From IMG/VR virus record IMGVR_UViG_3300030117_006141, positions 1-64,000 of that record: a DNA stretch of 64,000 nt. The stretch is one strand, 5' to 3'. This stretch comes from a virus. A program made the translations under genes and the position numbers. Positions 1 through 64,000 of this stretch are shown here, piece after piece. The stretch's first letter is position 1; each line of letters begins with the position of its first letter. Below the pieces are notes generated by a model, which saw only the letters and a program-made list of their open reading frames with translations, made no database searches and was not told where the DNA came from.

Positions 1-428
1 GGCATTGCTCCTGGAGGAGGCATACCTGGTGGCATTGCTCCTGGAGGCATTCCTGCTTCTGGTCCCGGAGGAGGTGGCATTTGTGCTGCCATTGCTTCTT
101 GTTCTGCTGCTTCTTTTTCAGCCTTTTCTTGTTCTTCCTTAAATTCTTTATTTGCTTTATTCTTCAAATAATCATTTCTGGCTTTTACTACTTCAAATCT
201 AGTTTCTGCCGGCATTTTTTTAAGATCGTCTTCAGGGATATCTATACCTAGTGCCATATCTACTTCTAATTTACCCTGATCGTCTAGATCTTCATAAAAT
301 GGTGCAGGTGGTGGTCCTGGGGGTGGTCCTGGAGGTGGTCCTCCCATCATTGCTGGATCCATACCCGGAGGCGCTTGTTCAGCAATAAATCTTTTCCATG
401 CTTTATCAAATTTATAGTTTTTTGACAT
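1..428 (-). CDS. Pro/Gly/Met-rich protein, truncated by the window edge; probable internal head protein
   Basis: Not in the ORF track. ATG at 428 follows AGGAGG. It reads MSKNYKFDKAWKRFIAEQAPPGMDPAMMGGPPPGPPP... and stays open to position 1. The FIAE motif resembles T4 capsid-targeting leaders. Confidence 0.7.
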   Translation of the reverse strand, partial: MSKNYKFDKAWKRFIAEQAPPGMDPAMMGGPPPGPPPGPPPAPFYEDLDDQGKLEVDMALGIDIPEDDLKKMPAETRFEVVKARNDYLKNKANKEFKEEQEKAEKEAAEQEAMAAQMPPPPGPEAGMPPGAMPPGMPPPGAM

Positions 429-1275
429 CTTTTACCTCCTTGATAAGTTCATAAACCCTCATTAAAGATAATACATGATTATCCTTAACAGTTTTTGATG
501 AATTAATTTTATCTATTTGATTAATTACTTCATTAATTTTAATTTTAGTAACATCATCATTTATACGTTTTACACCTATTTCTAAAGCACTTTTAATTTT
601 AGGCAATTTTTTATCCACATACAATTTCATATTTTTAGGATTATTACCATTATTAACATATTCCTTCAATAATGCTTTCTGACTTCTAGATAATGAGCCA
701 TCATATTTTTCATTAAATTTATCAACCAATATTTTATAAGATAATAATCTTAAATCCTTATCTTGTGTAGAATATTCACTTATCATATTAGGGGCCTTGT
801 TAGGTTTTATATTATTTCCCACAATATGCTCAACTATAGTAAATTTATTTCTAACAACCTCTGCAGGGTTTGATAATTTAATATTATGCTCAAATAATTT
901 ATATATAGCAGCTAATGGAGTATAATTATTAATTTTCGTTCTAAAGAAATTATCCAAATTATAATTTGATTTAATCTCTTTAATTAAATTATACTTCTGT
1001 TTTCTAAGTGTCGTATTGTTTATTTTACGCCTTTCACCTATAACTACGTCTACTAAATACTGAGCTCTATCCTCTTTTTTATACTTTTCCTTCAATAATG
1101 TATTATATAAAACAAGTTCTCTCTTTAGCGCTGAACCATTTTTAAAGTTTTCTTTAATAATTTTCAGTGCCGGAGAATTTTCCTGATTATTCAATACATC
1201 CGAAGTCACTTGGCGTGTTAATAACTCGAATAACATACCTGTGTTTTTATATTTAGAATGTTTCATTTTTGCCAC
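412..1275 (-). CDS. Hypothetical phage protein downstream of portal (head-assembly region)
   Basis: 287 aa ORF with GTG start, AGGAG SD and its own late promoter at 1302-1310. Confidence 0.7.
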   Translation of the reverse strand: MAKMKHSKYKNTGMLFELLTRQVTSDVLNNQENSPALKIIKENFKNGSALKRELVLYNTLLKEKYKKEDRAQYLVDVVIGERRKINNTTLRKQKYNLIKEIKSNYNLDNFFRTKINNYTPLAAIYKLFEHNIKLSNPAEVVRNKFTIVEHIVGNNIKPNKAPNMISEYSTQDKDLRLLSYKILVDKFNEKYDGSLSRSQKALLKEYVNNGNNPKNMKLYVDKKLPKIKSALEIGVKRINDDVTKIKINEVINQIDKINSSKTVKDNHVLSLMRVYELIKEVKDVKKL

Positions 1276-1319
1276 TTAGTTTTCTCCTATATATACTCAA
1301 ATATAAATATGTGCCACCT

Positions 1320-3266
1320 TTAGTTTCCAGTAGAATCTTCGTCAAGAAGATTGCTTTCATCAAGTAAAGAACCTTTATCTTGATATTTTTTATCCGGTTT
1401 TTCAAAGGTTTCTGTAATTATATCCTTTTTTGTTGGCATACTATCTTTAATTTTACTAATTTGTTCCGTTCTTGACATGCCCTTTCTATCTGGGTGCATT
1501 TTAGCTCTTTTGGCTCCTTCAAATCCTAAAACATCTCTGCCTCTAGGATGGCCATCGGTTCCATAACTTCCTTCACCCTTACCCGGTTCATTTGGTCTTC
1601 CACCTTCACCACTTAATCCATACTTTCTTTCAAAATCAGTAGATCCTGCTGTTGTATAATCATCACCGTCAGAAGCTCTATCATCCATATCCATAAACTT
1701 TTCTTCAGGTTTAGGTCCTGGCATACCTGCCATTTGTAATGCCATCATATCATGTGCCGTTCCAAATGACTGTTTAGTTACCGCAACATCATTTCCTTCC
1801 ATTTCAATTTGACTAAATCTAAAGTTACGCTTAACATCATCTATTACTTTATCTTTTTCACCTCTCCATTCTTCTGGGCTCATCTTAAATATGTTTTCAT
1901 ATATCCATTCCTGAGAAAGCATTCTGTTACCTTTAAATGATTCTGCTAAACCTGCTTTTTGTTCCCATATAGCTAATTTTTCTTGCTCCGCAATCGTTGA
2001 TGGATTGTTTAATTGAATAGTAAAATCAACTAAAGCTTCATCCTTGAATCCTTGTGAATATAAATGAACTATAGCTATTTTTGTTAACTCAGAAACAACT
2101 ATTCTTTGCAATCTTTCTATTGTTCTCGCAAATCTTACATCTTCTGCTGCTAGAGTTGCCTTACCTTCTACATTTTCATCATATCCCAAAAATGCTCTGG
2201 GTACTCTTAAAGCAGCCATCATTCTAGATTTTAAATATTCCACATCATCAATATTAGGACCATCTAATCCAGGCAATTCAGAAACCTCAGTTCCTGATTG
2301 TCCGCCCCTAACAGGAAGATAAAAGTCTTCCATCATATTTTGAAGATTAAATTTTAGATTATATTGTCCCGATTGTTCGTCCACATATGGTGTTTTTTTC
2401 ATTTTACTGATAACAGTATTCATATACGAATCAACCTCATTAGGAGGAATATTACCAATATCTATTCTAAATATTCTTTTTGATGGGGCTCTCATTATTC
2501 TATGCAGCATCATTGCATCTTCCATAAGAGTTAATTGTTTCCATGTCTTTCTTGCCGGCTCGACCATTGATCTACCATAAGGCAGGAAATTTGTATCGGA
2601 TATTAGTCTAAAATGTGCTACCTCATATGATTCTAATTTTTTCTTTTTAGAAGATTTACCCATACTAGGCGTATTAGAAATACTAGCATCATGCCAAAAT
2701 ACAGTATACTCTGGTTTGTCCGGTTTTGTTCCTTCTTCTCTAAACATCTCATATGGTGATATAGGGGTTACATTGGTAATACCATACTTTTCCGTAATAT
2801 CAAATTTTAGATATGCATCCCCATATTTGCACATGTTACGTATCCAAGGCCATAAATTGAATTCTACATTTAATACGTCAAAAAATAAATTATGTAATAT
2901 TTTTTCTATCTCTTCCGAACCGGCTGATATATTTAATATGTCCCCAAATTCATTTTTTGTAGTACATTCATCGGCATAAATATCTAATGCAGATGAAATT
3001 ATAGAATCCTCATCCATTGTTTCATAATCATTAAATAGATTCATTCGTTGCGTATCATAATTTGCTGATGAGTATTGTGAGCCGTAGCTACTGGGCGATC
3101 CATGTAATCTATTATATCTATCTATGACCCTATTTGTAGCTAAATTGCCACCCGATTGTAATCTTGATGTGTCAACTACTTTAAGTTTATTTTCACCAGT
3201 TCGTCTTATAATAACACCTGTTGAAAATAATTTTTTTAATCTTGTAAATAAGCCTTTATCAGCCAT
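1320..3266 (-). CDS. Portal protein, T4 gp20-like
   Basis: Motifs YGRSMVEPAR, QLTLMEDAMMLHRIMRAP, RIFRIDIGNIPP, EDFYLPVRG and GTEVSELPG. Adjacent to the terminase. Confidence 0.95.
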   Translation of the reverse strand: MADKGLFTRLKKLFSTGVIIRRTGENKLKVVDTSRLQSGGNLATNRVIDRYNRLHGSPSSYGSQYSSANYDTQRMNLFNDYETMDEDSIISSALDIYADECTTKNEFGDILNISAGSEEIEKILHNLFFDVLNVEFNLWPWIRNMCKYGDAYLKFDITEKYGITNVTPISPYEMFREEGTKPDKPEYTVFWHDASISNTPSMGKSSKKKKLESYEVAHFRLISDTNFLPYGRSMVEPARKTWKQLTLMEDAMMLHRIMRAPSKRIFRIDIGNIPPNEVDSYMNTVISKMKKTPYVDEQSGQYNLKFNLQNMMEDFYLPVRGGQSGTEVSELPGLDGPNIDDVEYLKSRMMAALRVPRAFLGYDENVEGKATLAAEDVRFARTIERLQRIVVSELTKIAIVHLYSQGFKDEALVDFTIQLNNPSTIAEQEKLAIWEQKAGLAESFKGNRMLSQEWIYENIFKMSPEEWRGEKDKVIDDVKRNFRFSQIEMEGNDVAVTKQSFGTAHDMMALQMAGMPGPKPEEKFMDMDDRASDGDDYTTAGSTDFERKYGLSGEGGRPNEPGKGEGSYGTDGHPRGRDVLGFEGAKRAKMHPDRKGMSRTEQISKIKDSMPTKKDIITETFEKPDKKYQDKGSLLDESNLLDEDSTGN

Positions 3267-3288
3267 AATAATTCTCCTTTAATAACCT

Positions 3289-4875
3289 TTATTTAATCAA
3301 CCAAGTCAAATCTTCTTTGCCATGTCGACCTAAATCCATTTCCCATGGATTTTTTTGTAAATTCTTTTGTGTATAAATTGCCGCGTTTGATTTTGTTTTA
3401 CCCATACTATTTAATGATGCTTTATTTAGGGCCAATCCTTGCTGTCTTAATTTCAGCGCAGTATCTCTAACAAATAACCCAATACTAAAGGCCATTACTA
3501 AATCATCATTATACCCATTTTGTGCTTCGGCCCTCTGACCATTCCAAATAAATACAAAGAGTTCATCTAATAATCTTTTAGAACGCACTATGCATTCTTT
3601 TTCTCTAAAATAAATATCTAGTTTTGATATCAAAAGAGGCCTTGTCCTTGCTGAAGTTGTAAATCCAGCTACCATTTGAGCTTTATCTTTTAAATCATAT
3701 GTTTTTCTTAAATGGACATCGGGATCAGTATATCCATCCTGTTTATATGTATAATATAAATTCTTATATTCTCTGTCTATAGCTGGTTGTATTGCTGCCC
3801 AACCGACATTAGCATTTTCAATAACTAATAATGCATCATTATATTCTGTTGCAACATTTACCAACATATTACCAAATTCTTTTGTTGGTACTTGGCCTTT
3901 GAATTCCGCAACTTGAGTAACAGTTTCTACATCGAATACATGAAATGCTGAATAATCACTACTATCTCCTCTCGCAACATCAGCTACCACCATATAGTCC
4001 CTGGAATAATCGCACTGCTCCCATACCCAAAAATTCTTTTCATTACCCCTCATTTCTACAGGGTCCTTCATATATGTAGCTTTATAATATTCTAAGGTTG
4101 CAAAATCAACAACCGAATTACCCGATGCTAAGAAATCACAATCACATTCTTGTGCAGCCATTTTTGGTCCAAGCAATTCATCTTGTTGATCTCTCCAATC
4201 TTGTTCCCTTTCTGGGTGTAATGACCAGTGTAATTTTATTGTATTAAATCTATTTTCACCTGCTTCGGCTTTTACCCATTGTTTGTGGAAAAAATTTCCA
4301 ACACCGTTTGGAGTTGATAATACTATTGCCCCACCTCCAGTTGCTAGTGTTTGTTGTGATGATGCCCATATATCATCTATTCTATCGATAAATGCTGCTT
4401 CATCTAATACTAATAATGATAAGGCTTCCGATCTACCTGCATCACCGCCTGAAGAAATTGCTTTAATTTGAGACCCATTAGCTAATCTTAATGATAGTTT
4501 ATTATCTTCTACCGTTTGTCCCTTCAACCAGCTAGGTAATCCATCATGCATAATTCTAACTTTTGTTACAAGATTTTTTGCTACATCTTGCTTTGTTGCA
4601 ATTACAAGAACATTTTTATCACGCTTAAATATCATCATCCATAAAGAATATCCCGCGGTCAGTGTAGAAATTCCTAACTGTCTGGATTTTAATATAATAT
4701 TATAATCATGATTTTTGAATTCAGTCAAACATCTTTCCTGAAACGGATACAGATGGAAAGGTATTTTACCTCTCTGTGGGTGTTGGATCACACAATATTT
4801 TTTCATAAAATATATGGGATCCTTAGCACATTTAATGTATTCTTTTTTTATTATGTCTTTTATGTTCTTTGCCAT
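3289..4875 (-). CDS. Terminase large subunit, T4 gp17-like
   Basis: Walker A-like KSRQLGIST, Walker B LVLDEAAF, coupling motif LSTPNG, and nuclease motifs ADVARG..DYS and NDDLVMA. Confidence 0.95.
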   Translation of the reverse strand: MAKNIKDIIKKEYIKCAKDPIYFMKKYCVIQHPQRGKIPFHLYPFQERCLTEFKNHDYNIILKSRQLGISTLTAGYSLWMMIFKRDKNVLVIATKQDVAKNLVTKVRIMHDGLPSWLKGQTVEDNKLSLRLANGSQIKAISSGGDAGRSEALSLLVLDEAAFIDRIDDIWASSQQTLATGGGAIVLSTPNGVGNFFHKQWVKAEAGENRFNTIKLHWSLHPEREQDWRDQQDELLGPKMAAQECDCDFLASGNSVVDFATLEYYKATYMKDPVEMRGNEKNFWVWEQCDYSRDYMVVADVARGDSSDYSAFHVFDVETVTQVAEFKGQVPTKEFGNMLVNVATEYNDALLVIENANVGWAAIQPAIDREYKNLYYTYKQDGYTDPDVHLRKTYDLKDKAQMVAGFTTSARTRPLLISKLDIYFREKECIVRSKRLLDELFVFIWNGQRAEAQNGYNDDLVMAFSIGLFVRDTALKLRQQGLALNKASLNSMGKTKSNAAIYTQKNLQKNPWEMDLGRHGKEDLTWLIK

Positions 4876-4881
4876 GCTATA

Positions 4882-4900
4882 TATAAATATATATAAATAT
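4882..4900 (-). promoter_or_regulatory. Putative late promoter ATATTTAT[A/T] (tandem pair; representative of about 13 sites)
   Basis: The same motif occurs just upstream of minus-strand genes at 1302, 7078, 9527, 14760, 22052, 28442, 30208, 42370, 46276, 53448 and 53705, with a variant at 62807. Confidence 0.75.
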
Positions 4901-4912
4901 AAAAATTAATAT

Positions 4913-5293
4913 TTAATTACCCAATTGTCCTGCTAAATAAATTGCTGTTGATGTGCTTACTACTCCAACAACTACACCAAACCATCTTTTATTATACCAC
5001 TTATCGGTTAATTTTAATCTATCTGCATATAGTTTAATTTGGTTATTTAGTAAAATAATTTCTTGATCTTTGTTTAATAATATAGATTCATTTTTTGCAT
5101 TTAATGTTCTAAAATTATCTAATTGTAATTCTAAATCAGTTATCAAAAGGGTTTTGATTGAGTCTTGCTGTTCCAATGTGTCAACTGCTAAAAAGAAAGC
5201 GTCTAATTCTGATTGAGGAATTTTAACAATTTTGTCTTGTGCAAAACAGTTTAATGATATAATCATTGTTAATATAAATAATAAATGTTTCAT
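4913..5293 (-). CDS. Signal peptide, coiled coil and C-terminal TM protein (possible spanin-like lysis protein)
   Basis: N-terminal signal ends CFA|Q, followed by a heptad-rich middle and a hydrophobic C-terminal helix. Confidence 0.45.
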   Translation of the reverse strand: MKHLLFILTMIISLNCFAQDKIVKIPQSELDAFFLAVDTLEQQDSIKTLLITDLELQLDNFRTLNAKNESILLNKDQEIILLNNQIKLYADRLKLTDKWYNKRWFGVVVGVVSTSTAIYLAGQLGN

Positions 5294-5589
5294 TATTTTT
5301 TACTCCTATACTTTTTCTTAAAATCAGATACTGTTTTTTTAGCTGATTTTGTTGTTTTAACTTTTGATTTTGTTTTCTTTATTTTAGTATCTGTTTTAGA
5401 TATCTTTTCTTTGACAGCTTTCTTCTCTTTCTCTAATTCCTTACCTACTTTTTTAACATCCTTTAATTTTTTCTTATTATCTTTAAGATCTTTTTTGAAC
5501 TGTTTTTTGCTACCCGATTTTGCTGTTAGTGCAAACACACCTGCTACAATAGCAAATATGCCTAAAATAATTTTCCATAACTTTTTCAT
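5293..5589 (-). CDS. N-terminal TM plus Lys-rich coiled-coil protein (possible spanin-like)
   Basis: TM segment IILGIFAIVAGVFAL, then a very basic helical tail. Confidence 0.45.
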   Translation of the reverse strand: MKKLWKIILGIFAIVAGVFALTAKSGSKKQFKKDLKDNKKKLKDVKKVGKELEKEKKAVKEKISKTDTKIKKTKSKVKTTKSAKKTVSDFKKKYRSKK

Positions 5590-5590
5590 A

Positions 5591-5878
5591 TTATATCTCC
5601 GTTGGATCTATTGGTTCGCCCATTAATGCTCTATTAAAAACATCTTCTGCTTTTTGTACTTTCTTATGTAGGGCTATTAATTCTTTTTTTAATTTTTCTC
5701 GTTTTTTTGGATTCTTTTCGTTGACAAATTTCTTTTTGAGATTTTGCTGTTTTACCATTAAATCTTGATAATTTTCTGTTGCCTTGCGAAACCCTTTAGT
5801 CATACGCATCTCATTTAAACGCTGAAGTTCCTCACTAATAATTTGTTTTATAGTTGATATTTTCATAATTAATCCCAA
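5591..5878 (-). CDS. Small helical protein with IKQIISEE..LNE leader; probable internal head protein
   Basis: The likely start is the second Met at 5866. The leader motif is shared with 6654..7073 and 41872..42351. Confidence 0.5.
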   Translation of the reverse strand: MGLIMKISTIKQIISEELQRLNEMRMTKGFRKATENYQDLMVKQQNLKKKFVNEKNPKKREKLKKELIALHKKVQKAEDVFNRALMGEPIDPTEI

Positions 5879-6081
5879 AATATTAATTTAGCAATTATAC
5901 CTAATAATGCTACCCAAATAGACCACAATGTTTTTTGCGTATTTTTTCTAAATGTGGTATTATTATTAACCCGTGCTACTGTGCCATCATCCGGATCCAA
6001 TAGTCTGATTTTTATTTCTCGAACATCTTGTTTAAGTTCTAATATTTCTTGATGCAATTGCTCGTTAGTTAGTCGTGCCAT
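5869..6081 (-). CDS. Small coiled-coil plus C-terminal TM protein (holin/XhlA-like topology)
   Basis: C-terminal TM segment LWSIWVALLGIIAKLIFW. Confidence 0.45.
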   Translation of the reverse strand: MARLTNEQLHQEILELKQDVREIKIRLLDPDDGTVARVNNNTTFRKNTQKTLWSIWVALLGIIAKLIFWD

Positions 6082-6643
6082 TTTTTTCCCACTTTTCTTC
6101 GAAATCCTTTATTTGCTTATTAAACGATTCCTTCAAATATTGTTTACTATATCCACCAGACCATGTTTCTGTATCTCCGGCTTCTGTAATAAAATGCTGG
6201 TTTTCTATGTTATCTAAATATTCTACTACCCTTATTTTTAAATCCTTAATAAAAGAATCTACGTTAGCTCTTTTTGTTTCGTCCTGATATTTATCCCACT
6301 CATCATTAATTCTAATTTGATGCTCATCATCTACTACACAATCAAAACATTTTTTACGCAGTTTCCAAAATTTCTTATCTAACTTTTTTCTCATTCTATT
6401 ATTACACTGAGGACAACAAATTGGCATCAAGACTGCGTCTCTTACTGCTTGTAGCTTAGGTATATTCTGTTTTATACCATTTTTAATTGTCCAAGTTTTT
6501 CCCCTTTCTTCCCAAACATCACCTTCACCATAACTTTCATTTACTTTTTTATAACCTTGCATAATTGCAGTCTTGTTATTGAATTTCTTCGTAACAAGAT
6601 TACGCATACGCTGAACCTTTCGTTCACTTATTGCTTTTTTCAA
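6065..6643 (-). CDS. Putative Zn-binding protein
   Basis: CPQC...CFDC. TTG start with AGGAG SD. Confidence 0.6.
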   Translation of the reverse strand: MKKAISERKVQRMRNLVTKKFNNKTAIMQGYKKVNESYGEGDVWEERGKTWTIKNGIKQNIPKLQAVRDAVLMPICCPQCNNRMRKKLDKKFWKLRKKCFDCVVDDEHQIRINDEWDKYQDETKRANVDSFIKDLKIRVVEYLDNIENQHFITEAGDTETWSGGYSKQYLKESFNKQIKDFEEKWEKNGTTN

Positions 6644-6653
6644 TTATTTTCTC

Positions 6654-7073
6654 CTAAAACTCAGTACTATTAATTTTCATCTGTGAATATAGAGTCATTA
6701 AAGCTTTTTGTACTTTACCAAGATCTTTTTTAATTTTTCTATATCCCTCAGGCGACTTCATCTTCATCTTGATTTTTGCGACATCTAAGTGTTTAAGTCC
6801 TTCCTTAAAATCCTTTTCCCAGGAATAAACTTTCATTTTAGGTGCCTGTTCATTCAAGGCACTAGATACCTCTTCTTTTATAATTTGCTGTAATCTTTTT
6901 TTATCCATCTTTGTATTCTCCGGTATTAATTTTTTAATACGAAATTTTAGAATAGGTCTACCGTTGATGGTTGGTTGTCCCTTTTCATCAGTTCCAAATT
7001 CTTTTACTTCAACCGGCTTGTTTTTGAACCTACCAGTTAGTATTATATCGCCTATATTTAAGTCTAGTTTCAT
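6654..7073 (-). CDS. Hypothetical protein with internal LQQIIKEE..LNE motif
   Basis: 139 aa ORF directly behind the late promoter at 7078-7086. Confidence 0.6.
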   Translation of the reverse strand: MKLDLNIGDIILTGRFKNKPVEVKEFGTDEKGQPTINGRPILKFRIKKLIPENTKMDKKRLQQIIKEEVSSALNEQAPKMKVYSWEKDFKEGLKHLDVAKIKMKMKSPEGYRKIKKDLGKVQKALMTLYSQMKINSTEF

Positions 7074-7086
7074 TATATATAAATAT

Positions 7087-9522
7087 TTATAAACTTAATA
7101 AAGCACCAGTTATTTGATTAATTGGTGCAAAAGTCCCTGTTAATTTGTATGTTTTGCCGCCATAAATGAATACTAATCCTTCGGTTGGCACTACTGCTTT
7201 CCATCCACCTATAGCTTTAATTTTATTTAGGTTATCCTTAACCTTATTTATCTTCTTTAGATCGCCCGATCCTTTAACTGCCTTAACAGCTGTTGCAACT
7301 TTTTTACGCATTGCTTGAATTGCTTTATTTGGATTTGCGGCTAAAAATCCTTCTGTGTTCTTTAATATTTCTGCGCCTAGTTCAAAAAATAGTAACTCAA
7401 ATGGCAACATATTTTTCTTTACCTGCACAGCATGATTTTCTTTGTCTATTTTTTTAGCCCATTCTAATGTTTTTTCATCTTCTATAAATTTACCATTAAT
7501 TCTAAATGACTTATCAAAGAATGCCCATCTTTTAGTTAATCCGACCAATATATTATTGTTAACCTTTGAAGGCGCTTTTTTATTTATAAAATCTTCCCAC
7601 CATGATTGATGATAAACAGCAAACTCATCACTATCCTTTAGATCAAATTCTTTCATTAATTTATTTAATTTAGATACAAAGTAATTTCTTCGTTTTCCGA
7701 AATCTTGGCTTTTTATTGTTTTTAATGGATTTGGCCCAATAATCTTAAAAGTCTTCTGCAATTGTTGATTTACTTGTTTAATCATCCCCGCTAACATTCT
7801 ACCACTATCTCTTACTGTTCCAACCGGTCTTCCATCCTTATATTTTAATGCACCATGGAATTGTAGATATGGGGCATCATATACTATTACATTAACACTA
7901 TCTGGATACATAATTTCCATATTCATCCAATTATTTCCATTATCAAATATTTTTATTTGTTGCTTGTCTGATAGTTTTCCTATAGCTTTATCTAAATCCT
8001 TGAATGCTCCTACAAATGCTTTATATAATGGACCTCTTCCTTTAAATTTAGCTGCTATATCTCTACCCGACATTCCACCTCTTTTTATATCACCTGCATT
8101 TCTAGCTGCCTTTAGGGATCCATCCCATGTGATAAATAAATTTTGTCCATCGGTTTTTTCAGTAGCAGTTTGTTCTATACTTAAATTACCTTGAAGAGAT
8201 AATTCTATCATTTTTTTGAAATCACTAAACTTTAAGTCTTTATCATCGAAAGGGTGTGCCATGTGGCCATATGCTCCACCTTCGGTTATTAATTTCCTAG
8301 CTTCCCCTGCCAACCAAGTATTTATATTTTCTTTTATATCTTTACCCCTATCATCGATTGCAGGAACCATATCAACATCCTTTCCTTTCTCCATATCCTT
8401 CTGAGACTTTTTAGTAATCTTAGTAAGTTTTTTAATCATAGATGGAGTTGGTTCTTCTTTCTTTCTTAGTCTTTCACCTTTACTATCTTTCTTAACATCT
8501 TCAGCCCCCAGGAAATTAACAAATTCCCAACCAACCGTTTTTGCTACTTTAGTTATATGCTTTTTCCATTTATTATATGCCGCGGCCCCAACTCTTCCTT
8601 CACCTTTATAATCATCCCTTACTTCAGGCTGAGCAATTCCAGTTGGTGCATATGAGACAGGGCCCACAGGACCATTTGGATATTTAGTTCCATAGGTTTC
8701 AAATTTTTTCATATCGCCTACTATATAATCAACAACTTCCCAACCCAATCTTGCCGCACCTTCTTCTGAACGTTTCTTATATCCCTTGTGACTTGTTCTC
8801 CAATATCTCGGGCCATCATCTGTTGGGAGGCCTCCCGAAGTTGTATCTGTTCTAGACACCTCTGAAATTAATTGTTTGATATCTACAGCACAACAAAATC
8901 CTTCCATCACTTCATTTAATTTTTCAAGTTTATTAATTATAAGATTGTAATTTTTCGTATGACCAAATATACCTTTGAATATTTTTTTCTTATCCGCTTG
9001 ATCTGTATCCTTATCACCTAAAGCTTTACGAATAGCTGTTCCGCTCATTTCTCCTTGACCCGGGACATTTAATTTTACGTGAGGGGCTATAATTGTATAA
9101 GCTCCATCTCTATATCCTACCTCGGCTTTTCCTTTCCATGGTCTGAAAAATCTGCCACCCAATCTTTGTGCATCCTTTTTTCCGACTGCAAATATAACCG
9201 CAGTAGTTTTTGGATCATACTTTTTTAATATTTCTTCGGCTTTATATGGATTTTTTACCTGGGCTACTTTTTGGATTCCATGAGAATTAATTATTTTTTT
9301 CTTTTCATTAAAATTAAATGGAGATTTTGGTAAATCCACCTTATTACTTGTAGCTACCCAAACCTCACCAAATTTTTTAACTAATTGTTTATATACCTGA
9401 GCATGATGTTTGCCCATAGGCTGAAATCGTCCGGGGTATATAACTACAGTTTTAGTTATATTTGCCTGTTCTGCTATAATGTTATCGGCTAACCAATTGC
9501 CCAAGTTCATAGTATTCTCCAT
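7087..9522 (-). CDS. Fusion of an N-terminal HIGH-class (cytidylyl/adenylyl-transferase-like) nucleotidyltransferase and a C-terminal ATP-dependent ligase-like domain
   Basis: N-terminal motifs YPGRFQPMGKHH and MSGTAIR. C-terminal motifs EKTDG (I), NMEI, QFHG, EGLVF (IV) and YKLTG (V). The probable start is 9510, after GGAG. Confidence 0.7.
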   Translation of the reverse strand: MENTMNLGNWLADNIIAEQANITKTVVIYPGRFQPMGKHHAQVYKQLVKKFGEVWVATSNKVDLPKSPFNFNEKKKIINSHGIQKVAQVKNPYKAEEILKKYDPKTTAVIFAVGKKDAQRLGGRFFRPWKGKAEVGYRDGAYTIIAPHVKLNVPGQGEMSGTAIRKALGDKDTDQADKKKIFKGIFGHTKNYNLIINKLEKLNEVMEGFCCAVDIKQLISEVSRTDTTSGGLPTDDGPRYWRTSHKGYKKRSEEGAARLGWEVVDYIVGDMKKFETYGTKYPNGPVGPVSYAPTGIAQPEVRDDYKGEGRVGAAAYNKWKKHITKVAKTVGWEFVNFLGAEDVKKDSKGERLRKKEEPTPSMIKKLTKITKKSQKDMEKGKDVDMVPAIDDRGKDIKENINTWLAGEARKLITEGGAYGHMAHPFDDKDLKFSDFKKMIELSLQGNLSIEQTATEKTDGQNLFITWDGSLKAARNAGDIKRGGMSGRDIAAKFKGRGPLYKAFVGAFKDLDKAIGKLSDKQQIKIFDNGNNWMNMEIMYPDSVNVIVYDAPYLQFHGALKYKDGRPVGTVRDSGRMLAGMIKQVNQQLQKTFKIIGPNPLKTIKSQDFGKRRNYFVSKLNKLMKEFDLKDSDEFAVYHQSWWEDFINKKAPSKVNNNILVGLTKRWAFFDKSFRINGKFIEDEKTLEWAKKIDKENHAVQVKKNMLPFELLFFELGAEILKNTEGFLAANPNKAIQAMRKKVATAVKAVKGSGDLKKINKVKDNLNKIKAIGGWKAVVPTEGLVFIYGGKTYKLTGTFAPINQITGALLSL

Positions 9523-9534
9523 ATATTATAAATA

Positions 9535-10173
9535 TCAACCTACCAATTTTAGTAAAGGAATTATAGCTTTATTATTTGATTCGTGGTAGTTTTGAATATT
9601 ACTAGCACCAATTTCTATAATACGTTCATTATAATTCCATTTAGGATTATCTATATATTTGCTTCTCCAAATGGGGTCATTATATAAGGTATCTTTTTTA
9701 CATATATATGCTGAAATTTTGCTTCCAATTTTTAAATGATATTGTCTTAAAAATTCTAAAAATAAATGAATTCTATTATTTATTTCAAACTGATCTTTTG
9801 TGGATTTAATAAGAGCATTGTTAGGAAAATCATCGAAAAAAATTTCATCATATTTATTTAATTTATCTGTGCAGATAACCTCTTGCCACCTAGCATGTAT
9901 TATATTAACATTATCGTAATCCTTAGCCCAATTTTTACATTTATTAATTACAGCAGAGTCGCATTCTATTATTGTGTAACTTTTTGGATTATATTTTTGT
10001 ATTTGTGTGGCAGAATATCCCATGCCAAATCCTATTTCTAAAACATCACCCCTTGGTTCTAAAAAATCTATACATGCTTCCATATAAGATTTTTCCCATT
10101 CCATCATCACTTGACCGTTATTTTGGTCGAGTAATATATCTTCATTATTTTTATCTTTAGTATATACTAACAT
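9535..10173 (-). CDS. Class I SAM-dependent methyltransferase, Rmt2/guanidinoacetate-methyltransferase-like
   Basis: QVMMEWEKSYM, GDVLEIGFGMGYSA, TIIE, RWQE and YDEIFFD. Confidence 0.8.
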   Translation of the reverse strand: MLVYTKDKNNEDILLDQNNGQVMMEWEKSYMEACIDFLEPRGDVLEIGFGMGYSATQIQKYNPKSYTIIECDSAVINKCKNWAKDYDNVNIIHARWQEVICTDKLNKYDEIFFDDFPNNALIKSTKDQFEINNRIHLFLEFLRQYHLKIGSKISAYICKKDTLYNDPIWRSKYIDNPKWNYNERIIEIGASNIQNYHESNNKAIIPLLKLVG

Positions 10174-10186
10174 ATTATTTAACTAC

Positions 10187-13100
10187 CTATATTGTCTCTA
10201 GTATTAATGTGGCTCCATATAATGCATCATCGGCAGCGGCTGGATTATACATTATTGTTACATATGAACCCGCTTTGGTTTTGGGTATGGATGTAAGAGA
10301 TGTTGCATCAGCAATCAAATCAGCTTCGGTGGTGCTAGCATTAAGAGAGGTATTGCAAGCTTCATTAGAAAGAACCTCTTCTACAGAATCTGAGAATACA
10401 TCATTACCGTACACATGAAAATTCCCGTCGGATGCATAAACCATTGCTTTTGTAACCTTATATCCTGCAGGAATTACGTAAGATGCAAATGCATTTACTG
10501 ATGCTAAGCTTACCCTCGCATAACTACCGCCCTGTCCCCGAATCCAAGTTCCATAAAATCTTGTAGTAGCATTATCATTAGAAGCAAATTCCGTGGGTGG
10601 CAAAGAAACAACACTTTCCCAACCCTGGGTTCCTGACCTACCTAAACTTCCAGTAGTTCCCCCGGCATATAGTGCTAATTTACCCTTCACTGCATTTGTG
10701 TGTGCTGAACCTGTTACCTCTATTTGGTTAGTTCTATGAAAAGATGCTGTTACTGCACTTGAATGCAAATTTAGACCCCTATTAGATCCGCCCCCAATTG
10801 TGATTCTTGAGTAATCATCTCCTACATATAAATCGTTAGCCTCATTATATAAAGCCCTAGTACCAGCATTAGAACCATCAGGATCGCCCATTCTTAATTC
10901 CGTTTCAAAAGTTGCTGATGGAGCTATAATCCTGTCACTTGAACTTATGTGACCTGATGCTGTTATGTGGGATAGAGTACTTATATATCCACTTGAACTT
11001 ATAGGACCATTAAATTTGGTAAATTTAGTCACTGAATTTAATGTTAGGACTGTATCAGTTTCATCTCCCTGACAAACCCTTAATTCATAAGCCGCTTTAT
11101 TATCAAATAAAAAACCGCGATGTGTATCTGATCCCCAATTATTATCTAATACCATTACGCCGGTCTTAAAGTGACCTTTTTCTAGGGTTACATCCCCTAT
11201 AAAATTAGCGCCTGGAGCTATAATTGTTCCACTTGAACTTATATCGCCCGAGGCTGTTATGTGGCCTTGACCTGGATTTATTGATATACCAGTATCTGAA
11301 CCACTTATAAACAAAAGATCACCATTATGTCCACGCATTCTTATTTCATTAGCAGTATCTGAAGCAAATTTAAATGAAGCACCATTATCTAATAGAACAC
11401 CACTCGCAATAATATCACCACTTGCACTAATATTGCTTGAGGCTGTAAAATTACCAGTTAGATTTAAATCCCCTGTTTTACCGAATACTGCTATATCAGT
11501 TGATGTTCCACCTTGTTGGATAAAAAATCTACCCTTATTACCACTATTACCGGCTTTAACTATAACATTACCACCAGATTTATTATTCTGGTATATCATG
11601 TCATTTGAGGTATTCATAAAAATATTACCAAATTCTGATGCGCCCGATGTGTTTATAAATTTTAATTTTTGGTTATTATCTAAAACTATATCAGCACCTT
11701 TCATATTTAGATCGCCGCCTAAATAATTTTCTCCGGTTCCCGAAGAACTTATTTGACCCGATGCAGATATACTTCCTGTTGTCGATATACCTCCTATTGA
11801 TCCGATAGAGCCTGCACTATGGAATCTGTTTTCATCCCAATGGCCTTTTTTACCTACCTGTCCACCTCCTCCCAATCTAAATGAAGAACCAGAAACCCAA
11901 CCCTGCCCTGAGCCTATATATGGAACCTTTAAATATCCAATTAGTGGGTTGTATGTTAATTGAGAATCAGATTCTAGTTCTTGTTGACCTGAATTACCAT
12001 CCGCAAAGGGGATGTACATATAAGCATTTTCACTTTCATTATTTGTAAATAATATCTGTTCAGCGAATGTTGCATTTGTTGCTGCACCAAGTACGGATCC
12101 AGTAAGGTCTCCAATAAATTGACTTGAACTAATATATGATCCTTGTACTAATATATTACCGGAAGATGATACGTGTTGTGATGTAGATCCTCCCAATTCA
12201 ATTGTTGCACCTCTAAGTCTAGCGTTTTGATTATTTTGTCCAAATATAATTTTTGAAGAACCTTTAGTATAATCAATAGCTGTTTTTCCTTCAATCCAAT
12301 AATCTGATGCGTATATGTTGGCGCTAGAACTAAAATTTCCAGAAGCAGTTGTATGCATATTTGCTGCTGTTCCTAGTTCAATTTTTTTATTTGTTAACTC
12401 TATTACATTTGCTCCCCCAACAGTATGAGTGATACCCCCAACAGCTAGACCTATTAATGTACTGAAATTTGCATTTGCTTTAATCTGATCTAAATTTGCG
12501 GCACTTGCTATAAATTCACCACTTGCGCTTATATCAGCCGATCCTGTAATATCGCCTGTAAAAGAATGTTGGTCGGTTATTTCATTACCATACGTAATTT
12601 TTGTCCAATAGTTATTACCTGCAATTTTAAGAGTATCGGATGAATTTTGTAGAACAGAGTATCCATCTACCCTATACTTTGCAGTGCCATTTGCGTCATA
12701 ATTACTATCAGTTAAAGTTATTCCCTGTGAGAATGTTCCCATTCCACTGGAACTTATATCTCCTGAGGCTGTTAGGTGAGATGAAATATGTACATCACCA
12801 GTAACACTAAATTTAGATGATGCTGCCGTTGGTTTATTACCTATACCTACCTTGTCCTCGCCTGCATCCGCATATATAAGTTCATTATCATTGTCACCTT
12901 CAACGGCAAAGTCTAGATCTGCGCCATTATAATTGATAGAAAATAAATCATCTGTTATTCTAGTAAGTTTAGTTCCTGATGTTTTTATGTCTATAGTGTC
13001 TTCAACAGAAAAATCTATTAAATCAGTGGTACTACCCATTCGTCTGAATTTTTTTGAGTAAACATTGTTCGCCGTTAGATCACCACTTGCACTTATATCA

Positions 13101-13843
13101 CCTGATGCAGTTACATTTCCTGATACTTTGAATGGGTTATAAAAGGTAGTATATTCTTTACCAACCGCAAATTTTTGTACACCACCGACATATGCTTCAA
13201 TTTTATCAGAAGTGCCTGGATTATGGAGATATGTGTTTACGGGAGTCCATCCTGCAGGATCATTACCATCAAAATATAATTTCCCACCCTCATTCATTAT
13301 AATATCACCAGAAGCTGATATATTTGTCGCATTAATGTCGCCGCTTGCACTTATGTTACCTAACGTATTTATACTTCCAGTCATATGTATATTACCAGAA
13401 CCTGAAATACTACCATTATTTATTGTGAGTCCCGACCCGGCTACATAAAATTTACCTTGTAATTTTAATGTCGATATATCTGGTTGGTATGTTAAACTTG
13501 GGGTTGTATGTAAAACATCGCAAGTAGGAGCTTCATTCGCATATCTACTAAATACCAAAAAATGGGGATCTTCTTGCCCATCCGCAAGAGTCGTTTTAAT
13601 TTGATCAGCACAACTTGCTAAAGAAGCAGTTTCTGCATAAGATGATGATACCTCGTAAGTTATTTCATGAGATGAAGATAAGGCATAAGAAGCCGACAGT
13701 ACAGTCATGCTGCCTGTTTGTGCTGCTGTAATAAAATGTATTGCTGATCCCGAGCCGTCTGCAAATTTTCCACCCTCAGTTTGCACTAATTTGTGGAAAG
13801 TGTCAGATACATTGGAGCTCGACAGATGAAACAATTGAGCCAT
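10187..13843 (-). CDS. Tail fibre-like protein with repeated G[NH]ITASG[DN]IS[AS]SG units
   Basis: 1218 aa, Ser/Gly/Thr-rich, with roughly ten copies of the TASGDISASG-type repeat. Confidence 0.7.
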   Translation of the reverse strand: MAQLFHLSSSNVSDTFHKLVQTEGGKFADGSGSAIHFITAAQTGSMTVLSASYALSSSHEITYEVSSSYAETASLASCADQIKTTLADGQEDPHFLVFSRYANEAPTCDVLHTTPSLTYQPDISTLKLQGKFYVAGSGLTINNGSISGSGNIHMTGSINTLGNISASGDINATNISASGDIIMNEGGKLYFDGNDPAGWTPVNTYLHNPGTSDKIEAYVGGVQKFAVGKEYTTFYNPFKVSGNVTASGDISASGDLTANNVYSKKFRRMGSTTDLIDFSVEDTIDIKTSGTKLTRITDDLFSINYNGADLDFAVEGDNDNELIYADAGEDKVGIGNKPTAASSKFSVTGDVHISSHLTASGDISSSGMGTFSQGITLTDSNYDANGTAKYRVDGYSVLQNSSDTLKIAGNNYWTKITYGNEITDQHSFTGDITGSADISASGEFIASAANLDQIKANANFSTLIGLAVGGITHTVGGANVIELTNKKIELGTAANMHTTASGNFSSSANIYASDYWIEGKTAIDYTKGSSKIIFGQNNQNARLRGATIELGGSTSQHVSSSGNILVQGSYISSSQFIGDLTGSVLGAATNATFAEQILFTNNESENAYMYIPFADGNSGQQELESDSQLTYNPLIGYLKVPYIGSGQGWVSGSSFRLGGGGQVGKKGHWDENRFHSAGSIGSIGGISTTGSISASGQISSSGTGENYLGGDLNMKGADIVLDNNQKLKFINTSGASEFGNIFMNTSNDMIYQNNKSGGNVIVKAGNSGNKGRFFIQQGGTSTDIAVFGKTGDLNLTGNFTASSNISASGDIIASGVLLDNGASFKFASDTANEIRMRGHNGDLLFISGSDTGISINPGQGHITASGDISSSGTIIAPGANFIGDVTLEKGHFKTGVMVLDNNWGSDTHRGFLFDNKAAYELRVCQGDETDTVLTLNSVTKFTKFNGPISSSGYISTLSHITASGHISSSDRIIAPSATFETELRMGDPDGSNAGTRALYNEANDLYVGDDYSRITIGGGSNRGLNLHSSAVTASFHRTNQIEVTGSAHTNAVKGKLALYAGGTTGSLGRSGTQGWESVVSLPPTEFASNDNATTRFYGTWIRGQGGSYARVSLASVNAFASYVIPAGYKVTKAMVYASDGNFHVYGNDVFSDSVEEVLSNEACNTSLNASTTEADLIADATSLTSIPKTKAGSYVTIMYNPAAADDALYGATLILETI

Positions 13844-13851
13844 AACTTACC

Positions 13852-14424
13852 TTACTTTTTTTTAACTAAAACCTCAGTTATTCCTTTAATAACCTTATTC
13901 TTTTTATTTTCCGATAGTGGATTTTTAGCCATATACGTAGCTATAATATTATTTAATTTATTTCTTTTAATACTCAAATTTTTTAAATTAATATTTTCTT
14001 TTACTAATAACTTTACAACATTAATAACATGCTGTTTTTCTGAAGTTGATATTTTTGATTCCTTTATACCACTAACTTTTACTTTAGGCTTGCTTTCAGT
14101 AATTAAATTACCAGTTTGAGATTTAACCTCAACTACAACTTTTTTACTAGCTTCAACTTCAAAATCAGATTCCCACGGAACAAAATAAGTGTCCTCTGCG
14201 ATAACTTCTAATTTAATATTTCCTTTAGTATTTTCGTCTAAAAGACCTTTTAATTTTTTAACAGGAACTTGGCATTTTCCCGAAGAGTCTAATTTACCAT
14301 TAAAAAGTAAATTAATATCATTTGATTCTATGATAAGGCGTGCCGATGAGTTTCTTAATGAGGCACCTTCTATAGATATATCGCATTCAAATAATTCCGT
14401 TTTGTCTGTAAATAATTTATACAT
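13852..14424 (-). CDS. Hypothetical virion-region protein
   Basis: 190 aa ORF in a late operon. Confidence 0.55.
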   Translation of the reverse strand: MYKLFTDKTELFECDISIEGASLRNSSARLIIESNDINLLFNGKLDSSGKCQVPVKKLKGLLDENTKGNIKLEVIAEDTYFVPWESDFEVEASKKVVVEVKSQTGNLITESKPKVKVSGIKESKISTSEKQHVINVVKLLVKENINLKNLSIKRNKLNNIIATYMAKNPLSENKKNKVIKGITEVLVKKK

Positions 14425-14758
14425 TTATATTCTCCAACTTAATTTGAGCTTTTACCTCTTTTATAATAAATTCAATATCCTTAGCATGTGCTGAAAAGTT
14501 TTTTATTTCCTTAGTTTCATCATACATTTTTATTCCTCTTCTGCGCATGACTAGTCGAATTAGTCTTTTTTTCTTTTTTTTGTCAATGCTGGTAAGATCT
14601 ATATGATCACCACCATCAACAACAAGGCTTTCTACTAATACAACATCTTGCCAAGTATAATCGAATCTTCCGAATTCCTTATTATATGCATCATCACCTT
14701 TGGCTGTTCCCCAATTAAATGATGCATCTTTCCATTGTATTTTAGTCTTACTCGCCAT
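14417..14758 (-). CDS. Hypothetical virion-region protein
   Basis: 113 aa ORF directly behind the late promoter at 14760-14768. Confidence 0.55.
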   Translation of the reverse strand: MASKTKIQWKDASFNWGTAKGDDAYNKEFGRFDYTWQDVVLVESLVVDGGDHIDLTSIDKKKKKRLIRLVMRRRGIKMYDETKEIKNFSAHAKDIEFIIKEVKAQIKLENINV

Positions 14759-14795
14759 ATATAAATATCTATTAAAATACCTTTTATGTATTTTA

Positions 14796-15572
14796 TTACC
14801 TTAAACCTATCGAACCTCTTTGGCCGTCTCTATTTTCAAAATTAACTGTAGTTCCTGATACAGATATTGTAACATTGCCAATTATTAATTTTGTTACAGT
14901 TAAAGCCCCAGTACTTGGATTATAATAAAAATCCCTATCCATTTCTAATCCGTGCATTCCATCTGAATTTTTTGCATCCTTTACGAATGTTACTAAATTA
15001 TCTTCATTTGTACTATCATTAGTATTCACGGTTATATTAGACGATGACGCGGCATATGAAGCAGATGTAGCAGAGCCGGGGGTTATATTAGAACCACCAT
15101 CAAAACTAGTTCCTCCTATCAATCTAGCAGTTTGAAGTTGAGTTGCAGTTCTAGAATTACCAATCACATCTCCAGTTAAATTTCCAACAAATCCACTGCT
15201 GGCACTTATTATACTACCGGTTACGGGTTTATCAAAGGTTTGTGATTTTCTTTCTATCCTAAAAATAGATTCCTTTCTAGCATCCCTTTCATCTGAAACA
15301 TCTTCTGCAATATCCCGAACATCAAATGCAGATTCCGGGTCTTTTGTTCCTATACCAATTCGCCCACTAGCCGATACATAAAAAGCTATTCTATCATTTG
15401 CTGTTCCAATTTTTTCCTTCGGGATTCTTAATTGTATACTCTGCCCGTCATCTGGATCTAACTCCCACTTCCCTGCTATTATTGAAGATGATGGTGCCCC
15501 ATCAGAACCTGTGTGCATTGTACTACCGCTAGTGAATGTGGCTACACCATTAATTATACTAAATATTCCCAT
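14796..15572 (-). CDS. Short tail fibre-like protein
   Basis: RIGIGT..P motif and the fibre motif TATQLQTARLIGGTSFDG. Confidence 0.65.
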   Translation of the reverse strand: MGIFSIINGVATFTSGSTMHTGSDGAPSSSIIAGKWELDPDDGQSIQLRIPKEKIGTANDRIAFYVSASGRIGIGTKDPESAFDVRDIAEDVSDERDARKESIFRIERKSQTFDKPVTGSIISASSGFVGNLTGDVIGNSRTATQLQTARLIGGTSFDGGSNITPGSATSASYAASSSNITVNTNDSTNEDNLVTFVKDAKNSDGMHGLEMDRDFYYNPSTGALTVTKLIIGNVTISVSGTTVNFENRDGQRGSIGLR

Positions 15573-16687
15573 TACTTATTCTCCAATTCCTTTACACGTG
15601 CTTCTAACACTTGAATGGCTTTTACTAAATGTGGAACCAGGGCCGCATTGTTTATATCCCTCTGATCACTAAATCCACCATTGTCAGTGTTATCCCGCGA
15701 TGTTATTACATCCGGAAATATTTTTTCTACCTCCTGCGCTATATGTCCTATATGTATAATGGATGAATCTTTGTTAGTTTTTTCATTCCAATTAAATGAC
15801 ACGGGTCTTAGTTTGCAAACTTTTTCCAGAATATCATCCCCAAGACTAATTACATTTTTCTTTAATCTACCATCAGAGGAAGAAAATGTCCCATTACCAT
15901 AAAACGCTCCATTTGATTGGATATAGGCATTTTCGGAATTATTGTCACGAAAGGCTAACATTTTTACCTTAGTATTTGAATCATCATTCTGTATCACACC
16001 CACATATGACCAATCACTATCTCTATCGCAGTATACATGAAATGGATAACTTGGATCGGAGGTTATTGAATCCACTGTTGTGTTAAATCTAATACCATCG
16101 CTATTATCCATTCTCACAACTTCGTGGCCACCACTTTTAAGTGTTAATCTTTTAGAACCACCACTATTAAATGTAGATTCTATAATAGCACCATCATCAT
16201 CTTTAGCTTCCAATCTCAGTCTAGACCTTTTAGTGGCGTCGGCCGAATAAATTCTTATCATGGAATTATGTCCATCACAATATCCAACACGAAATTCGTC
16301 TTCTAAAAATCTAAATGTGGGTACGGATCCAAAAGATGTTCCATTATGTAATATAAATTCGCCATCATAACTTGCACCTAGGCCCATCGACCAATTGTCT
16401 TGATTTTTTTCATTTCGAAATTCTATTCTTGTATCGGAACTCGTACTTTTTCGCGGATTATGTATGTATACTATCTCTTGGGCATGTGAATTGGAATTAC
16501 CGGCCAATATAATAGGGGCTTGTGAATATACGCTTAATCTTCCATCACCATTCGAGGCAGATACAGTCAGGTCATTGTGGATAAACTTGGGTGCACCCGC
16601 GCTATCAGTCGATGATACTATAACAGGTATATTATCTTGTTTTGCTAAAGTATACGAGTGTCCATTTCCTAATTTAATTTGAGCCAT
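15572..16687 (-). CDS. Tail fibre/spike with C-terminal intramolecular chaperone (peptidase S74-like)
   Basis: SSDGRLKKNV, LRPVSFNW, IGHIAQEVEKIFP and LVKAIQVL. Confidence 0.88.
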   Translation of the reverse strand: MAQIKLGNGHSYTLAKQDNIPVIVSSTDSAGAPKFIHNDLTVSASNGDGRLSVYSQAPIILAGNSNSHAQEIVYIHNPRKSTSSDTRIEFRNEKNQDNWSMGLGASYDGEFILHNGTSFGSVPTFRFLEDEFRVGYCDGHNSMIRIYSADATKRSRLRLEAKDDDGAIIESTFNSGGSKRLTLKSGGHEVVRMDNSDGIRFNTTVDSITSDPSYPFHVYCDRDSDWSYVGVIQNDDSNTKVKMLAFRDNNSENAYIQSNGAFYGNGTFSSSDGRLKKNVISLGDDILEKVCKLRPVSFNWNEKTNKDSSIIHIGHIAQEVEKIFPDVITSRDNTDNGGFSDQRDINNAALVPHLVKAIQVLEARVKELENK

Positions 16688-16699
16688 TTTTTATTCTCC

Positions 16700-19600
16700 T
16701 TAATTTCTTCCCATTAGATTAGGTGCACCGGCAATATCACCATCGTCTAATGTAACCCCGGCAACATTTACTAATAATTGACAGTGTGTAACAATCCCTG
16801 TACCTTGACTTGGTAATTTAATATCACCAATTTGATAATCTGGTGCAACATCTATTTGTAAGTTTAATGTAACATCTCCTCCTAGAGAACCATCACAAAT
16901 TATTCTAGTTCGGTTTCCTCCGTCACTATAATTTTCATAATATTGGGCTTTATTCCCTGATGTAATTATTGTATATTTTTCACTAAAGTTCGTAGCAGAC
17001 ACTAATCCATCTGCCGTAACCTTAAATGATGATGTAGCAGAACCACCAAATGTTATTGTTCCTGCATCTAAATCTATTTCTCCACCCGCATCAGTACCAT
17101 AATTTTTTGATTGTATTTGACCAGTTTTTATTCTACCACCTTCTATAATTGTGCTAGCCGGTGATGCGGCTCCTGCGGGAACTCCAAATAGACCTTTAAT
17201 TTCATTTTCAGAAAGTGCTTTTCCATAATATATTCTAAGTTCATCTATTGAACCAGTGTACGGTGCTTGGCCGGTATCAAATGTTGGTGCAGAATAAGGA
17301 TTTTCGTTATTGGAAACCAATCTGACATCATTGTAACAGGCGCCTACTCCCATTCTTCCAGTATATGTTAGTGCATATGAATTTTTACTATAATTTTCTT
17401 TATAGTCTACCCGTCTTCCATCTAACCACAAACTAGATGTTCCTTTTGCATAAACCCCAGCTGCATGATACCATTTACTTGATGTAATACTAGACGATAC
17501 AACTACCTGTTCATTTGCCTGATCGCCACTATTGTCATAGCTAGTATAATATAACATTGATCTTGATACAAAAGCTGCTTGTGCTGCTGTATTTCCACCA
17601 ACTTCCCAAATTATCTGTGGTTCGGTATGAGCTACGTTTTTAGCCTTAAACCAAACAGAAAAACTTTGGGAGAAAACATTAGCGGCTGATCCACCAGGTG
17701 CCCAAGCCTCTCTATCTTCGACCTGAATATAACAATTATTGCCCTCATCTAATTTTAATGAGGTTCCGGTTACTGCATCGCTTCCAGAACCATATAATAC
17801 CGTTCCTTGTATTGAACCTGAATACATAGTCCAATTGTCAGCAGGTGCTGCCTGATTGATAACCGTACTTCCTGTTCCCGCTGCAAAATTGTAATGTATT
17901 ATCTCTTCATCAGATACAAACGGGGCTGATGGTATTGATGCTACTTCTATTTTTCCTTTGAAATATCCGTTTGAAGTGTATATTCCATGACCTGTTACAC
18001 CATCAGAAAAATCATTATCCGTTATTCCTGATAAATCTCCAACTCTGGCGGTAATATTTGTATCATTATAGCCCGAGCCTGTTCTTTCAACTATATCCAT
18101 ATAAGGAGTATTAGCATTCGATGGTGAAGCATTCATGTGGATATACCCAGTTCCACTAGAACCTAATGAAACCAGAGTTTGGCCGGCTGACATGGATGGG
18201 ATTATGTTGTTATTTTGGCCTCTAGTAAGGGTCAATGTGTTTGCATTTTTTACAGTGCTAGTAGCAGTGACCTTCATTATTTCTTCCGTAAATCCATTAG
18301 AAGAAGTAGCCTTAGCCATTACATATTCGTTTGCTATAAATCCGGATGCGTTATCTACAGGAACTACACAAGATACACCTGCTGAGATAATTGCGCCGGT
18401 AGTGGAACCAGTAATATTACTACCAGTTACAGCCGTAGCATTAGCTATTATTAATTGTCCCCCTACTGCCGATACTGTGTCTTTTTCAAACACGGCTGTA
18501 GATAAGGTTCCCCTAATTTTTGCTTCTTCAAATTCCGCCTTTCCATCAGATGAAATTTTCCAACCCTTTCCGGTTCCAAATTCCGATGATTGAAAGTCTA
18601 TAGTTTTTATAGTGCCACTAGATGATAATACTAAATTACTAGATGATATCTGAGAATGGTTGAATGACCATCCTCCTATTTGGTTTGTAGAACCCGCTTG
18701 AAAAACATTTGCTCCATTTACGTGTGCTGTAAATCCATTATCGGTTGCGCTTGCATAATGTATTTTTATAAAATTATCATCATCTCGTCTTACTAATATT
18801 TGAGGAGTGGATGTATCCCCATCTAATCTAATTCCTGCGTTGCCTCCATAACCTAATGATTGTAATTCATCTCCGTTAATTTTCCACCCAGCAATCTTAC
18901 CAGCACTAGCCGTCATTCTTCCATCAGCTGATACTTTAAATGCTGATGAGCTTATGAATCCTACGGGATCATTATTATCTGTGGATGATGATATATGCCA
19001 ATTATTAGAAGATGAAATAAATCCACCCTTATTTAATACAAGATTTCCTCCCGTGAGTTTTTCACTGTCAAATCTCCACCCAGCTATACTATTTCCTTGG
19101 TTTAATGGGTTACCGAGTTCGAATTCAACTTTGCTATCCTTTCTACCAACTATTCCCCATAAAAAATCACTACTATAATATTGTAAAATACTATCAGCTG
19201 AATCTCCAGCTACTTTATAAATAGAAATATTATCACCTGTAGCTGTAGAACTAAATCGAATTCTTCCATCTGCTGATTCTAGCTTAGTGTTTGAGATGGT
19301 CCATCCACCTATTGTACCTTTAGATGCTGTTAGATAACCTTGCATGTTTACCGCAAATGGTGGTGGATCAAGTACGTCTATACCATCCCTACCTACCCAC
19401 AAGCCTTCATCAGCATCGGCTACAATTACATCATCCCCAGAACCTAGTGTAATTCTTTTATCTGATGAATCTATAGTAAAATTAGTTGCGGTTAAATCAT
19501 TTGTGCCAATAGTAAATCCACCAATGGTACCTCCAGCTTCTGCTGTAATAGTTCCCTGCATTGTAACATTACCATCTGTTCCTAATTCAAAATTAGAGGA

Positions 19601-22021
19601 TGATATAGCTATAGTTCCATCACCCGAACCTGATATAAAAGATGTTCTTTCACTACCTAAGAAAAATTTGTCTGTTGTGATATCTAATTCACCACCTGCT
19701 CCTGCGCTTGAACCTGTTTTAGTTCTAAATCTTATCCATGATGAAGATCCGACTAATTCCATACCCACCCCATAATAAGGTTGGCCTGCATATTCTTTGC
19801 CGTCAGCTCCAATAGACCCTGACCATATTATTATACCACCACCGCCTGAACCTGTTGCTTGATTAAATCCTGGATATGTTGGGTTTGTTGTTCTCAGTAT
19901 AGCAGAACTCATACCTGAAAATGAAAATCCAACATCAGTCGCGTCAGGTCCTATATTAAATACTCCTGGTAATAATGCTTCTTCTATGTATGTATTGGAA
20001 CCTGAGAAGTGCATACTGTGTGTAACCAAATATACATTATTTTTGTTTCCTTCACCGTCGTAAAATTCCCATTTGAAATCTAATAAATCATTCATTTTTT
20101 CATTCGGAATGTGACTTAATAAAAATGTATGATTTGGTGTAAATCCAGGTAATGCTACTGATTTAATAGATAATTTACTTATATCCCACATCCCAGCTTT
20201 AACTTGAAAGACGGGAACACCTGTTCCATTTCTGTCTGCCTTAAATGTATAAGTTTGGGTTTGAGGATCCGGAATAATGTTTGCACCAGCTACAGACCAG
20301 AAGGTTTTACCGGATTGTTGTTGATTTGTACTTGTCTGTCCCGAAAATGCCGGACTCGCTGCCAAACCTCCATTATTATTAGCCATATTATTTGAATCAA
20401 ACGTCCAATTGCCTGTCTCATCAGCCGTTATCCCAAGGCCTGGAATAAAGTTTGGATTTGTTAGTGTTTCTGCGACCTGTTCTTGCCAAGTACTAAATGT
20501 ATTTTCTTCTCCGAGTGATACTATTTTTTTACCTAATGTTGGATCCGTAATCTGCCCATTCGCATCAACATTATCAAATGAAGATCCTGACATGAAAACA
20601 ATCATTTCAGGTGGAAATCCATCATATAGATCCGTGGTGTGGGCATAATTAAATGATATTTGATAATCACACCCAGCATAAAATGTTAATGGTATAGTGC
20701 AGTTTGTTCTAATATATGCATTTTCTCTATCCGCGGCGGTAACTAATCCATCTGATAATTCTTCACTACCAGATATCCTAAGAGAATCCATCATGGACGA
20801 AGATTGTCTACTTAAAAACGGTTTGCCGAAAGAATTATCATACCCCACTCCTGAAGATGTCCAATATGTATTTACAGTATATTCATCAGCAAAGAATCCC
20901 ATTTTTTTAGTTAATTCGTGGGAGTTCCCATCTATAAGTAATTCTTTAAAATTTAGATTATCATCACCAATTTTTTCCCATTCTGTAAATCCAGCGGATC
21001 TCATTTTAGTTGTGACCCTTTCCACATCACCAGCAATTGGTTCTAAATTAGCTAAAGTTACTAAGGCATAAGATTCAACATTTCCAGAACCTGTTGTATA
21101 TGTTGGCGTTTGAATATAATCTAATGTAAATGCACTGGGTAAAACAGTATTTACCAAATAAGAAGCATGTTGTGTTGTATCGTATATGGGAACTTGGTAA
21201 GAGAACCACCCCCCACCAGTAAAATACCCTGCAATAAATGTTTCTGATACATTTAGCAATTCATATGGATGATTAACTATTGCCTGACTCGAGTTGATAA
21301 CTTGTTGGATGTATCCATCGTATGCCTGTGGTGTGTTTGATGAACCGTCTGGGGCTGTTGCGTCTAGAGCAAAACCACTAGGTAAATTATAAATTGGATT
21401 TTGTATTATTAAATGTCCACCCTCGTGTTCTGAAGTCCAGTTAAATCCAATCGCGTATGCATGTGTTGTTGTCACGCCGTTTGCAATAGTAGTCACCAAC
21501 TCAACAGTTCCTGTAGAAATCTGGGTTTCTGCTGTATTTCCTACGGCATATCCTTGATTAAGAAATTCCTTACGCTTTTCTTGCACGAATGCTTTTGGTT
21601 TTCTACCAAATACGATAGGGGTGATGTTTGGGCTATAAGGATCTATCTGTATTAATCTTTTCCATCTTACAGTTCGTCCACTTCGAAGTTTAGCAACTAA
21701 CGTAATAATACCATTACCTATAGGGGTCCATGGGTATACCCATAAAGTTAACATTCTATTACCAGAAACGCCATACCAATTAGGCACCTCCATATAGACG
21801 TTACTCCCATCAACAGCTACGCATTCAAATTTGATTTCAGAATTTGGTTTAAATGCTAAACTATTTCCGGCTAATAAAAAGGCATTCTTTCCAGCAGTAA
21901 GTTTTTTAGGAAATTGAGTTATCCTAAAATAATCGGGTGAGTTAAAAGAAGTGTCTTCTATTAAATCACTATACTTCTGAAGATGTAGTCCTTGATATTT
22001 GCTTTTTTTGATAAATCCCAT
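16700..22021 (-). CDS. Large tail protein with G.I[AG]GW repeats and a LamG/concanavalin-like domain
   Basis: 1773 aa. Repeats GTIGGFTI, GTIGGWTI and GKIAGWKI. LamG-type motifs SFSVWFK, WYHAAGVY, LWLDG and GSIDELRIY. Confidence 0.75.
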   Translation of the reverse strand: MGFIKKSKYQGLHLQKYSDLIEDTSFNSPDYFRITQFPKKLTAGKNAFLLAGNSLAFKPNSEIKFECVAVDGSNVYMEVPNWYGVSGNRMLTLWVYPWTPIGNGIITLVAKLRSGRTVRWKRLIQIDPYSPNITPIVFGRKPKAFVQEKRKEFLNQGYAVGNTAETQISTGTVELVTTIANGVTTTHAYAIGFNWTSEHEGGHLIIQNPIYNLPSGFALDATAPDGSSNTPQAYDGYIQQVINSSQAIVNHPYELLNVSETFIAGYFTGGGWFSYQVPIYDTTQHASYLVNTVLPSAFTLDYIQTPTYTTGSGNVESYALVTLANLEPIAGDVERVTTKMRSAGFTEWEKIGDDNLNFKELLIDGNSHELTKKMGFFADEYTVNTYWTSSGVGYDNSFGKPFLSRQSSSMMDSLRISGSEELSDGLVTAADRENAYIRTNCTIPLTFYAGCDYQISFNYAHTTDLYDGFPPEMIVFMSGSSFDNVDANGQITDPTLGKKIVSLGEENTFSTWQEQVAETLTNPNFIPGLGITADETGNWTFDSNNMANNNGGLAASPAFSGQTSTNQQQSGKTFWSVAGANIIPDPQTQTYTFKADRNGTGVPVFQVKAGMWDISKLSIKSVALPGFTPNHTFLLSHIPNEKMNDLLDFKWEFYDGEGNKNNVYLVTHSMHFSGSNTYIEEALLPGVFNIGPDATDVGFSFSGMSSAILRTTNPTYPGFNQATGSGGGGIIIWSGSIGADGKEYAGQPYYGVGMELVGSSSWIRFRTKTGSSAGAGGELDITTDKFFLGSERTSFISGSGDGTIAISSSNFELGTDGNVTMQGTITAEAGGTIGGFTIGTNDLTATNFTIDSSDKRITLGSGDDVIVADADEGLWVGRDGIDVLDPPPFAVNMQGYLTASKGTIGGWTISNTKLESADGRIRFSSTATGDNISIYKVAGDSADSILQYYSSDFLWGIVGRKDSKVEFELGNPLNQGNSIAGWRFDSEKLTGGNLVLNKGGFISSSNNWHISSSTDNNDPVGFISSSAFKVSADGRMTASAGKIAGWKINGDELQSLGYGGNAGIRLDGDTSTPQILVRRDDDNFIKIHYASATDNGFTAHVNGANVFQAGSTNQIGGWSFNHSQISSSNLVLSSSGTIKTIDFQSSEFGTGKGWKISSDGKAEFEEAKIRGTLSTAVFEKDTVSAVGGQLIIANATAVTGSNITGSTTGAIISAGVSCVVPVDNASGFIANEYVMAKATSSNGFTEEIMKVTATSTVKNANTLTLTRGQNNNIIPSMSAGQTLVSLGSSGTGYIHMNASPSNANTPYMDIVERTGSGYNDTNITARVGDLSGITDNDFSDGVTGHGIYTSNGYFKGKIEVASIPSAPFVSDEEIIHYNFAAGTGSTVINQAAPADNWTMYSGSIQGTVLYGSGSDAVTGTSLKLDEGNNCYIQVEDREAWAPGGSAANVFSQSFSVWFKAKNVAHTEPQIIWEVGGNTAAQAAFVSRSMLYYTSYDNSGDQANEQVVVSSSITSSKWYHAAGVYAKGTSSLWLDGRRVDYKENYSKNSYALTYTGRMGVGACYNDVRLVSNNENPYSAPTFDTGQAPYTGSIDELRIYYGKALSENEIKGLFGVPAGAASPASTIIEGGRIKTGQIQSKNYGTDAGGEIDLDAGTITFGGSATSSFKVTADGLVSATNFSEKYTIITSGNKAQYYENYSDGGNRTRIICDGSLGGDVTLNLQIDVAPDYQIGDIKLPSQGTGIVTHCQLLVNVAGVTLDDGDIAGAPNLMGRN

Positions 22022-22064
22022 TTAGTTTCCCTTTATCTACAATTATTCAAATATAAATATGTAG

Positions 22065-25000
22065 CTAGAGAATTACTTTGCTAAATCCGCTATCTTTCTT
22101 GATATCTATCAGACTGTCTACCACATCCCTAACAGAATCTAAATGCGATATTACCATTAAAAATTCAAATTGAGATTTTAAGTATTCGAATAGCATAAAC
22201 ATTGAATTAAGATTCTCAGAATCGAGATTTCCTAATCCTTCATCTATTGCTAAAAAGTTTGGTCTAGATAAATTTGAAATATTAATTAAAGCCGTTCTAA
22301 TTGCGATAGAAGATATAAACTTTTCCATACCAGATGTCAATTCCAATGGCCAAACTTTATCATCACCATAAGTAATATAAGTATTAATATTTTTACCATC
22401 TAAATTAAACAAAATATTAAATTCAACAATTCTATTTAATATATCATTTACTTCATCTTCAACAATTGGAATTATTTTGGATATCAATTCATATGGGACA
22501 CCATCTCTTTGAATTGCATCTAAATAATATTCATATGCCTTATACTTGTCCTGCAAACTTTCTGCGCGTTTTATTGAGTCTAAGATAGTTTTCTTTGTGT
22601 TTAACGCGACTTCTATACTACCGTGGATAGTTAACAACTCGTCCTCTTTGACTTCTATTTCATTTTCCAAAAGTATTTTTTGATTGCCCAAATCATTTAA
22701 TATATCATTTATTTTTTGATTATGAATTATATCCTTTTTATTTTGGTGATATTTAGATATTTCTGCATTTATTTGTTCTATTGTTTGCTCTGTCTTATTT
22801 AACTTTTCCTTTGCTTTATAATATTCTATCCTTCCAATATTCCTTTCAGATTCTATTCGTTGTATTGTAGAATTATATTTTTGTGCTTCAATAAGTGCAT
22901 CCGAATATTTTTTATTTTTATCCATTATATTATTGGATTCTTCTAAGTCACTTATCAATCTTTTAGCCTTTATTTTATCTGTTTCTAAATCATCTTTGGT
23001 TTTTTTAGCATCCAAAACAAATGGGTTGTTTATGCAATATTTACAGTTAGGATCATACTCATGTTTATCCAAGTGCTTTAATTTATCCAATTTATTTTTA
23101 ACAATTATTTTAATCTTTTCAATTTCATTTTTAAGATTATTACTATTTTTTTCAGCTTCTATATATTTTTTATTTCCGTCTTCTATATCCTTAATATCAC
23201 CCAACTTTGTCAATTTATTATTTGTTTCTGCTAAAATTACTTTATTATTTTTTGATGTTTGTTCGTCTCGTCTAAGCCTTTCTTCTATATTTTTCTTAAT
23301 ATCTTCATTATGTAAGCGATCAAATTCTAGACCTTCAATATCTTCATTTACGTGGCCAATTTTAACAAGTTTGTCCTCATTTTTTGTAATTCTCTTTTCT
23401 AATGTCTTTAGTCTATTTGTTGCAGATGTCTTCTCTTTTTTTGCATCCACTTTTAGATTTTTATTTTCATCAATATTTGCTTCCGCATCTGCTAATTGTT
23501 GTGTAAAATCGGTTTTTTTGAATTCATCAAGAATCGCAGAAACGCCCTTTATCTCATTATTTGCTAAAGTATATAATTCTTCAAAAACAGAGATATCAAG
23601 AAATTGGGCTAAAAGGTCTTTTCGCTCAGATTGTGATTTTTCAATAAACGCAGTATTGTTGTTTTGCACAGATAAAGTTGTTAAAATAAAATCATCATAT
23701 GTTCCAACATAATTACGAATATTTTTATTTGTATCATATCTTTGCTCACCATTTAATGATTCTTCTTGTCCATCGTCATTTATGGTCCAAAAGTTAACTT
23801 TCACGGTAACTTTGCCTTTATGATATCCCTTCAATACTCTATGTGCTTTTCTTTCTATAAAATAATCCTGGCCGTCTATTCTATATTGAAGCTTACAACT
23901 GAAGTTATTTTTCTTATTATTCATAACATCATTTGCGCTCGAAGATCTACTACATCTATCAAATAAACAAAAACATATCGCGTCTAGTAGGGCTGATTTT
24001 CCGCTTGCGTTAGCCGCAAATAGTCCGTAGGTTCCTTTGCAATTTTCAAAATCTAATTCATTATCGGGTCCATATGAAAACATGTTACCAAAAGTAAATT
24101 TTATTGGTTTCCATCTAAGATTTCTAGCAACCTCTACCTGATTCATCTGACCATTTAATTCCTTATTAATCTTAAAAATTTCTTTTGTAATGGAGTCATC
24201 TACAACATAATTTCTATCTAAATAGTCCTTAATTAATTCATTTTGAAAACTGACGTTTCTTACATCACCAATACCATTTTTTAAATCCCTATTACCTATT
24301 TTAGTTTGAGATAATCTATCATTACGCAATACCGTCACATCTTTTAATTTACATTTCTTGCGAACTATTGTTAATAATTTTTTTAATGTTGGTTCATCTG
24401 TATTTGTCAGTCTTACCCTTAATCTTGGTCTTTTGGGGATATGTGTCAGATCGGGTAGTTTACCATCTACAATATCTAATGTGTAGTATGCTTGATCATT
24501 CACAATGCGCTTGAATTCCGATTTTCCATTTGACATATCCCATAACAAATATCCATGATCTATAGGATGTTCTCCAAAATTTTGACAAACAGTCGAACCG
24601 GCATATGCAATTGTTTTTTTGCTATTCAAATATTGATGCTTATGTATATCGCCCAACAAGGTAAAATCATACCCATCAAATGCATTTGTTTTAACATCAC
24701 CCGGCAATCTAAATCCTGCATCTGTTTGTGCATCTGAAACGCATCCGTGGTAAAGAGCAATTTTTTTATTATCGCCCTTTATGTCTGATGCTTTTATATA
24801 ATTCTCAGGCTCATCGAATACTGAGAATACAGTAAAGTCTATATCAGCCATAGTATATACACCCGAATCTTTTAGATAATAAAAATTGTCCAAATTCAGG
24901 GAATCCACTATCGGTGTTAATGCATCGAGTCTACTTGCATTATTCAAATTACAATCATGATTTCCTGCTATAAGGATGGTTGGTCTAATTTTAGATAAAT

Positions 25001-25232
25001 TAGTAAATAGTTCAGATACCATCCTAATCAGCTCAGGTGACATTTCTGTTTTAGCATGAACGATATCGCCTGCTAAATATATCACACTATTTGGATCCAA
25101 ACTATCCTTTAGATCCTTATATAATTTCTTAAATACATTTCGATATTCACCATGTCTTTTCAAATTTCTAATGTGAACATCCGCTATATGTGCTATATGT
25201 TTTATGTTTTCAAATCCAATATCAATTTTCAA
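22065..25232 (-). CDS. Single-chain Mre11/SbcD nuclease - Rad50/SbcC ATPase fusion (T4 gp47+gp46-like)
   Basis: Phosphoesterase motifs ADVH, AGDIVH, AGNHD and LGDIH. ATPase motifs: Walker A ANASGKS, Q-loop, CKYC zinc hook within the coiled coil, signature TSGME, Walker B AIDEG and ISH. Confidence 0.92.
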   Translation of the reverse strand: MKIDIGFENIKHIAHIADVHIRNLKRHGEYRNVFKKLYKDLKDSLDPNSVIYLAGDIVHAKTEMSPELIRMVSELFTNLSKIRPTILIAGNHDCNLNNASRLDALTPIVDSLNLDNFYYLKDSGVYTMADIDFTVFSVFDEPENYIKASDIKGDNKKIALYHGCVSDAQTDAGFRLPGDVKTNAFDGYDFTLLGDIHKHQYLNSKKTIAYAGSTVCQNFGEHPIDHGYLLWDMSNGKSEFKRIVNDQAYYTLDIVDGKLPDLTHIPKRPRLRVRLTNTDEPTLKKLLTIVRKKCKLKDVTVLRNDRLSQTKIGNRDLKNGIGDVRNVSFQNELIKDYLDRNYVVDDSITKEIFKINKELNGQMNQVEVARNLRWKPIKFTFGNMFSYGPDNELDFENCKGTYGLFAANASGKSALLDAICFCLFDRCSRSSSANDVMNNKKNNFSCKLQYRIDGQDYFIERKAHRVLKGYHKGKVTVKVNFWTINDDGQEESLNGEQRYDTNKNIRNYVGTYDDFILTTLSVQNNNTAFIEKSQSERKDLLAQFLDISVFEELYTLANNEIKGVSAILDEFKKTDFTQQLADAEANIDENKNLKVDAKKEKTSATNRLKTLEKRITKNEDKLVKIGHVNEDIEGLEFDRLHNEDIKKNIEERLRRDEQTSKNNKVILAETNNKLTKLGDIKDIEDGNKKYIEAEKNSNNLKNEIEKIKIIVKNKLDKLKHLDKHEYDPNCKYCINNPFVLDAKKTKDDLETDKIKAKRLISDLEESNNIMDKNKKYSDALIEAQKYNSTIQRIESERNIGRIEYYKAKEKLNKTEQTIEQINAEISKYHQNKKDIIHNQKINDILNDLGNQKILLENEIEVKEDELLTIHGSIEVALNTKKTILDSIKRAESLQDKYKAYEYYLDAIQRDGVPYELISKIIPIVEDEVNDILNRIVEFNILFNLDGKNINTYITYGDDKVWPLELTSGMEKFISSIAIRTALINISNLSRPNFLAIDEGLGNLDSENLNSMFMLFEYLKSQFEFLMVISHLDSVRDVVDSLIDIKKDSGFSKVIL

Positions 25233-26149
25233 AACAATTTCCCCATAATTCTTTTTTCCATTAACGAACTTCCAGTTAATGGTCTTGTTTCATGTAACAT
25301 TTTATTAAATATCGAAAATCCTAAATCACTTGGGTCTTTATCCTGCATTTCAACCAAATGAACTCTGATTCCATGATTCAAAAAATAATCACAAATATCT
25401 AATGCCTTAATCAGTGCATCTTTATCTAGTGCTATGTATAATTTTTTAACACGTTTTTCTATAATCTTTTTACGTAATTTATCTAGAACAATTTTACCAA
25501 ATAATGGAATTGCATTTCTTTTTACAGCAATCGCATCGAATGCACCTTCTACAATTGTAATAGGTTCATTCCAATTAATCATTAAATCAAACCCAATAAT
25601 ATCCTTTGAAACCTGTGGATTTTTGTGCTTAAAGTCTGTATTATAATATGCTCTGCCAGTAAAAAAGTTTAATGTTCCTGCTTCATCATAACTTGGAATT
25701 ATTATCTTACCCTTATATTGTCCCCTACTACAAAATCCTATATTATATTTTATAATATCCATATCATCAATACCGCGATTATTTAAGTAATGCAGTGCAT
25801 TTCTAACTTCCGGGTTTTTTATTGATGCATTGTATAGTGGTTCAAATTCATCAGGCAATGATAAAGTATCATACTTTTTTTCTATGTGTTTAGGAATATA
25901 ATCGCCTATACACTCATTTAATTCCTTTATTTGATTTTGTGAAGCATTTGCTTTTTTAAATAATGAGTATAATTTTCTTCCCTTTGCACCGCATACCCAA
26001 CATTGCCACAATTGGGTTAGTAAATTAACCTGTAGCTTTCTTTTATGATGTCTACAAAAGGGGCAGTAAAATGATGACTCGCTATTTCTTAATTGTTTAC
26101 TTTTACCTATAACCCTTTCGATTATATTTAATAAAGATAAATTACCCAT
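25229..26149 (-). CDS. DNA primase (Zn finger plus TOPRIM)
   Basis: CPFC...CWVC, YLNNRG, IIIP, VEGAFD, LDKDA and KDP. Confidence 0.9.
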   Translation of the reverse strand: MGNLSLLNIIERVIGKSKQLRNSESSFYCPFCRHHKRKLQVNLLTQLWQCWVCGAKGRKLYSLFKKANASQNQIKELNECIGDYIPKHIEKKYDTLSLPDEFEPLYNASIKNPEVRNALHYLNNRGIDDMDIIKYNIGFCSRGQYKGKIIIPSYDEAGTLNFFTGRAYYNTDFKHKNPQVSKDIIGFDLMINWNEPITIVEGAFDAIAVKRNAIPLFGKIVLDKLRKKIIEKRVKKLYIALDKDALIKALDICDYFLNHGIRVHLVEMQDKDPSDLGFSIFNKMLHETRPLTGSSLMEKRIMGKLF

Positions 26150-26486
26150 TCGCTTTTTTTATCAAATCTACAAAAGTTTCAAAAGGAATTGCCACGTATG
26201 TTTTAGTTCTATTTCTCTTAAAAACAACAGCTGGATCATATCCTTGATCGTTAGCTTCAGCTTGTTTAATTGCAGACCATATATTTAATTTTTCTTGATT
26301 TTTACACTCGAAAGAAAAAGGTATATGTCTTCTTGCTAACGGGCTCATTTGTAAATCTTCACCCGATTGTCCCATTGCCGTTGATCTAATATCATCGGGT
26401 AATAATTCAGTAAAGGCTTCAACTAATAAGGCTCTAACCTCCTGTTGTAACCTTCTACCTTTAGCTTTTGCAGATGATGTCTTCAT
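26142..26486 (-). CDS. Holliday junction resolvase-like PD-(D/E)xK nuclease
   Basis: AKAKGRRLQQ, GED, SFECKNQE and QA. Confidence 0.8.
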   Translation of the reverse strand: MKTSSAKAKGRRLQQEVRALLVEAFTELLPDDIRSTAMGQSGEDLQMSPLARRHIPFSFECKNQEKLNIWSAIKQAEANDQGYDPAVVFKRNRTKTYVAIPFETFVDLIKKANG

Positions 26487-26514
26487 ACATAACTCCTTAA
26501 TTTTTTTCCTTATT

Positions 26515-26546
26515 TTAATATAAGAAAATTATTTGAATTAACCAAA
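26515..26546 (-). promoter_or_regulatory. Host-type promoter of the resolvase-primase-Mre11/Rad50 operon
   Basis: TTTGG-N17-CTTATATTAA upstream of 26486. Confidence 0.7.
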
Positions 26547-26548
26547 TT

Positions 26549-28408
26549 TTATCGATCAAATCTTATAACTATTGTAGTGTCCATATTTTTAGGTTTTTTT
26601 ATTGGTGTCGCCATTTTAGCAACTGCTAATAAATCAAATTCATCATTATATAATCCAACGGATGTTATGTACGGTGAAAAATTTGAAGATGATGCAAATC
26701 CTTTCATTCTATAATCTTTTATAGAATTATCTATTCTAAGAGTCGGGTTCATTGATGATTCAAATTCATCATCCTTAATATGACAATAATATTCCGATTC
26801 ATATATAGTGTGTTTATTTTGGAAGTTTATATACCATTTAGATGTATCACTAAACATATTAGTATAAGGTTCTCTTGGATCAGTAATCACCGCTAAACCA
26901 TAATCATAAAAAATATTACCTACTATATTTGTATTGGTAATACTAGATGATAATATCTGTAATGATGCTGATGGTATGGCTGAGTTATATAATCTTAGTT
27001 CATCTATAGAGCCCGTAAATGGTCGTATCATATTTTCCACGCTCGTTTTATATTTTATTCCTCCTCCCATTGAATCTCTATATACCATCGGTTCATAATC
27101 ACTTAACAACTCAGCACTGCCTTCCAAAAGACCCGGTCTAGATGAATAAAATGATTCATATGCTGGGATGTGTCTTGCTGCGCCTATTTGGATTGGTGCA
27201 TCCGATATTGTCGATAAAGATGTGTCAGTAAAATCATTCACTAGTCCCTTTCTTTGACCATTACAATACATTTCCAATTTAGAGCCTGTTTTTTGAAACA
27301 AAAAATGTCTCCAAGTATTATCATTATATTTATCAGCAGATATAATTGTTTTTGTGGTAACACCTGTTGATCTTCTAAAGATAATTTTACCATCATTTGA
27401 ACCCCATGAATTACCTACTGAAATTTCAAATGGATACGGAAGACCGTCTTTTTGTTTCTTAGAAATAATTACATTTTCTGTATGATTACTTAATGGTCTT
27501 CTTTTTACAAAATACGTGTTACCGTCTCCAGCTGGTAGGTTTTTGTAGGATTCAAAGGCTCCTTCTCTACTTTGACTAACAGACTGACTTGTTGGTATTT
27601 TCAACCACATTCCAATTGCAAATTCTTGATCAATCCCCAGTCTTGTTTGTTCAGGGCCCTGTCTTTTTGCTAATACATAACTTCCACTTACACCTTGCGT
27701 ATTTAATGCATACCCATTCATTCCCTTTTTATATTTTACCTTATGAGATGATACATTATATGGATAGGGGCCTTTATAATCTAATCCACGTTTTTCACCA
27801 TAATATCTACCTTGAGATATAGGGTTGTCAACAGGATTGTCATATCTAAATCCATCACTAAAGGGTATATGAATCATTAAATTTTCTTTACCAACCATAC
27901 TACTTGTAGATATTGTTTTGTCTATCAAATTAGTATATCCATCATCCTCTAATCTTATTGTTGGGGTCACTCCACTATCCATTATTTTTATAGTATTAGC
28001 TTTTATACCTTCTCCCCATAATGATTGGGGAATTGATATTATATGGGCTTGTGAATGCAAATCTCTATGTTGTCTACCGGGATCATTCATTTGACATGGT
28101 TGGGCATTTACATCATTTTCCATGCCTCTAGAGTTATATCTATAAAACAATTGGTCTATATTAGAATGTAATATAAATTTATAACGTGTATTCGATACAG
28201 GTTCAGATGATGATGCTGATATAAATGAATTCTTAGAAGCAGAAGAAAAAGATGCTATATAATGATTAGAACCAGTAATTAGACTTCCCGTTAATTGTAT
28301 CGATGCATTTAACGCTCCGCCTGTTACAGTCCAAACCTTATTAGCCACAAATGGTTGAAGAGATACATCTTCTGGTTTGAATGATTTAAAATATCCTATT
28401 TTTGCCAT
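26549..28408 (-). CDS. Virion/baseplate protein with LamG-like domain
   Basis: FAIGMWLK, WRHF, MYCNG and GSIDELRLY. The C-terminal PYITSVGLYN..LLAVAK is shared with 28488..29522. Confidence 0.7.
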   Translation of the reverse strand: MAKIGYFKSFKPEDVSLQPFVANKVWTVTGGALNASIQLTGSLITGSNHYIASFSSASKNSFISASSSEPVSNTRYKFILHSNIDQLFYRYNSRGMENDVNAQPCQMNDPGRQHRDLHSQAHIISIPQSLWGEGIKANTIKIMDSGVTPTIRLEDDGYTNLIDKTISTSSMVGKENLMIHIPFSDGFRYDNPVDNPISQGRYYGEKRGLDYKGPYPYNVSSHKVKYKKGMNGYALNTQGVSGSYVLAKRQGPEQTRLGIDQEFAIGMWLKIPTSQSVSQSREGAFESYKNLPAGDGNTYFVKRRPLSNHTENVIISKKQKDGLPYPFEISVGNSWGSNDGKIIFRRSTGVTTKTIISADKYNDNTWRHFLFQKTGSKLEMYCNGQRKGLVNDFTDTSLSTISDAPIQIGAARHIPAYESFYSSRPGLLEGSAELLSDYEPMVYRDSMGGGIKYKTSVENMIRPFTGSIDELRLYNSAIPSASLQILSSSITNTNIVGNIFYDYGLAVITDPREPYTNMFSDTSKWYINFQNKHTIYESEYYCHIKDDEFESSMNPTLRIDNSIKDYRMKGFASSSNFSPYITSVGLYNDEFDLLAVAKMATPIKKPKNMDTTIVIRFDR

Positions 28409-28487
28409 ATATTGATTTCCTTAAAATAAAAGCTTCTCTATAATAAATATAAAGAAGCCATATTTTTTAAGAATTATATAACTATAA

Positions 28488-29522
28488 TTAGTATTCTAAT
28501 TTTACTTTAATTAAAGCTTCTCTTGAAAAACTTTTTAGTAATGGTTTACTAAGCTTGGCTACGGCAAGTAATTCATTTGCATTATTATACATACCAACTG
28601 TTGTAATATAAACTTGTGGGTTTTGCTTCATTGTCGCATGTTTTAGACTTCCATTAGAACCAGTAACAAATGAAGGATTATTACTATAATTATAATCTTT
28701 ATTTTTTACTCTTACAAAATAATATGCACATGTTAATTGTTGAGCGTTTCTAGCTTTAAACGATGCTCCTCCTTTTACGTGATTATAAAATTTAGCCGGT
28801 TCTGCTGGTGTATCTGCCGTATTAGATCCACTTCTTCTACCCCTAGTAGCTACAATACCCATAGAACTAGATGAAATCAATCCTGCATCAAATATTAAAA
28901 TTCCTTGTTCAGGATACACCTTTCCGTATCTAGTTTTATTGTTTGTATGAGCTCCAGTTGTTCCTATTGAACCACTAATAATATCATAACTAGCTCCTGC
29001 AGTTCCAATTTCTCCTGCTGCATCTGCACTGTTATCTATAAATTTTACGGGTGCTTTACCAACTGAACCTGATAATGTTAGTTCCCAATTTCCTGGGTCT
29101 AGTGCTTCTTTTGCCCTAGCTCTATTGAAATTAATAACAAATATTTCTTTAACGGATCTTGTATTTCCGGCACCATCAGTTGTTGTCCAAGTAGTTGTTC
29201 CATCATCTAATAATAATTGTTTATATTGCGAGAATATAGCTTTTGTTGGAGAATCTCCAGCTCGTCCACCTGTTGTTTTATATGATCCACTGCCGTCTAT
29301 ATTTCCATATGCCACAGAAAATTGAGGTACAGCTGTAGTATCTGAATTGATATCTTTATCATATATTTCTAAGTAATAATTACCTGAGCTACCGCTCTGT
29401 GTAGATGATGTAAAAAATGTTGCTAGTGTAGCACTATTATCTGACCATGCTGTTGATGTAACTATTTCCTGTTTTCCATAAATTGTGTCATCGCTCGTAA
29501 ATGCTTGATATATCTTAGCCAT
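28488..29522 (-). CDS. Virion/baseplate protein
   Basis: C-terminal VYITTVGMYN..ELLAVAKLSKP is paralogous to the neighbouring gene. Confidence 0.65.
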   Translation of the reverse strand: MAKIYQAFTSDDTIYGKQEIVTSTAWSDNSATLATFFTSSTQSGSSGNYYLEIYDKDINSDTTAVPQFSVAYGNIDGSGSYKTTGGRAGDSPTKAIFSQYKQLLLDDGTTTWTTTDGAGNTRSVKEIFVINFNRARAKEALDPGNWELTLSGSVGKAPVKFIDNSADAAGEIGTAGASYDIISGSIGTTGAHTNNKTRYGKVYPEQGILIFDAGLISSSSMGIVATRGRRSGSNTADTPAEPAKFYNHVKGGASFKARNAQQLTCAYYFVRVKNKDYNYSNNPSFVTGSNGSLKHATMKQNPQVYITTVGMYNNANELLAVAKLSKPLLKSFSREALIKVKLEY

Positions 29523-29535
29523 TTTTTAATTTCTC

Positions 29536-30183
29536 CTATTTATTTGGGTCCAAGTTTACAGCAAGAGATACTGTTAATGAACCTCCTGTTTCATTACCTA
29601 TAAATGTAACAGTTGCTGATCCTGCTGCAGATAACGATTTAGCTGTGATTCTAAATGAATTTCCAGATACAGTTACTGTATTATTAACAGGAGTTCCTTC
29701 GGTTGTTGTATTATATACATTAGAATATGAACCTCCAGTTGTTGCTGAACCTACTACATCCAAAAATGCTATATCTGAATCTGATAATATCGCGGTATAA
29801 CCTGCCGTTCCATTTGAGCCGGGTAAGTTAGGTGTTGATGGACTTATGACAATTGATTGTCCCTGGTCTAAAGGTCCTAGTGCAGTGCTTCCAATATTAA
29901 TTATAGGTAATTTAGTTGTATTTTGTCCAAGTGAAACTAGTTTATGTTTCATTACATGTTGTTGATTAGGTGATGCCTCAACTACAGGCATACTTTCTAT
30001 CACTGTTCCATAATAGTTACTACCTAACTCATGTGCCGGATTCCAAAGGTTATAATCCACTTCATCATCCGCTAAGGCAAATTTTGTAATTTGAAAAGAA
30101 CCGTCACCTTTTGCTAAAAGTTCCCTTCCCTTTTTTGTTAATATTGCGTCCACTGTAATTGAACTATTGTCTAAATATCCCAT
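29536..30183 (-). CDS. Virion structural protein (fibre-attachment-like N-terminus)
   Basis: AILTKKGRELLA..FQITKFALAD resembles the N-termini of tail collar/fibre proteins. Confidence 0.6.
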   Translation of the reverse strand: MGYLDNSSITVDAILTKKGRELLAKGDGSFQITKFALADDEVDYNLWNPAHELGSNYYGTVIESMPVVEASPNQQHVMKHKLVSLGQNTTKLPIINIGSTALGPLDQGQSIVISPSTPNLPGSNGTAGYTAILSDSDIAFLDVVGSATTGGSYSNVYNTTTEGTPVNNTVTVSGNSFRITAKSLSAAGSATVTFIGNETGGSLTVSLAVNLDPNK

Positions 30184-30277
30184 AATTTTTCCTCTTATTA
30201 TTCTACATATAAATATATACTTATAGTAAAAAGCTGTCCTTTATTATAATTATATGTTGCTCTAAATATTCTTTCAT

Positions 30278-33200
30278 TTATTTTCCTGATTTACCACCTG
30301 CCCAAGATGTATTAGGTGGGCTTGCTGTTATCCAAACCATTTCATACCCATTATTTAACCAATATCCATTTGTTTGACCCTGAGGTCCTGGTTGTTGAGA
30401 ACCTGGAATTATATCACCCTTTTGACCGCCCATAACAGATACTTCTGCAGGCAATTCACCGGATAATAGCAACTCACCTTTACCTGCCTGGGCTTCTGCT
30501 GCGCTAAATAATAAATTAGGATTTGTTTCAAAATATTCTACTACTGCATTTCCATCAGGTGTTTGGGAACTTGGTATATTGAAATCCGCTCCACGCATTT
30601 GAGCTCCCATGAATGATAGTAATTGTATTCCAGTATTGTCATCAATATTAACTTCCGCAAATTTTATTGAACTAGAATACGCCTGTTTTTTATATGAACC
30701 CAGGTGTGCGCCAAATTGACCATTGGGTGTTTTTCTATATGGTTGTTTAGGGTTTCTAGCATACTCAAATGGCCCTCTCCAAGATCCCGCATCTAAGTAT
30801 AACATATGATTAGATGCACTTATAGAAGAACTATAAAAATATTGTTTTGTTTTATAAATACTAGATACTCTCGATGCTGTAATTGCGGGATTGGTTCCTT
30901 CTCTAGAAATTATGCTAGCTAATTGTATAGATGAGGATCCTTTCGTATATGAATCTGTTCCTTTATGTATAACAGTTTGTGTTTGCAAATATCTAGAACC
31001 ATCTTCTCTTATATTATATCCATGTCTGCTATGGATAGGTCCAGTTCCAACAATCGACATTTCCCAAGGAACTCCTGCGCTTCCTGTTTTATATACTACA
31101 TCATTTGAAGACGTAAAATGATAAATAATATTTTCCGTTTGGTTAATATTTTTTAAGCTTCCTGATGTCATAATGTATTCACCATATATTTTTGCATGTG
31201 ATGATGTTACAAATATATCATTAGGAGTTGTTGTATTATAATCCATTTTTATGGTAGCCGGATCCTTAAATTGGTCTTCCGACAGAACAGGTTGTGCTCT
31301 TTCAATTTTAGTTCTTTCTAATATTGTTGGCTCTATTAATAACCCTGATAATTCGTTAGCTTTACTCGGAATAAATTTATTAATTATCTTAAATAGAGAA
31401 CCATCAAAAAACTCTATCTGCCTGATATAATCCCAAAGATTTTTTCCTGATGAATATTTTTTAAAGTATTCGTTGCGAATATTATTTAATTGTGTATATT
31501 CATTTTTATATTGATCTCTCGGATCGCCAACGAATTGATCTAATCGTGTTTGGCCTATTGAGTTTGCTATATCTATGTTTACGTCATTTGTTGGTGACAA
31601 ATATATACCTATCTTATTGGTATCTATAGGCGCAGTGTCTAACGATGATTGTTCCTTTCGAGTATGCCTTGAAAGTATTGAGTACTTTTCCCCATCAGCT
31701 GCAGTCTCTTGTGGTAATTTATTATCTTCTATTCTAATCTTATTACTAGTAGGACTGTTTCCAACCGTACTTGGCATATTAATATAATACACCTCTTCTA
31801 CGTCTTCATAATCATTACCATATTTACTAAATCCTGAACCTGAAGCGTATCCGTATTGTAATCCGCCGTTAGTAGACCAGTCTACATATTTATGAGCAGA
31901 AGGATGACTACTAGATATTATCTTATTTCCCGATGAACTATGATCATATGTTTTTAAATCCGTTCCTAATCGGAATCTAGTTACTAAATCATAATATGAT
32001 GACGAATAATTATTACCAACAATACTTTGAGGATTTTGGATATGTTGATCAAATGCCCCGACTGATAGTCTATTTATCCACAATCTATATTCTTGCATTG
32101 ACCCACTAAATCCATAATCTTCCGGCCATGCCGCTTTAATGTCAGCAGGGCAACCATTTGTTGAATCCCATTCATCTGGTCTAAGTCCTATAGTTTGATT
32201 CTGGACGCCCGCTTTTATCCAATGATTTTGATTAACTGATCCGGATATTGTTCTGGTGCTAGCTGATACCGCATGCGTTATTCTACCCTGGGAATGATCT
32301 GCTGATTTTTTTGCAAATACGTCAAATGTTACAGGTTGTAATTTTTGGTGAGCTGGAGTTCCAGAACCTGTAGGCATTGTTCGTCTTAACATTATATTCC
32401 ACCAATCTCCGTCGTATAGCGGAGTCCAAGCTGTGGAGCAAGATACAATTCCCCCTTGGCCGTTATTCTCTATACTACCCGAAGCCCAGTATTTTAATCT
32501 TCCATATGGAGATTTACCAACCTTATAAGTTAAATGTGCGGAAGAACTGTGTTCTAATACAAGACCTCTGCTGCTTTGGATATCCGCCCATAATACCTGA
32601 TTCCTTTTGTATGAAGTTTTAATTCTCATTTCCATTGTATTTGGAAAGAAATTCATATGTGAATTAGGGTGGTGTTTATCTATTTTTGTCCAGTCATGTG
32701 TTATCTTATCTGTTCCTGAAAATCTTAGTGCGTTAGCATATCTATTGATCGCAAATTGGGAATTTTGACCTTCTAAATCCGGTCCACCAAATTCTACAAT
32801 TCTTAAAATTGAAGATGGTATACCATAACAATTTACAAGTGCTCTAATACTTCTTTCAGTTCCTTTCGTTTTTAATAACGAAGGTAAATTATTGATTATT
32901 CTATTCCATATCTCAGTCGTTCTATCATAACCCGAAATTGTAGGCAATGATCCTGATGTTGTTCCTAACCCAGTTTGTAATGTTGTTCCGGACTGATTTG
33001 TTCCTAGTGCATAGGACCAAAGATCTTCATTAACGTTACCATTAAATAATTGGGTTCCCAATGATTGGGCTATATCATATAATAGTTCTTTAGGTGCACC
33101 AATATTTGGGTCCTCTTCCCTGCTATGAATACTTGTTAGATTTTGTATATAATTAAATAGGATATCATAATGCTGACCTAACATATGTGTATAGGTAAAC

Positions 33201-34549
33201 ATTGTACTATTTTGTGGGTCGTCCAATATAAATGTTGGAAGAGCTTTTAATAGCATATCCTGATTATCCCTATCATGCATAGATGCAGAATATACTTGAC
33301 CTCCAAAAAATGGACTACTTGTGCTTGTGTTACCAAACCATTTTTTAACAACAGTATCTGAAGATGATACATTGCAGTATGGTTTTGTATTATTATATTT
33401 GGGCCATGTTGATGGTTCGTATTTTATATTTCCGTCATCTCCTGAACCTGAGCCATAGTACAAAAATCTTTCATATCCATCAAATCCATTTAACAAGGCA
33501 TCTATTTGTTGTTTTTTTATTTGTATATTTCCAGTAGCTTCCGTTCCGGCTCCTGATAAATTATTTAGATCATTAATATCCGATCTATAATCTTCTATGA
33601 GGGTCATTTTATAATGAAAATTTCTTAATCTTTCTTCTGCAGAACTAAAATGTATAAAATTATTAAAATCCCTATAATCAATATTTAATTCAACACCTTC
33701 TCCCCAACTTCCACTAACAAATTTAGATATTAATTGCTGGGATGTTTCTTGACCAGATCCTAGTATTTCATCCCATGTCTTTTCAGCAGTACCATAAGAT
33801 TTTACACCGTCTAAATTTAATTCAAAATTAGGATGAAGTAATCTAAACCCCTCAGAGGCAACTGGTGTCTGTAAGTTAATATTAATATCTACTATATCTG
33901 AACATAATACAGAAATGTTAATAACCGATTGGCCTTCTGTTTTTAATGGGGTAAGTAATTTTAGATAAACATTTTTATTATCATCTAAAGCGGCACCGCC
34001 CTCAGCATATAAATTTATAACATGAGATACATCACCTTTACCTTCTTCAATAATAAGAGGCAAGGTAAACATACTACCAGGGTCATCGCCTATATATCGA
34101 ACTTCATGCAATCTATATATCGCGGACCAAAGCATATGGTATTTTGATGCATATTGTTGACCAGCAATTTCTGGATCATTATTTAACTGTTCTATAGTTT
34201 CACCTGTAATTTTTATTTCTTTGAAATCTTCTGATATTTCATCAATCGGTATTCCTGTTAAGTGGTTTCTAACGAAAAGTAATTTTACATTAAATTCGCC
34301 TGATGAGAATCCAGCCTTTGTTAGTGCGGCCTCTATATCTACTAATGTGGCGCCTGAAGTTTTTTCTGGGATGGACCCATCAGAATTTGTGCTAGAAGTA
34401 TACCAATCCCCGGGATCCACAACAGTAGATATTATAAAATTACCCGCGGTATTATATACATGCATAATAACGCGATCATCACTAGATACGCCGAAGTTTG
34501 TTAAAAACTTGCGTCCTGGTAAATTTGGTGTTAATGTTATTCTAGCCAT
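30278..34549 (-). CDS. Large baseplate wedge-like protein
   Basis: LLKTKGTERSIRALVNCYG (the KGT motif of P2 gpI/T4 gp7-type wedge proteins), a LamG-like segment, and its position in the baseplate cluster. Confidence 0.6.
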   Translation of the reverse strand: MARITLTPNLPGRKFLTNFGVSSDDRVIMHVYNTAGNFIISTVVDPGDWYTSSTNSDGSIPEKTSGATLVDIEAALTKAGFSSGEFNVKLLFVRNHLTGIPIDEISEDFKEIKITGETIEQLNNDPEIAGQQYASKYHMLWSAIYRLHEVRYIGDDPGSMFTLPLIIEEGKGDVSHVINLYAEGGAALDDNKNVYLKLLTPLKTEGQSVINISVLCSDIVDININLQTPVASEGFRLLHPNFELNLDGVKSYGTAEKTWDEILGSGQETSQQLISKFVSGSWGEGVELNIDYRDFNNFIHFSSAEERLRNFHYKMTLIEDYRSDINDLNNLSGAGTEATGNIQIKKQQIDALLNGFDGYERFLYYGSGSGDDGNIKYEPSTWPKYNNTKPYCNVSSSDTVVKKWFGNTSTSSPFFGGQVYSASMHDRDNQDMLLKALPTFILDDPQNSTMFTYTHMLGQHYDILFNYIQNLTSIHSREEDPNIGAPKELLYDIAQSLGTQLFNGNVNEDLWSYALGTNQSGTTLQTGLGTTSGSLPTISGYDRTTEIWNRIINNLPSLLKTKGTERSIRALVNCYGIPSSILRIVEFGGPDLEGQNSQFAINRYANALRFSGTDKITHDWTKIDKHHPNSHMNFFPNTMEMRIKTSYKRNQVLWADIQSSRGLVLEHSSSAHLTYKVGKSPYGRLKYWASGSIENNGQGGIVSCSTAWTPLYDGDWWNIMLRRTMPTGSGTPAHQKLQPVTFDVFAKKSADHSQGRITHAVSASTRTISGSVNQNHWIKAGVQNQTIGLRPDEWDSTNGCPADIKAAWPEDYGFSGSMQEYRLWINRLSVGAFDQHIQNPQSIVGNNYSSSYYDLVTRFRLGTDLKTYDHSSSGNKIISSSHPSAHKYVDWSTNGGLQYGYASGSGFSKYGNDYEDVEEVYYINMPSTVGNSPTSNKIRIEDNKLPQETAADGEKYSILSRHTRKEQSSLDTAPIDTNKIGIYLSPTNDVNIDIANSIGQTRLDQFVGDPRDQYKNEYTQLNNIRNEYFKKYSSGKNLWDYIRQIEFFDGSLFKIINKFIPSKANELSGLLIEPTILERTKIERAQPVLSEDQFKDPATIKMDYNTTTPNDIFVTSSHAKIYGEYIMTSGSLKNINQTENIIYHFTSSNDVVYKTGSAGVPWEMSIVGTGPIHSRHGYNIREDGSRYLQTQTVIHKGTDSYTKGSSSIQLASIISREGTNPAITASRVSSIYKTKQYFYSSSISASNHMLYLDAGSWRGPFEYARNPKQPYRKTPNGQFGAHLGSYKKQAYSSSIKFAEVNIDDNTGIQLLSFMGAQMRGADFNIPSSQTPDGNAVVEYFETNPNLLFSAAEAQAGKGELLLSGELPAEVSVMGGQKGDIIPGSQQPGPQGQTNGYWLNNGYEMVWITASPPNTSWAGGKSGK

Positions 34550-34563
34550 TTATATTTTTCCTA

Positions 34564-36960
34564 TTAATCCGGTGAATATCCAAAATTATTTCTAGGTGAT
34601 TCAGTTACTGCCTTACTATGACCATAATTTCTTGCATCTTTATAATGGCCACTATATTCTTCCGATTTCATTCTTTCCAACATAGCCCTAAAAGCACAGT
34701 CCAGTAAATGAAAAGTTAAACGTTGTTTTATCATATTTTTTATTTGTTCTTCCTTAGCACTAAATACTTCTTCAGGAACTTGTGTCTGAGCTTGTAGTAT
34801 TTGATATATTTTATTCCAATTCATGGTATCTTCTAAAGTAACTTTAATTTCACTAATATCATCTTCACTGATTCCTGTAATTGATATATCCTGTGGATTG
34901 TAGTCCATCATAAACCAATATAAACCGCACAGACCCCAATACATATTAGGCAGGACATAATTATCACTAGGATCATTTAAAAAGTCATCAAAATCAGACC
35001 AATGTTGTGTCCCGGAAATACCACTATGAGTAATTTGCTTGAATACATCGTATATTGGTCTTTTTAGAAAAGTATAATCTCCATCCTCAAAAGACCATGC
35101 TCCCTGCATAGTTTCTAATTTGTTTAGATGGGGTTTGAAGTTATCAGTATTTTTATGAACCTCATAAATAGCATCATCTATATCTTCGTATAATAATTTT
35201 TGTCTAATAACAGGAATTATATTAGCTCCAGCCATAACCAGAATTCTTCTTTTTGTCATAACAGAACTCAGATCCTCCTGATCTCTAGTTAATGCCGGTA
35301 TGCTAAATTGGAAATATATAGCCGATTTACCATCCCTATCCATTTGATTATTATTAAAATCCTTGAGCCATTCTAAATTCATTCTCTTTACATTCAGTGC
35401 TGCCATTGCCGCATGTCTAACCATAATCGGTTTGCCAAAATAAATATCCTCTGCATCATCCATGTCCGGCCGACTAGTTTTTGACGTTTTACTATACCCA
35501 ACCCAAGAGCTCCAAGGCAGATTATGATCCCACGAAGATTCTGGTTCGATTCCCGTATTGGGTCTATAAATATTAAAACATATATGTTTATTTCTTATCC
35601 CTTCTTCTTCATTTGGCCATCTATAAAAATCTTTGACAGAGCCTACCCAGGTGGATAATGGGTATGCGGTATCTCTTACTGCACCCATACTTCCATTCCC
35701 CCAAGTTGCTCTTTCATTCCATTCCTCTAATTGACTCCACTCTGTAAATTTATATTTTAATACAGCGGGGTTTAGAGCTGCTCTACGAGGCATTTCCCAT
35801 GTTTCATATTGTCTATTAAAATCATCACCCAATCTATTTACAATAATTCTAGCATTTATTCCCCAACAACCAGTAAGAATAGATTTAAATCTTATGTCGT
35901 TCATTGATCTATCCCAAGCCCTACTACCGTCTCTATGAGCTACTAATTCCACTCTTAATTTTCTGGCCCCGATCGGCATTCCTATTCTTCTGTGCTTGAA
36001 ACACATTAAGGTTCTTTGATAACTATTTCGTGTATTACTTAACTGAACTCTTCTTATTTCATCGTCCCTATCATTGAATAAAATAAAATTTATTCTAATC
36101 ATATCATTTATAAATGCTTGTTTGATATGCCAAAAAGCCGGGTGATCATTTCTCTCGTGGGAGGAATCATCTGATGCAATACCCCTTCTCCAGTTAACAT
36201 CCCCATCATCATCTATTTTAGTATAACAGTGAGTATCATGCACATGAAATCTTTTTCCCACTAACCAAGCACCGCATCTAAGATCAACTTCCTCTATACC
36301 TTCTATTTTTCTATCTATCACATCTTTTATTTGTGTTAAATCTATTTCCTGATGTAGTTTTATTTCATTATGTAAATTTCTATTAGCAAACGGACCTAAT
36401 ACCCTATCACCTTTGTCTGGTTTTGGGTATATTTCTTGATCGATTATGTGACGAGTTGATGGTGACATATCCCATGTAGATACCCATCCTAATTTTTTAT
36501 TACTATCCCAAAAATAGGGAGCTACTTGTTCCATGGAACCCTCTATTACTGACCATCCCGCATCTCCTAATCTTTGTTCTCCATTTTGAACTATATTCTT
36601 CGTTAATAAATTATTTTCCAAAACATCCAAAACTTCTACGGTTGTTGGCTCAGATGTCACTGTCCCGAACTGATTGGAGATTTCACACTGATATATTCCA
36701 GCGTCATCTACTCGTATATCATTAAGTTCAATAGATGGTCTATCCCACCAAGATCTGGGTCTTTTATAATCATGATATGCAAGATCGCCTTCCTCTGTTC
36801 CAAAGGGAATACCATCTTTGGTCCATAGATAATGTAATGTATTATCATTTGCAGAATTAACAAAAGAATTATGTGTCACACCAACGCTCAATATTAAATT
36901 AGAGCCCTGGACGACTGTTCTGATATTATCTTTTACATATATCGTTTTGGTTTCTGACAT
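34564..36960 (-). CDS. Virion protein with an N-terminal I-set Ig-like domain and a probable carbohydrate-binding domain
   Basis: YLWTKDG...DAGIYQCEISNQFGTVTS, followed by NIVQNG..GW...QEIDL. Confidence 0.65.
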   Translation of the reverse strand: MSETKTIYVKDNIRTVVQGSNLILSVGVTHNSFVNSANDNTLHYLWTKDGIPFGTEEGDLAYHDYKRPRSWWDRPSIELNDIRVDDAGIYQCEISNQFGTVTSEPTTVEVLDVLENNLLTKNIVQNGEQRLGDAGWSVIEGSMEQVAPYFWDSNKKLGWVSTWDMSPSTRHIIDQEIYPKPDKGDRVLGPFANRNLHNEIKLHQEIDLTQIKDVIDRKIEGIEEVDLRCGAWLVGKRFHVHDTHCYTKIDDDGDVNWRRGIASDDSSHERNDHPAFWHIKQAFINDMIRINFILFNDRDDEIRRVQLSNTRNSYQRTLMCFKHRRIGMPIGARKLRVELVAHRDGSRAWDRSMNDIRFKSILTGCWGINARIIVNRLGDDFNRQYETWEMPRRAALNPAVLKYKFTEWSQLEEWNERATWGNGSMGAVRDTAYPLSTWVGSVKDFYRWPNEEEGIRNKHICFNIYRPNTGIEPESSWDHNLPWSSWVGYSKTSKTSRPDMDDAEDIYFGKPIMVRHAAMAALNVKRMNLEWLKDFNNNQMDRDGKSAIYFQFSIPALTRDQEDLSSVMTKRRILVMAGANIIPVIRQKLLYEDIDDAIYEVHKNTDNFKPHLNKLETMQGAWSFEDGDYTFLKRPIYDVFKQITHSGISGTQHWSDFDDFLNDPSDNYVLPNMYWGLCGLYWFMMDYNPQDISITGISEDDISEIKVTLEDTMNWNKIYQILQAQTQVPEEVFSAKEEQIKNMIKQRLTFHLLDCAFRAMLERMKSEEYSGHYKDARNYGHSKAVTESPRNNFGYSPD

Positions 36961-38117
36961 TATTCTCTTCCTGCTACTTCATCTCTATTTAATGCAACCG
37001 GGAGATTGTTTTCGCCCGGAGGTGCTTGGCCTGGATCATCACTAAATTCTATAGTATTAAGATCCGAGGTAATCTTAGGTTTAGAACCATATATACCTGG
37101 TGATTTTGTTTCATCTTCTATTAAATGATTAAATTCATAATCTGTTTGTTCTAATATAGCTACGGACTCGGCTGCAGTTACCAAATTATCAAAAGCTATA
37201 AAATCCCTATTTTGTCCAGCTGTGGTTGTATCTACTATAGCTGTAAAATTGGTAATATCACTTTGGTTGTTCAAATTTTCTCCTAATGATGTAGTATCTA
37301 TACCATCAGCTATGATAAGATCATACCAATGTCTCATACTTTGGCCTTCTAGTTCTGTTACATCCTCACCTGCATTATATGCTAAGAACCTATTTGCGGG
37401 ATCTACTGGTAATAACACAGCGTTGTTTCCTGTAAATGTTCTTCCTGCCATTATGGTTCCTGCAGTTATGAGTTCGCCTGTTGATGTTGTTGGCAAGTCT
37501 CCCGGGCCATGAACATGATAGTAACCCTGATATTCTTGATTATTAGAAGCTAATATTAATTCTCCACCTGTTGTATGCAAATTGTTCATTGTTTGATCTG
37601 GTATCTGTCCTAAAAAATATCCAGGAACTACCCAACATGAACCATCATCTTCATCAGCCATTGGGTTATAATTCCATGCATTCGGATTTGTACATCCTTT
37701 AATAACAGGTGCATCTAAGGCGCCCAGTGCTTCCAATAAACCATATTTTTCAAACCATTTTCTTTTTGTGTATAATGGAGGACCATCATATTCTATATCT
37801 TTATGTTCTGTAGGAATTATAGTTTCATATTGAGTGCCAAAATTTCTAATATGATACCACCCAGAATATGAATTTAATTCTGTTAAGCTATCCACACCCG
37901 GATTTTGATCTAAATTCCAAACATCTACTTCTTCAGACCATAGCTCATTACCATCAGTATGTAGATAACTTCTATAAGGACCAAAGTCATCCGGGCCGAA
38001 TTGTAACAAATCGACAGCTTCTTCTTCTATCAACTCAGCAACTTCACCATCAGTTAAAACTTGCCCGCTTTCTAGTTCGTCTAGTTGTTCTTGTAATCTT
38101 TCTAAATCGTCTGGCAT
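36960..38117 (-). CDS. Acidic virion-region protein with a GCTNP..NYNP..DDGSC motif
   Basis: Motif at 37635-37697 and two Y.G[WY]YH repeats. Confidence 0.6.
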   Translation of the reverse strand: MPDDLERLQEQLDELESGQVLTDGEVAELIEEEAVDLLQFGPDDFGPYRSYLHTDGNELWSEEVDVWNLDQNPGVDSLTELNSYSGWYHIRNFGTQYETIIPTEHKDIEYDGPPLYTKRKWFEKYGLLEALGALDAPVIKGCTNPNAWNYNPMADEDDGSCWVVPGYFLGQIPDQTMNNLHTTGGELILASNNQEYQGYYHVHGPGDLPTTSTGELITAGTIMAGRTFTGNNAVLLPVDPANRFLAYNAGEDVTELEGQSMRHWYDLIIADGIDTTSLGENLNNQSDITNFTAIVDTTTAGQNRDFIAFDNLVTAAESVAILEQTDYEFNHLIEDETKSPGIYGSKPKITSDLNTIEFSDDPGQAPPGENNLPVALNRDEVAGRE

Positions 38118-38123
38118 GGTTTA

Positions 38124-39299
38124 TTATCTCACAACTTTAAATAAATAATCTTTATCATAAAACTCTACTCTACTACCTGATACTACTTTATACACAAATC
38201 TATAATATCTTTCAGGCTGTAAACCATCCATATATAAATCAAAATAATTACCATTCGAATCACATGATAGTGCTGTATATTTTGTATCAAAAGGAACCAC
38301 AACTTCTTCTGTGTGGGCATCTTTAATTGAATAATAACTGCTGCTAGGTAAGTATTTAACCGTTAGTGCTGCTGATTTTGTTGCGAATGTTTTAGCAGGA
38401 TATTTTTCTCTACCATAAACTCTAAATCTTGTTCTAGAATTTTCTTTATATTGACCGCTATTATTATTCATATACACTATATTATCTTTATCTAAGATAT
38501 CCAAAGGATCCAATGATCCTGTAGAAAAGTTTCTGTCTGTCCAACAAATTTCTAATCTAGGAGAATATATTGTGTGAGTGTCTCTAGAAAAGAATTTTAG
38601 AGAACCCCTATCCTTAGAATCTCTTTCTTCCGAACCACTTCTTTTTAGTATCAGCCCATGGTTTGGAATACTTCCAGACATCCATTTTTTGCACATATTA
38701 GTAATGTCCATTCTAACATCATTAGATTGATATGTAAAAGTTTGTGAAGCATAATAATTAGAATCAGTATACCAAGTTCCTCCACCAGCTACAGTTACTC
38801 CTTCTCCTGAATTTCCTGCACCAGATTTATCACCTACAGTTTCATTGTAAGAAGCTGTGGTCCAACTACCGGTTGATGATGCTGCCCAGGAAGACGTAGT
38901 CCAACTATTGCCTGCATTGGCGCCATCTCTATATGTCCAACTAGCTCCCTCTTTTGTTGTGGGATAATGATTTTTTCTACCAATACCCATTTCCCAAGAT
39001 TCAGATACTGCTCGTGTCTCTAATCCATAACTATATGGTAAGTCAGATGCTTCAGATATAAATAAATTTAAATAAAATTTTAGATTACTTTTACCAATAA
39101 CTCCATCTACTATAGATTGTGATATAGCTGCCATATCAAATTGCATTAATGTTCTTGAGTTATAAATCTTATCACCGTATGGTTCAGCCGATTGTGATAT
39201 TAATTTAGTTATTTCTAATATCTCATCTATACCAGTATTCATCGAAGCTGAATTTTCGTATATTGTTGTGTCTTTTGTTGGAAATACGCTATATATCAT
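38124..39299 (-). CDS. Virion protein, DNRLRE/CBM96-like fold
   Basis: KDTTIY...SRTLMQFD...DIT...NHGLIL...PRL pattern. Confidence 0.55.
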   Translation of the reverse strand: MIYSVFPTKDTTIYENSASMNTGIDEILEITKLISQSAEPYGDKIYNSRTLMQFDMAAISQSIVDGVIGKSNLKFYLNLFISEASDLPYSYGLETRAVSESWEMGIGRKNHYPTTKEGASWTYRDGANAGNSWTTSSWAASSTGSWTTASYNETVGDKSGAGNSGEGVTVAGGGTWYTDSNYYASQTFTYQSNDVRMDITNMCKKWMSGSIPNHGLILKRSGSEERDSKDRGSLKFFSRDTHTIYSPRLEICWTDRNFSTGSLDPLDILDKDNIVYMNNNSGQYKENSRTRFRVYGREKYPAKTFATKSAALTVKYLPSSSYYSIKDAHTEEVVVPFDTKYTALSCDSNGNYFDLYMDGLQPERYYRFVYKVVSGSRVEFYDKDYLFKVVR

Positions 39300-39309
39300 T
39301 TTTTAGCTC

Positions 39310-41202
39310 CTAATACGTTGATATCTTACCCGAAATATCTTTTGTCGGGAATCTTAATTCAAATATTGCTGGATCGATTGATGGGTATATTATACCATTT
39401 TTAGTAGCAGTTACTATATCATATTTATTACCCGAGTACCCGGCTGATGCTCTCCATTTATTTTTTATCTCTAGATTTTGAACTGATTGTACTCCTTCAA
39501 CATTTGCTATTTTTGTAATTATTTTGTTAATTGTAATATGTTCTCCAAACTGCCATCTATCTATATCAAAATGGCCTCTAATTACAGATATGCATTTTAA
39601 CAATACCTCATTATTATTATAATTCGGTAAAGGAATGATATCAAAAACTACAGCTATGTTTATTACAAACCCATTTTTTATATTAATAGAATCCGTCAAC
39701 ATTCTGTATGGTGTTAGATATGTTTTTAAGTTTTCTTTGGTAGCTTGATTGACATTAGTTAATATTTTATTTTTATCATATCCTAAAACATATATATTTG
39801 TGGCATTACTGTTTGATACGGATTGATATTCTTCCGAATCAGCTACTTTTTGTAATATAGTATCAGGTGCTACGTATGCTTTAGATATTGAACCATATCT
39901 TGGAGGCATAGAATAAACCCTACCCAAATAATCCTCTTTAGTCACTATTCTATTCTGTGCTTGGAAATATGCCAAAGCATTTCTTTTTATTTCAGATGGT
40001 GTTTCCGGGCCTGATCCTCCCTGTGCTGCTTCCTGATTTTCCACAGCCAATGAATTTTTTACATCATTAAGTAATCCTTCGGATAAGTCAACACTTGCAT
40101 TAGACCAATTAGCAGTTACAACCGAATTGATTGTATTAGCCGAAACATTAGATACTGATCCCCCACCTATTTTATATTTAATGGTTAATGTTGTATTTGA
40201 TGGTGCCTGACCATATGTTTTAGTATGTAAAAAATTAGATGGGTCAAAGGCTCTATCTAATTTACTTACCCCATCCGGATTGTTACCACCAACATTTTCG
40301 GGATTAGGTATGATTAATTCATCTGCAACGGTATTAATTCCCGAACCAAAAACCAATACGGTTTTATTGTTGGGGGTCGTTCTTGTGATAAATCTTTTAG
40401 AAGTCTTTTTTAATTTTAATAAATAAGGTGCGGACCCTGCTCCATCACTTAACACACTATCAATTTCAGATGTATTGTTTCTATCTATAAATACGGTTTC
40501 CTGGGCTAGGTATGGAACCTCATGCCATGTGTTACCTGATGAGTCTTTTACAGATTCTATTTCAACAACATTTGTTTCCGGCAATTCAACTTTTCTGTAT
40601 CGTTGGGTATCATTTCCTATTACAATATCAGTAGATTTTCTAGTCCCGTTTATTGCATTAACATCTTTTTTTACTAAAAAATATGATGGTAATTGGGTTG
40701 TTGAGTTTATCTTATAAACAGTTGTTGTTGTTGGATCTAGTGATGAAGAATGTCTAAAATCAACATCTCTGGTTGTTGTAAATGTTTGATTGGCATCTGA
40801 GGATTGAAATACACTATCCTGAATTAAAGTTGGTGCATATTTCCAATCAGGACTTCCTGCAGTGTTTGCTGGTATAATAATAAAGGTGGTCACTTTAGCT
40901 TGTGATACTTTTGTTGGCGATACTTTATACCCTAACGTAGTTGCCATATTAACAATATTAGATCTTTCCTTTGCAAATGGAAGTAAATTTTCCTTTAATT
41001 GACTATCCATGTAATATGACAAAACGTCACCCACATATGATGCTATTTCTATAAACATCGTTCCAGGTGAAGCTGTCGAAAAATCATTATAAATTGTCGG
41101 GAAATATGTTTTAGCAAATTCCGTAAGATTATTCTTAAAACTATTAAAATCCTTACCTAAATAGTTTATATCTTTATTTTCTATGTCATTATTATAAGCC
41201 AT
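39310..41202 (-). CDS. Baseplate wedge protein, T4 gp6/baseplate-J-like
   Basis: KDFNSFK..L, SYVGDVLSYY, A..LGY, AQGGSGPET and QNRIVTKEDY. Confidence 0.9.
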   Translation of the reverse strand: MAYNNDIENKDINYLGKDFNSFKNNLTEFAKTYFPTIYNDFSTASPGTMFIEIASYVGDVLSYYMDSQLKENLLPFAKERSNIVNMATTLGYKVSPTKVSQAKVTTFIIIPANTAGSPDWKYAPTLIQDSVFQSSDANQTFTTTRDVDFRHSSSLDPTTTTVYKINSTTQLPSYFLVKKDVNAINGTRKSTDIVIGNDTQRYRKVELPETNVVEIESVKDSSGNTWHEVPYLAQETVFIDRNNTSEIDSVLSDGAGSAPYLLKLKKTSKRFITRTTPNNKTVLVFGSGINTVADELIIPNPENVGGNNPDGVSKLDRAFDPSNFLHTKTYGQAPSNTTLTIKYKIGGGSVSNVSANTINSVVTANWSNASVDLSEGLLNDVKNSLAVENQEAAQGGSGPETPSEIKRNALAYFQAQNRIVTKEDYLGRVYSMPPRYGSISKAYVAPDTILQKVADSEEYQSVSNSNATNIYVLGYDKNKILTNVNQATKENLKTYLTPYRMLTDSINIKNGFVINIAVVFDIIPLPNYNNNEVLLKCISVIRGHFDIDRWQFGEHITINKIITKIANVEGVQSVQNLEIKNKWRASAGYSGNKYDIVTATKNGIIYPSIDPAIFELRFPTKDISGKISTY

Positions 41203-41215
41203 AATATTATATTCC

Positions 41216-41869
41216 CTATACTACAAATTCATCATCATCATAACCATTATCTATTTTAACAGGGTCTTCACCATCCTGCCAATTTGCTGGTTTACCGTAG
41301 TTCCAAAGGTTATCACTTGTAGTAGAATATGATGCAAAAATTGGACCATCATTTCTATTCATTAATGTTGTTAATATTTCTTGTATATCTCCCAATACTC
41401 GATATTTAATCTGTATAGTTATTCCATGCCCTTCTTTACCATCTTCATTATATCTATTTACATTCAAAGATATAATTTGGACTCCGATTTGAGTTTCAGT
41501 TTCATATTTTTGAAATGCACCTCTTATTTCTTCTTCTATTAAAGGAACTATTTCCGAGGTGTTTTGTCTAAATAAAAACTTGTGTAAATTGGTTCCAAAT
41601 TCTTTATTACTATATCTTTCACCCTTCTGTGTTAATATTAAGTTAATCAAATCAGATTGTACCGCCTGTGCAGTGCTATATGCTAATTTCATTCCATATG
41701 GACTATGTTCATCAGGGTTAAATGGAAGTGTAATACCAACACCATAATTAGATACTGCATCTTGTATTACTTGTAAGCCACCACCATTTTCTGCTATTCT
41801 TGATTGGTAGGTTGCCGAACTACCATATAGCCGATCATTATTCATTTGCCAATTTGGAACATTAGACAT
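41216..41869 (-). CDS. Baseplate protein, T4 gp25/GPW-like
   Basis: LINLILTQKGER...FGTNL..FLF. Confidence 0.85.
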   Translation of the reverse strand: MSNVPNWQMNNDRLYGSSATYQSRIAENGGGLQVIQDAVSNYGVGITLPFNPDEHSPYGMKLAYSTAQAVQSDLINLILTQKGERYSNKEFGTNLHKFLFRQNTSEIVPLIEEEIRGAFQKYETETQIGVQIISLNVNRYNEDGKEGHGITIQIKYRVLGDIQEILTTLMNRNDGPIFASYSTTSDNLWNYGKPANWQDGEDPVKIDNGYDDDEFVV

Positions 41870-41871
41870 AA

Positions 41872-42351
41872 TTATTTACCTCTCTTTTTATTTACTGCTT
41901 TCATCAAACCACTATAATCCCTAGTTAATGCTTTAGAAACAGCGTCTGGAATTGGTGCACCTTGTCTGTCTGCTGGTACCATTTCTTGTATAGTAGTAGG
42001 TCCTGCATTTTGATTTAATGATGGTAACCCCATTGCAGCTGCTAGTGCTGATTTGCCACCTACTGCATCTGCTGCTGATAATTGTCTTCCAGCAGTCGGA
42101 TAAGCTTGCATATCATTTGCTGTTTCATTTAATAATTCATTTAATGTGGAATTTTTAGTATATTCGACATTTGATTTTGGAGTGGCTTCTGCCTGTCTAT
42201 GCATTTGCACACCATTTTGGATCTGTTCATTAAATGTATCTACACTGTTATCTCTAGGATTTAGAATTTCATTTAGTTCTGTTCTTATAGAACGTCTAAC
42301 TTCCTTTGATACAGTTTCCCTAATTAATTTAACAAATTCATTCTTTTTCAT
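41872..42351 (-). CDS. Hypothetical late protein with VKLIRE..EV leader
   Basis: Has a late promoter at 42370-42378 and a GGAG SD. Confidence 0.6.
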   Translation of the reverse strand: MKKNEFVKLIRETVSKEVRRSIRTELNEILNPRDNSVDTFNEQIQNGVQMHRQAEATPKSNVEYTKNSTLNELLNETANDMQAYPTAGRQLSAADAVGGKSALAAAMGLPSLNQNAGPTTIQEMVPADRQGAPIPDAVSKALTRDYSGLMKAVNKKRGK

Positions 42352-42391
42352 GTTAACTCTCCATTCTAATATAAATATTTGTAACCTTAAA

Positions 42392-44545
42392 TTATCCGTA
42401 AGAAATCCATGGTGTTAATACAGGTCCACCAGGTGTTGGCATCATCCATGTTCCCGTTACGGTTTTTGCGTGCACGTCGAAAACATTAGCTAATGTTCTC
42501 ATTTTATCAGCATTATCCATCTCACTATCTTTATTAAACACTTTAGCTACCGCTTCTACAGCCGGTTCACCATCTAAGGTTTTTAATGATTGTAGTGGTA
42601 ATCCAGGAAAGGTAATCATACCTCCCGGTAATGCTACTTGGCCTGCAGTCCAATAAGTAATTAATCCTACTGATAGTGCCGATGCGATTAATTTTCCCGA
42701 TGGAGTTACTTCTGCTGGTACAGGTGGTTTAGCTATTTTAGTAACAAACGATTTATACCTTTCTAACCTTTCCTCTATCGGTTTCATTTTTTCCTCGATA
42801 CGTGCCTTTGCTTTTTCTAATTTTTTTTCATACTTTTCTAATTTTTTTTGATTCTTTTCCTTTATTTTATCAACTCTTTTCATTATAGCTTTTTTTAACT
42901 GTTCCTCATTAGTAAATGTATCCTTTTCTTCCTTCAGCTTATCAAATCCAGGAATTGTTGGACTTTCAAATGGTTTAGCTCCCTCATCGATTGCGGTCAT
43001 ATAATTTTTAACACCACCCTGTTTTACCAAATCAATTATAGCCATTATTGCTTTACCTCTTGCTATTAATTTTTTTATTTGTTCAATTCGTTTTACAACC
43101 TCTTCTTCCACCTGTTCTTTTAATTTTTTTATTTTGGCTAATAACTCTTTTATCTTTTTTTGTTTCTCCTTGATTATTTTAGCCTTAGCTGTTGGATCCT
43201 TGTCCCCCGGTGGTATCATTTTTTTTAATAATTTTTTTCCTGCAGCAATAGCTTTCTTTTTTATTTCTTTAATTTTGTCTTCGATTTTTTTCTTTAATTC
43301 ATCTATCTTAGCTTGAATCTTTTCTAGTTTAGCTTCTATTTTCTTTTTAGTTTTATCTATCTTGGCTTCCAATTTAGCTGTTTTTCTTTTTAGATCGGGA
43401 TTATTTTTAACAGCATCTACACCTTTCTCCTTTAATTCTTCAACTAATGAAGTTACATCTGGTGGGTCGGGTAACTCGGGTAATTCAAATTCCTTAGATC
43501 TTATATCCAAATTCATCTTCCCAAAACCTAATATGTTACCTCCTGGTAAATTTGGTGGTGGTGGTGGAGAAGGTGGTTTTAATAAATCCTTAAGCGCTGG
43601 TATGTTTTTTGAAAATTCTTTTAATTTATTAATAAATAATTTTAATCCCTTTACCCATGCTACAATTTTAATCCCGTTCGCAACCATTATTTTTATTTTT
43701 TTTACCATTTCCTTAGCTGCGGCTATTTTTTGTTTGGCTAGAGCTATATTAGCCTCAACAGTTTGGACATAACTCATTGAAGCCGCTTTAGCAGTGTCGG
43801 CAGCTAGCTTAGCTTTTTTCATTTGAGCTTCAGCTATTTTTTTAGTTATCTTTTGAGTTACTCTATTTATTAAATCCTTAATTTTCTTTTCTATTTCATC
43901 AAGTTTTTTTTGAATTTTTAATTTTAATGGTTCTAATTTTTTTAATTGTTTCTGTTTTTCTTTTTCTATTTTTTTATTTATTTCTTTTTTAATTTCGGGT
44001 TCTGTTAAATCATCTGCCTTTTCTTTAAGTTTATCGAACCCGGGAATTAAAGGACTTTCGAATTCCTTAGCTCCAGCATCTATTGCTCCCCTATAATCCA
44101 AGGCTTTCGATTTATCATATACATCTTTTATACCCTTTAATTTATCAGCAATCTGTTTACTCTTTTTAATTAAGGGTTCTAATTTTTCCCTTTTCTCATT
44201 TAACTTATCAATTTTATCTTTATTTTTTTTCATAGCTTTAGCTAAGGCCTTTTCCGCTAAAACTAATGGTGGGGTAGTAACTAAATTTAATACCTCGGAT
44301 GCCTTTAATCCTACAAAAAATGATGTTTGGAATAATGGTGTTTTACCCGTTGTCATGGGTGCTGGGGGTGTTGGTCCAGTGGGTGGAAAATTGCAAGCTC
44401 CTGTTTTAATAACAGAATCATAATGTTGGGATATTAATTGACATAGATGTAATGTGCCCTTAACTTGTCCCATATCCATTTGCTGTGCAATTGGTTGTAC
44501 AAAAAGGGCTTCCCAAGCTAATCGTGATTTTATTACTACAGGCAT
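42392..44545 (-). CDS. Lys-rich long coiled-coil protein with an internal duplication, next to the baseplate spike gene
   Basis: Duplicated AID.GAK.FESP.IPGFDKLKE block and a central poly-Pro linker. Confidence 0.65.
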   Translation of the reverse strand: MPVVIKSRLAWEALFVQPIAQQMDMGQVKGTLHLCQLISQHYDSVIKTGACNFPPTGPTPPAPMTTGKTPLFQTSFFVGLKASEVLNLVTTPPLVLAEKALAKAMKKNKDKIDKLNEKREKLEPLIKKSKQIADKLKGIKDVYDKSKALDYRGAIDAGAKEFESPLIPGFDKLKEKADDLTEPEIKKEINKKIEKEKQKQLKKLEPLKLKIQKKLDEIEKKIKDLINRVTQKITKKIAEAQMKKAKLAADTAKAASMSYVQTVEANIALAKQKIAAAKEMVKKIKIMVANGIKIVAWVKGLKLFINKLKEFSKNIPALKDLLKPPSPPPPPNLPGGNILGFGKMNLDIRSKEFELPELPDPPDVTSLVEELKEKGVDAVKNNPDLKRKTAKLEAKIDKTKKKIEAKLEKIQAKIDELKKKIEDKIKEIKKKAIAAGKKLLKKMIPPGDKDPTAKAKIIKEKQKKIKELLAKIKKLKEQVEEEVVKRIEQIKKLIARGKAIMAIIDLVKQGGVKNYMTAIDEGAKPFESPTIPGFDKLKEEKDTFTNEEQLKKAIMKRVDKIKEKNQKKLEKYEKKLEKAKARIEEKMKPIEERLERYKSFVTKIAKPPVPAEVTPSGKLIASALSVGLITYWTAGQVALPGGMITFPGLPLQSLKTLDGEPAVEAVAKVFNKDSEMDNADKMRTLANVFDVHAKTVTGTWMMPTPGGPVLTPWISYG

Positions 44546-44557
44546 TTTATTACTCCA

Positions 44558-45898
44558 TTAAGCCTGATCTTCACCGCTAGATAAAGCATCTGCCAATTTA
44601 TCTTTTATGCTTTGTATAGAAGGACTCGGATTAGCAGTCCCTGGGCCTGTTGCTGTAATAACACTTAGGCCCATAATTTCATCACACAAGTCTTCTAGTA
44701 GTTCTACTAATTTTTCACCATTTATTGCTTTACCACCACCTACTCCATATTTTACTTCCCCTGCGAGTTCTATAACAGGAGCACTAATTGTTATGGTATC
44801 ATTGGATTCAATTACAATATCATTATCAGCAGCTAGCCCAATTCCATTTTTACCAAATAATAATATCTCATCATCCTTTGCAGCAAAAATTATTCTATCG
44901 GATGTTATTATAACCTGTGGGGTTGCTTTTCCAAAATCAGTGTATACGTTTCCTAATCCGTTAGCCTTAATTTGTGATGTTGTCATTACACCAGAGCCGT
45001 CTTCTGTTGCGTCATTTAATAATTCAGATAATGAATTTATGGTCTGTCCATCTGTTAACCATATACTGCTTTTATCATCCTTTAAATTTTCAAACATAGG
45101 AAGCAGTGCTTCGGGACTTGTGTGAATCACATCTCTAGATTCATCACTTTGACCATTTCTTATTATTAATATAGGATCCTCACCAACATTATTTTCATTA
45201 TCAGACCACGGATTGTCCAAATATCCCTTTGTTTCATCCAATTCCTGATAGCCCGATGGGTTTGGTTGTGATGTACTAAATCTAATGCTATTGCCATATC
45301 TACCATTTATTATTGTGTCGCCCTCTAAAGGCTGTAATGGGTATATACTAGATGCTCGGACAAAGGAATATCCATATTTGTTTAATACGAAATCCGCCTG
45401 TTCCGATGTGGGATCCGAATTACTTTCCCTTACATAATTGTCCGCAGGATTTCCCGAACTAAGATTTATATCAGTTTCTAGTACCTGACTTATTGCATTT
45501 TCATTTACAGCATTTTTATAATTAAATGGTCCTATATAATAAAATGCACACATCTTAACATCTCCATCGTGATAATAATCAGATGGGGCTGATGGTCCTT
45601 TAGAGACCAAAACCATTTCCCCCTTTACCGGATATGTGGTCATATTATTTAATGGCATCGCCCATTCCAAATTACTTTCTGGGGTACCTCTATCAGTTTC
45701 GAGTCTTCTAAACTTTACCCAACCTAGTCCTATTTCGGGATTGTTGCCGAGAATATCTTCCCCGTAGTTCATTTTGATATCTACGATCAAAGCTGTTTCC
45801 CAACTTGCAGGTATATTAGTCTTTAGATTAGCTGCATTAGCAGATTCATTTATTCGATTCTGTGCCTGACTCGCGTTCTGTCTGTTCCACTTTGCCAT
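44558..45898 (-). CDS. Baseplate central spike/hub, gp5/gpV-like (no recognisable lysozyme domain)
   Basis: OB-fold-like WAMP..YPVKGEMVLV, EGDTIINGRYGNSIRF, and C-terminal beta-strand repeats. Lies upstream of gp25/gp6. Confidence 0.65.
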   Translation of the reverse strand: MAKWNRQNASQAQNRINESANAANLKTNIPASWETALIVDIKMNYGEDILGNNPEIGLGWVKFRRLETDRGTPESNLEWAMPLNNMTTYPVKGEMVLVSKGPSAPSDYYHDGDVKMCAFYYIGPFNYKNAVNENAISQVLETDINLSSGNPADNYVRESNSDPTSEQADFVLNKYGYSFVRASSIYPLQPLEGDTIINGRYGNSIRFSTSQPNPSGYQELDETKGYLDNPWSDNENNVGEDPILIIRNGQSDESRDVIHTSPEALLPMFENLKDDKSSIWLTDGQTINSLSELLNDATEDGSGVMTTSQIKANGLGNVYTDFGKATPQVIITSDRIIFAAKDDEILLFGKNGIGLAADNDIVIESNDTITISAPVIELAGEVKYGVGGGKAINGEKLVELLEDLCDEIMGLSVITATGPGTANPSPSIQSIKDKLADALSSGEDQA

Positions 45899-46259
45899 CT
45901 ATTTTTTCCTCTTTTTTGGATTCGGGTTCTTTTTCCACTTCAGTAATCGTTTCCATTAATTGTTTTTTCTCATCTTCCGTAAGCAGTAATGCGTCTAATT
46001 CTCCGGAATCATTTCTGGCCATTGCTCGCTGAACTATAGCTGCCATTCTAACTAATGCATCGTCATTCTTTACTGCAACATCCAAATACTCTTTTATAAG
46101 TGGGACTATGATAGTTGCATCACCGATATTTGATATCAGTGGTTTAAGTTCAGATATTAATGTATTTATCTGAATCTCTTTTTTCTTGGAATTTTTGTAT
46201 ATGTCTTCCAATAAATTTGAAAATGATTTGCCCTCAAATAATTCTTTATCAAAACTCAT
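45846..46259 (-). CDS. Helical hypothetical late protein
   Basis: Has its own late promoter at 46276-46284 and a GGGAG SD. Confidence 0.6.
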   Translation of the reverse strand: MSFDKELFEGKSFSNLLEDIYKNSKKKEIQINTLISELKPLISNIGDATIIVPLIKEYLDVAVKNDDALVRMAAIVQRAMARNDSGELDALLLTEDEKKQLMETITEVEKEPESKKEEKIDGKVEQTERESGTESNK

Positions 46260-46300
46260 TAGTTTCTCCCTTTAATATAAATATAGTGGAGGTGAAAATA

Positions 46301-47143
46301 TTAGTTGAGGAATGAAGATTTAGGCATCGTTATCTGACCACGTTTTTCATATTCCAAGTATAGCTCTGCATAACTTTTCTTCAAACAATTTATAACCCTA
46401 GTTATATATAATGTCTTAACGTCAGTCATTTCTCTTATGACTATATATAATGCCTTTTTATTAAAATTTTCTATATTATGTCTCTCCCTGAATAGGGTCA
46501 ATATTGCATCTACTATTTTCAGGTCTCTCTGTTTGGTATATGTATTATACATATGTACCTCCCAATATGATATGAATTGATTCATGAAATTATACTGATC
46601 ATCCATAATACCTTCTCTAACTATCTCATTAGTCAGATCGCGCTGTGTATCTATTTTTAATATAGGGGCTTTATTAATTAATTTTTTATAATTTTTATTA
46701 TTATTAATAATCAAATAGTGTTTAGCCACTATACTAAAATATGAAAATGCCTTACCTTTATCAGGTGTAAACTTGTGCATCTTTTCTAATAGGAAAGAAA
46801 CCACCTCATGTTTAAGTTGTGTTGCTGTACAATTAAAATGATACAACTTAAATGTATGTATTATATTTTCAGATAGTTTAAGAAATGCTTTGTAAATATA
46901 CTCGTTAAATACTTTGTTGCGTAGCCTATCATTTGTATCATTATTATACGCGATAATAGCATCCTGCGTGTCATCAGTAAAATAATATTTTTTCTTAGGC
47001 CGTCCTCTTTTTCTCTTCGACTTCTGATATGCTCTTTTTTCTTCAGGCGATAAAGAGTCATAATATTTTTGTCTTTCCGCTTCTTCCTTAGCCCGCTTTT
47101 CAAGTCTAATATAAAATTGTTCTATAGCCGATTCTTTATTCAT
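46301..47143 (-). CDS. Phage sigma factor, T4 gp55-like (late transcription)
   Basis: KKYYF..., FLLEKMHKFTPDKGKAFSYFSIVAKHYL (sigma region 2-like). N-terminal KRGRP AT-hook-like motif. Confidence 0.75.
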   Translation of the reverse strand: MNKESAIEQFYIRLEKRAKEEAERQKYYDSLSPEEKRAYQKSKRKRGRPKKKYYFTDDTQDAIIAYNNDTNDRLRNKVFNEYIYKAFLKLSENIIHTFKLYHFNCTATQLKHEVVSFLLEKMHKFTPDKGKAFSYFSIVAKHYLIINNNKNYKKLINKAPILKIDTQRDLTNEIVREGIMDDQYNFMNQFISYWEVHMYNTYTKQRDLKIVDAILTLFRERHNIENFNKKALYIVIREMTDVKTLYITRVINCLKKSYAELYLEYEKRGQITMPKSSFLN

Positions 47144-47146
47144 AGA

Positions 47147-47425
47147 TTACTCATTAACCTTCACTATTAAATTTTCTAATGTTTCTATAATTTTTTTTAA
47201 CTCACTATATAATGATCCAACTTCATCATCCTTCTCAAACATTCCCCTTCTATCTATGGAACGTGCTTTTCTTAAAACGTCATTGGTTCTAGTGCTGATA
47301 TCATTCATCCATGTATTCATAAATTCAATATCATCTTCCTGTGCTTCATTTTTTCTGAGCAAATTCCAATTAGCAAATAAACTAACACATAATAGAATGC
47401 TCAATATTATTATAGCAATTAACAT
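47147..47425 (-). CDS. Membrane-anchored coiled-coil protein
   Basis: N-terminal hydrophobic helix. Confidence 0.55.
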   Translation of the reverse strand: MLIAIIILSILLCVSLFANWNLLRKNEAQEDDIEFMNTWMNDISTRTNDVLRKARSIDRRGMFEKDDEVGSLYSELKKIIETLENLIVKVNE

Positions 47426-48183
47426 TATTTATCTCCAAACAAATCACTAAAAATTTTATCAGTATTAATTGATTTTTTAGGATCCGAAATTGTATTAGAT
47501 TTTTTATAAGTGGATTTTGACACAGTCGGGTTATCCGATTTATTTTTTAACCATTTCTCGTATTCAATTCTAGACGCCATCATATCAGCATGGTGCAATA
47601 CATAAGGTAGATTTATTTGTAATCGTGTTGAAGGATTGTAGCCTATAAAATATGGTTTATTGGCATCATCAAACATACCGTCATGTGTTTTGATTCCCAG
47701 GAATTCATTAAAACTATATTTAATACCAAACTGATTTAATAAAAACAGACTCCTATCCGGAACCATAGAGAATGGTACTTCCGGGTTAGGTATGTATAAT
47801 GCGCCCTGATTCTTTCTGTGCCATTCACTAGGGTTTGGAATATATGCAGGTCCCTCCATATCACCTACTTTACCTAAGTCATGATTAAGGGCAGAGAATA
47901 TTAATTCTTCCCGAGTATATCCTTCACATTCCGATCCTAATGTTTTCCATAGCGCGTATGTTTGATCTGCACAGTTTATAACATTTAATACATGATCTAC
48001 GTAACCGCCAATAAAACAATTATGGAAATGTTCCTTAGAACTTGCAGGTGCATACATCATTCTATCTTGCATATGATTATATAATTCTACAAGTTTATCC
48101 TGTCGCTCGCCGCTAAATTCGGTAGCGATACATTCCATTAATTTATTCCAGTTGTCTAATAATTGTTGTTCGTCTAATTTCAT
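47425..48183 (-). CDS. HD-domain metal-dependent phosphohydrolase
   Basis: APAS..H...GGYVDH, HDLGK, HDG and LHHAD. Confidence 0.88.
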   Translation of the reverse strand: MKLDEQQLLDNWNKLMECIATEFSGERQDKLVELYNHMQDRMMYAPASSKEHFHNCFIGGYVDHVLNVINCADQTYALWKTLGSECEGYTREELIFSALNHDLGKVGDMEGPAYIPNPSEWHRKNQGALYIPNPEVPFSMVPDRSLFLLNQFGIKYSFNEFLGIKTHDGMFDDANKPYFIGYNPSTRLQINLPYVLHHADMMASRIEYEKWLKNKSDNPTVSKSTYKKSNTISDPKKSINTDKIFSDLFGDK

Positions 48184-48184
48184 A

Positions 48185-48433
48185 TTATGATTTTTTTTGT
48201 GTAACCCTTAAATATTTTTTACCTATCTGTCTAACTTCGTATCTGAATCCTTGGTTTGTATTTATATTCATTATTTCCAAAAATTCATTTGCCGATTCTT
48301 TGCTATCAAACTCTAATGGATCTCCATGCGAGTCCAACATTAATACAGGCAAGTGTTTTTTCTTTCCAACCTCATTTGTAGTTGGATTGTAATGCCATTT
48401 TATTACAATATAAAATTCATTATGTCTACTCAT
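48185..48433 (-). CDS. Hypothetical protein
   Basis: 82 aa ORF in a tightly packed operon. Confidence 0.55.
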   Translation of the reverse strand: MSRHNEFYIVIKWHYNPTTNEVGKKKHLPVLMLDSHGDPLEFDSKESANEFLEIMNINTNQGFRYEVRQIGKKYLRVTQKKS

Positions 48434-49022
48434 TCGATGCTAATATATCTTCTACCTTATTCCAGTAGCCCATTGTGTATGGGTTATTAATTCCTCTTGG
48501 GCCTCCATTCCAACATCTTGCCATTTCTTCTGCTGTTGTTAATCCATAATATTCACAAAAGATTCTAAACATCTCATGCGATTTTTGTACATCCCACCTG
48601 TCTCCATAAGAATATCTTACATATGATTTTCTTCTTTCTAGAATTCTATTTACATCATCAACCATACACTTTCTAATCTGTAATATACCGACCGCATCTT
48701 CTTTTGGATTATATGCATTTGAATCACCACTACTCTCTACTTCCATTATAGCGTTGATTATATCTATCATATTACGTGCTGGTGGGGTTTCAAATATTTG
48801 ATATCTATTATTAAGTGAATCTAATTGTGACTCGAGTTCTTCCTGATATCTGTTATTAAATTCATCAAGTGCTTCATAGCATTCTACTTCTTCAGTAAGG
48901 GTTTCTATCTTTGTATTCAATCTTTCAATATTTCTGTTATATCTAAATGAGTTTAGAAACATGTATGCCATTAAGACAATCATTATAACAGTAAACGATG
49001 TATTATAATTTTTCTTATTCAT
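48426..49022 (-). CDS. Membrane-anchored lysozyme-like/lytic transglycosylase
   Basis: N-terminal TM and coiled coil, then AIMEVESSG (catalytic Glu), AVGILQI and ARCWNGGP. Confidence 0.82.
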   Translation of the reverse strand: MNKKNYNTSFTVIMIVLMAYMFLNSFRYNRNIERLNTKIETLTEEVECYEALDEFNNRYQEELESQLDSLNNRYQIFETPPARNMIDIINAIMEVESSGDSNAYNPKEDAVGILQIRKCMVDDVNRILERRKSYVRYSYGDRWDVQKSHEMFRIFCEYYGLTTAEEMARCWNGGPRGINNPYTMGYWNKVEDILASNE

Positions 49023-49032
49023 AATTATTTAT

Positions 49033-49290
49033 TTATTCAAATTCACCATATAGGTTATATCTTTTCGGTGGTTCTGGTTCCGGTTCTGATATGTCTTGTT
49101 CGTGGTATATGTATACCTTTCCCTCGCCTGCCTTTATCACATAATCTTTTTCCTTCGTTTGCTGGAAGACCCATTCTATGCCTGCAGTCAATGATTCAAA
49201 TATCGTATTATCATTATCAGCAGGAGTCCATCTATCACCCGGAGGGAATCTCTTTAATACCAATTTTAATTTAATATCTTTTTCTGCCAT
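49033..49290 (-). CDS. Hypothetical protein
   Basis: 85 aa ORF, co-oriented and tightly packed. Confidence 0.55.
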   Translation of the reverse strand: MAEKDIKLKLVLKRFPPGDRWTPADNDNTIFESLTAGIEWVFQQTKEKDYVIKAGEGKVYIYHEQDISEPEPEPPKRYNLYGEFE

Positions 49291-49291
49291 A

Positions 49292-49510
49292 TTAATCTTT
49301 CAATAACCGTTTAATATCTTTTTCTTTTGATGAAGGATTTTCACCAAATGCTTCTTCGATGCTTTTATTATTATATCCCAAAGCACCAGCTAGTCTCTTA
49401 CATATCATTTTGAAATCCCATATATCCAAATTTTCTCTGACGTCCATCTCTATCTTCTGTGCTTCTTTAGAATATGTTCCTCTTGTATAAATGATCTTAT
49501 CCATCTCCAT
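49292..49510 (-). CDS. Hypothetical protein
   Basis: 72 aa ORF, co-oriented. Confidence 0.55.
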   Translation of the reverse strand: MEMDKIIYTRGTYSKEAQKIEMDVRENLDIWDFKMICKRLAGALGYNNKSIEEAFGENPSSKEKDIKRLLKD

Positions 49511-49742
49511 CTCTCCCAGCTAGATAATTTAATGTGGCTCCTATTAAAGCTAAACCCAACACTGATAATAATAATATTTTTAAACAAAATGTATACGTTA
49601 TTTTTGCCATGAACAATCCAAATGAAAAGTTCCACCCTATCATTAATGGTCCTGCTAGCATTGCACAAAAAATAAAAGTACATGCTAATATAAATAATAA
49701 AGCCGTTGCCTTATATACGATTGGTTGTAATTTTTCTTTCAT
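49497..49742 (-). CDS. Small membrane protein
   Basis: Two hydrophobic helices. Host-type promoter immediately upstream. Confidence 0.55.
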   Translation of the reverse strand: MKEKLQPIVYKATALLFILACTFIFCAMLAGPLMIGWNFSFGLFMAKITYTFCLKILLLSVLGLALIGATLNYLAGRDGDG

Positions 49743-49777
49743 ACTATATTATACAAAAATTATTTGAATTATCCAAA

Positions 49778-50287
49778 TTATTTGAATTTTTTTAATTCAC
49801 GTTCGATTTTTCTAATGGATACACCTATAGCTTTAATATCTTTCTTAAGCTTGGCCTTATTTTGTTTCTTCTTCAACTTATGTAACTCGACCATTAACCT
49901 ATTACGCTTATCCGCTTTTTGGAATTTATTTAATTTTCTTTCCTGCTTTTTCTTCTTCTTTATTTTAGTAATAGGTAATGTTCCTTTAAGATCAGGTTGC
50001 TCAACACCCTTATGATATACAGTGCCATCCTTGTGAACATATACATTCATAAAATGCCAACCCGGTGGCTTATCAGACTTTTTCTTTGTAATAATATTAG
50101 GGGGTTCCGTCATATTATGGACACATATATAACATGTGACTGCAGTAGCATCTTCACCTACTTCAGTTAATGCTCCACATTCCCTGCATTCCATATGTCT
50201 GTATTTAACATCAGGGAGCCTATTCCATCTGTTAATTTTTAAATACTTAACTTCATAATTTATCTTATCTTTAGTCTTTGTTGCCAT
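49778..50287 (-). CDS. Zn-ribbon protein with basic C-terminus
   Basis: CREC...CYIC. Confidence 0.6.
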   Translation of the reverse strand: MATKTKDKINYEVKYLKINRWNRLPDVKYRHMECRECGALTEVGEDATAVTCYICVHNMTEPPNIITKKKSDKPPGWHFMNVYVHKDGTVYHKGVEQPDLKGTLPITKIKKKKKQERKLNKFQKADKRNRLMVELHKLKKKQNKAKLKKDIKAIGVSIRKIERELKKFK

Positions 50288-50299
50288 ATATAAAATTTA

Positions 50300-51484
50300 T
50301 TAGTTTAATGGTTTAGGCCTTTTCTTATCGGCCTTTTTTTCTTGTACAGCATTTGATTTTTTTACAAATACCTTCTCTTGTTCTGGTTCTCCATATACTT
50401 TATAAGTATCAACCTCTTTCATTTCCAAACCTGACTTATCAGATGGATTGTCTTTGTTCTCAGGTATAAAAGATTCTAAGTCACTAAAATAATCTTCTTC
50501 ACCATCACCCCACTTTTCTTTTAATTCATCCAAAGTATATGGTGTGTCAAATTCCAATCCAGGTGGGCAAGATGCTTTAACTTGCTCATCAAAATCCATC
50601 GCAGGCTCTGATGAATATATAAACTCCTCACCATCTGGTATATCTTTAATATCATCTTTGTTGGTTACAACTCTTATACCATCTTTTTTAATTTGGGAAA
50701 ATGCAAAGTTGGCTGCTACGACCATCGCAATCGCCAATGGATCAAATACAAATATAATTAATAATAAAAACCAATTAACAACTTGACCCATATCCTTACC
50801 AGTTGTTTCTGATAGATATTTTAATGGACCCAGTTCTCTTTGTTCTTCATTACCAATTTCTAATTCTAGTAGTTCTGTATCAATCCTCATCACAGAATCC
50901 ATTACAGCTTCTAATCTTAGATTTACATTATCCCTATCAACAATTGTTGATTCTAATTCTTTTTGTAATGCTCTTCTTGTAGAACTAGACGTTGTTGTAA
51001 TTACCTGCTGTGCAGTCTCATCCCAATAGGATACGGATGTCGGATTTGAAAGTGATGTCCTCAGATCAGATATAGTTGTATTTAATTGTGTCTTCTCTAT
51101 ATTAAGATCAGTCTTCTGTTCTTCAAACCTATTTTGTTTAGTTTGCAATACAGCTAATGACTTATCTAAAAATTCGGACTTGGTGGCAGTTTCTTGGTAT
51201 GCCCCGGATAAGAATCCGTATATACCACCACTCGTAATTACCATCAAAACAAATACAGCTATCGACAAATAAAATCGTAACCACTTATTAATAGTCCCCC
51301 AATATTGATATAATAAAGAAGCCACCACAAGTTTTGCAAACTCGAGTGACCCAGCCATTATGATTACTTGGGTTGATGCTCCCGCGAATAGTTTACTCAA
51401 TCCGAACACAGAATAAAATGCCGCAGATCCAGAAACCAATAAAGCCGCGAGGCCTATTAATAATGGAAACAATCTTTTTTTCAT
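50300..51484 (-). CDS. Multi-pass membrane protein with coiled coil
   Basis: Three N-terminal TMs, a long heptad region, a TM ending IIFVFDPLA, and an acidic tail. Confidence 0.7.
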   Translation of the reverse strand: MKKRLFPLLIGLAALLVSGSAAFYSVFGLSKLFAGASTQVIIMAGSLEFAKLVVASLLYQYWGTINKWLRFYLSIAVFVLMVITSGGIYGFLSGAYQETATKSEFLDKSLAVLQTKQNRFEEQKTDLNIEKTQLNTTISDLRTSLSNPTSVSYWDETAQQVITTTSSSTRRALQKELESTIVDRDNVNLRLEAVMDSVMRIDTELLELEIGNEEQRELGPLKYLSETTGKDMGQVVNWFLLLIIFVFDPLAIAMVVAANFAFSQIKKDGIRVVTNKDDIKDIPDGEEFIYSSEPAMDFDEQVKASCPPGLEFDTPYTLDELKEKWGDGEEDYFSDLESFIPENKDNPSDKSGLEMKEVDTYKVYGEPEQEKVFVKKSNAVQEKKADKKRPKPLN

Positions 51485-51669
51485 TATTGTGCGCTATCGT
51501 AATTTAATGATATCTTTTGTTGAACCTCTAAAATATGTTCTTTAGCTTGTGCAATTCTTTTCATCGCCTCAGGTGCACTAATATGAGACTTGTCAATTCC
51601 TTGGTATGTCGACTCTAATAAATTAGTAGCTTTCTCCAAGTTGTTCTCGATCATTTGTTTATACTTCAT
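51484..51669 (-). CDS. Small hypothetical protein
   Basis: 61 aa with an AAGGAG SD. Confidence 0.55.
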   Translation of the reverse strand: MKYKQMIENNLEKATNLLESTYQGIDKSHISAPEAMKRIAQAKEHILEVQQKISLNYDSAQ

Positions 51670-51682
51670 GTAGTATTCTCCT

Positions 51683-51790
51683 TAATAATATATTAATAAT
51701 TATATAATAATAATAAAATATAATAAATAATAAAATAATTATATTATATACTATATTACATATTATATTATATGTTTATTAATATAATAA
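51683..51790. repeat. Near-pure AT low-complexity tract (TAA/TATA units)
   Basis: Only 3 G/C in about 108 nt. Confidence 0.8.
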
Positions 51791-51821
51791 AAATTTTTCA
51801 TAAAAGCAACCTTTTACGCAA

Positions 51822-52055
51822 TTATTTTTCAATTATTTTTGCCTCTTCAATAACCTCACAAATTAAGTATTGTTCTGTCATTGCCGTGCGCATTACATGA
51901 TTACCACCAATATGATCCCTCCAAGCCTGTAATATTTTCATTCTATTCTCGTGGGTGTCTGATACACCATATGGTCTAGGATCTAAATTGTGTTCTTTAA
52001 TCTTTCTCAAGATTCTATATGCTTTGCCGTTATTATAAAATATGTTTTCGTACAT
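51822..52055 (-). CDS. Hypothetical protein
   Basis: 77 aa ORF. Confidence 0.55.
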   Translation of the reverse strand: MYENIFYNNGKAYRILRKIKEHNLDPRPYGVSDTHENRMKILQAWRDHIGGNHVMRTAMTEQYLICEVIEEAKIIEK

Positions 52056-52088
52056 AACTAGGGTGGACTGGAATTACCTAAATATAAC

Positions 52089-52523
52089 CTACTTGATTGT
52101 TATAGTCTTTGGTTTGCTTTCTTCAGACACAGGCACCTGTATCATTAATAAACCATTTTGCATTGATGCATTGATTGTGGTAAGATCATACTTTGGACTT
52201 ACCTTCCATCCCATATCAAAACTTCTTCTAGCTATACCCTTATGGATATAATCATTAGCTTCTATATTTGAAGGGTTTGATTCAACTGATGGTTTTTTAT
52301 AAGCAACCTTCAAAGTATTGCCTTCAGTTGTAATACTGATATCGTCTTTCTCTAATCCAACGCAAGCGATATCAAAACATAATTCACCCATATCATTAGT
52401 ATAAATGTCTACAGGGTAATTAGGTTTCTGTTCCACAAATGATTGGAACATTGATTCATTGTCAAAAAAATTTCTGAATAATAGGTCCGTTGGTAAGAAC
52501 CTCTCTTGTAAGAATGTTGTCAT
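52089..52523 (-). CDS. Small heat-shock protein (Hsp20/IbpA-like)
   Basis: NYPVDIY, IACVGL.K.DI.I, YIHKGIARRSF and A.MQNGLL.I. Confidence 0.93.
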   Translation of the reverse strand: MTTFLQERFLPTDLLFRNFFDNESMFQSFVEQKPNYPVDIYTNDMGELCFDIACVGLEKDDISITTEGNTLKVAYKKPSVESNPSNIEANDYIHKGIARRSFDMGWKVSPKYDLTTINASMQNGLLMIQVPVSEESKPKTITIK

Positions 52524-52601
52524 AATTAAATCTCCTTAAATAATTTAATGTTAATATAAGGCGTCATCCAGTCCACCTTTATTATAATTATATGTTAACC
52601 T

Positions 52602-53198
52602 CTATTTTAGATCAAATATGTAAGTATGCAATTCTTCTCCTTCTCTCATAGTAGTTCTATACTCATAAGAAGTTACGCCTCTCACAGCTTCAATCATTTC
52701 TTTTGCTTTATCTAATATTGTTATCTCATTTGAAGACAAAGCTAATTTGTCATTTATAACAGTCATTTGGAGTGAACCTGTTTTAGAACCCGGGGTGTCA
52801 ACAAGATCATCGGGTAATAACGATTTGCCCTTCTCCAGTCTATCCGTATAATAATGTTTTAGTTTAATAGACAATGATTCCCACCATTTTGCAAATTCGG
52901 GTTTAGAGTTCTTAAACCATTCAGCTGCTTCATCGTCAGTCAATGCATCCCATACCTCATTAACGTCTGGTAGATTGTGTTCGAGGTGTTTGAACCAATT
53001 TATAATCCTATCATAAGCTTTCTTTTCACTAGATAACCCTGTTGTGTATATAGCATTATATGGTCTGGTAGGATCGAACGTCATCCGTTTATTTGGGTAA
53101 GACTTCTTTGGATTAATATACTCAACAAAAGTCCAATCCTTATATTTGAATTTGTTTAACATATTATCTTCCCATGTTCCGTTATTATCTGTTATCAT
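52602..53198 (-). CDS. Hypothetical protein flanked by 10-bp direct repeats
   Basis: 198 aa ORF with TTAACCTCTA at 52595-52604 and 53211-53220. Confidence 0.6.
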   Translation of the reverse strand: MITDNNGTWEDNMLNKFKYKDWTFVEYINPKKSYPNKRMTFDPTRPYNAIYTTGLSSEKKAYDRIINWFKHLEHNLPDVNEVWDALTDDEAAEWFKNSKPEFAKWWESLSIKLKHYYTDRLEKGKSLLPDDLVDTPGSKTGSLQMTVINDKLALSSNEITILDKAKEMIEAVRGVTSYEYRTTMREGEELHTYIFDLK

Positions 53199-53220
53199 AC
53201 GCAGTAAATTTTAACCTCTA

Positions 53221-53444
53221 GCCTCCGGGATTTTGACGACATGATCCCTGTTCGCCGTTGGGTCAGGGTGCCTATCAGGCAGCCATCGCCATTTCAACTT
53301 GTTCGCCAGTTGTTACGGTGACCTTCCTTATATCCTTATCATCCTGTCAAATCCGATCATCCCCATGTCGTAAATATCTTTTAGTGGAGATGGAGGGAAT
53401 CGAACCCTCGTCCAAGAATGTAGCTAATACAAGTACTAGCGGTC
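53221..53444 (-). ncRNA. ssrA: Circularly permuted (two-piece) tmRNA gene; tag (A)GEQVEMAMAA
   Basis: The acceptor piece (about 53444-53385) ends GAGGG-TTCGATT-CCCTC-CATCTCC-A. After a 20-nt spacer, the coding piece starts GGGGATG at 53364, giving a 7-bp acceptor stem with G3:U70. The tag ORF at 53307-53275 ends GCT GCC TGA TAG. The outer ends are approximate. Confidence 0.92.
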
Positions 53445-53456
53445 ATATATAAATAT

Positions 53457-53699
53457 CTACTTCTTCCTTAATAATTTAACTAGTTTGGCACATTTTTCAT
53501 ATTCCTCTGTTCCGGTAAAGTAATCTATTAAACTATTAATAGCCTCTTTACCCTCCGGATCGTCTAACATCCAATACGCTTCAGGTAGGCTGTCCCAGTC
53601 ATAACCTTTAATTATAAAGTCATATGTATTACGCATTGCTTCATCAGCCAATTCCTGATCAAGCTCATTATTCTCCATGTCTTTATAAAAGTCTTCCAT
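53457..53699 (-). CDS. Small acidic protein with C-terminal UVR (UvrB/C-like) motif
   Basis: YFTGTEEYEKCAKL. Confidence 0.65.
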   Translation of the reverse strand: MEDFYKDMENNELDQELADEAMRNTYDFIIKGYDWDSLPEAYWMLDDPEGKEAINSLIDYFTGTEEYEKCAKLVKLLRKK

Positions 53700-53712
53700 A
53701 TATTAATAAATA

Positions 53713-54117
53713 TTAAGTAAGTAGTTTATTTACACCATTATGTTTTTTATATATAGCATTAATTTTTTGTAAGCTAGATTTACTAAAAACCTCATGGCTT
53801 TTGTTTCCTAAGAAACTTTGCATAAGAAATAATATATCTGATAATTCCTTTCTATCATTTTTATATTCATCTATATCAAAATTATTATGCCCCTCGGCTA
53901 ATATAATATTTTTCTTTACTAATGATATAGCCTTTTTAGTCTTATCAATATATTCATTCGTACTTAAATCGGGTGAGGCAAATGAATCCAGGATCCCATT
54001 TACAGAATCACTGAATCCACTACCCGTATTTATATTAGATAAAGCATCTGCTTTATCCTGTGCCTCTAACATCTTATCAGCGAGCCTAGTTAACTTTTTT
54101 CTTTTTTGCTCTTCCAT
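53713..54117 (-). CDS. Hypothetical protein
   Basis: 134 aa, with C-terminal KSSLQKINAIYKK motif. Confidence 0.55.
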   Translation of the reverse strand: MEEQKRKKLTRLADKMLEAQDKADALSNINTGSGFSDSVNGILDSFASPDLSTNEYIDKTKKAISLVKKNIILAEGHNNFDIDEYKNDRKELSDILFLMQSFLGNKSHEVFSKSSLQKINAIYKKHNGVNKLLT

Positions 54118-54301
54118 TGTATCTCTTCTTATAAGGCTTATTACTTCTTTTAGGTAACTGCTCTTTAATAAGCTTAGTGATTAATGTTTTATCTAATAAG
54201 TCTGCTTGTAGCATTCCCATCTTCTTACGGACATAAACTGCTACTGCTATTGCTCCTGCAATAAATCCAATTATAAATAATAAAATATAATTTAGTATCA
54301 T
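54086..54301 (-). CDS. Small N-terminal TM protein
   Basis: ILLFIIGFIAGAIAVAVYV. Confidence 0.55.
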   Translation of the reverse strand: MILNYILLFIIGFIAGAIAVAVYVRKKMGMLQADLLDKTLITKLIKEQLPKRSNKPYKKRYNGRAKKKKVN

Positions 54302-54320
54302 ATCATTCTAACTCCTTTCT

Positions 54321-54671
54321 TTAAAAATTAAACGTTCCTCCAGTAGGCATCTCAGATCTTTTATCTTCGATGATTCCCATTCTCTTGGCTTTAGCATAAA
54401 CATCTTTGAGTGCATGACATGCCTCCATAATTTTATTAGCCTCTGTCCAAGTTACTTCATGCTTCTTACCATCTATTAATATATAACCCATAGTTGGTTG
54501 TGTAGCATCTCCCATAGGAGTTTGGTTTCCATATCTTAATTTGTATCCAATGGAACTCCATAGTTTACCATACCTCCCAGGATTGAATGGTTTCTTTTGA
54601 TTGTGTTTAATTGGTAGTCTACTTCCTGGTCCTCTACCTTCTCTTCTGATTCGATTATTATATCTCTTCAT
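54321..54671 (-). CDS. Basic hypothetical protein
   Basis: 116 aa, downstream of a host-type promoter. Confidence 0.55.
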   Translation of the reverse strand: MKRYNNRIRREGRGPGSRLPIKHNQKKPFNPGRYGKLWSSIGYKLRYGNQTPMGDATQPTMGYILIDGKKHEVTWTEANKIMEACHALKDVYAKAKRMGIIEDKRSEMPTGGTFNF

Positions 54672-54753
54672 CTTATTTTAGCATTAAGGGGGCAAGCCGG
54701 TCTTAGTTAATAATATATTTTAATATAAAAAATTTTTTTGAATTATCCAAATT

Positions 54754-55068
54754 TTATTTGACTTTTCTTGATATACTATCTAAGTCAAACATCTTGGAAT
54801 TTCTTTTGATTGTGTGCTGGGCGTGACAACATACGGATGCATTTCGCCATGCCTCAAATACGGAATTAAATTTATTGGGGAACCCCTCATCTGAATCCGT
54901 TATGATATTTTTTCCATTCTCCGTTATGAAGAATCTTCCGTCCGGTGTTCCTTGTGTTGCAGCATTTGGGAATTTTCTTAATACTGCTTTCTTGTACAAT
55001 TCGAATTGCGCTCTTTTGTCTATTTCATTAGAACGTCTTCCTAAAAACCTTAAATTTCTTTTTTTCAT
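54754..55068 (-). CDS. Hypothetical protein
   Basis: 104 aa ORF. Confidence 0.55.
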   Translation of the reverse strand: MKKRNLRFLGRRSNEIDKRAQFELYKKAVLRKFPNAATQGTPDGRFFITENGKNIITDSDEGFPNKFNSVFEAWRNASVCCHAQHTIKRNSKMFDLDSISRKVK

Positions 55069-55083
55069 ATTTATTTATTTTGT

Positions 55084-55119
55084 GGTATTACCCCCCACCA
55101 ATAGATGGGGGGCTTTACC
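55084..55119. terminator. Strong GC hairpin (terminator or processing/stability element)
   Basis: CCCCCCA (55091-55097) pairs with TGGGGGG (55106-55112), with outer GGTA/TACC. There is no U-tract on the coding strand. Confidence 0.5.
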
Positions 55120-55132
55120 TATTTAATATTCA

Positions 55133-55357
55133 TTACTTCTTCGTGAAGAATGAAGCTAGTATAACTAGTACGACTAGTCCGATGAATCCACCATTACCTA
55201 AAGTAGTTAACAGTGAAGTCATATTACCGACTACGTCCATTCCTAGAACACTAGTCCCAGTCAATACGTACCATAAAATTGCTAGCGGTATTAATCCCAT
55301 AAAGATTGTTCCCAATCCTGAGAAGAAACCATTTACCATTTTAAATACTGAATCCAT
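55133..55357 (-). CDS. Small two-TM membrane protein
   Basis: Start re-called at MDSVFK (55357) after AAGGAG. Confidence 0.65.
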   Translation of the reverse strand: MDSVFKMVNGFFSGLGTIFMGLIPLAILWYVLTGTSVLGMDVVGNMTSLLTTLGNGGFIGLVVLVILASFFTKK

Positions 55358-55419
55358 AATAATTCTCCTTTTGTTTTTCAAATTAATAATTAATGAAGAG
55401 CATTAAATTATTTATTTAA

Positions 55420-55830
55420 TTAAAACTTAAAACCAAACCCTAATGTAAGGTTTGTAGTTTTAGTTCCCGTGTTATAAACGACTTTTGGATCTACGTAAAT
55501 GTTACTTCTTAAAGTAAATAATTTACCAGCTCCGAATGACATACCATCCGTAGATAGTCCGTCAGTTTCTAAATAAGCAAAATATCCTTTCACAAAATAT
55601 CTTGCGTGGAAATCTACATCCATATCCACTGTCGAATCCGCTTGGCTTACTGAAGCACCTACCATAAGGTTTTCCATTACACCGTAGCCGATTGTTGGAG
55701 ATACTGACCACTCAGTCCAAGCTGTATTAGCTACATCACCTGTTCCCACGTACCAGTCTCCTGCTGTTTGTGCTTGTGCACCGATTAACGTCGCAATTGT
55801 TAATGCGAATGTTAAAATTAAGTTTCTCAT
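55420..55830 (-). CDS. Outer-membrane beta-barrel protein (small, about 8 strands)
   Basis: Signal peptide AQA|Q, alternating amphipathic strands, and C-terminal LGFGFKF BAM signal. Confidence 0.8.
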   Translation of the reverse strand: MRNLILTFALTIATLIGAQAQTAGDWYVGTGDVANTAWTEWSVSPTIGYGVMENLMVGASVSQADSTVDMDVDFHARYFVKGYFAYLETDGLSTDGMSFGAGKLFTLRSNIYVDPKVVYNTGTKTTNLTLGFGFKF

Positions 55831-56025
55831 ATTTGTTCTCCTAATTTCTTTTTACTTGTTTTGTCGCTCTTCATTTTTAATGTCAATACCATACTTTCTT
55901 ATAAACTAACCTGATTAATAAAACATTGATTATTCCCTACACACTGGTTGATACACCGAATAAATTGTGTGTTTCGGTTTTAGAATTTATGATATATATT
56001 TTTCATCTATTATACATATATAGAC

Positions 56026-56265
56026 TTATTTTTTAATATTCGTTTTGTTATTATCTTTTATAAATTTTTCTATCATTTCTGATACACGTAACCATAATTT
56101 GTCATCCCGTTTACTATTCAAAACCTCATTACATACTTCAGATGCCAAGCTATCATCGGACACATATGCGTCAGCTGTAAAGATATTTTTTATACTATCT
56201 ATACCATGTGTCTGATATTTCTCTATCATTGTATCAGTCATTACCCACCTTTTATGAAAGCCCAT
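56026..56265 (-). CDS. Hypothetical protein
   Basis: 79 aa ORF. Confidence 0.55.
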   Translation of the reverse strand: MGFHKRWVMTDTMIEKYQTHGIDSIKNIFTADAYVSDDSLASEVCNEVLNSKRDDKLWLRVSEMIEKFIKDNNKTNIKK

Positions 56266-56512
56266 AATACTTCTCCTTCATTTGTTTAAGCTTACCACAT
56301 TTCTCATACTCTTCGGTCTTTATGAAATACTCCATTAGATTATTCAATTCCTTTCTTACCTTATATGGGCCACCCTTAATGATATCCACTTTACCATTCT
56401 GATCATATTCCTCAACCAGGATATCATATAGTTGATTATTGATTTCATATACCGCTTCGTCTATTGAGTTCAGCAGATCCTCGTGTGTTATATTTTTACC
56501 GTTTATATTCAT
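56252..56512 (-). CDS. Small protein with C-terminal UVR motif (paralogue of 53457..53699)
   Basis: YFIKTEEYEKCGKL. Confidence 0.65.
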   Translation of the reverse strand: MNINGKNITHEDLLNSIDEAVYEINNQLYDILVEEYDQNGKVDIIKGGPYKVRKELNNLMEYFIKTEEYEKCGKLKQMKEKYYGLS

Positions 56513-56762
56513 ATCCTTCCTTCTTCATAAAAGTTAATATCTTCTTACCAATATACGAATCGATATCCACCATATTCTGATCTTCATTATCATTGAATAT
56601 CACTCTATCTACATTCCCATCTTCATCGCGATAGTCTGTAACTAGGTATTTAACATCTACACCATCTGCGTCCTCTAATAGGATACGATAATCAGTATTA
56701 TAGTGGGCTTCTGATGAAGTCCATTTATCTGTTAATGTAAATTTTGCTTTTCTTGTAATCAT
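56496..56762 (-). CDS. Hypothetical protein
   Basis: 88 aa ORF. Confidence 0.55.
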   Translation of the reverse strand: MITRKAKFTLTDKWTSSEAHYNTDYRILLEDADGVDVKYLVTDYRDEDGNVDRVIFNDNEDQNMVDIDSYIGKKILTFMKKEGYEYKR

Positions 56763-56766
56763 ATTA

Positions 56767-58839
56767 TTATTTTTTTAGAAATAGTTTATTAAGTGTTTTG
56801 GCTAATTGAATTAACGCATTAACATCAATCGTCTCTGCATCTCTCCCATACATCATTTGGAAGTTTCGAGATCCATAATCTCCTCTTGAAGATATAAAGT
56901 AACTTAATACTTTAATACCCATCTTTTTAATATCGTTAACCCTTTTTCTTGTATGCTCTGCAGCAGGCTCTCCACCATAGTAGAATCCTTTTGGATTAGC
57001 ATAAGGCTCTCCATCACTAAAGTTAATAAAGTAACTATCCATGTTAGCAGAACTCTGAACCATTATATCTTTAATGGCCTCAAAACATAAACCTTCAGGT
57101 GTTAATCCACCAGGAGATAAATGCTTAAATAATCTTTGGATCTTATTAACATTGTCTGTTCTAGAATCATAGGCCATAAGAACCAATGGAACTTGATTCT
57201 GAGTAGTTCTGTAAGATATCTGAACATGAATGTTATCGATCATAGAAGCAGCCTTAGCAATAGCTACAGCAGCGATCTGTGTCTTTTCCCATTTAGTTCC
57301 ACCCATCGATCCACTAGCATCAATACTAAGGTGAATGTTGGCTGGATTATATTTATCACACATTGTCTGTGTAAAGATTCTCTCTGCGCCAAATCCTAAA
57401 CTAGCAATTAATCTCTTATCAATCTTACCAGACTCTAATCTTGTAAACTTAGTGTTTCTTTCTTCACTTCTAACTTTAAGCTTCTTACCAAGCATACGAC
57501 CCAATCTAAGACCGGCATTAATATTACCTTGCATATCTTCTCTTTCATATGTTCGAGATACTATATTACTAATAGTTCCTGAATCGATTACTCTCTGACT
57601 AAAGTTCTTAATAACGATAACATCAGTAGAGCTACCCTTAGAGTGATAGTAGCTTTCATAGTCTTTACCAACTTCTTTAATCTCTGATCCAGATTCTTCT
57701 AACGATTGTAATTTTTTATAATCAGCCTTAGTAATTTTTTTCTTTCTAATATCACCATCTAAGAAATCTTCTTGTTTCTTTATAGCTCTTTTTACTTTAG
57801 ATTTTTGTGCATCAGACAATTCAGGTAAATCATCTGTAGGTGTACACCCGCCTCTTTGGCCTCCACTACTCTTCTTAGCTTCACCTCCCTCAGCTTTGGA
57901 TCCATCATCATTAGATTGACCTTCTGGAGTTTTAGCTTCTTTAGTTCCATTTGGATTAGAACAACTAGCACCTTCTCCCTGACAATCTTTTTCCTCTTCA
58001 CCTTCTCCCTGACAATCTGTATCTTCAGTTGTAGGTGTAGGTAAGTTTCTTTCTACTATTCTAAATATATCAAATGCAACCTCTAATGCTTCATCAGAAT
58101 TCTTTAATCTACTAATACATCTTAAATTAATAGTATTCCAGATATTCATAAATCCAGGTAATGCATTTAGATCACGATTCTCATTTGTGATATTACATAT
58201 TCTAAACATATAAGAATCCCAAGTAAGCTCTCTATACTCTTTAGAAGCTAGAGCTTTATCAATCGACTTATCATTAAAGTATTTATTATATAATGCATGA
58301 TAGTATCCTTTATAACCAGGAGCCGATGTAAATATAAAATTATCAATACGTCTATCTTCTATAATATTTAATAACTGTCTAACTTTACTTACAATATAAT
58401 TCTCAACCATCCATTTAGCATCGCTATCATCCTTATCTGAAAAGTATTTATCTTTAATCATTTCCTTAATAGAATTTGGAATAACCATATCCGAGCTTTG
58501 TATCAAATCTCTTAATGTATTAAAGTTAGTTAACTTAATATGAGAACCCTCATGTAAAGCTAAACCAACAGCAGAATCAAATTCCTTCTCATTTAGATTA
58601 GCAGATATAACTACTCTCTCACCATCAGTATAAGAATCACCACGTTGATCAAATGTAACAGGTATATCTTTACCCGTAACTAAATTTACGAAATTAGCAA
58701 TAGCTCTTCTATAACTAGCTAATCTAATTAAGTGAGCAGTATTATCTTTTGATACTTCTCCAGTTAATACATCGATATCATCATTTAGAAAGTTATCGCT
58801 TAACCAGAAACTTGAATTGTTGTAATTTGTGTTTAACAT
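56767..58839 (-). CDS. CobT-like protein: HExxH metallopeptidase-like N-terminus, acidic linker and vWA domain
   Basis: LHEGSH, NIIEDRRI, SGKIDKR, MIDAS DASGSMG, TPE and FSDGEP. Confidence 0.88.
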   Translation of the reverse strand: MLNTNYNNSSFWLSDNFLNDDIDVLTGEVSKDNTAHLIRLASYRRAIANFVNLVTGKDIPVTFDQRGDSYTDGERVVISANLNEKEFDSAVGLALHEGSHIKLTNFNTLRDLIQSSDMVIPNSIKEMIKDKYFSDKDDSDAKWMVENYIVSKVRQLLNIIEDRRIDNFIFTSAPGYKGYYHALYNKYFNDKSIDKALASKEYRELTWDSYMFRICNITNENRDLNALPGFMNIWNTINLRCISRLKNSDEALEVAFDIFRIVERNLPTPTTEDTDCQGEGEEEKDCQGEGASCSNPNGTKEAKTPEGQSNDDGSKAEGGEAKKSSGGQRGGCTPTDDLPELSDAQKSKVKRAIKKQEDFLDGDIRKKKITKADYKKLQSLEESGSEIKEVGKDYESYYHSKGSSTDVIVIKNFSQRVIDSGTISNIVSRTYEREDMQGNINAGLRLGRMLGKKLKVRSEERNTKFTRLESGKIDKRLIASLGFGAERIFTQTMCDKYNPANIHLSIDASGSMGGTKWEKTQIAAVAIAKAASMIDNIHVQISYRTTQNQVPLVLMAYDSRTDNVNKIQRLFKHLSPGGLTPEGLCFEAIKDIMVQSSANMDSYFINFSDGEPYANPKGFYYGGEPAAEHTRKRVNDIKKMGIKVLSYFISSRGDYGSRNFQMMYGRDAETIDVNALIQLAKTLNKLFLKK

Positions 58840-58873
58840 ATCTTATTTATTTATATAATAAATATACGAACTA

Positions 58874-58996
58874 TTATTGACTTTTCCTACCGATTCCATA
58901 AAAAGTTATGAACAATACTACGATAAATACTACTACCTTTAGTACTATTCTTAATTCGTTTACCTGTAGGCCTGGATCTCCGTTTAATTCAAACAT
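58874..58996 (-). CDS. 40-aa single-TM micro-protein (not in ORF track)
   Basis: MFELNGDPGLQVNELRIVLKVVVFIVVLFITFYGIGRKSQ, directly downstream of the promoter at 59018-59049. Confidence 0.55.
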   Translation of the reverse strand: MFELNGDPGLQVNELRIVLKVVVFIVVLFITFYGIGRKSQ

Positions 58997-59017
58997 ATTT
59001 ATTAATTATTTATAATA

Positions 59018-59049
59018 TAAATATACGTAAAATATTTCACTTTTCCAAA
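59018..59049 (-). promoter_or_regulatory. Host-type (Bacteroidota -33/-7) promoter TTTGG-N17-CGTATATTTA (representative of 10 sites)
   Basis: The same 17-nt spacing is found at 26515-26546, 49746-49777, 51779-51810, 54720-54751, 58859-58890, 60317-60348, 62020-62051, 62233-62264 and 62349-62380. Confidence 0.8.
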
Positions 59050-59127
59050 TATTTTCGCAGGTTTTTTCGGGTGGCGAGGCGAAAGTTATGAACCGCGCGG
59101 AGCGCGCCGTAAGCCCCGACGTATATA

Positions 59128-59325
59128 TTATTTATCATTATGATAATATCCTTCGGGTTCGTTCTCCATTCTTATAAATTCTCCGAGGGATACCATTACT
59201 TGAACATACTCATTAGGTTCATACATATCCTTAAATTTATTATTGGTAGTATGGTATTCAGTGATGTTATTATTAATAAGATCCTCCTTGAGAACCCATA
59301 TAACTACTTGTTTAATATTCGCCAT
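59128..59325 (-). CDS. Hypothetical protein
   Basis: 65 aa ORF. Confidence 0.5.
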   Translation of the reverse strand: MANIKQVVIWVLKEDLINNNITEYHTTNNKFKDMYEPNEYVQVMVSLGEFIRMENEPEGYYHNDK

Positions 59326-59579
59326 ATCTTATTTAATTCTTTCATTTGGTATTTTAATAAACTGGAACTACTTGATGAGAACAAGACCTCTCTACATTCA
59401 TGGAATAAATCTGGTATAGTATCTACATCATATTCGGCACTACTCATTTTATCAGGATTATCTATTATATACGACCATATACGTAATAACTTCATATATT
59501 GATTAGAGTTATTATATATAGGAGTACCTACAGACATAGGAGGTTTAATAGTATGATCTTGTTTAATATACTTACTCAT
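59304..59579 (-). CDS. Hypothetical protein
   Basis: 91 aa, with C-terminal KYQMKELNKIWR motif. Confidence 0.55.
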   Translation of the reverse strand: MSKYIKQDHTIKPPMSVGTPIYNNSNQYMKLLRIWSYIIDNPDKMSSAEYDVDTIPDLFHECREVLFSSSSSSLLKYQMKELNKIWRILNK

Positions 59580-59790
59580 CTTTATTATCTTTACTACCTG
59601 TAATATTATTAAGAGCCTTCTCGAATAGGTCTCTAGTCTCCATATGGGGATGTTCGTCCCTTAGCCTATTAGTCTCTTTATCAAATTGCTTATTGACGCC
59701 AAGGCGATTCACTTCCTCCATAATGTGTATTAATTTATCTTCCCAATGTCCCATTAATAGTTTCCTTCTCCGTAGGTATATACTTCCCAC
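59572..59790 (-). CDS. Hypothetical protein (true start probably MGHWEDK)
   Basis: Co-oriented ORF overlapping the next start codon. Confidence 0.5.
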   Translation of the reverse strand: MGSIYLRRRKLLMGHWEDKLIHIMEEVNRLGVNKQFDKETNRLRDEHPHMETRDLFEKALNNITGSKDNKDE

Positions 59791-59837
59791 ATACGCAAGA
59801 CGACATACTACCTACTATTATTAATATCGTTATTATT

Positions 59838-60029
59838 CTAATCATTATCTTTTATTTTATTCCAAACCCTTTCATGTATATAATACATTAAAGCACCTGT
59901 TACATTCATTATAAGAGCGTTCCATAAAGGACTGGATGTTAGCAAAGCTGCTAGGATCAAATAACTATTTATTATAGCTATTATTCTCCAACTTACCGTC
60001 TTAGAGAAACTCCTCTTTCTACTATCCAC
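59838..60029 (-). CDS. DUF2061-like small membrane protein
   Basis: SRKRSFSKTVSWRI...YYIHERVW. Confidence 0.8.
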   Translation of the reverse strand: MDSRKRSFSKTVSWRIIAIINSYLILAALLTSSPLWNALIMNVTGALMYYIHERVWNKIKDND

Positions 60030-60310
60030 TATTTGTATTGTTTATACATTCTATTCATTGCAATTAAGTCTTCCTTAGCTACCCTATGATGTACTCCGTA
60101 TCTCTTTATATCCCTTAATACACGCTTAACGAAACCACAAGGTCCATTCCTTTCCCTTAATAGAGAATATAACATTGTGATCTTTTCATATAGAGGATGG
60201 AATTCATGTGTTATATCCCTAGCTACAGTATCTCCATAATCTCCTGGTCCACTAGTGTAGGTGTAGTATCTTCCTACCCTTCCTAGTTCTAAATCGCTCT
60301 TTGTTTCCAT
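60029..60310 (-). CDS. Hypothetical protein
   Basis: 93 aa, with C-terminal KEDLIAMNRMYK motif and a host-type promoter upstream. Confidence 0.55.
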   Translation of the reverse strand: METKSDLELGRVGRYYTYTSGPGDYGDTVARDITHEFHPLYEKITMLYSLLRERNGPCGFVKRVLRDIKRYGVHHRVAKEDLIAMNRMYKQYK

Positions 60311-60630
60311 AGTTGATTAATATACAAAATTTATTTTAATTATCCAACACTATTGTTGTTTTTCTTATACTCACACATACTATGTGTAATGTGTGTATGA
60401 AACCCATTTGGCAAAAAAATAGGTTCGCGATATGAATCGGTCAGTGCCTCAAAAAATTTATAAAAACTTTTGGGATGACCCGATAACCTCCCCCACGCGC
60501 GAGCTAGGAACTGAAGTAACCCCTACCCGGGTGAAGTAAATTAACTGTTCATAACTTTTCATATCTTTTTTTATTTATGAATACTTACGAACCACCCTAT
60601 TGTTCATTACTATAATAATGAAGTAGGAAA

Positions 60631-60675
60631 GGTGAAGTACTATACTGTCTATCTCTATATCGTATGTACTCCACC
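60631..60675 (-). terminator. Probable intrinsic terminator after the AAA+ gene
   Basis: On the minus strand, GGUGGAGUAC/GUACUUCACC forms a 10-bp stem (the G-U pair works only on this strand), followed by UUUCCU. Confidence 0.65.
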
Positions 60676-60692
60676 TCTAGAGTGTTAATCAC

Positions 60693-61844
60693 CTACTCCG
60701 CGTCCTCCATATCTTCGGTATTAAATAGATCCTCATTAGATCCATCGTCACAGTACTTCTGAACTAATTGCTTAACAAACGTTCTCTCACTATCTACTCC
60801 TCCGTCGTTACTATATTGAGGGTATATAGTTATCTCTGCTGCCTCTCCTAATGTAAAGCCATCATATAGTAGTCCTGCTATCTCTACGGCAGTTCTAGTA
60901 GATACCCCAGACTCTATACGTCCAGTCTCATTAGCTGCCTCTATACGTGTGTTAGTACATATCTCAGCTACATTATCTAATACCTTACTATCTACCCTTG
61001 GATATAATGATTGTAATAGATCAGACTCTTCGTCCTTACCTAGTAGGTCTACCTCTATAATAGTAAATCTATCTACTAAGGCTTTATCCATTACTCTAGT
61101 ACTAGTATATTCGTTACCTATATTAGCAGTCGCTATAAAGGTTACTCCGTCAGCTACTTTAATAGTTTCCTGACCTTCAGATTCATCTAGTCTAAGATAT
61201 CTCTGTCCATAGTCTAATACAGTCATTAGGATATTCCAAGCATCAGGATGTGCCCTTGATAACTCGTCCATTAGGATTACAGCGTTAGGTGTCTGGATCG
61301 CCTTAACGAATAAAGACTCGCTAAAGTGTGTGCCCTTCTCCTTGTCGAATTGAACATTACCGATTAGGGTAGCACGAGGATCTTGAGTAGCTCCTAGATT
61401 GAAATAGAAGTCAGGTCGATCCAGACCATTAACTAATGCCTTTGCAGCTAGTGTTTTACCACATCCTGCCGGTCCTACCATCATAATATTCTTACCTCTT
61501 ACGGCACTTCTTATAAGGTATTTCCACTTTAACTCAGGCATTTTTAGTGTATTAGGCTTTAGGTCATAAGACGTATTAATGAAATTCATTACCTCTAATT
61601 GCTCTTGAGGCACTTTTTCCGTCTTAGCTGACTCACGATTATGAGCTTTTACAGCCTTATTATACACTGACATTGGTACTTGTTTCCATGTAGTACCTGT
61701 AAATTCGATGGCATTTCCATTATCAGCCACCTTAGATTTCATTTGCGAATACAGTTTTCCTGGTAAACTAGATACAAAATTACCTGTTGCATCCTTTACT
61801 TGATACTTACCATCTACTCTTTCGACTTTAAATACATTTAACAT
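60693..61844 (-). CDS. MoxR-family (CobS/CbbQ/NirQ-like) AAA+ ATPase
   Basis: GPAGCGKT, ILMDELSR, FIATAN and ALVDRF. Confidence 0.92.
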   Translation of the reverse strand: MLNVFKVERVDGKYQVKDATGNFVSSLPGKLYSQMKSKVADNGNAIEFTGTTWKQVPMSVYNKAVKAHNRESAKTEKVPQEQLEVMNFINTSYDLKPNTLKMPELKWKYLIRSAVRGKNIMMVGPAGCGKTLAAKALVNGLDRPDFYFNLGATQDPRATLIGNVQFDKEKGTHFSESLFVKAIQTPNAVILMDELSRAHPDAWNILMTVLDYGQRYLRLDESEGQETIKVADGVTFIATANIGNEYTSTRVMDKALVDRFTIIEVDLLGKDEESDLLQSLYPRVDSKVLDNVAEICTNTRIEAANETGRIESGVSTRTAVEIAGLLYDGFTLGEAAEITIYPQYSNDGGVDSERTFVKQLVQKYCDDGSNEDLFNTEDMEDAE

Positions 61845-61873
61845 ACACTCTATTTTTTAATTTAACACTCTTT

Positions 61874-62012
61874 AATAAGAACAGGACCGGGCGCAATTGA
61901 GATTTTATGCTAGATTAAATTTCTCCTTTTAGCTGTTAGACTCGTCGTCGTGAGCTCCTTTGGCGCATTATTGAGATTTTGCTATTGAATCCTCCCGGAT
62001 CCCTTTCTTATT
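61874..62012 (-). ncRNA. Candidate structured RNA/leader with a closing stem and two internal direct repeats
   Basis: Closing stem AAUAAGAA..GGA.CCGGG / CCCGG-UCC..UUCUUAUU. Repeats at 61890-61912 and 61962-61984. Begins just downstream of the promoter at 62020-62051. Confidence 0.6.
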
Positions 62013-62068
62013 TATATTATAAATATACGAACTTTTTCGCACATATACAACCTTTTTCTCAGTTATTT

Positions 62069-62206
62069 TTATAAAGTTATGAACAATCCGAATATAATAA
62101 CCACTACTCCGAGGGTCATATATAGCCTATTCATCTCTTTTTTTCCCTGGTTTAGGTCATCTTCTGTGACTAATGGTGGGAATGGGTTTCTATAGTTTGT
62201 AATCAT
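62069..62206 (-). CDS. 45-aa C-terminal TM micro-protein (not in ORF track)
   Basis: MITNYRNPFPPLVTEDDLNQGKKEMNRLYMTLGVVVIIFGLFITL, with its own promoter at 62233-62264. Confidence 0.55.
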   Translation of the reverse strand: MITNYRNPFPPLVTEDDLNQGKKEMNRLYMTLGVVVIIFGLFITL

Positions 62207-62549
62207 AACTTTAAATCTTTATATCTTATATATAAAGATACGTAAAATTTTCCAATTATCCAAATTTTTTGACAGGTTTTTTCAGATTTTTTTGTAATTG
62301 TTCATAACTTTTTATTATTATTATAGGAATAGTCCTCCCAATATAATATAAATATACGAAAAATAAACGTAATTTCCAAATTTTTTTGCATAAATCGGCC
62401 TGCGATCTACCCTATCTTAGACAGTCTAGGACAGGCAATAACACGGGTTGGGTGAATAAGTATACGTCTGGAAGGAGATCTCGCAGTATATCGCCTCTAA
62501 ATAGCCTTAAATTGAATGGATTATAGGACAGGAAGTCCCACCATAAAAA

Positions 62550-62577
62550 AAAGTTACGAACAATTATTCATAACTTT
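62550..62577. repeat. Inverted pair of the 13-bp AAAGTTATGAACA motif (DnaA-box-like)
   Basis: AAAGTTACGAACA-AT-TATTCATAACTTT. Further copies at 58902, 59082, 60546, 62073 and 62299. Confidence 0.7.
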
Positions 62578-62722
62578 GTATAGGGTTTTGCTGGGAGGAA
62601 AAATGAAAAGGGAGGGAGGCATGCGTGTGTCAAAATATCAAAAATCTTACATACTAGATACCAAAAATACGTAGATAAGTATCTGGTTTATCATATTATC
62701 GTATACATTGTAATTAGGGATC

Positions 62723-62803
62723 CTAAATAGCTAGGAGGAATATAGCTATCATCATTATGATATAGATGGCTGGTGTTATGTCTATCTTATTAGTCTCGTT
62801 CAT
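62723..62803 (-). CDS. 26-aa TM micro-protein (not in ORF track)
   Basis: MNETNKIDITPAIYIIMMIAIFLLAI, with a late-type motif at 62807-62815. Confidence 0.45.
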   Translation of the reverse strand: MNETNKIDITPAIYIIMMIAIFLLAI

Positions 62804-63000
62804 GTATATAAATAGGCAGAATGGTTGCTAGGCTGATGACCTAAACATGAAATTTACATGAATTTAATGGTTCGGGTTCTTCAGGTATTCTCTTATTATA
62901 TAGATACAGTATGTAAGGGCTGGTGATCCCATAGCTAATAACCATAGGATTGAGGGATGTCCTTCCCCACATGCTCCGGTAAAGTGTCTTAAAAATTCTA

Positions 63001-63183
63001 TCATTTGTGTACGTCCATAAAGTTCTTAACTAATACATATAGTGCCCAAGGCCATGCTAATACTATGAAGAGTCGTTCTCTCCATCCTAGGTAATGCTTT
63101 GGGTTATCAGGTTCTAGGTATAACCAATGTAATATATCTACTATACCCATAAATACTACACCTAATATTAAATATGCTGTCAT
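63001..63183 (-). CDS. Small two-TM protein
   Basis: 60 aa with two hydrophobic segments. Confidence 0.6.
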   Translation of the reverse strand: MTAYLILGVVFMGIVDILHWLYLEPDNPKHYLGWRERLFIVLAWPWALYVLVKNFMDVHK

Positions 63184-63326
63184 TTCTTATTTCTTTCTTT
63201 TTCTTCTAACTTCTTTATATTATCTAATAACTTATCATTACTGTCATCACTCATATAACTGGATAGGATTGCCACTACTCCAAATGAGATGATTCCTATT
63301 GTTATTATTATTAATATATTTTCCAT
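63180..63326 (-). CDS. 48-aa N-terminal TM micro-protein (not in ORF track)
   Basis: MENILIIITIGIISFGVVAILSSY..., with ATGA overlap to the next gene. Confidence 0.55.
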   Translation of the reverse strand: MENILIIITIGIISFGVVAILSSYMSDDSNDKLLDNIKKLEEKERNKK

Positions 63327-63430
63327 TATTTTCTCTTTGTGTTCTTATCTATATGTCTTTCTATCTGACTCGATATATACATTCCTAACGCTACTCCTGC
63401 GCATAAGATAGTTAAATGTGATATTACCAT
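63326..63430 (-). CDS. 34-aa TM micro-protein (not in ORF track)
   Basis: MVISHLTILCAGVALGMYISSQIERHIDKNTKRK, with TAATG coupling on both sides. Confidence 0.55.
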   Translation of the reverse strand: MVISHLTILCAGVALGMYISSQIERHIDKNTKRK

Positions 63431-63642
63431 TACTTCCATGATTTAATTATTTCCTTTAGTTTATCTATTAATTCTAATACTTCCTCGGGTTCCATCGTTA
63501 TCGCACAACATACGTTAACGTTCTCCTCTATTTCCTCGAGTAATTTTAATGCTTCTTCTTTCATATTATACGGACAATTAGTACATCCATTCTTACAACA
63601 ATAACCTCTATTTAATAAGAATTCCCTGCTTAAAGGTTCCAT
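63430..63642 (-). CDS. Cys-rich DUF5522-like protein
   Basis: LSREFLLNRGYCCKNGCTNCPY. Confidence 0.65.
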   Translation of the reverse strand: MEPLSREFLLNRGYCCKNGCTNCPYNMKEEALKLLEEIEENVNVCCAITMEPEEVLELIDKLKEIIKSWK

Positions 63643-63730
63643 TATATATCAAGATCATCATCTACTTGTCTAATGATATGGTCGTAAACGAATTTACTCC
63701 AACATTTCTTTATTTTATTATATAGTCTTC

Positions 63731-63805
63731 TCATTTATCTATACTCAAATATAATACGATAGATGCCACAAATAAACAACCACATAAATACAATACTAAT
63801 CCCAT
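63731..63805 (-). CDS. 24-aa TM micro-protein (not in ORF track)
   Basis: MGLVLYLCGCLFVASIVLYLSIDK, with ATGA coupling to the next small ORF. Confidence 0.45.
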   Translation of the reverse strand: MGLVLYLCGCLFVASIVLYLSIDK

Positions 63806-63903
63806 TTATCTTGATCTTTCTTTGCTTTATATAACAATAGTCCTATTATAGTAGGGATGGCTAACATTGTTACCACCATTAATATATCTTCTATTATTCC
63901 CAT
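63796..63903 (-). CDS. 35-aa TM micro-protein (not in ORF track)
   Basis: MGIIEDILMVVTMLAIPTIIGLLLYKAKKDQDKWD. Confidence 0.45.
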   Translation of the reverse strand: MGIIEDILMVVTMLAIPTIIGLLLYKAKKDQDKWD

Positions 63904-64000
63904 ATTGTATCTCCATCATTACCTATCCACATCTTCTCTTCATCGGACTCTAATAAATCATATAAATCTGATCTATTCCAATCTCTGTCGGAAGGTTCAT

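What the first reader, a model, noticed from the sequence alone, without database searches (positions are those of the whole stretch)
52062..61871. Several transcripts are each clamped by their own 5'UTR-3'UTR inverted repeat
Seen: perfect inverted repeats of unrelated sequence sit in the short intergenic flanks of single genes. For hsp20 they are GGTGGACTGGA (52062-52072) / TCCAGTCCACC (52567-52577), extendable inward via GCCU/AGGU and UAAC/GUUA, with the 5' arm at the predicted transcript start. For the OMP gene they are AATGAAGAGC (55392-55401) / GCTCTTCATT (55866-55875). For the AAA+ gene they are AGAGTGTTAA (60679-60688) / TTAACACTCT (61862-61871). For the tmRNA coding piece they are ACGACATG (53236-53243) / CATGTCGT (53364-53371). 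A weaker G-U-containing pair flanks 54754..55068 (54688-54695 vs 55088-55095). Pairing is shared but sequence is not, which argues for RNA structure rather than a recombinase site. Inference: the mRNAs are end-paired as in pre-rRNA processing stems, for RNase III excision, end protection, translation recycling, or even circularisation. A ligase-like protein is encoded at 7087..8280.
Basis: partly seen in the sequence, partly recalled or inferred. Interest (0 to 1): 0.82.

Follow-up and report, generated by a model that had tools for sequence, protein, structure and literature searches.

The report
RNA clamps around two phage genes
In this uncultured marine phage, the sequences just before and just after the small heat-shock gene, and likewise an outer-membrane-protein gene, can pair as RNA; dozens of related phages keep this pairing through matched mutations, so these two clamps are real and selected, while the other three claimed clamps are not supported.

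Summary
The window is the first 64 kb of a 79.6-kb viral contig (about 43% complete, 33% G+C). All four perfect inverted repeats sit where stated. Within this genome alone they do not exceed chance: 3 genes have flank complementarity of 10 nt or more, against 1.8 expected.

Related contigs change the verdict for two genes.
- **hsp20:** 67 of 85 distinct related loci have a perfect 10-18 nt match between the leader and the trailer. There are at least 9 unrelated arm sequences, with compensatory changes within clades. The 5' arm follows a promoter-like motif. The 3' arm follows the stop codon and precedes a terminator or T-run in several clades. It stays at the unit's edge when a second gene lies inside. 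A local leader hairpin rich in G.U pairs competes with the clamp.
- **Outer-membrane-protein gene:** it shows the same pattern, more weakly.
- **Not supported:** the AAA+ pair is not conserved. The tmRNA pair and the weak fifth pair belong to local, covarying structures.

The best reading is a selected long-range mRNA helix, closest to the B. subtilis hbs 5'/3'-UTR interaction. Its function (protection, RNase III processing or a switch) is untested. No ligase support was found. Earlier notes of this scan report the same hsp20 and OMP clamps on other phage DNA.

The parts
52567..52577 (-). hsp20 clamp, 5' arm (RNA GGUGGACUGGA), 44-54 nt upstream of the start codon
   Evidence: Exact complement of 52062-52072. 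Homologous position holds a different, complementary arm in related loci.
52062..52072 (-). hsp20 clamp, 3' arm (RNA UCCAGUCCACC), 17-27 nt after the stop codon and 6 nt before the next gene's ATG
   Evidence: Present in MFE and centroid folds of the 523-nt transcript model.
52089..52523 (-). hsp20 coding sequence (144 aa) enclosed by the clamp
   Evidence: Pfam HSP20 E=8e-13, PHROG 432 E=1e-18.
52550..52562 (-). inner 5' extension of the hsp20 helix (GCCU 52559-52562, UAAC 52550-52553)
   Evidence: RNAduplex, dG -35 kcal/mol for the flanks.
52076..52088 (-). inner 3' extension of the hsp20 helix (AGGU 52076-52079, GUUA 52085-52088)
52552..52584 (-). local leader hairpin that overlaps the 5' arm (alternative fold, -8.2 kcal/mol)
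   Evidence: Equivalent hairpins occur in nearly all related leaders. Clade B consensus has 7 pairs with many G.U and 2 pairs changed on both sides.
52576..52596 (-). promoter-like 21-nt motif (AACATATAATTATAATAAAGG) ending at the first bases of the 5' arm; repeated at 30238-30258 upstream of another gene
   Evidence: Promoter function is inferred, not shown.
55866..55875 (-). OMP-gene clamp, 5' arm (RNA AAUGAAGAGC), 36-45 nt upstream of the start codon
55392..55401 (-). OMP-gene clamp, 3' arm (RNA GCUCUUCAUU), 19-28 nt after the stop codon, upstream of the small membrane-protein gene
55420..55830 (-). 136-aa secreted protein with signal peptide and C-terminal ...GFGFKF (predicted outer-membrane beta-barrel; no Pfam or PHROG hit)
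   Evidence: The OMP label rests on sequence features only.
60679..60688 (-). claimed AAA+ 3' arm: real repeat, not supported as a conserved clamp
61862..61871 (-). claimed AAA+ 5' arm: lies 18-27 nt before the ATG inside a long structured leader, not near the predicted transcript start
53227..53248 (-). tmRNA hairpin whose loop contains the claimed 3' arm (CAUGUCGU); the stem covaries in relatives and the loop can pair with ACGGC of the preceding hairpin loop
55091..55112 (-). local hairpin CCCCCC/GGGGGG after the small membrane-protein gene; contains the claimed 5' arm of the weak fifth pair
   Evidence: Stem changes to CCCCTCG/CGAGGGG in the nearest relative.

Best explanation
Two units in the window are each closed by a selected long-range RNA helix: hsp20 (52062-52577) and the predicted outer-membrane-protein gene (55392-55875). 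The helix forms between the start of the 5' leader and the stretch just after the stop codon of the same message. Shown here: the complementarity is kept in many related phages while the arm sequences differ, and it tracks the edges of the transcription unit. Inferred: for hsp20 the nascent leader first folds into a small local hairpin that presents the arm. Once the 3' arm is transcribed, it displaces that hairpin and ties the 5' end to the 3' UTR. The most likely purpose is to control the life of the message, by hiding the 5' end and the 3' region from nucleases as in the B. subtilis hbs mRNA, or by offering a double-stranded site for processing. The AAA+, tmRNA and fifth pairs are chance matches or parts of other local structures.
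For: hsp20:
- In 42 viral-contig relatives, 38 have 10-18 nt of perfect leader/trailer complementarity with different arms per clade.
- With metagenome relatives, 61 of 85 distinct loci reach 10 nt or more within 60 nt of the stop. Six more have the 3' arm 220-250 nt downstream, after a second small gene. At least 9 arm classes exist.
- Cognate matches are 11-16 nt, against a cross-class mean of 7.1.
- Cognate duplex energy is -32.3 kcal/mol, against -13.5 and -18.0 in controls (p about 1e-7 to 1e-9).
- Within clade A, 93% of cells are paired, 4 pairs change on both sides, and the covariation score is 0.131 against 0.067 (0 of 500 shuffles reach it).
- A 44%-identical relative in a 425-kb contig has TATAAT, then a 14-nt arm, the gene, the complementary arm, then a canonical terminator.
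- A local leader hairpin overlaps the arm in nearly all relatives, with U.G at one pair in 13 of 13 sequences.
- No inversion of the enclosed segment relative to its neighbours was seen.

OMP gene:
- 11 of 54 loci reach 10 nt or more, against 1.8 expected.
- Arms differ by lineage.
- Cognate energy is -18.0 against -14.6 and -13.9 in controls (p about 3e-4).

Window transcripts: both fold with the clamp in the MFE and centroid structures, with z-scores of -4.1 and -6.8.
Against: - No transcript data exist, so start, end and pairing are all inferred.
- Within this genome alone the flank pairs are no more frequent than chance.
- The clamp helices are almost purely Watson-Crick. G.U exceeds A.C only 5 to 1 in 40 distinct hsp20 arm pairs and about 2 to 2 in the OMP set, so strand-specific wobble evidence for the clamp itself is weak.
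- In the window the hsp20 3' arm is followed by the next gene rather than a terminator, and the OMP 3' arm lies inside a two-gene unit. A pure end-protection role therefore does not fit every case.
- The OMP clamp is clear in only about half of the relatives, and its energy in the window (-17 kcal/mol) is unremarkable.
Confidence: 0.62

Rival explanations
1. The helix is an RNase III processing stalk. The gene is cut out of a longer transcript the way 16S and 23S rRNA are, leaving a message with paired ends.
For: The helix flanks the whole coding unit. Total paired length with extensions is about 19-23 bp. The helix is near-perfect Watson-Crick. The OMP clamp encloses only the first gene of a two-gene unit. 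RNase III is documented to cut long-range intramolecular mRNA duplexes in B. subtilis (PMC11780869).
Against: No cleavage data exist. The window's perfect helices are only 10-11 bp. For hsp20 the 5' arm sits next to a promoter-like motif, so the unit may already be its own transcript. No RNase III gene was found in this 43%-complete contig, though host enzyme could act.
Confidence: 0.2
2. It is a hok-like fold-back switch. The 5'/3' pairing and the competing leader hairpin are two states that time or gate translation of the enclosed gene, or of the next gene whose start lies 6 nt beyond the hsp20 3' arm.
For: A mutually exclusive local hairpin is conserved in hsp20 leaders. The 3' arm lies 2-7 nt after the stop in most hsp20 relatives, so terminating ribosomes would open it. 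The window's 3' arm abuts the downstream ATG.
Against: The Shine-Dalgarno sequence and start codon of hsp20 lie outside the helix. The window's OMP leader has no local hairpin. Abutment of the next ATG is specific to the window's clade.
Confidence: 0.1
3. The feature acts at the DNA level. The arms mark the ends of a mobile or recombining gene cassette, or the remains of a hairpin into which the gene was inserted, and are kept alike by copying between the arms.
For: The hsp20 unit occurs in at least three different gene neighbourhoods. The OMP pair also occurs behind different upstream genes. The arms are almost free of G.U pairs.
Against: Arm sequences are unrelated between lineages, unlike transposase-recognised ends. 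No inverted orientation of the unit was seen. The arms are single-copy, not duplicated hairpins or PeSL-type direct repeats. The overlapping leader hairpin carries sense-strand-only G.U pairs. No mechanism is known that would keep 11-18 bp arms complementary across 450-700 bp.
Confidence: 0.06
4. All five pairs are chance matches in an A+T-rich genome.
For: The frequency of flank pairs in this genome equals expectation. This reading fits the AAA+, tmRNA and fifth pairs.
Against: The hsp20 and OMP pairs recur at the same positions with different sequences in dozens of relatives.
Confidence: 0.02

Closest known systems
B. subtilis hbs mRNA 5'/3'-UTR long-range interaction (Braun, Durand and Condon 2017, PMC5737220)
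   Same: A fully complementary 14-nt stretch in the 5' UTR pairs with a stretch just upstream of the terminator in the 3' UTR of a short monocistronic message of about 550 nt. The paper showed by compensatory mutations that this modulates nuclease cleavage and stability. hsp20 relatives L007 and L203 have exactly this layout.
   Different: Here the system is a phage one, the evidence is natural covariation only, the 5' arm sits at the predicted transcript start, a competing leader hairpin exists, and in the window no terminator follows the 3' arm. The nucleases involved are unknown.
Leader-trailer processing stalks of rRNA operons and long-range RNase III targets in mRNAs (PMC6582327 abstract; PMC11780869)
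   Same: A helix formed by sequences on either side of the functional RNA loops out the whole unit. Duplexes spanning more than 100 nt are documented RNase III substrates.
   Different: The enclosed RNA is a protein-coding message. The perfect helix is shorter (10-18 bp). No cleavage has been shown.
hok mRNA fold-back (fbi/tac) of plasmid R1 hok/sok (from my own knowledge, not read here)
   Same: The 5' end pairs with the 3' end of the message, and a metastable 5' hairpin forms first during transcription.
   Different: In hok the fold controls access to the translation start and is released by 3' trimming. Here the ribosome-binding site lies outside the helix, and no antisense RNA partner was looked for.
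S. aureus icaR 5'/3'-UTR pairing (PMC3868564; only title and start of abstract seen)
   Same: Intramolecular pairing between the two UTRs of a bacterial mRNA.
   Different: As I recall, the icaR 3' UTR pairs with the Shine-Dalgarno region. The phage arms do not.
PeSL promoter-terminator cassettes of T4-like phages (PMC4122927, PMC2839356)
   Same: Short regulatory sequences flank accessory genes that move between phage genomes.
   Different: PeSLs are repeated composite motifs (stem-loop plus early promoter) that act by DNA recombination. The arms here are single-copy, inverted and lineage-specific.

Membership tests
hbs-type 5'/3'-UTR long-range interaction | Complementary segments in the 5' and 3' untranslated regions of one message | tested here: met
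   for hsp20 and OMP. That both arms lie on one transcript is inferred.
hbs-type 5'/3'-UTR long-range interaction | [quoted passage not shown] | tested here: inconclusive
   Met in relatives L005/L007 and L203. A T-run follows in clades A and B. Not met in the window, where the next gene follows.
hbs-type 5'/3'-UTR long-range interaction | Pairing confirmed by compensatory changes | tested here: met
   Natural compensatory changes only. No engineered mutants.
hbs-type 5'/3'-UTR long-range interaction | Pairing alters nuclease cleavage and half-life | not testable with these tools
   Needs experiments.
RNase III processing stalk | Helix formed by sequences flanking the released RNA | tested here: met
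RNase III processing stalk | Regular duplex of about two helical turns (about 20 bp) | tested here: inconclusive
   Window hsp20 has 11 bp plus two 4-bp extensions across internal loops. Relatives have 14-18 bp perfect plus 4-5 bp. Window OMP has 10 bp.
RNase III processing stalk | Staggered cleavage by RNase III | not testable with these tools
   No RNA data.
hok-type fold-back switch | Metastable 5' hairpin competing with 5'/3' pairing | tested here: met
   Met for hsp20. Not met for the window's OMP leader.
hok-type fold-back switch | Fold hides the translation start signals | tested here: not met
   The Shine-Dalgarno sequence AAGGAG and the ATG lie 25 nt or more downstream of the paired region.
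Mobile DNA cassette with terminal inverted repeats, or invertible segment | End sequences conserved among copies | tested here: not met
   At least 9 unrelated hsp20 arm classes.
Mobile DNA cassette with terminal inverted repeats, or invertible segment | Segment found in both orientations | tested here: not met
   hsp20 and OMP are always co-oriented with their neighbours.
PeSL cassette | Repeated stem-loop plus early-promoter motif on both sides of the gene | tested here: not met
   Each arm occurs once. Neither flank contains both halves.
Intrinsic terminator with a split stem | Stem followed directly by a U-tract | tested here: inconclusive
   T-runs follow the 3' arm in hsp20 clades A and B, but part of them pairs with an A-run of the 5' arm. 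None is present in the window.

The most novel reading that the evidence does not exclude
Phage accessory genes such as hsp20 and the OMP gene travel as self-contained message modules. A covarying end-to-end helix and a competing 5' hairpin form a two-state RNA device that sets when the message is cut out, translated or destroyed. This would be a widespread, uncatalogued class of phage cis-regulatory RNA, analogous to rRNA processing stalks or the hok fold-back but applied to ordinary protein genes.
Probability: 0.3. Interest if true: 0.8.

Novelty: new variant of a known kind. Interest (0 to 1): 0.62.

Why it matters
Conserved pairing between the two ends of a bacterial or phage message is documented experimentally in only a few single cases (hbs, icaR, hok). 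Here natural covariation across dozens to hundreds of uncultured phage genomes supports such a helix around two different genes. That gives a well-sampled family on which the rules of long-range mRNA folding, decay and processing can be tested. It also warns that a pair of 10-nt flank repeats in one A+T-rich genome is not evidence by itself: three of the five claimed cases did not survive comparison.

Tried and rejected
- **Sequencing runs:** no RNA holder was listed for 51800-56100, so transcript ends could not be examined and read laying was not used.
- **Empty-site search:** a search with the upstream neighbour protein (52602-53198) found no relatives, so an insertion-into-a-hairpin origin could not be tested.
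- **Third clamp:** relatives of the clamped gene just beyond the window (64985-65311) were not found.
- **Cultured phages:** hsp20 loci of Pelagibacter phage HTVC115P, P-SSM3 and S-PM2 show no clamp, only local terminators, so no cultured model was identified.
- **Rfam:** there is no match in 58800-62500 even at E up to 1. The only Rfam hit in the window is the permuted tmRNA.
- **RNase III:** no RNase III domain was found in the contig. The contig is 43% complete, so this says little.
- **Ligase:** the 'ligase-like' stretch 7087-8280 has no Pfam hit, the 811-aa ORF has only a weak cytidylyltransferase-like match, and there is no PDB ligase match.
- **Strand test:** counting G.U against A.C was inconclusive for the clamp helices.
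- **Alignment limits:** one alignment of OMP units (A3) aligned the flanks too poorly across lineages for a formal pair count. A covariance model of the whole unit is impossible within the 400-column limit.
- **Lost call:** one script call returned no answer and was repeated in smaller form.


Full report
**Context.** The window is bases 1-64000 of a 79,615-base IMG/VR virus record, estimated 43% complete, with 33.5% G+C and nearly all genes on the minus strand. The region of the finding encodes:
- an Hsp20 protein at 52089-52523 (Pfam HSP20 E=8e-13);
- a permuted tmRNA at 53184-53476;
- a 136-aa secreted protein with a beta-barrel-like C-terminus at 55420-55830 (no family hit);
- a vWA/CobT-like protein at 56767-58839;
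- a MoxR/CobS-like AAA+ ATPase at 60693-61844.

No cultured phage is close: the best hsp20 identity is below 36%.

**Observation.**
- The contig holds 377 perfect inverted repeats of 10 nt or more with 100-2500 nt spacing, against about 322 in dinucleotide-preserving shuffles.
- I paired the 60 nt before each start with the 60 nt after each stop for 101 called genes. Three genes reach 10 nt, against 1.76 expected from pairing flanks of different genes. One reaches 11 nt, against 0.51 expected. By my own arithmetic the Poisson probability of three or more is about 0.26.

**hsp20 in relatives.** Forty-two related hsp20 loci from viral contigs were fetched.
- Thirty-eight have 10-18 nt of perfect complementarity between the 80 nt upstream and the 60 nt downstream, and the arms differ by clade. 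Examples are GGTGGACTGGA (window and nearest relative), CAGTAGGTTGGGT, AATACAGGCAGGTT, AACGTACTAAGTGGGC and AAGGGGCAGTAC.
- Within clades there are compensatory pairs, such as GTGGGC/GCCCAC against GTAGGC/GCCTAC, and CAGGCAGG/CCTGCCTG against CAGACAGG/CCTGTCTG and CAGGTAGG/CCTACCTG.
- On a clade A alignment, 93% of cells pair, 4 of 16 pairs change on both sides, and the covariation score is 0.131 against 0.067 in shuffles (0 of 500 reach it). Sliding the partner by 1-3 columns drops pairing to 25-62%.
- One representative per arm class gives cognate matches of 11-16 nt, against a cross-class mean of 7.1.
- Adding 80 metagenome loci gives 85 distinct loci with full flanks. Of these, 61 have 10 nt or more, and further arm classes appear (AAAGTGTACTGAGTA, CTGCGGGCCAGT, GGATGGGTAT).
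- Six of the apparent failures carry the 3' arm 220-250 nt after the hsp20 stop, behind a second small gene. These six span four different arm classes. The helix therefore marks the edges of the unit whatever lies inside.
- A 44%-identical relative on a 425-kb contig has TATAAT, one base, a 14-nt arm, the gene, the complementary arm 13 nt after the stop, and then a textbook terminator hairpin with a run of nine T.

**Architecture.**
- In the relatives the 5' arm follows within a few to about 15 nt of an A+T-rich promoter-like motif. In clade A this is TGTATATTTATATATG, which resembles the motif that precedes many genes of this contig.
- In the window the arm begins at the last bases of a 21-nt motif, AACATATAATTATAATAAAGG, that recurs upstream of another gene at 30238-30258.
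- The 3' arm starts 2-7 nt after the stop in most relatives. It is followed by a T-run (clades A and B) or a canonical terminator (the clade of L005/L007, and L203).
- In the window's clade it is followed, 6 nt later, by the next gene's ATG.
- Nearly every leader also folds into a local hairpin whose stem uses the outer bases of the 5' arm and whose loop shows the arm's centre. In the window this is 52552-52584.
- In clade B the consensus hairpin has 7 pairs, one of them U.G in all 13 sequences, several others with G.U, and two pairs changed on both sides. Those wobbles exist only on the sense strand, so this part at least is RNA.

**OMP gene.** Seventy-four related loci were fetched.
- Among 54 distinct flank pairs, 11 have 10 nt or more against 1.8 expected, and 27 have 8 nt or more against 10 expected.
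- Arms differ by lineage at similar positions: AATGAAGAGC (window), AATTAGAGAGCTC, CGAAAGCATGTT, GAGAGCATT, ATGAGAGC, and several GCGCG-type arms.
- Cognate duplex energy averages -18.0 kcal/mol, against -14.6 (3' flank reversed) and -13.9 (other locus's flank), p about 3e-4.
- The signal is weaker and less universal than for hsp20. The window's own duplex energy is ordinary, although its 10-nt match is exceeded by only 1 of 132 cross-class pairs.
- In 44 of 70 loci the gene is followed by the small membrane-protein gene (55133-55381 in the window) on the same strand, so this clamp encloses only the first gene of a pair.

**The other three pairs.**
- *AAA+ gene.* Across 67 distinct relatives there is no excess complementarity: -18.5 against -17.7 and -17.0 kcal/mol, p 0.1-0.18. 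The longer matches are A-rich ribosome-binding sites against T-runs. In the window the 5' arm lies 18-27 nt before the ATG, inside a leader of about 190 nt. The two nearest lineages do show a 7-9 nt match between the bases abutting the ATG and a site about 10 nt after the stop (ACACACACT/AGTGTGTGT; in the window AGAGTGT/ACACTCT). This is a hint, not a finding.
- *tmRNA.* The 5' arm lies in the segment between the two pieces that is removed on maturation. The pairing survives, with one U.G, only in L003, L015 and L018, and is lost in L005, L007, L008 and L012. The 3' arm is the loop of a hairpin whose stem covaries (GGGAU/AUCCC, GGAGGU/ACCUC, GGGAC/GUCCC, AGAGC/GCUCU), and it can pair with ACGGC in the loop of the preceding hairpin in all of them.
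- *Fifth pair.* Its 5' arm is half of a local CCCCCC/GGGGGG hairpin that becomes CCCCTCG/CGAGGGG in the nearest relative, while the supposed partner stays unchanged.

**RNA or DNA.**
- *For RNA:* the arms track promoter-like and terminator signals and the unit's edges. Their sequences are lineage-specific while pairing is kept. The unit is never seen inverted relative to its neighbours. Each arm is single-copy, unlike PeSL repeats. The competing hairpin carries sense-strand wobbles.
- *Weak point:* the clamp helices themselves are 97-98% Watson-Crick. G.U outnumbers A.C only 5 to 1 for hsp20 and 2 to 2 for OMP.
- *The DNA-level idea:* the hsp20 unit sits in at least three gene neighbourhoods, which keeps a cassette idea alive at low odds.

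**Mechanism.** What is shown is selection for pairing. Everything beyond that is inference.
- I favour a protective or processing clamp. A leader hairpin guards the 5' end of the nascent RNA. When the 3' arm emerges it pairs with the exposed loop and displaces the hairpin, so the 5' end is tied to the 3' UTR next to the terminator where one exists. This is the layout shown to slow nuclease cleavage in the hbs mRNA.
- A stalk for RNase III, which is known to cut long-range mRNA duplexes, fits the OMP case better, because there the 3' arm is internal to a two-gene unit.
- A hok-like translational switch is less likely, because the ribosome-binding site is outside the helix.
- Circularisation has no support.

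**Novelty.** I found no paper describing such a helix around phage hsp20 or OMP genes in four full-text searches. Long-range UTR pairing itself is known, so I class this as a new variant of a known kind. Earlier notes of this scan report the same hsp20 clamp, the competing hairpin and an OMP clamp on other phage genomes. I reached the comparative result before reading them, and I tested the hairpin and OMP claims on my own data.

Noticed in passing
same contig beyond the window, G000 64952-65357 (locus L199): A third gene (64985-65311, 108 aa) is flanked by a 16-bp helix with one G.U (ACATAAGTAGCCGTGCT / AGCACGGTTACTTATG), duplex -30 kcal/mol, the strongest outlier in the contig together with hsp20. 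Its 3' arm ends in the next gene's ATG. No relatives were found to test it.
   Followed up: partly
window 61845-62068 (minus strand): A leader of about 190 nt ahead of the AAA+ gene is closed by GGAUCCGGG/CCCGGUCC and holds two copies of AAAATCTCAAT...GCGCC. It has no Rfam match even at E up to 1.
   Followed up: partly
window 60311-60692 and 58997-59127 (minus strand): Two gene-free stretches (382 and 131 nt) contain G+C-rich, hairpin-prone segments in a 33% G+C genome. They have no Rfam match and may be uncatalogued RNAs.
   Followed up: no
window about 60560, 62300, 59080; contig 68063, 69454; loci L046-L048: The 13-mer TGTTCATAACTTT recurs in both orientations in intergenic regions, often about 25 nt upstream of the early-type promoter motif (TTTGGATAA ... 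CGTATATTTATA).
   Followed up: no
window 53184-53275 (minus strand): Downstream of the tmRNA tag reading frame, beyond the Rfam model, two hairpins with covarying stems have loops that can pair (ACGGC with GUCGU) in all eight phage tmRNAs compared, probably forming a pseudoknot.
   Followed up: partly
window 55069-55095; OMP relatives L126-L168: A small palindromic hairpin (GGYAATNNTRCC) followed by ACAAAA recurs at the head of leaders, directly after the OMP 3' arm in many relatives and before gene 54754-55068 in the window.
   Followed up: no
L004-L006, L208, L213, L247, L263, L267; window 59838-60029: A small DUF2061-type membrane-protein gene of about 69 aa lies inside the hsp20 clamp in several lineages. 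In this contig its homologue sits elsewhere (59838-60029, Pfam DUF2061 E=5e-7).
   Followed up: partly
L203 (JBBACR010000001.1, 425-kb contig labelled Candidatus Pacearchaeota MAG): The only hit in the species-genome collection is an hsp20 relative with a complete promoter-arm-gene-arm-terminator unit. The contig may be a large phage binned with an archaeon.
   Followed up: no
L200-L202 (HTVC115P, P-SSM3, S-PM2): hsp20 genes of three cultured marine phages share the motif ACTCGCTTA(A/T) 6-12 nt upstream of the ribosome-binding site and lack the clamp.
   Followed up: no
Its only family match is a weak N-terminal cytidylyltransferase-like hit (E=7e-4).
   Followed up: partly

What the first reader, a model, noticed from the sequence alone, without database searches (positions are those of the whole stretch)
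53221..53456. Miniature circularly permuted two-piece tmRNA in a probable Bacteroidota phage
Seen: on the minus strand the tRNA-like 3' half (T-arm GAGGG-TTCGATT-CCCTC, CATCTCC-A, CCA not encoded) comes before the 5' half (GGGGATG at 53364), separated by 20 nt. The halves form a 7-bp acceptor stem with the G3:U70 Ala determinant and a helix-2 pairing AGGAUG/CAUUCU. The tag frame after AACAACU reads GEQVEMAMAA-stop-stop. The gene is only about 225 nt, with no obvious pk1 and one downstream pseudoknot (CCCUG/CAGGG plus ACGGCG/UGUCGU). Known: permuted tmRNAs are described mainly from Alphaproteobacteria, some marine cyanobacteria, some Betaproteobacteria and some mitochondria. Bacteroidota tmRNAs are, as far as I know, one-piece with GExNYALAA-type tags. 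Inference: this is an independent permutation and extreme reduction in a phage, expressed from a late-type promoter, with a non-host tag that may change protease or adaptor routing.
Basis: partly seen in the sequence, partly recalled or inferred. Interest (0 to 1): 0.88.

Follow-up and report, generated by a model that had tools for sequence, protein, structure and literature searches.

The report
Compact two-piece tmRNA gene in phage
This marine phage carries a real, back-to-front ("two-piece") gene for tmRNA, the RNA that frees stalled ribosomes. Phage two-piece tmRNAs are already known, but this one belongs to a small, little-described lineage that lacks the usual first pseudoknot and is shared with phages of Bacteroidota.

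Summary
ARAGORN calls a permuted tmRNA at 53184-53476(-) with tag GEQVEMAMAA and two stops. Rfam's general permuted model RF04321 scores 62.3 bits (cut-off 47). About 35 IMG/VR contigs of related marine T4-like myoviruses carry the same gene at the same genomic place. Compensatory changes support the T-arm, a three-part helix 2, the stop-codon hairpin and one H-type pseudoknot.

- The second pseudoknot stem is GGGAU/AUCCC, not CCCUG/CAGGG.
- The place of pk1 is taken by a newly recognised helix, GACC/GGUC, formed with the very 5' end of the acceptor piece.

The promoter motif ATATTTATAT recurs before structural genes, so late expression is plausible.

The RNA does not reach the cut-offs of the alpha, beta or cyano lineage models. 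It is homologous over its whole coding piece to permuted tmRNAs of crAss-like phages, which RefSeq annotates only as "tmRNA". It also shares its 5' signature with the tmRNA of the isolate Maribacter phage Panino.

An independent permutation is possible but unresolved. A Bacteroidota host for this particular phage is doubtful, because 28% of its genes have Shine-Dalgarno motifs against 0-7% in known Bacteroidota phages.

This scan has already met the same family on other DNA. Verdict: new variant of a known kind.

The parts
53444..53457 (-). Promoter-like motif GATATTTATATATG directly upstream of the gene. Its last G is the first base of helix P2c.
   Evidence: It is conserved in the family alignment. 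The same ATATTTATAT motif lies on the coding strand just upstream of structural genes at 1311, 4891, 7087, 14769, 22061, 30217 and 42379. Promoter function is inferred.
53385..53444 (-). Acceptor piece, about 60 nt before CCA addition. It contains the 3' strands of helix 2, the T-arm, the acceptor 3' strand and discriminator A.
   Evidence: ARAGORN, RF04321 alignment and covariation counts. The 5' end is inferred from the promoter position and helix P2c.
53441..53444 (-). Helix P2c, strand GACC at the 5' end of the acceptor piece. It pairs with GGUC at 53323-53320.
   Evidence: Compensatory series GACC/GGUC, GAUC/GAUC, GGUC/GACC and GAAUC/GAUUC in all 14 distinct sequence types, 4-7 bp each.
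53427..53433 (-). Helix P2b, strand CUUGUAU. It pairs with AUAUAAG at 53333-53327.
   Evidence: 96% of cells are paired, and 2 pairs change on both sides (helix 2).
53415..53420 (-). Helix P2a, strand CAUUCU. It pairs with AGGAUG at 53345-53340.
   Evidence: 83% of cells are paired, and 3 pairs change on both sides (helix 3).
53393..53409 (-). T-arm, GAGGG-UUCGAUU-CCCUC.
   Evidence: 100% of cells are paired. Two pairs show GC/CG/UA swaps (helix 4).
53385..53392 (-). Acceptor 3' strand CAUCUCC plus discriminator A. CCA is not encoded.
   Evidence: Sequence. In crAss-like homologues the stem changes to GGGGCAU/AUGCUCC while G3:U70 is kept.
53365..53384 (-). Intervening segment of 20 nt, removed on maturation.
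   Evidence: It is poorly conserved in the family. In crAss-like homologues the same position holds a tRNA gene or an endonuclease gene.
53210..53364 (-). Coding piece, about 145-155 nt. The 5' end at G1 (53364) is the inferred RNase P site. The 3' end is not defined.
   Evidence: ARAGORN. Conservation runs to about 53210. No intrinsic terminator was found here, although sister forms have one.
53358..53364 (-). Acceptor 5' strand GGGGAUG, with G3 of the G3:U70 pair.
53320..53345 (-). 5' strands of helix 2: P2a AGGAUG, loop AUAAGG, P2b AUAUAAG, GAA, P2c GGUC.
53272..53307 (-). Tag reading frame. Resume codon GGC at 53307-53305, ten codons reading GEQVEMAMAA, then stops UGA UAG at 53277-53272.
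   Evidence: ARAGORN. The frame is conserved with substitutions (GEQVELAMAA, GTQVEMAMAA, GAQVEYAMAA and others) in about 35 contigs. Sister forms keep the frame for 36-37 codons.
53270..53280 (-). Stop-codon hairpin (helix 5), GCCU-GAU-AGGC.
   Evidence: 97% of cells are paired, with CG to UA/AU swaps (helix 6).
53227..53258 (-). H-type pseudoknot. Stem ACGGC (53258-53254) pairs with GUCGU (53240-53236). Stem GGGAU (53248-53244) pairs with AUCCC (53231-53227).
   Evidence: helices 7 and 8. One search shows 5-bp compensatory variants of the second stem in nearly all family members and in crAss-like homologues.
53210..53226 (-). Conserved purine-rich 3' tail, GGAGG..AGAGGUUAA. Its role is unknown. 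It may pair weakly with the acceptor piece's 5' end as an alternative to P2c.
   Evidence: Conservation. The terminal helix is only 62% paired (helix 1). The MFE fold uses it.

Best explanation
It is a functional phage-encoded two-piece tmRNA (ssrA) gene. The proposed mechanism follows. The anatomy is shown; the processing and activity steps are inferred from established tmRNA and tRNA biology.

1. One transcript starts right after the late-type promoter motif, at about 53444.
2. The precursor folds so that the upstream 3' half and the downstream 5' half form a tRNA-Ala-like acceptor and T-arm module.
3. Host RNase P cuts 5' of G1 (53364). A 3' tRNA-processing nuclease trims after discriminator A (53385). 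The CCA-adding enzyme supplies CCA. The 20-nt intervening segment is lost.
4. The result is an acceptor piece of about 60 nt and a coding piece of about 150 nt. They are held together by the acceptor stem and a three-part helix 2 (P2a, P2b, P2c).
5. Host AlaRS charges the RNA through G3:U70. Host SmpB and EF-Tu deliver it to ribosomes stalled on broken mRNAs.
6. Translation resumes at GGC and appends (A)GEQVEMAMAA. It ends at the stops in the helix-5 hairpin. The ribosome is freed and the product carries a C-terminal ..AMAA degron.

Helix P2c takes the place of pk1, and only one pseudoknot remains. Late expression would keep ribosome rescue running while virion proteins are made in bulk.
For: - Detection: ARAGORN permuted call with tag; RF04321 62.3 bits against a cut-off of 47.
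- Conservation: about 35 syntenic copies in related marine myovirus contigs, with a conserved, substituted tag frame.
- Structure: covariation score 0.266 against 0.148 in shuffles (0 of 500 shuffles reach it), and 89.5% of cells paired against 39-48% when partners are slid.
- P2c and the second pseudoknot stem are fully compensatory.
- G3:U70 is retained while the rest of the acceptor stem changes in crAss-like homologues.
- The promoter motif is shared with seven structural-gene upstream sites.
- Homologues occur in a cultured phage and in RefSeq phages.
- Phage two-piece tmRNAs are documented (PMC9004378).
Against: - There is no expression, processing, charging or tagging data. No RNA run holds the locus.
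- No SmpB gene was found in the 79.6 kb held, which is 43% of the estimated genome, so function depends on an unidentified host's SmpB.
- pk1, usually regarded as the most important pseudoknot, is absent.
- The 3' end of the coding piece is undefined, and no terminator was found.
- The single-sequence fold is not clearly better than shuffles (z -1.74).
Confidence: 0.85

Rival explanations
1. Origin rival A. The lineage arose by its own circular permutation of a Bacteroidota-type one-piece tmRNA inside a phage. That would be a fourth permutation event. It then spread between unrelated Bacteroidota phages.
For: - The first 21 nt are identical or near-identical to Bacteroidales tmRNAs (GGGGAUGACUGGUUUUGACAG), including the rare UUUGAC variant and a 3-nt spacer.
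- The context ..AAUUAACU GGC GAA equals that of GE-type host tmRNAs.
- All 80 listed genomic hits for the UUUGACAG signature are Bacteroidales.
- The alpha, beta and cyano models do not reach their cut-offs.
- Homologues are in crAss-like phages and in Maribacter phage Panino.
Against: - The signal rests on about 25 nt.
- The 3' half of the tRNA-like domain is identical to beta-type phage tmRNAs.
- GACAG..UUGGAC also occurs in beta-type phage tmRNAs.
- nhmmer and the tree of the tRNA-like domain do not resolve the relationship.
- Convergence on host SmpB, AlaRS or ribosome is not excluded.
Confidence: 0.35
2. Origin rival B. The lineage is a reduced descendant of the permuted tmRNAs already circulating in aquatic phages (beta- or alpha-like). 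It lost pk1 and the later pseudoknots, and its tag and 5' half adapted to new hosts.
For: - It has the same acceptor stem and an identical 3' half of the tRNA-like domain as beta-type phage tmRNAs from IMG/VR.
- Beta-type members with G-initial tags (GTYNTPLALAA) give the best non-family nhmmer hit (16.6 bits).
- It has the same gene order and a short intervening segment.
Against: - The coding-piece model R1 matches beta-type RNAs only over the 5' 35-40 nt.
- Beta-type RNAs keep pk1 before the tag.
- The 5' half differs by an indel and by the C/U in the UUCGAC motif.
- My IMG/VR pattern fixed the acceptor stem and T-loop, which inflates the apparent likeness.
Confidence: 0.4
3. It is not a rescue RNA but a decoy. 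In this view a tRNA-like RNA titrates host SmpB or AlaRS and blocks host trans-translation, as proposed for the tRNA-like-domain-only RNA of mycobacteriophage DS6A.
For: Such a form exists (PMC4131195, PMC11915505). No SmpB gene is seen in the phage DNA held.
Against: - The tag frame, resume context, in-loop stop codons and downstream pseudoknot are all conserved under substitution. A decoy would not need them.
- Sister forms keep 36-37 in-frame codons.
Confidence: 0.05
4. It is a dead remnant, either a fragment of a host tmRNA picked up by imprecise excision or an attachment-site scar.
For: tmRNA genes are common integration sites, and fragments occur in prophages (PMC9004378).
Against: - Both halves are complete.
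- It has its own promoter motif.
- It is syntenic across a clade whose proteins have diverged to 27-99% identity.
- It shows compensatory base changes.
- Sampled Bacteroidota hosts have only one-piece genes: 144 of 151 over the cut-off, and 0 of 151 permuted.
Confidence: 0.02

Closest known systems
Permuted tmRNAs of crAss-like phages (Suoliviridae: cr114_1, cr125_1, cr115_1, cr52_1, cr60_1, cr56_1, cr10_1), annotated in RefSeq as 'transfer-messenger RNA, SsrA'
   Same: - Permuted gene order.
- GG(A/U)UUUGAC(A/U)G 5' signature and a three-part helix 2 (in cr114_1 the outermost pairing is GUCAAU/AUUGAC).
- No pk1.
- ..AUAACU GGC resume codon giving a Gly-initial tag.
- Stop codon in a hairpin.
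- The same pseudoknot, ACGGC..GUCGU.AAAA.., followed by GGAG.
- The model built from the marine family hits their whole coding pieces at 19-38 bits.
   Different: - Longer tags (GNFYVTDYTRIAA and similar).
- A different acceptor stem (GGGGCAU).
- Long intervening segments that hold a tRNA gene or an endonuclease gene.
- A T-arm/acceptor minihelix at the 3' end of the coding piece.
- They belong to gut podovirus-like phages unrelated to this myovirus.
tmRNA of Maribacter phage Panino (PP540027, 27557-27889), a cultured phage of a flavobacterium
   Same: ARAGORN calls it permuted, and RF04321 gives 62.2 bits. It shares GGAUUUGACAG, GUUUGGAC, UUUAACU..GGU resume and a Gly-initial tag.
   Different: - Only the first ~55 nt of its coding piece, up to the resume context, match model R1 (20.5 bits).
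- It has a 16-residue tag ending QFA.
- It lies in a tRNA cluster of a podovirus.
- Its paper mentions only 'one tmRNA gene', not the permutation (PMC11590407).
Two-piece tmRNAs of aquatic myophages (OM43 phage Melnitz, pelagimyophages, cyanophages; PMC9004378) and beta- or cyano-type permuted tmRNAs on IMG/VR contigs
   Same: They are phage-borne, permuted, and come from marine T4-like phages. The beta-type IMG/VR copies share the same acceptor stem and 3' half of the tRNA-like domain.
   Different: Those reach the lineage-specific cut-offs (beta_tmRNA 89-173 bits, cyano 134 bits), keep pk1 and are 30-100 nt longer. This RNA reaches none of those cut-offs. The Melnitz tmRNA is alpha-like and has a glutamine riboswitch.
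One-piece tmRNAs of Bacteroidota, especially Bacteroidales (tags GE[NYES]NYALAA)
   Same: The 5' 21 nt, the UAACU GGC GAA resume context and the GE start of the tag. The AMAA tag end is seen in other Bacteroidota.
   Different: Hosts are one-piece, 350-400 nt, with pk1-pk4. No permuted gene over the cut-off was found in 151 sampled genomes.

Membership tests
tmRNA (ssrA), permuted / two-piece form | tRNA-like domain: 7-bp acceptor stem, T-arm with a GUUCGAnUC-type loop, and a D-loop analogue | tested here: met
   ARAGORN, RF04321 62.3 bits over the cut-off of 47, T-arm covariation.
tmRNA (ssrA), permuted / two-piece form | G3:U70 alanine identity pair and discriminator A | tested here: met
   Sequence. 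It is retained in crAss-like homologues whose stems otherwise differ. Charging itself was not tested.
tmRNA (ssrA), permuted / two-piece form | Gene order: the 3' (acceptor) half lies upstream of the 5' (coding) half, with an intervening segment between them | tested here: met
   The intervening segment is 20 nt.
tmRNA (ssrA), permuted / two-piece form | Short tag reading frame with a resume codon, a C-terminal ..AA degron and an in-frame stop | tested here: met
   GEQVEMAMAA followed by two stops. It is conserved with substitutions in the family.
tmRNA (ssrA), permuted / two-piece form | Pseudoknot pk1 between helix 2 and the resume codon | tested here: not met
   Only 12-16 unpaired nt lie between P2c and GGC, and no covarying pk1 was found. 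[quoted passage not shown]
tmRNA (ssrA), permuted / two-piece form | Works with SmpB; alanylation and trans-translation activity | not testable with these tools
   No SmpB gene in the 79.6 kb held. A host SmpB is presumed.
alpha_tmRNA / beta_tmRNA / cyano_tmRNA (RF01849, RF01850, RF01851) | Reaches the curated cut-off of the lineage-specific covariance model | tested here: not met
   No such hit appears at the gathering threshold. In the E-value mode they scored below the 39.7-bit partial RF00023 hit and were suppressed. Family members L017, L023-25, L047, L079 and L102 behave likewise, whereas beta- and cyano-type contigs pass.
Compact two-piece tmRNA of Bacteroidota-associated phages (crAss-like, Panino; not a named family in the literature I could search) | UUUGAC 5' signature, three-part helix 2 closed by the acceptor piece's 5' end, no pk1, Gly resume codon after UAACU, and a single pseudoknot of the ACGGC/GUCGU type | tested here: met

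The most novel reading that the evidence does not exclude
The family could be a fourth, independent circular permutation of tmRNA. On this reading it was born from a Bacteroidota-type one-piece tmRNA inside a phage and passed horizontally between unrelated phage groups (Crassvirales, a flavobacterial podovirus, marine T4-like myoviruses). It would be a natural minimal tmRNA of about 210 nt, in which pk1 is replaced by an intermolecular helix and the acceptor piece needs no 5' processing.
Probability: 0.3. Interest if true: 0.7.

Novelty: new variant of a known kind. Interest (0 to 1): 0.5.

Why it matters
tmRNA is a textbook RNA whose first pseudoknot is nearly universal. This is a widespread natural lineage of about 210 nt in two pieces, with pk1 replaced by a simple helix and only one pseudoknot left. 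It offers a compact natural test case for what trans-translation really needs.

The family also links gut crAss-like phages, a cultured flavobacterial phage and abundant marine myoviruses through one mobile RNA gene. Lineage-specific Rfam models miss it, and GenBank labels it without noting the permutation.

The probable late-promoter control suggests that phages secure ribosome rescue during virion production.

Tried and rejected
- **blastn against GenBank phages.** The locus gave nothing at E<=1e-5 and only T-arm matches at E<=10.
- **Closest cultured relatives by TerL and portal.** Flavobacterium phage immuto has no tmRNA. Microcystis phage Mel-JY01 has only a 15.9-bit sub-threshold hit that neither ARAGORN nor model R1 confirms.
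- **nhmmer profiles of the two pieces.** They did not separate host-type from beta-type affinity, and they missed the crAss homology that the covariance model found.
- **ML tree of the concatenated tRNA-like domain.** It is comb-like and unresolved.
- **Search for pk1 by covariation.** It found only a weak UAGCUG/UGGCUG candidate made of nearly invariant columns, which I rejected.
- **Terminal helix ACCGCU/AGAGGU** between the two outer ends. Only 62% of cells pair. I keep it as a possible alternative conformer only.
- **Bacteroidota -7 box TAnnTTTG.** It is not enriched in the window: 75 found against 89 expected. I rejected it in favour of the phage late motif.
- **Sequencing runs.** No RNA holder is listed. 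The DNA holders are marine metagenomes. Read laying was not used because contigs cannot show RNA ends.
- **Paper PMC516066** (third two-piece lineage) is not held.
- **Supplement of PMC11915505.** It holds only phylum counts, not tags.
- **Not tested:** the lead to Chryseobacterium phage MA9V from an earlier finding.

Full report
**1. Is it there?**

Yes. On the minus strand the layout is as follows:
- T-arm GAGGG-UUCGAUU-CCCUC, 53409-53393.
- Acceptor 3' strand CAUCUCC, 53392-53386, with discriminator A at 53385.
- A 20-nt intervening segment, 53384-53365.
- GGGGAUG, 53364-53358.

The stem has seven pairs including G3:U70. CCA is not encoded.

ARAGORN calls a permuted tmRNA at 53184-53476 with tag GEQVEMAMAA and two stops. 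It is the only tRNA-like gene in the window. Rfam's general permuted model RF04321 scores 62.3 bits against a cut-off of 47.

**2. The surroundings**

- The window is the first 64 kb of a 79.6-kb IMG/VR viral record that CheckV rates 43% complete.
- GC content is 33%, and all genes are on the minus strand.
- It encodes portal, large terminase and baseplate wedge proteins of a T4-like myovirus, plus Hsp20 and MoxR/CobT-like genes.
- The closest cultured phages by TerL and portal are Microcystis phage Mel-JY01 (51-59%) and Flavobacterium phage immuto (48-57%). Neither has this tmRNA.
- The locus occurs in marine metagenomes from at least two studies. No RNA run is listed.
- No SmpB gene was found in the 79.6 kb. 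One tRNA-Ala lies beyond the window.

**3. A conserved family**

A pattern for the permuted tRNA-like domain found 103 IMG/VR contigs. ARAGORN calls a permuted tmRNA in 92 of them. About 35 carry tags of the form G[EAT]QV[EY][MLY]AMAA in genes of 293-297 nt.

These contigs share the neighbouring genes with the window at 27-99% protein identity. The RNA is therefore an old, syntenic feature of a clade of marine myoviruses.

Sister forms in the same clade (L023, L024, L025, L102) keep the same resume codon and frame but encode 36-37-residue tags ending (A/L)MAA. They end in an intrinsic terminator. ARAGORN miscalls their tags.

**4. Structure by covariation**

On a 24-sequence alignment (A1) my hand-drawn structure behaves as follows:
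- 89.5% of cells pair, against 39-48% when the partners are slid.
- The covariation score is 0.266 against 0.148 in shuffles, and 0 of 500 shuffles reach it.

Supported helices:
- The T-arm.
- P2a, CAUUCU/AGGAUG.
- P2b, CUUGUAU/AUAUAAG.
- The stop-codon hairpin, GCCU/AGGC.
- An H-type pseudoknot after the tag, ACGGC/GUCGU plus GGGAU/AUCCC.

The GGGAU/AUCCC stem is compensatory nearly everywhere: GAAG/CUUC, GGGC/GCCC, GGGAC/GUCCC, GAGGU/ACCUC, AGCU/AGCU and others.

The acceptor stem is invariant in this set because my search pattern fixed it. In crAss-like homologues it becomes GGGGCAU/AUGCUCC with G3:U70 kept.

No pk1 was found. Instead, the first bases of the acceptor piece (GACC, 53444-53441) pair with GGUC (53323-53320) directly after P2b. 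All 14 distinct sequence types show compensatory versions: GACC/GGUC, GAUC/GAUC, GGUC/GACC and GAAUC/GAUUC.

Helix 2 is therefore a three-part stalk closed by the 5' end of the acceptor piece. Twelve to sixteen unpaired bases lead from it to the resume codon.

A pairing between the two outer ends is weak (62% paired). The single-sequence fold is unremarkable (z -1.74).

**5. Expression signal**

The 14 bases before the gene, GATATTTATATATG, are conserved in the family. The core ATATTTATAT recurs on the coding strand immediately upstream of the terminase, a portal-adjacent gene, tail-fibre and baseplate genes, and others. The sites are at 1311, 4891, 7087, 14769, 22061, 30217 and 42379.

The motif is not T4's TATAAATA. 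The Bacteroidota -7 box TAnnTTTG is not enriched.

The motif abuts helix P2c. The acceptor piece's 5' end is therefore probably the primary transcript end.

**6. Relation to known tmRNAs**

Two-piece tmRNAs in aquatic phages are published. There were 53 in a 2021 phage database, including Melnitz, pelagimyophages and cyanophages (PMC9004378). RF04321 was built in 2025 from alpha, beta and cyano sequences (PMC11915505).

The present RNA and its family reach only RF04321. They do not reach the lineage models. Other IMG/VR permuted tmRNAs with the same acceptor stem score 89-173 bits on beta_tmRNA or 134 bits on cyano_tmRNA.

A weak blastn hit led to crAss-like phage cr114_1. RefSeq labels its gene simply 'tmRNA', but it is permuted: ARAGORN calls it as such with tag GNFYVTDYTRIAA, and RF04321 gives 50.9 bits. 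A tRNA-His sits in its intervening segment. At least a dozen Suoliviridae genomes carry homologues. In cr56_1 an endonuclease gene lies between the halves.

A covariance model of the marine coding piece (R1) gave these results:
- It matches all seven crAss loci over their full ~147 nt, at 19-38 bits and E from 2e-9 to 5e-4.
- It matches Bacteroidota host tmRNAs and beta- or cyano-type phage tmRNAs only over the first 32-40 nt, at 8-18 bits.

An earlier finding of this scan pointed me to the cultured Maribacter phage Panino. I confirmed there a permuted tmRNA with the same 5' signature and resume context: RF04321 62.2 bits, and R1 20.5 bits over the first ~55 nt of the coding piece, up to the resume context. 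Its paper mentions only 'one tmRNA gene' (PMC11590407).

I found no paper describing this lineage.

**7. Origin**

Bacteroidota themselves have one-piece genes. In a sample of 151 genomes, 144 passed the standard-model cut-off and none passed the permuted one. The database counts are 24,380 standard against 48 permuted.

Points for a Bacteroidota-type ancestry:
- The family's first 21 nt equal those of Bacteroidales tmRNAs, including the unusual UUUGAC.
- The context ..AAUUAACU GGC GAA equals that of GE-type host tmRNAs.
- All 80 listed genomic hits to the signature were Bacteroidales. That scan was truncated.

Points against:
- The 3' half of the tRNA-like domain is identical to beta-type phage tmRNAs.
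- GACAG..UUGGAC occurs there too.
- Profile searches and a tree do not resolve the question.

An independent permutation is therefore possible, at about one in three, but it is not shown.

**8. Host**

The tmRNA family points to Bacteroidota phages, but this phage is atypical. GGAG or GAGG lies 5-17 nt before 19 of 68 long ORFs (28%), against 1 of 68 in a control window. The comparison values are:
- immuto, 0 of 59.
- Panino, 1 of 63.
- cr114_1, 4 of 60.
- Bacteroidales genome loci, at background level.
- The GEQVELAMAA sub-family contigs, 0 of 141.

The window's sub-lineage may infect hosts whose ribosomes use Shine-Dalgarno pairing. I rate a Bacteroidota host at roughly even odds.

**9. The tag**

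The GE start and the AMAA end both occur in Bacteroidota host tags, for example GENNYALAA and ANDYSYAMAA. 'Non-host tag' is therefore not supported.

The conserved ends, with a free interior of 10 to 37 residues, suggest that the resume context and the C-terminal degron are what matter.

**10. Verdict**

This is a real and probably functional two-piece tmRNA. It is a member of a compact, pk1-less lineage that is widespread in marine myoviruses and shared with crAss-like and flavobacterial phages.

The kind is known. The lineage and its architecture appear undescribed in the papers I could search. This scan has already reported the same family from other genomes.

Noticed in passing
window-wide (G000), e.g. 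upstream of starts at 1275, 22021, 30183, 42351: Shine-Dalgarno motifs (GGAG/GAGG) peak sharply 11-12 nt before start codons in 28% of long ORFs. Phages known or presumed to infect Bacteroidota show 0-7%, and a sister sub-family of the same phage clade shows 0 of 141. This hints at a host shift within the clade.
   Followed up: partly
1298-1311, 4878-4901, 7074-7087, 14756-14769, 22048-22061, 30204-30217, 42366-42379 (minus strand): A recurring ATATTTATAT motif sits directly upstream of structural genes. It is a candidate late promoter consensus for this phage clade and differs from T4's TATAAATA.
   Followed up: partly
L023:1717-1941, L024:1930-2154, L025:5892-6100, L102:11805-12028: Sister tmRNAs in related contigs encode 36-37-residue tags in frame from the same GGC resume codon. 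ARAGORN miscalls them as VKARW.., AMAA and others. An intrinsic terminator follows the pseudoknot.
   Followed up: partly
L119:540-982 (cr114_1), L292:401-1207 (cr56_1), L291 (cr60_1): In crAss-like phages the intervening segment of the permuted tmRNA holds a tRNA-His gene (cr114_1) or an annotated endonuclease gene (cr56_1, cr113_1). In several of them the coding piece ends in a T-arm/acceptor minihelix that looks like a 3' processing signal.
   Followed up: partly
L119:117-284: A RAGATH-9 RNA (153.7 bits) lies about 250 nt upstream of the crAss cr114_1 tmRNA gene.
   Followed up: no
G000:C1:67231-67305 (beyond the window): The phage's only tRNA gene in the DNA held is tRNA-Ala(UGC), in a phage whose tmRNA tag is Ala-rich.
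   Followed up: no
53210-53226 (minus strand): A conserved purine-rich tail, GGAGG..AGAGGUUAA, follows the pseudoknot. It contains two Shine-Dalgarno-like motifs, and crAss homologues also have GGAG here. Its role is unknown.
   Followed up: no
L009 (LR756508.1 92434-92880): A 484-kb uncultured phage whose terminase is 46% identical to this phage's carries a standard one-piece tmRNA (72 bits, tag GRRKPLSW by ARAGORN).
   Followed up: no
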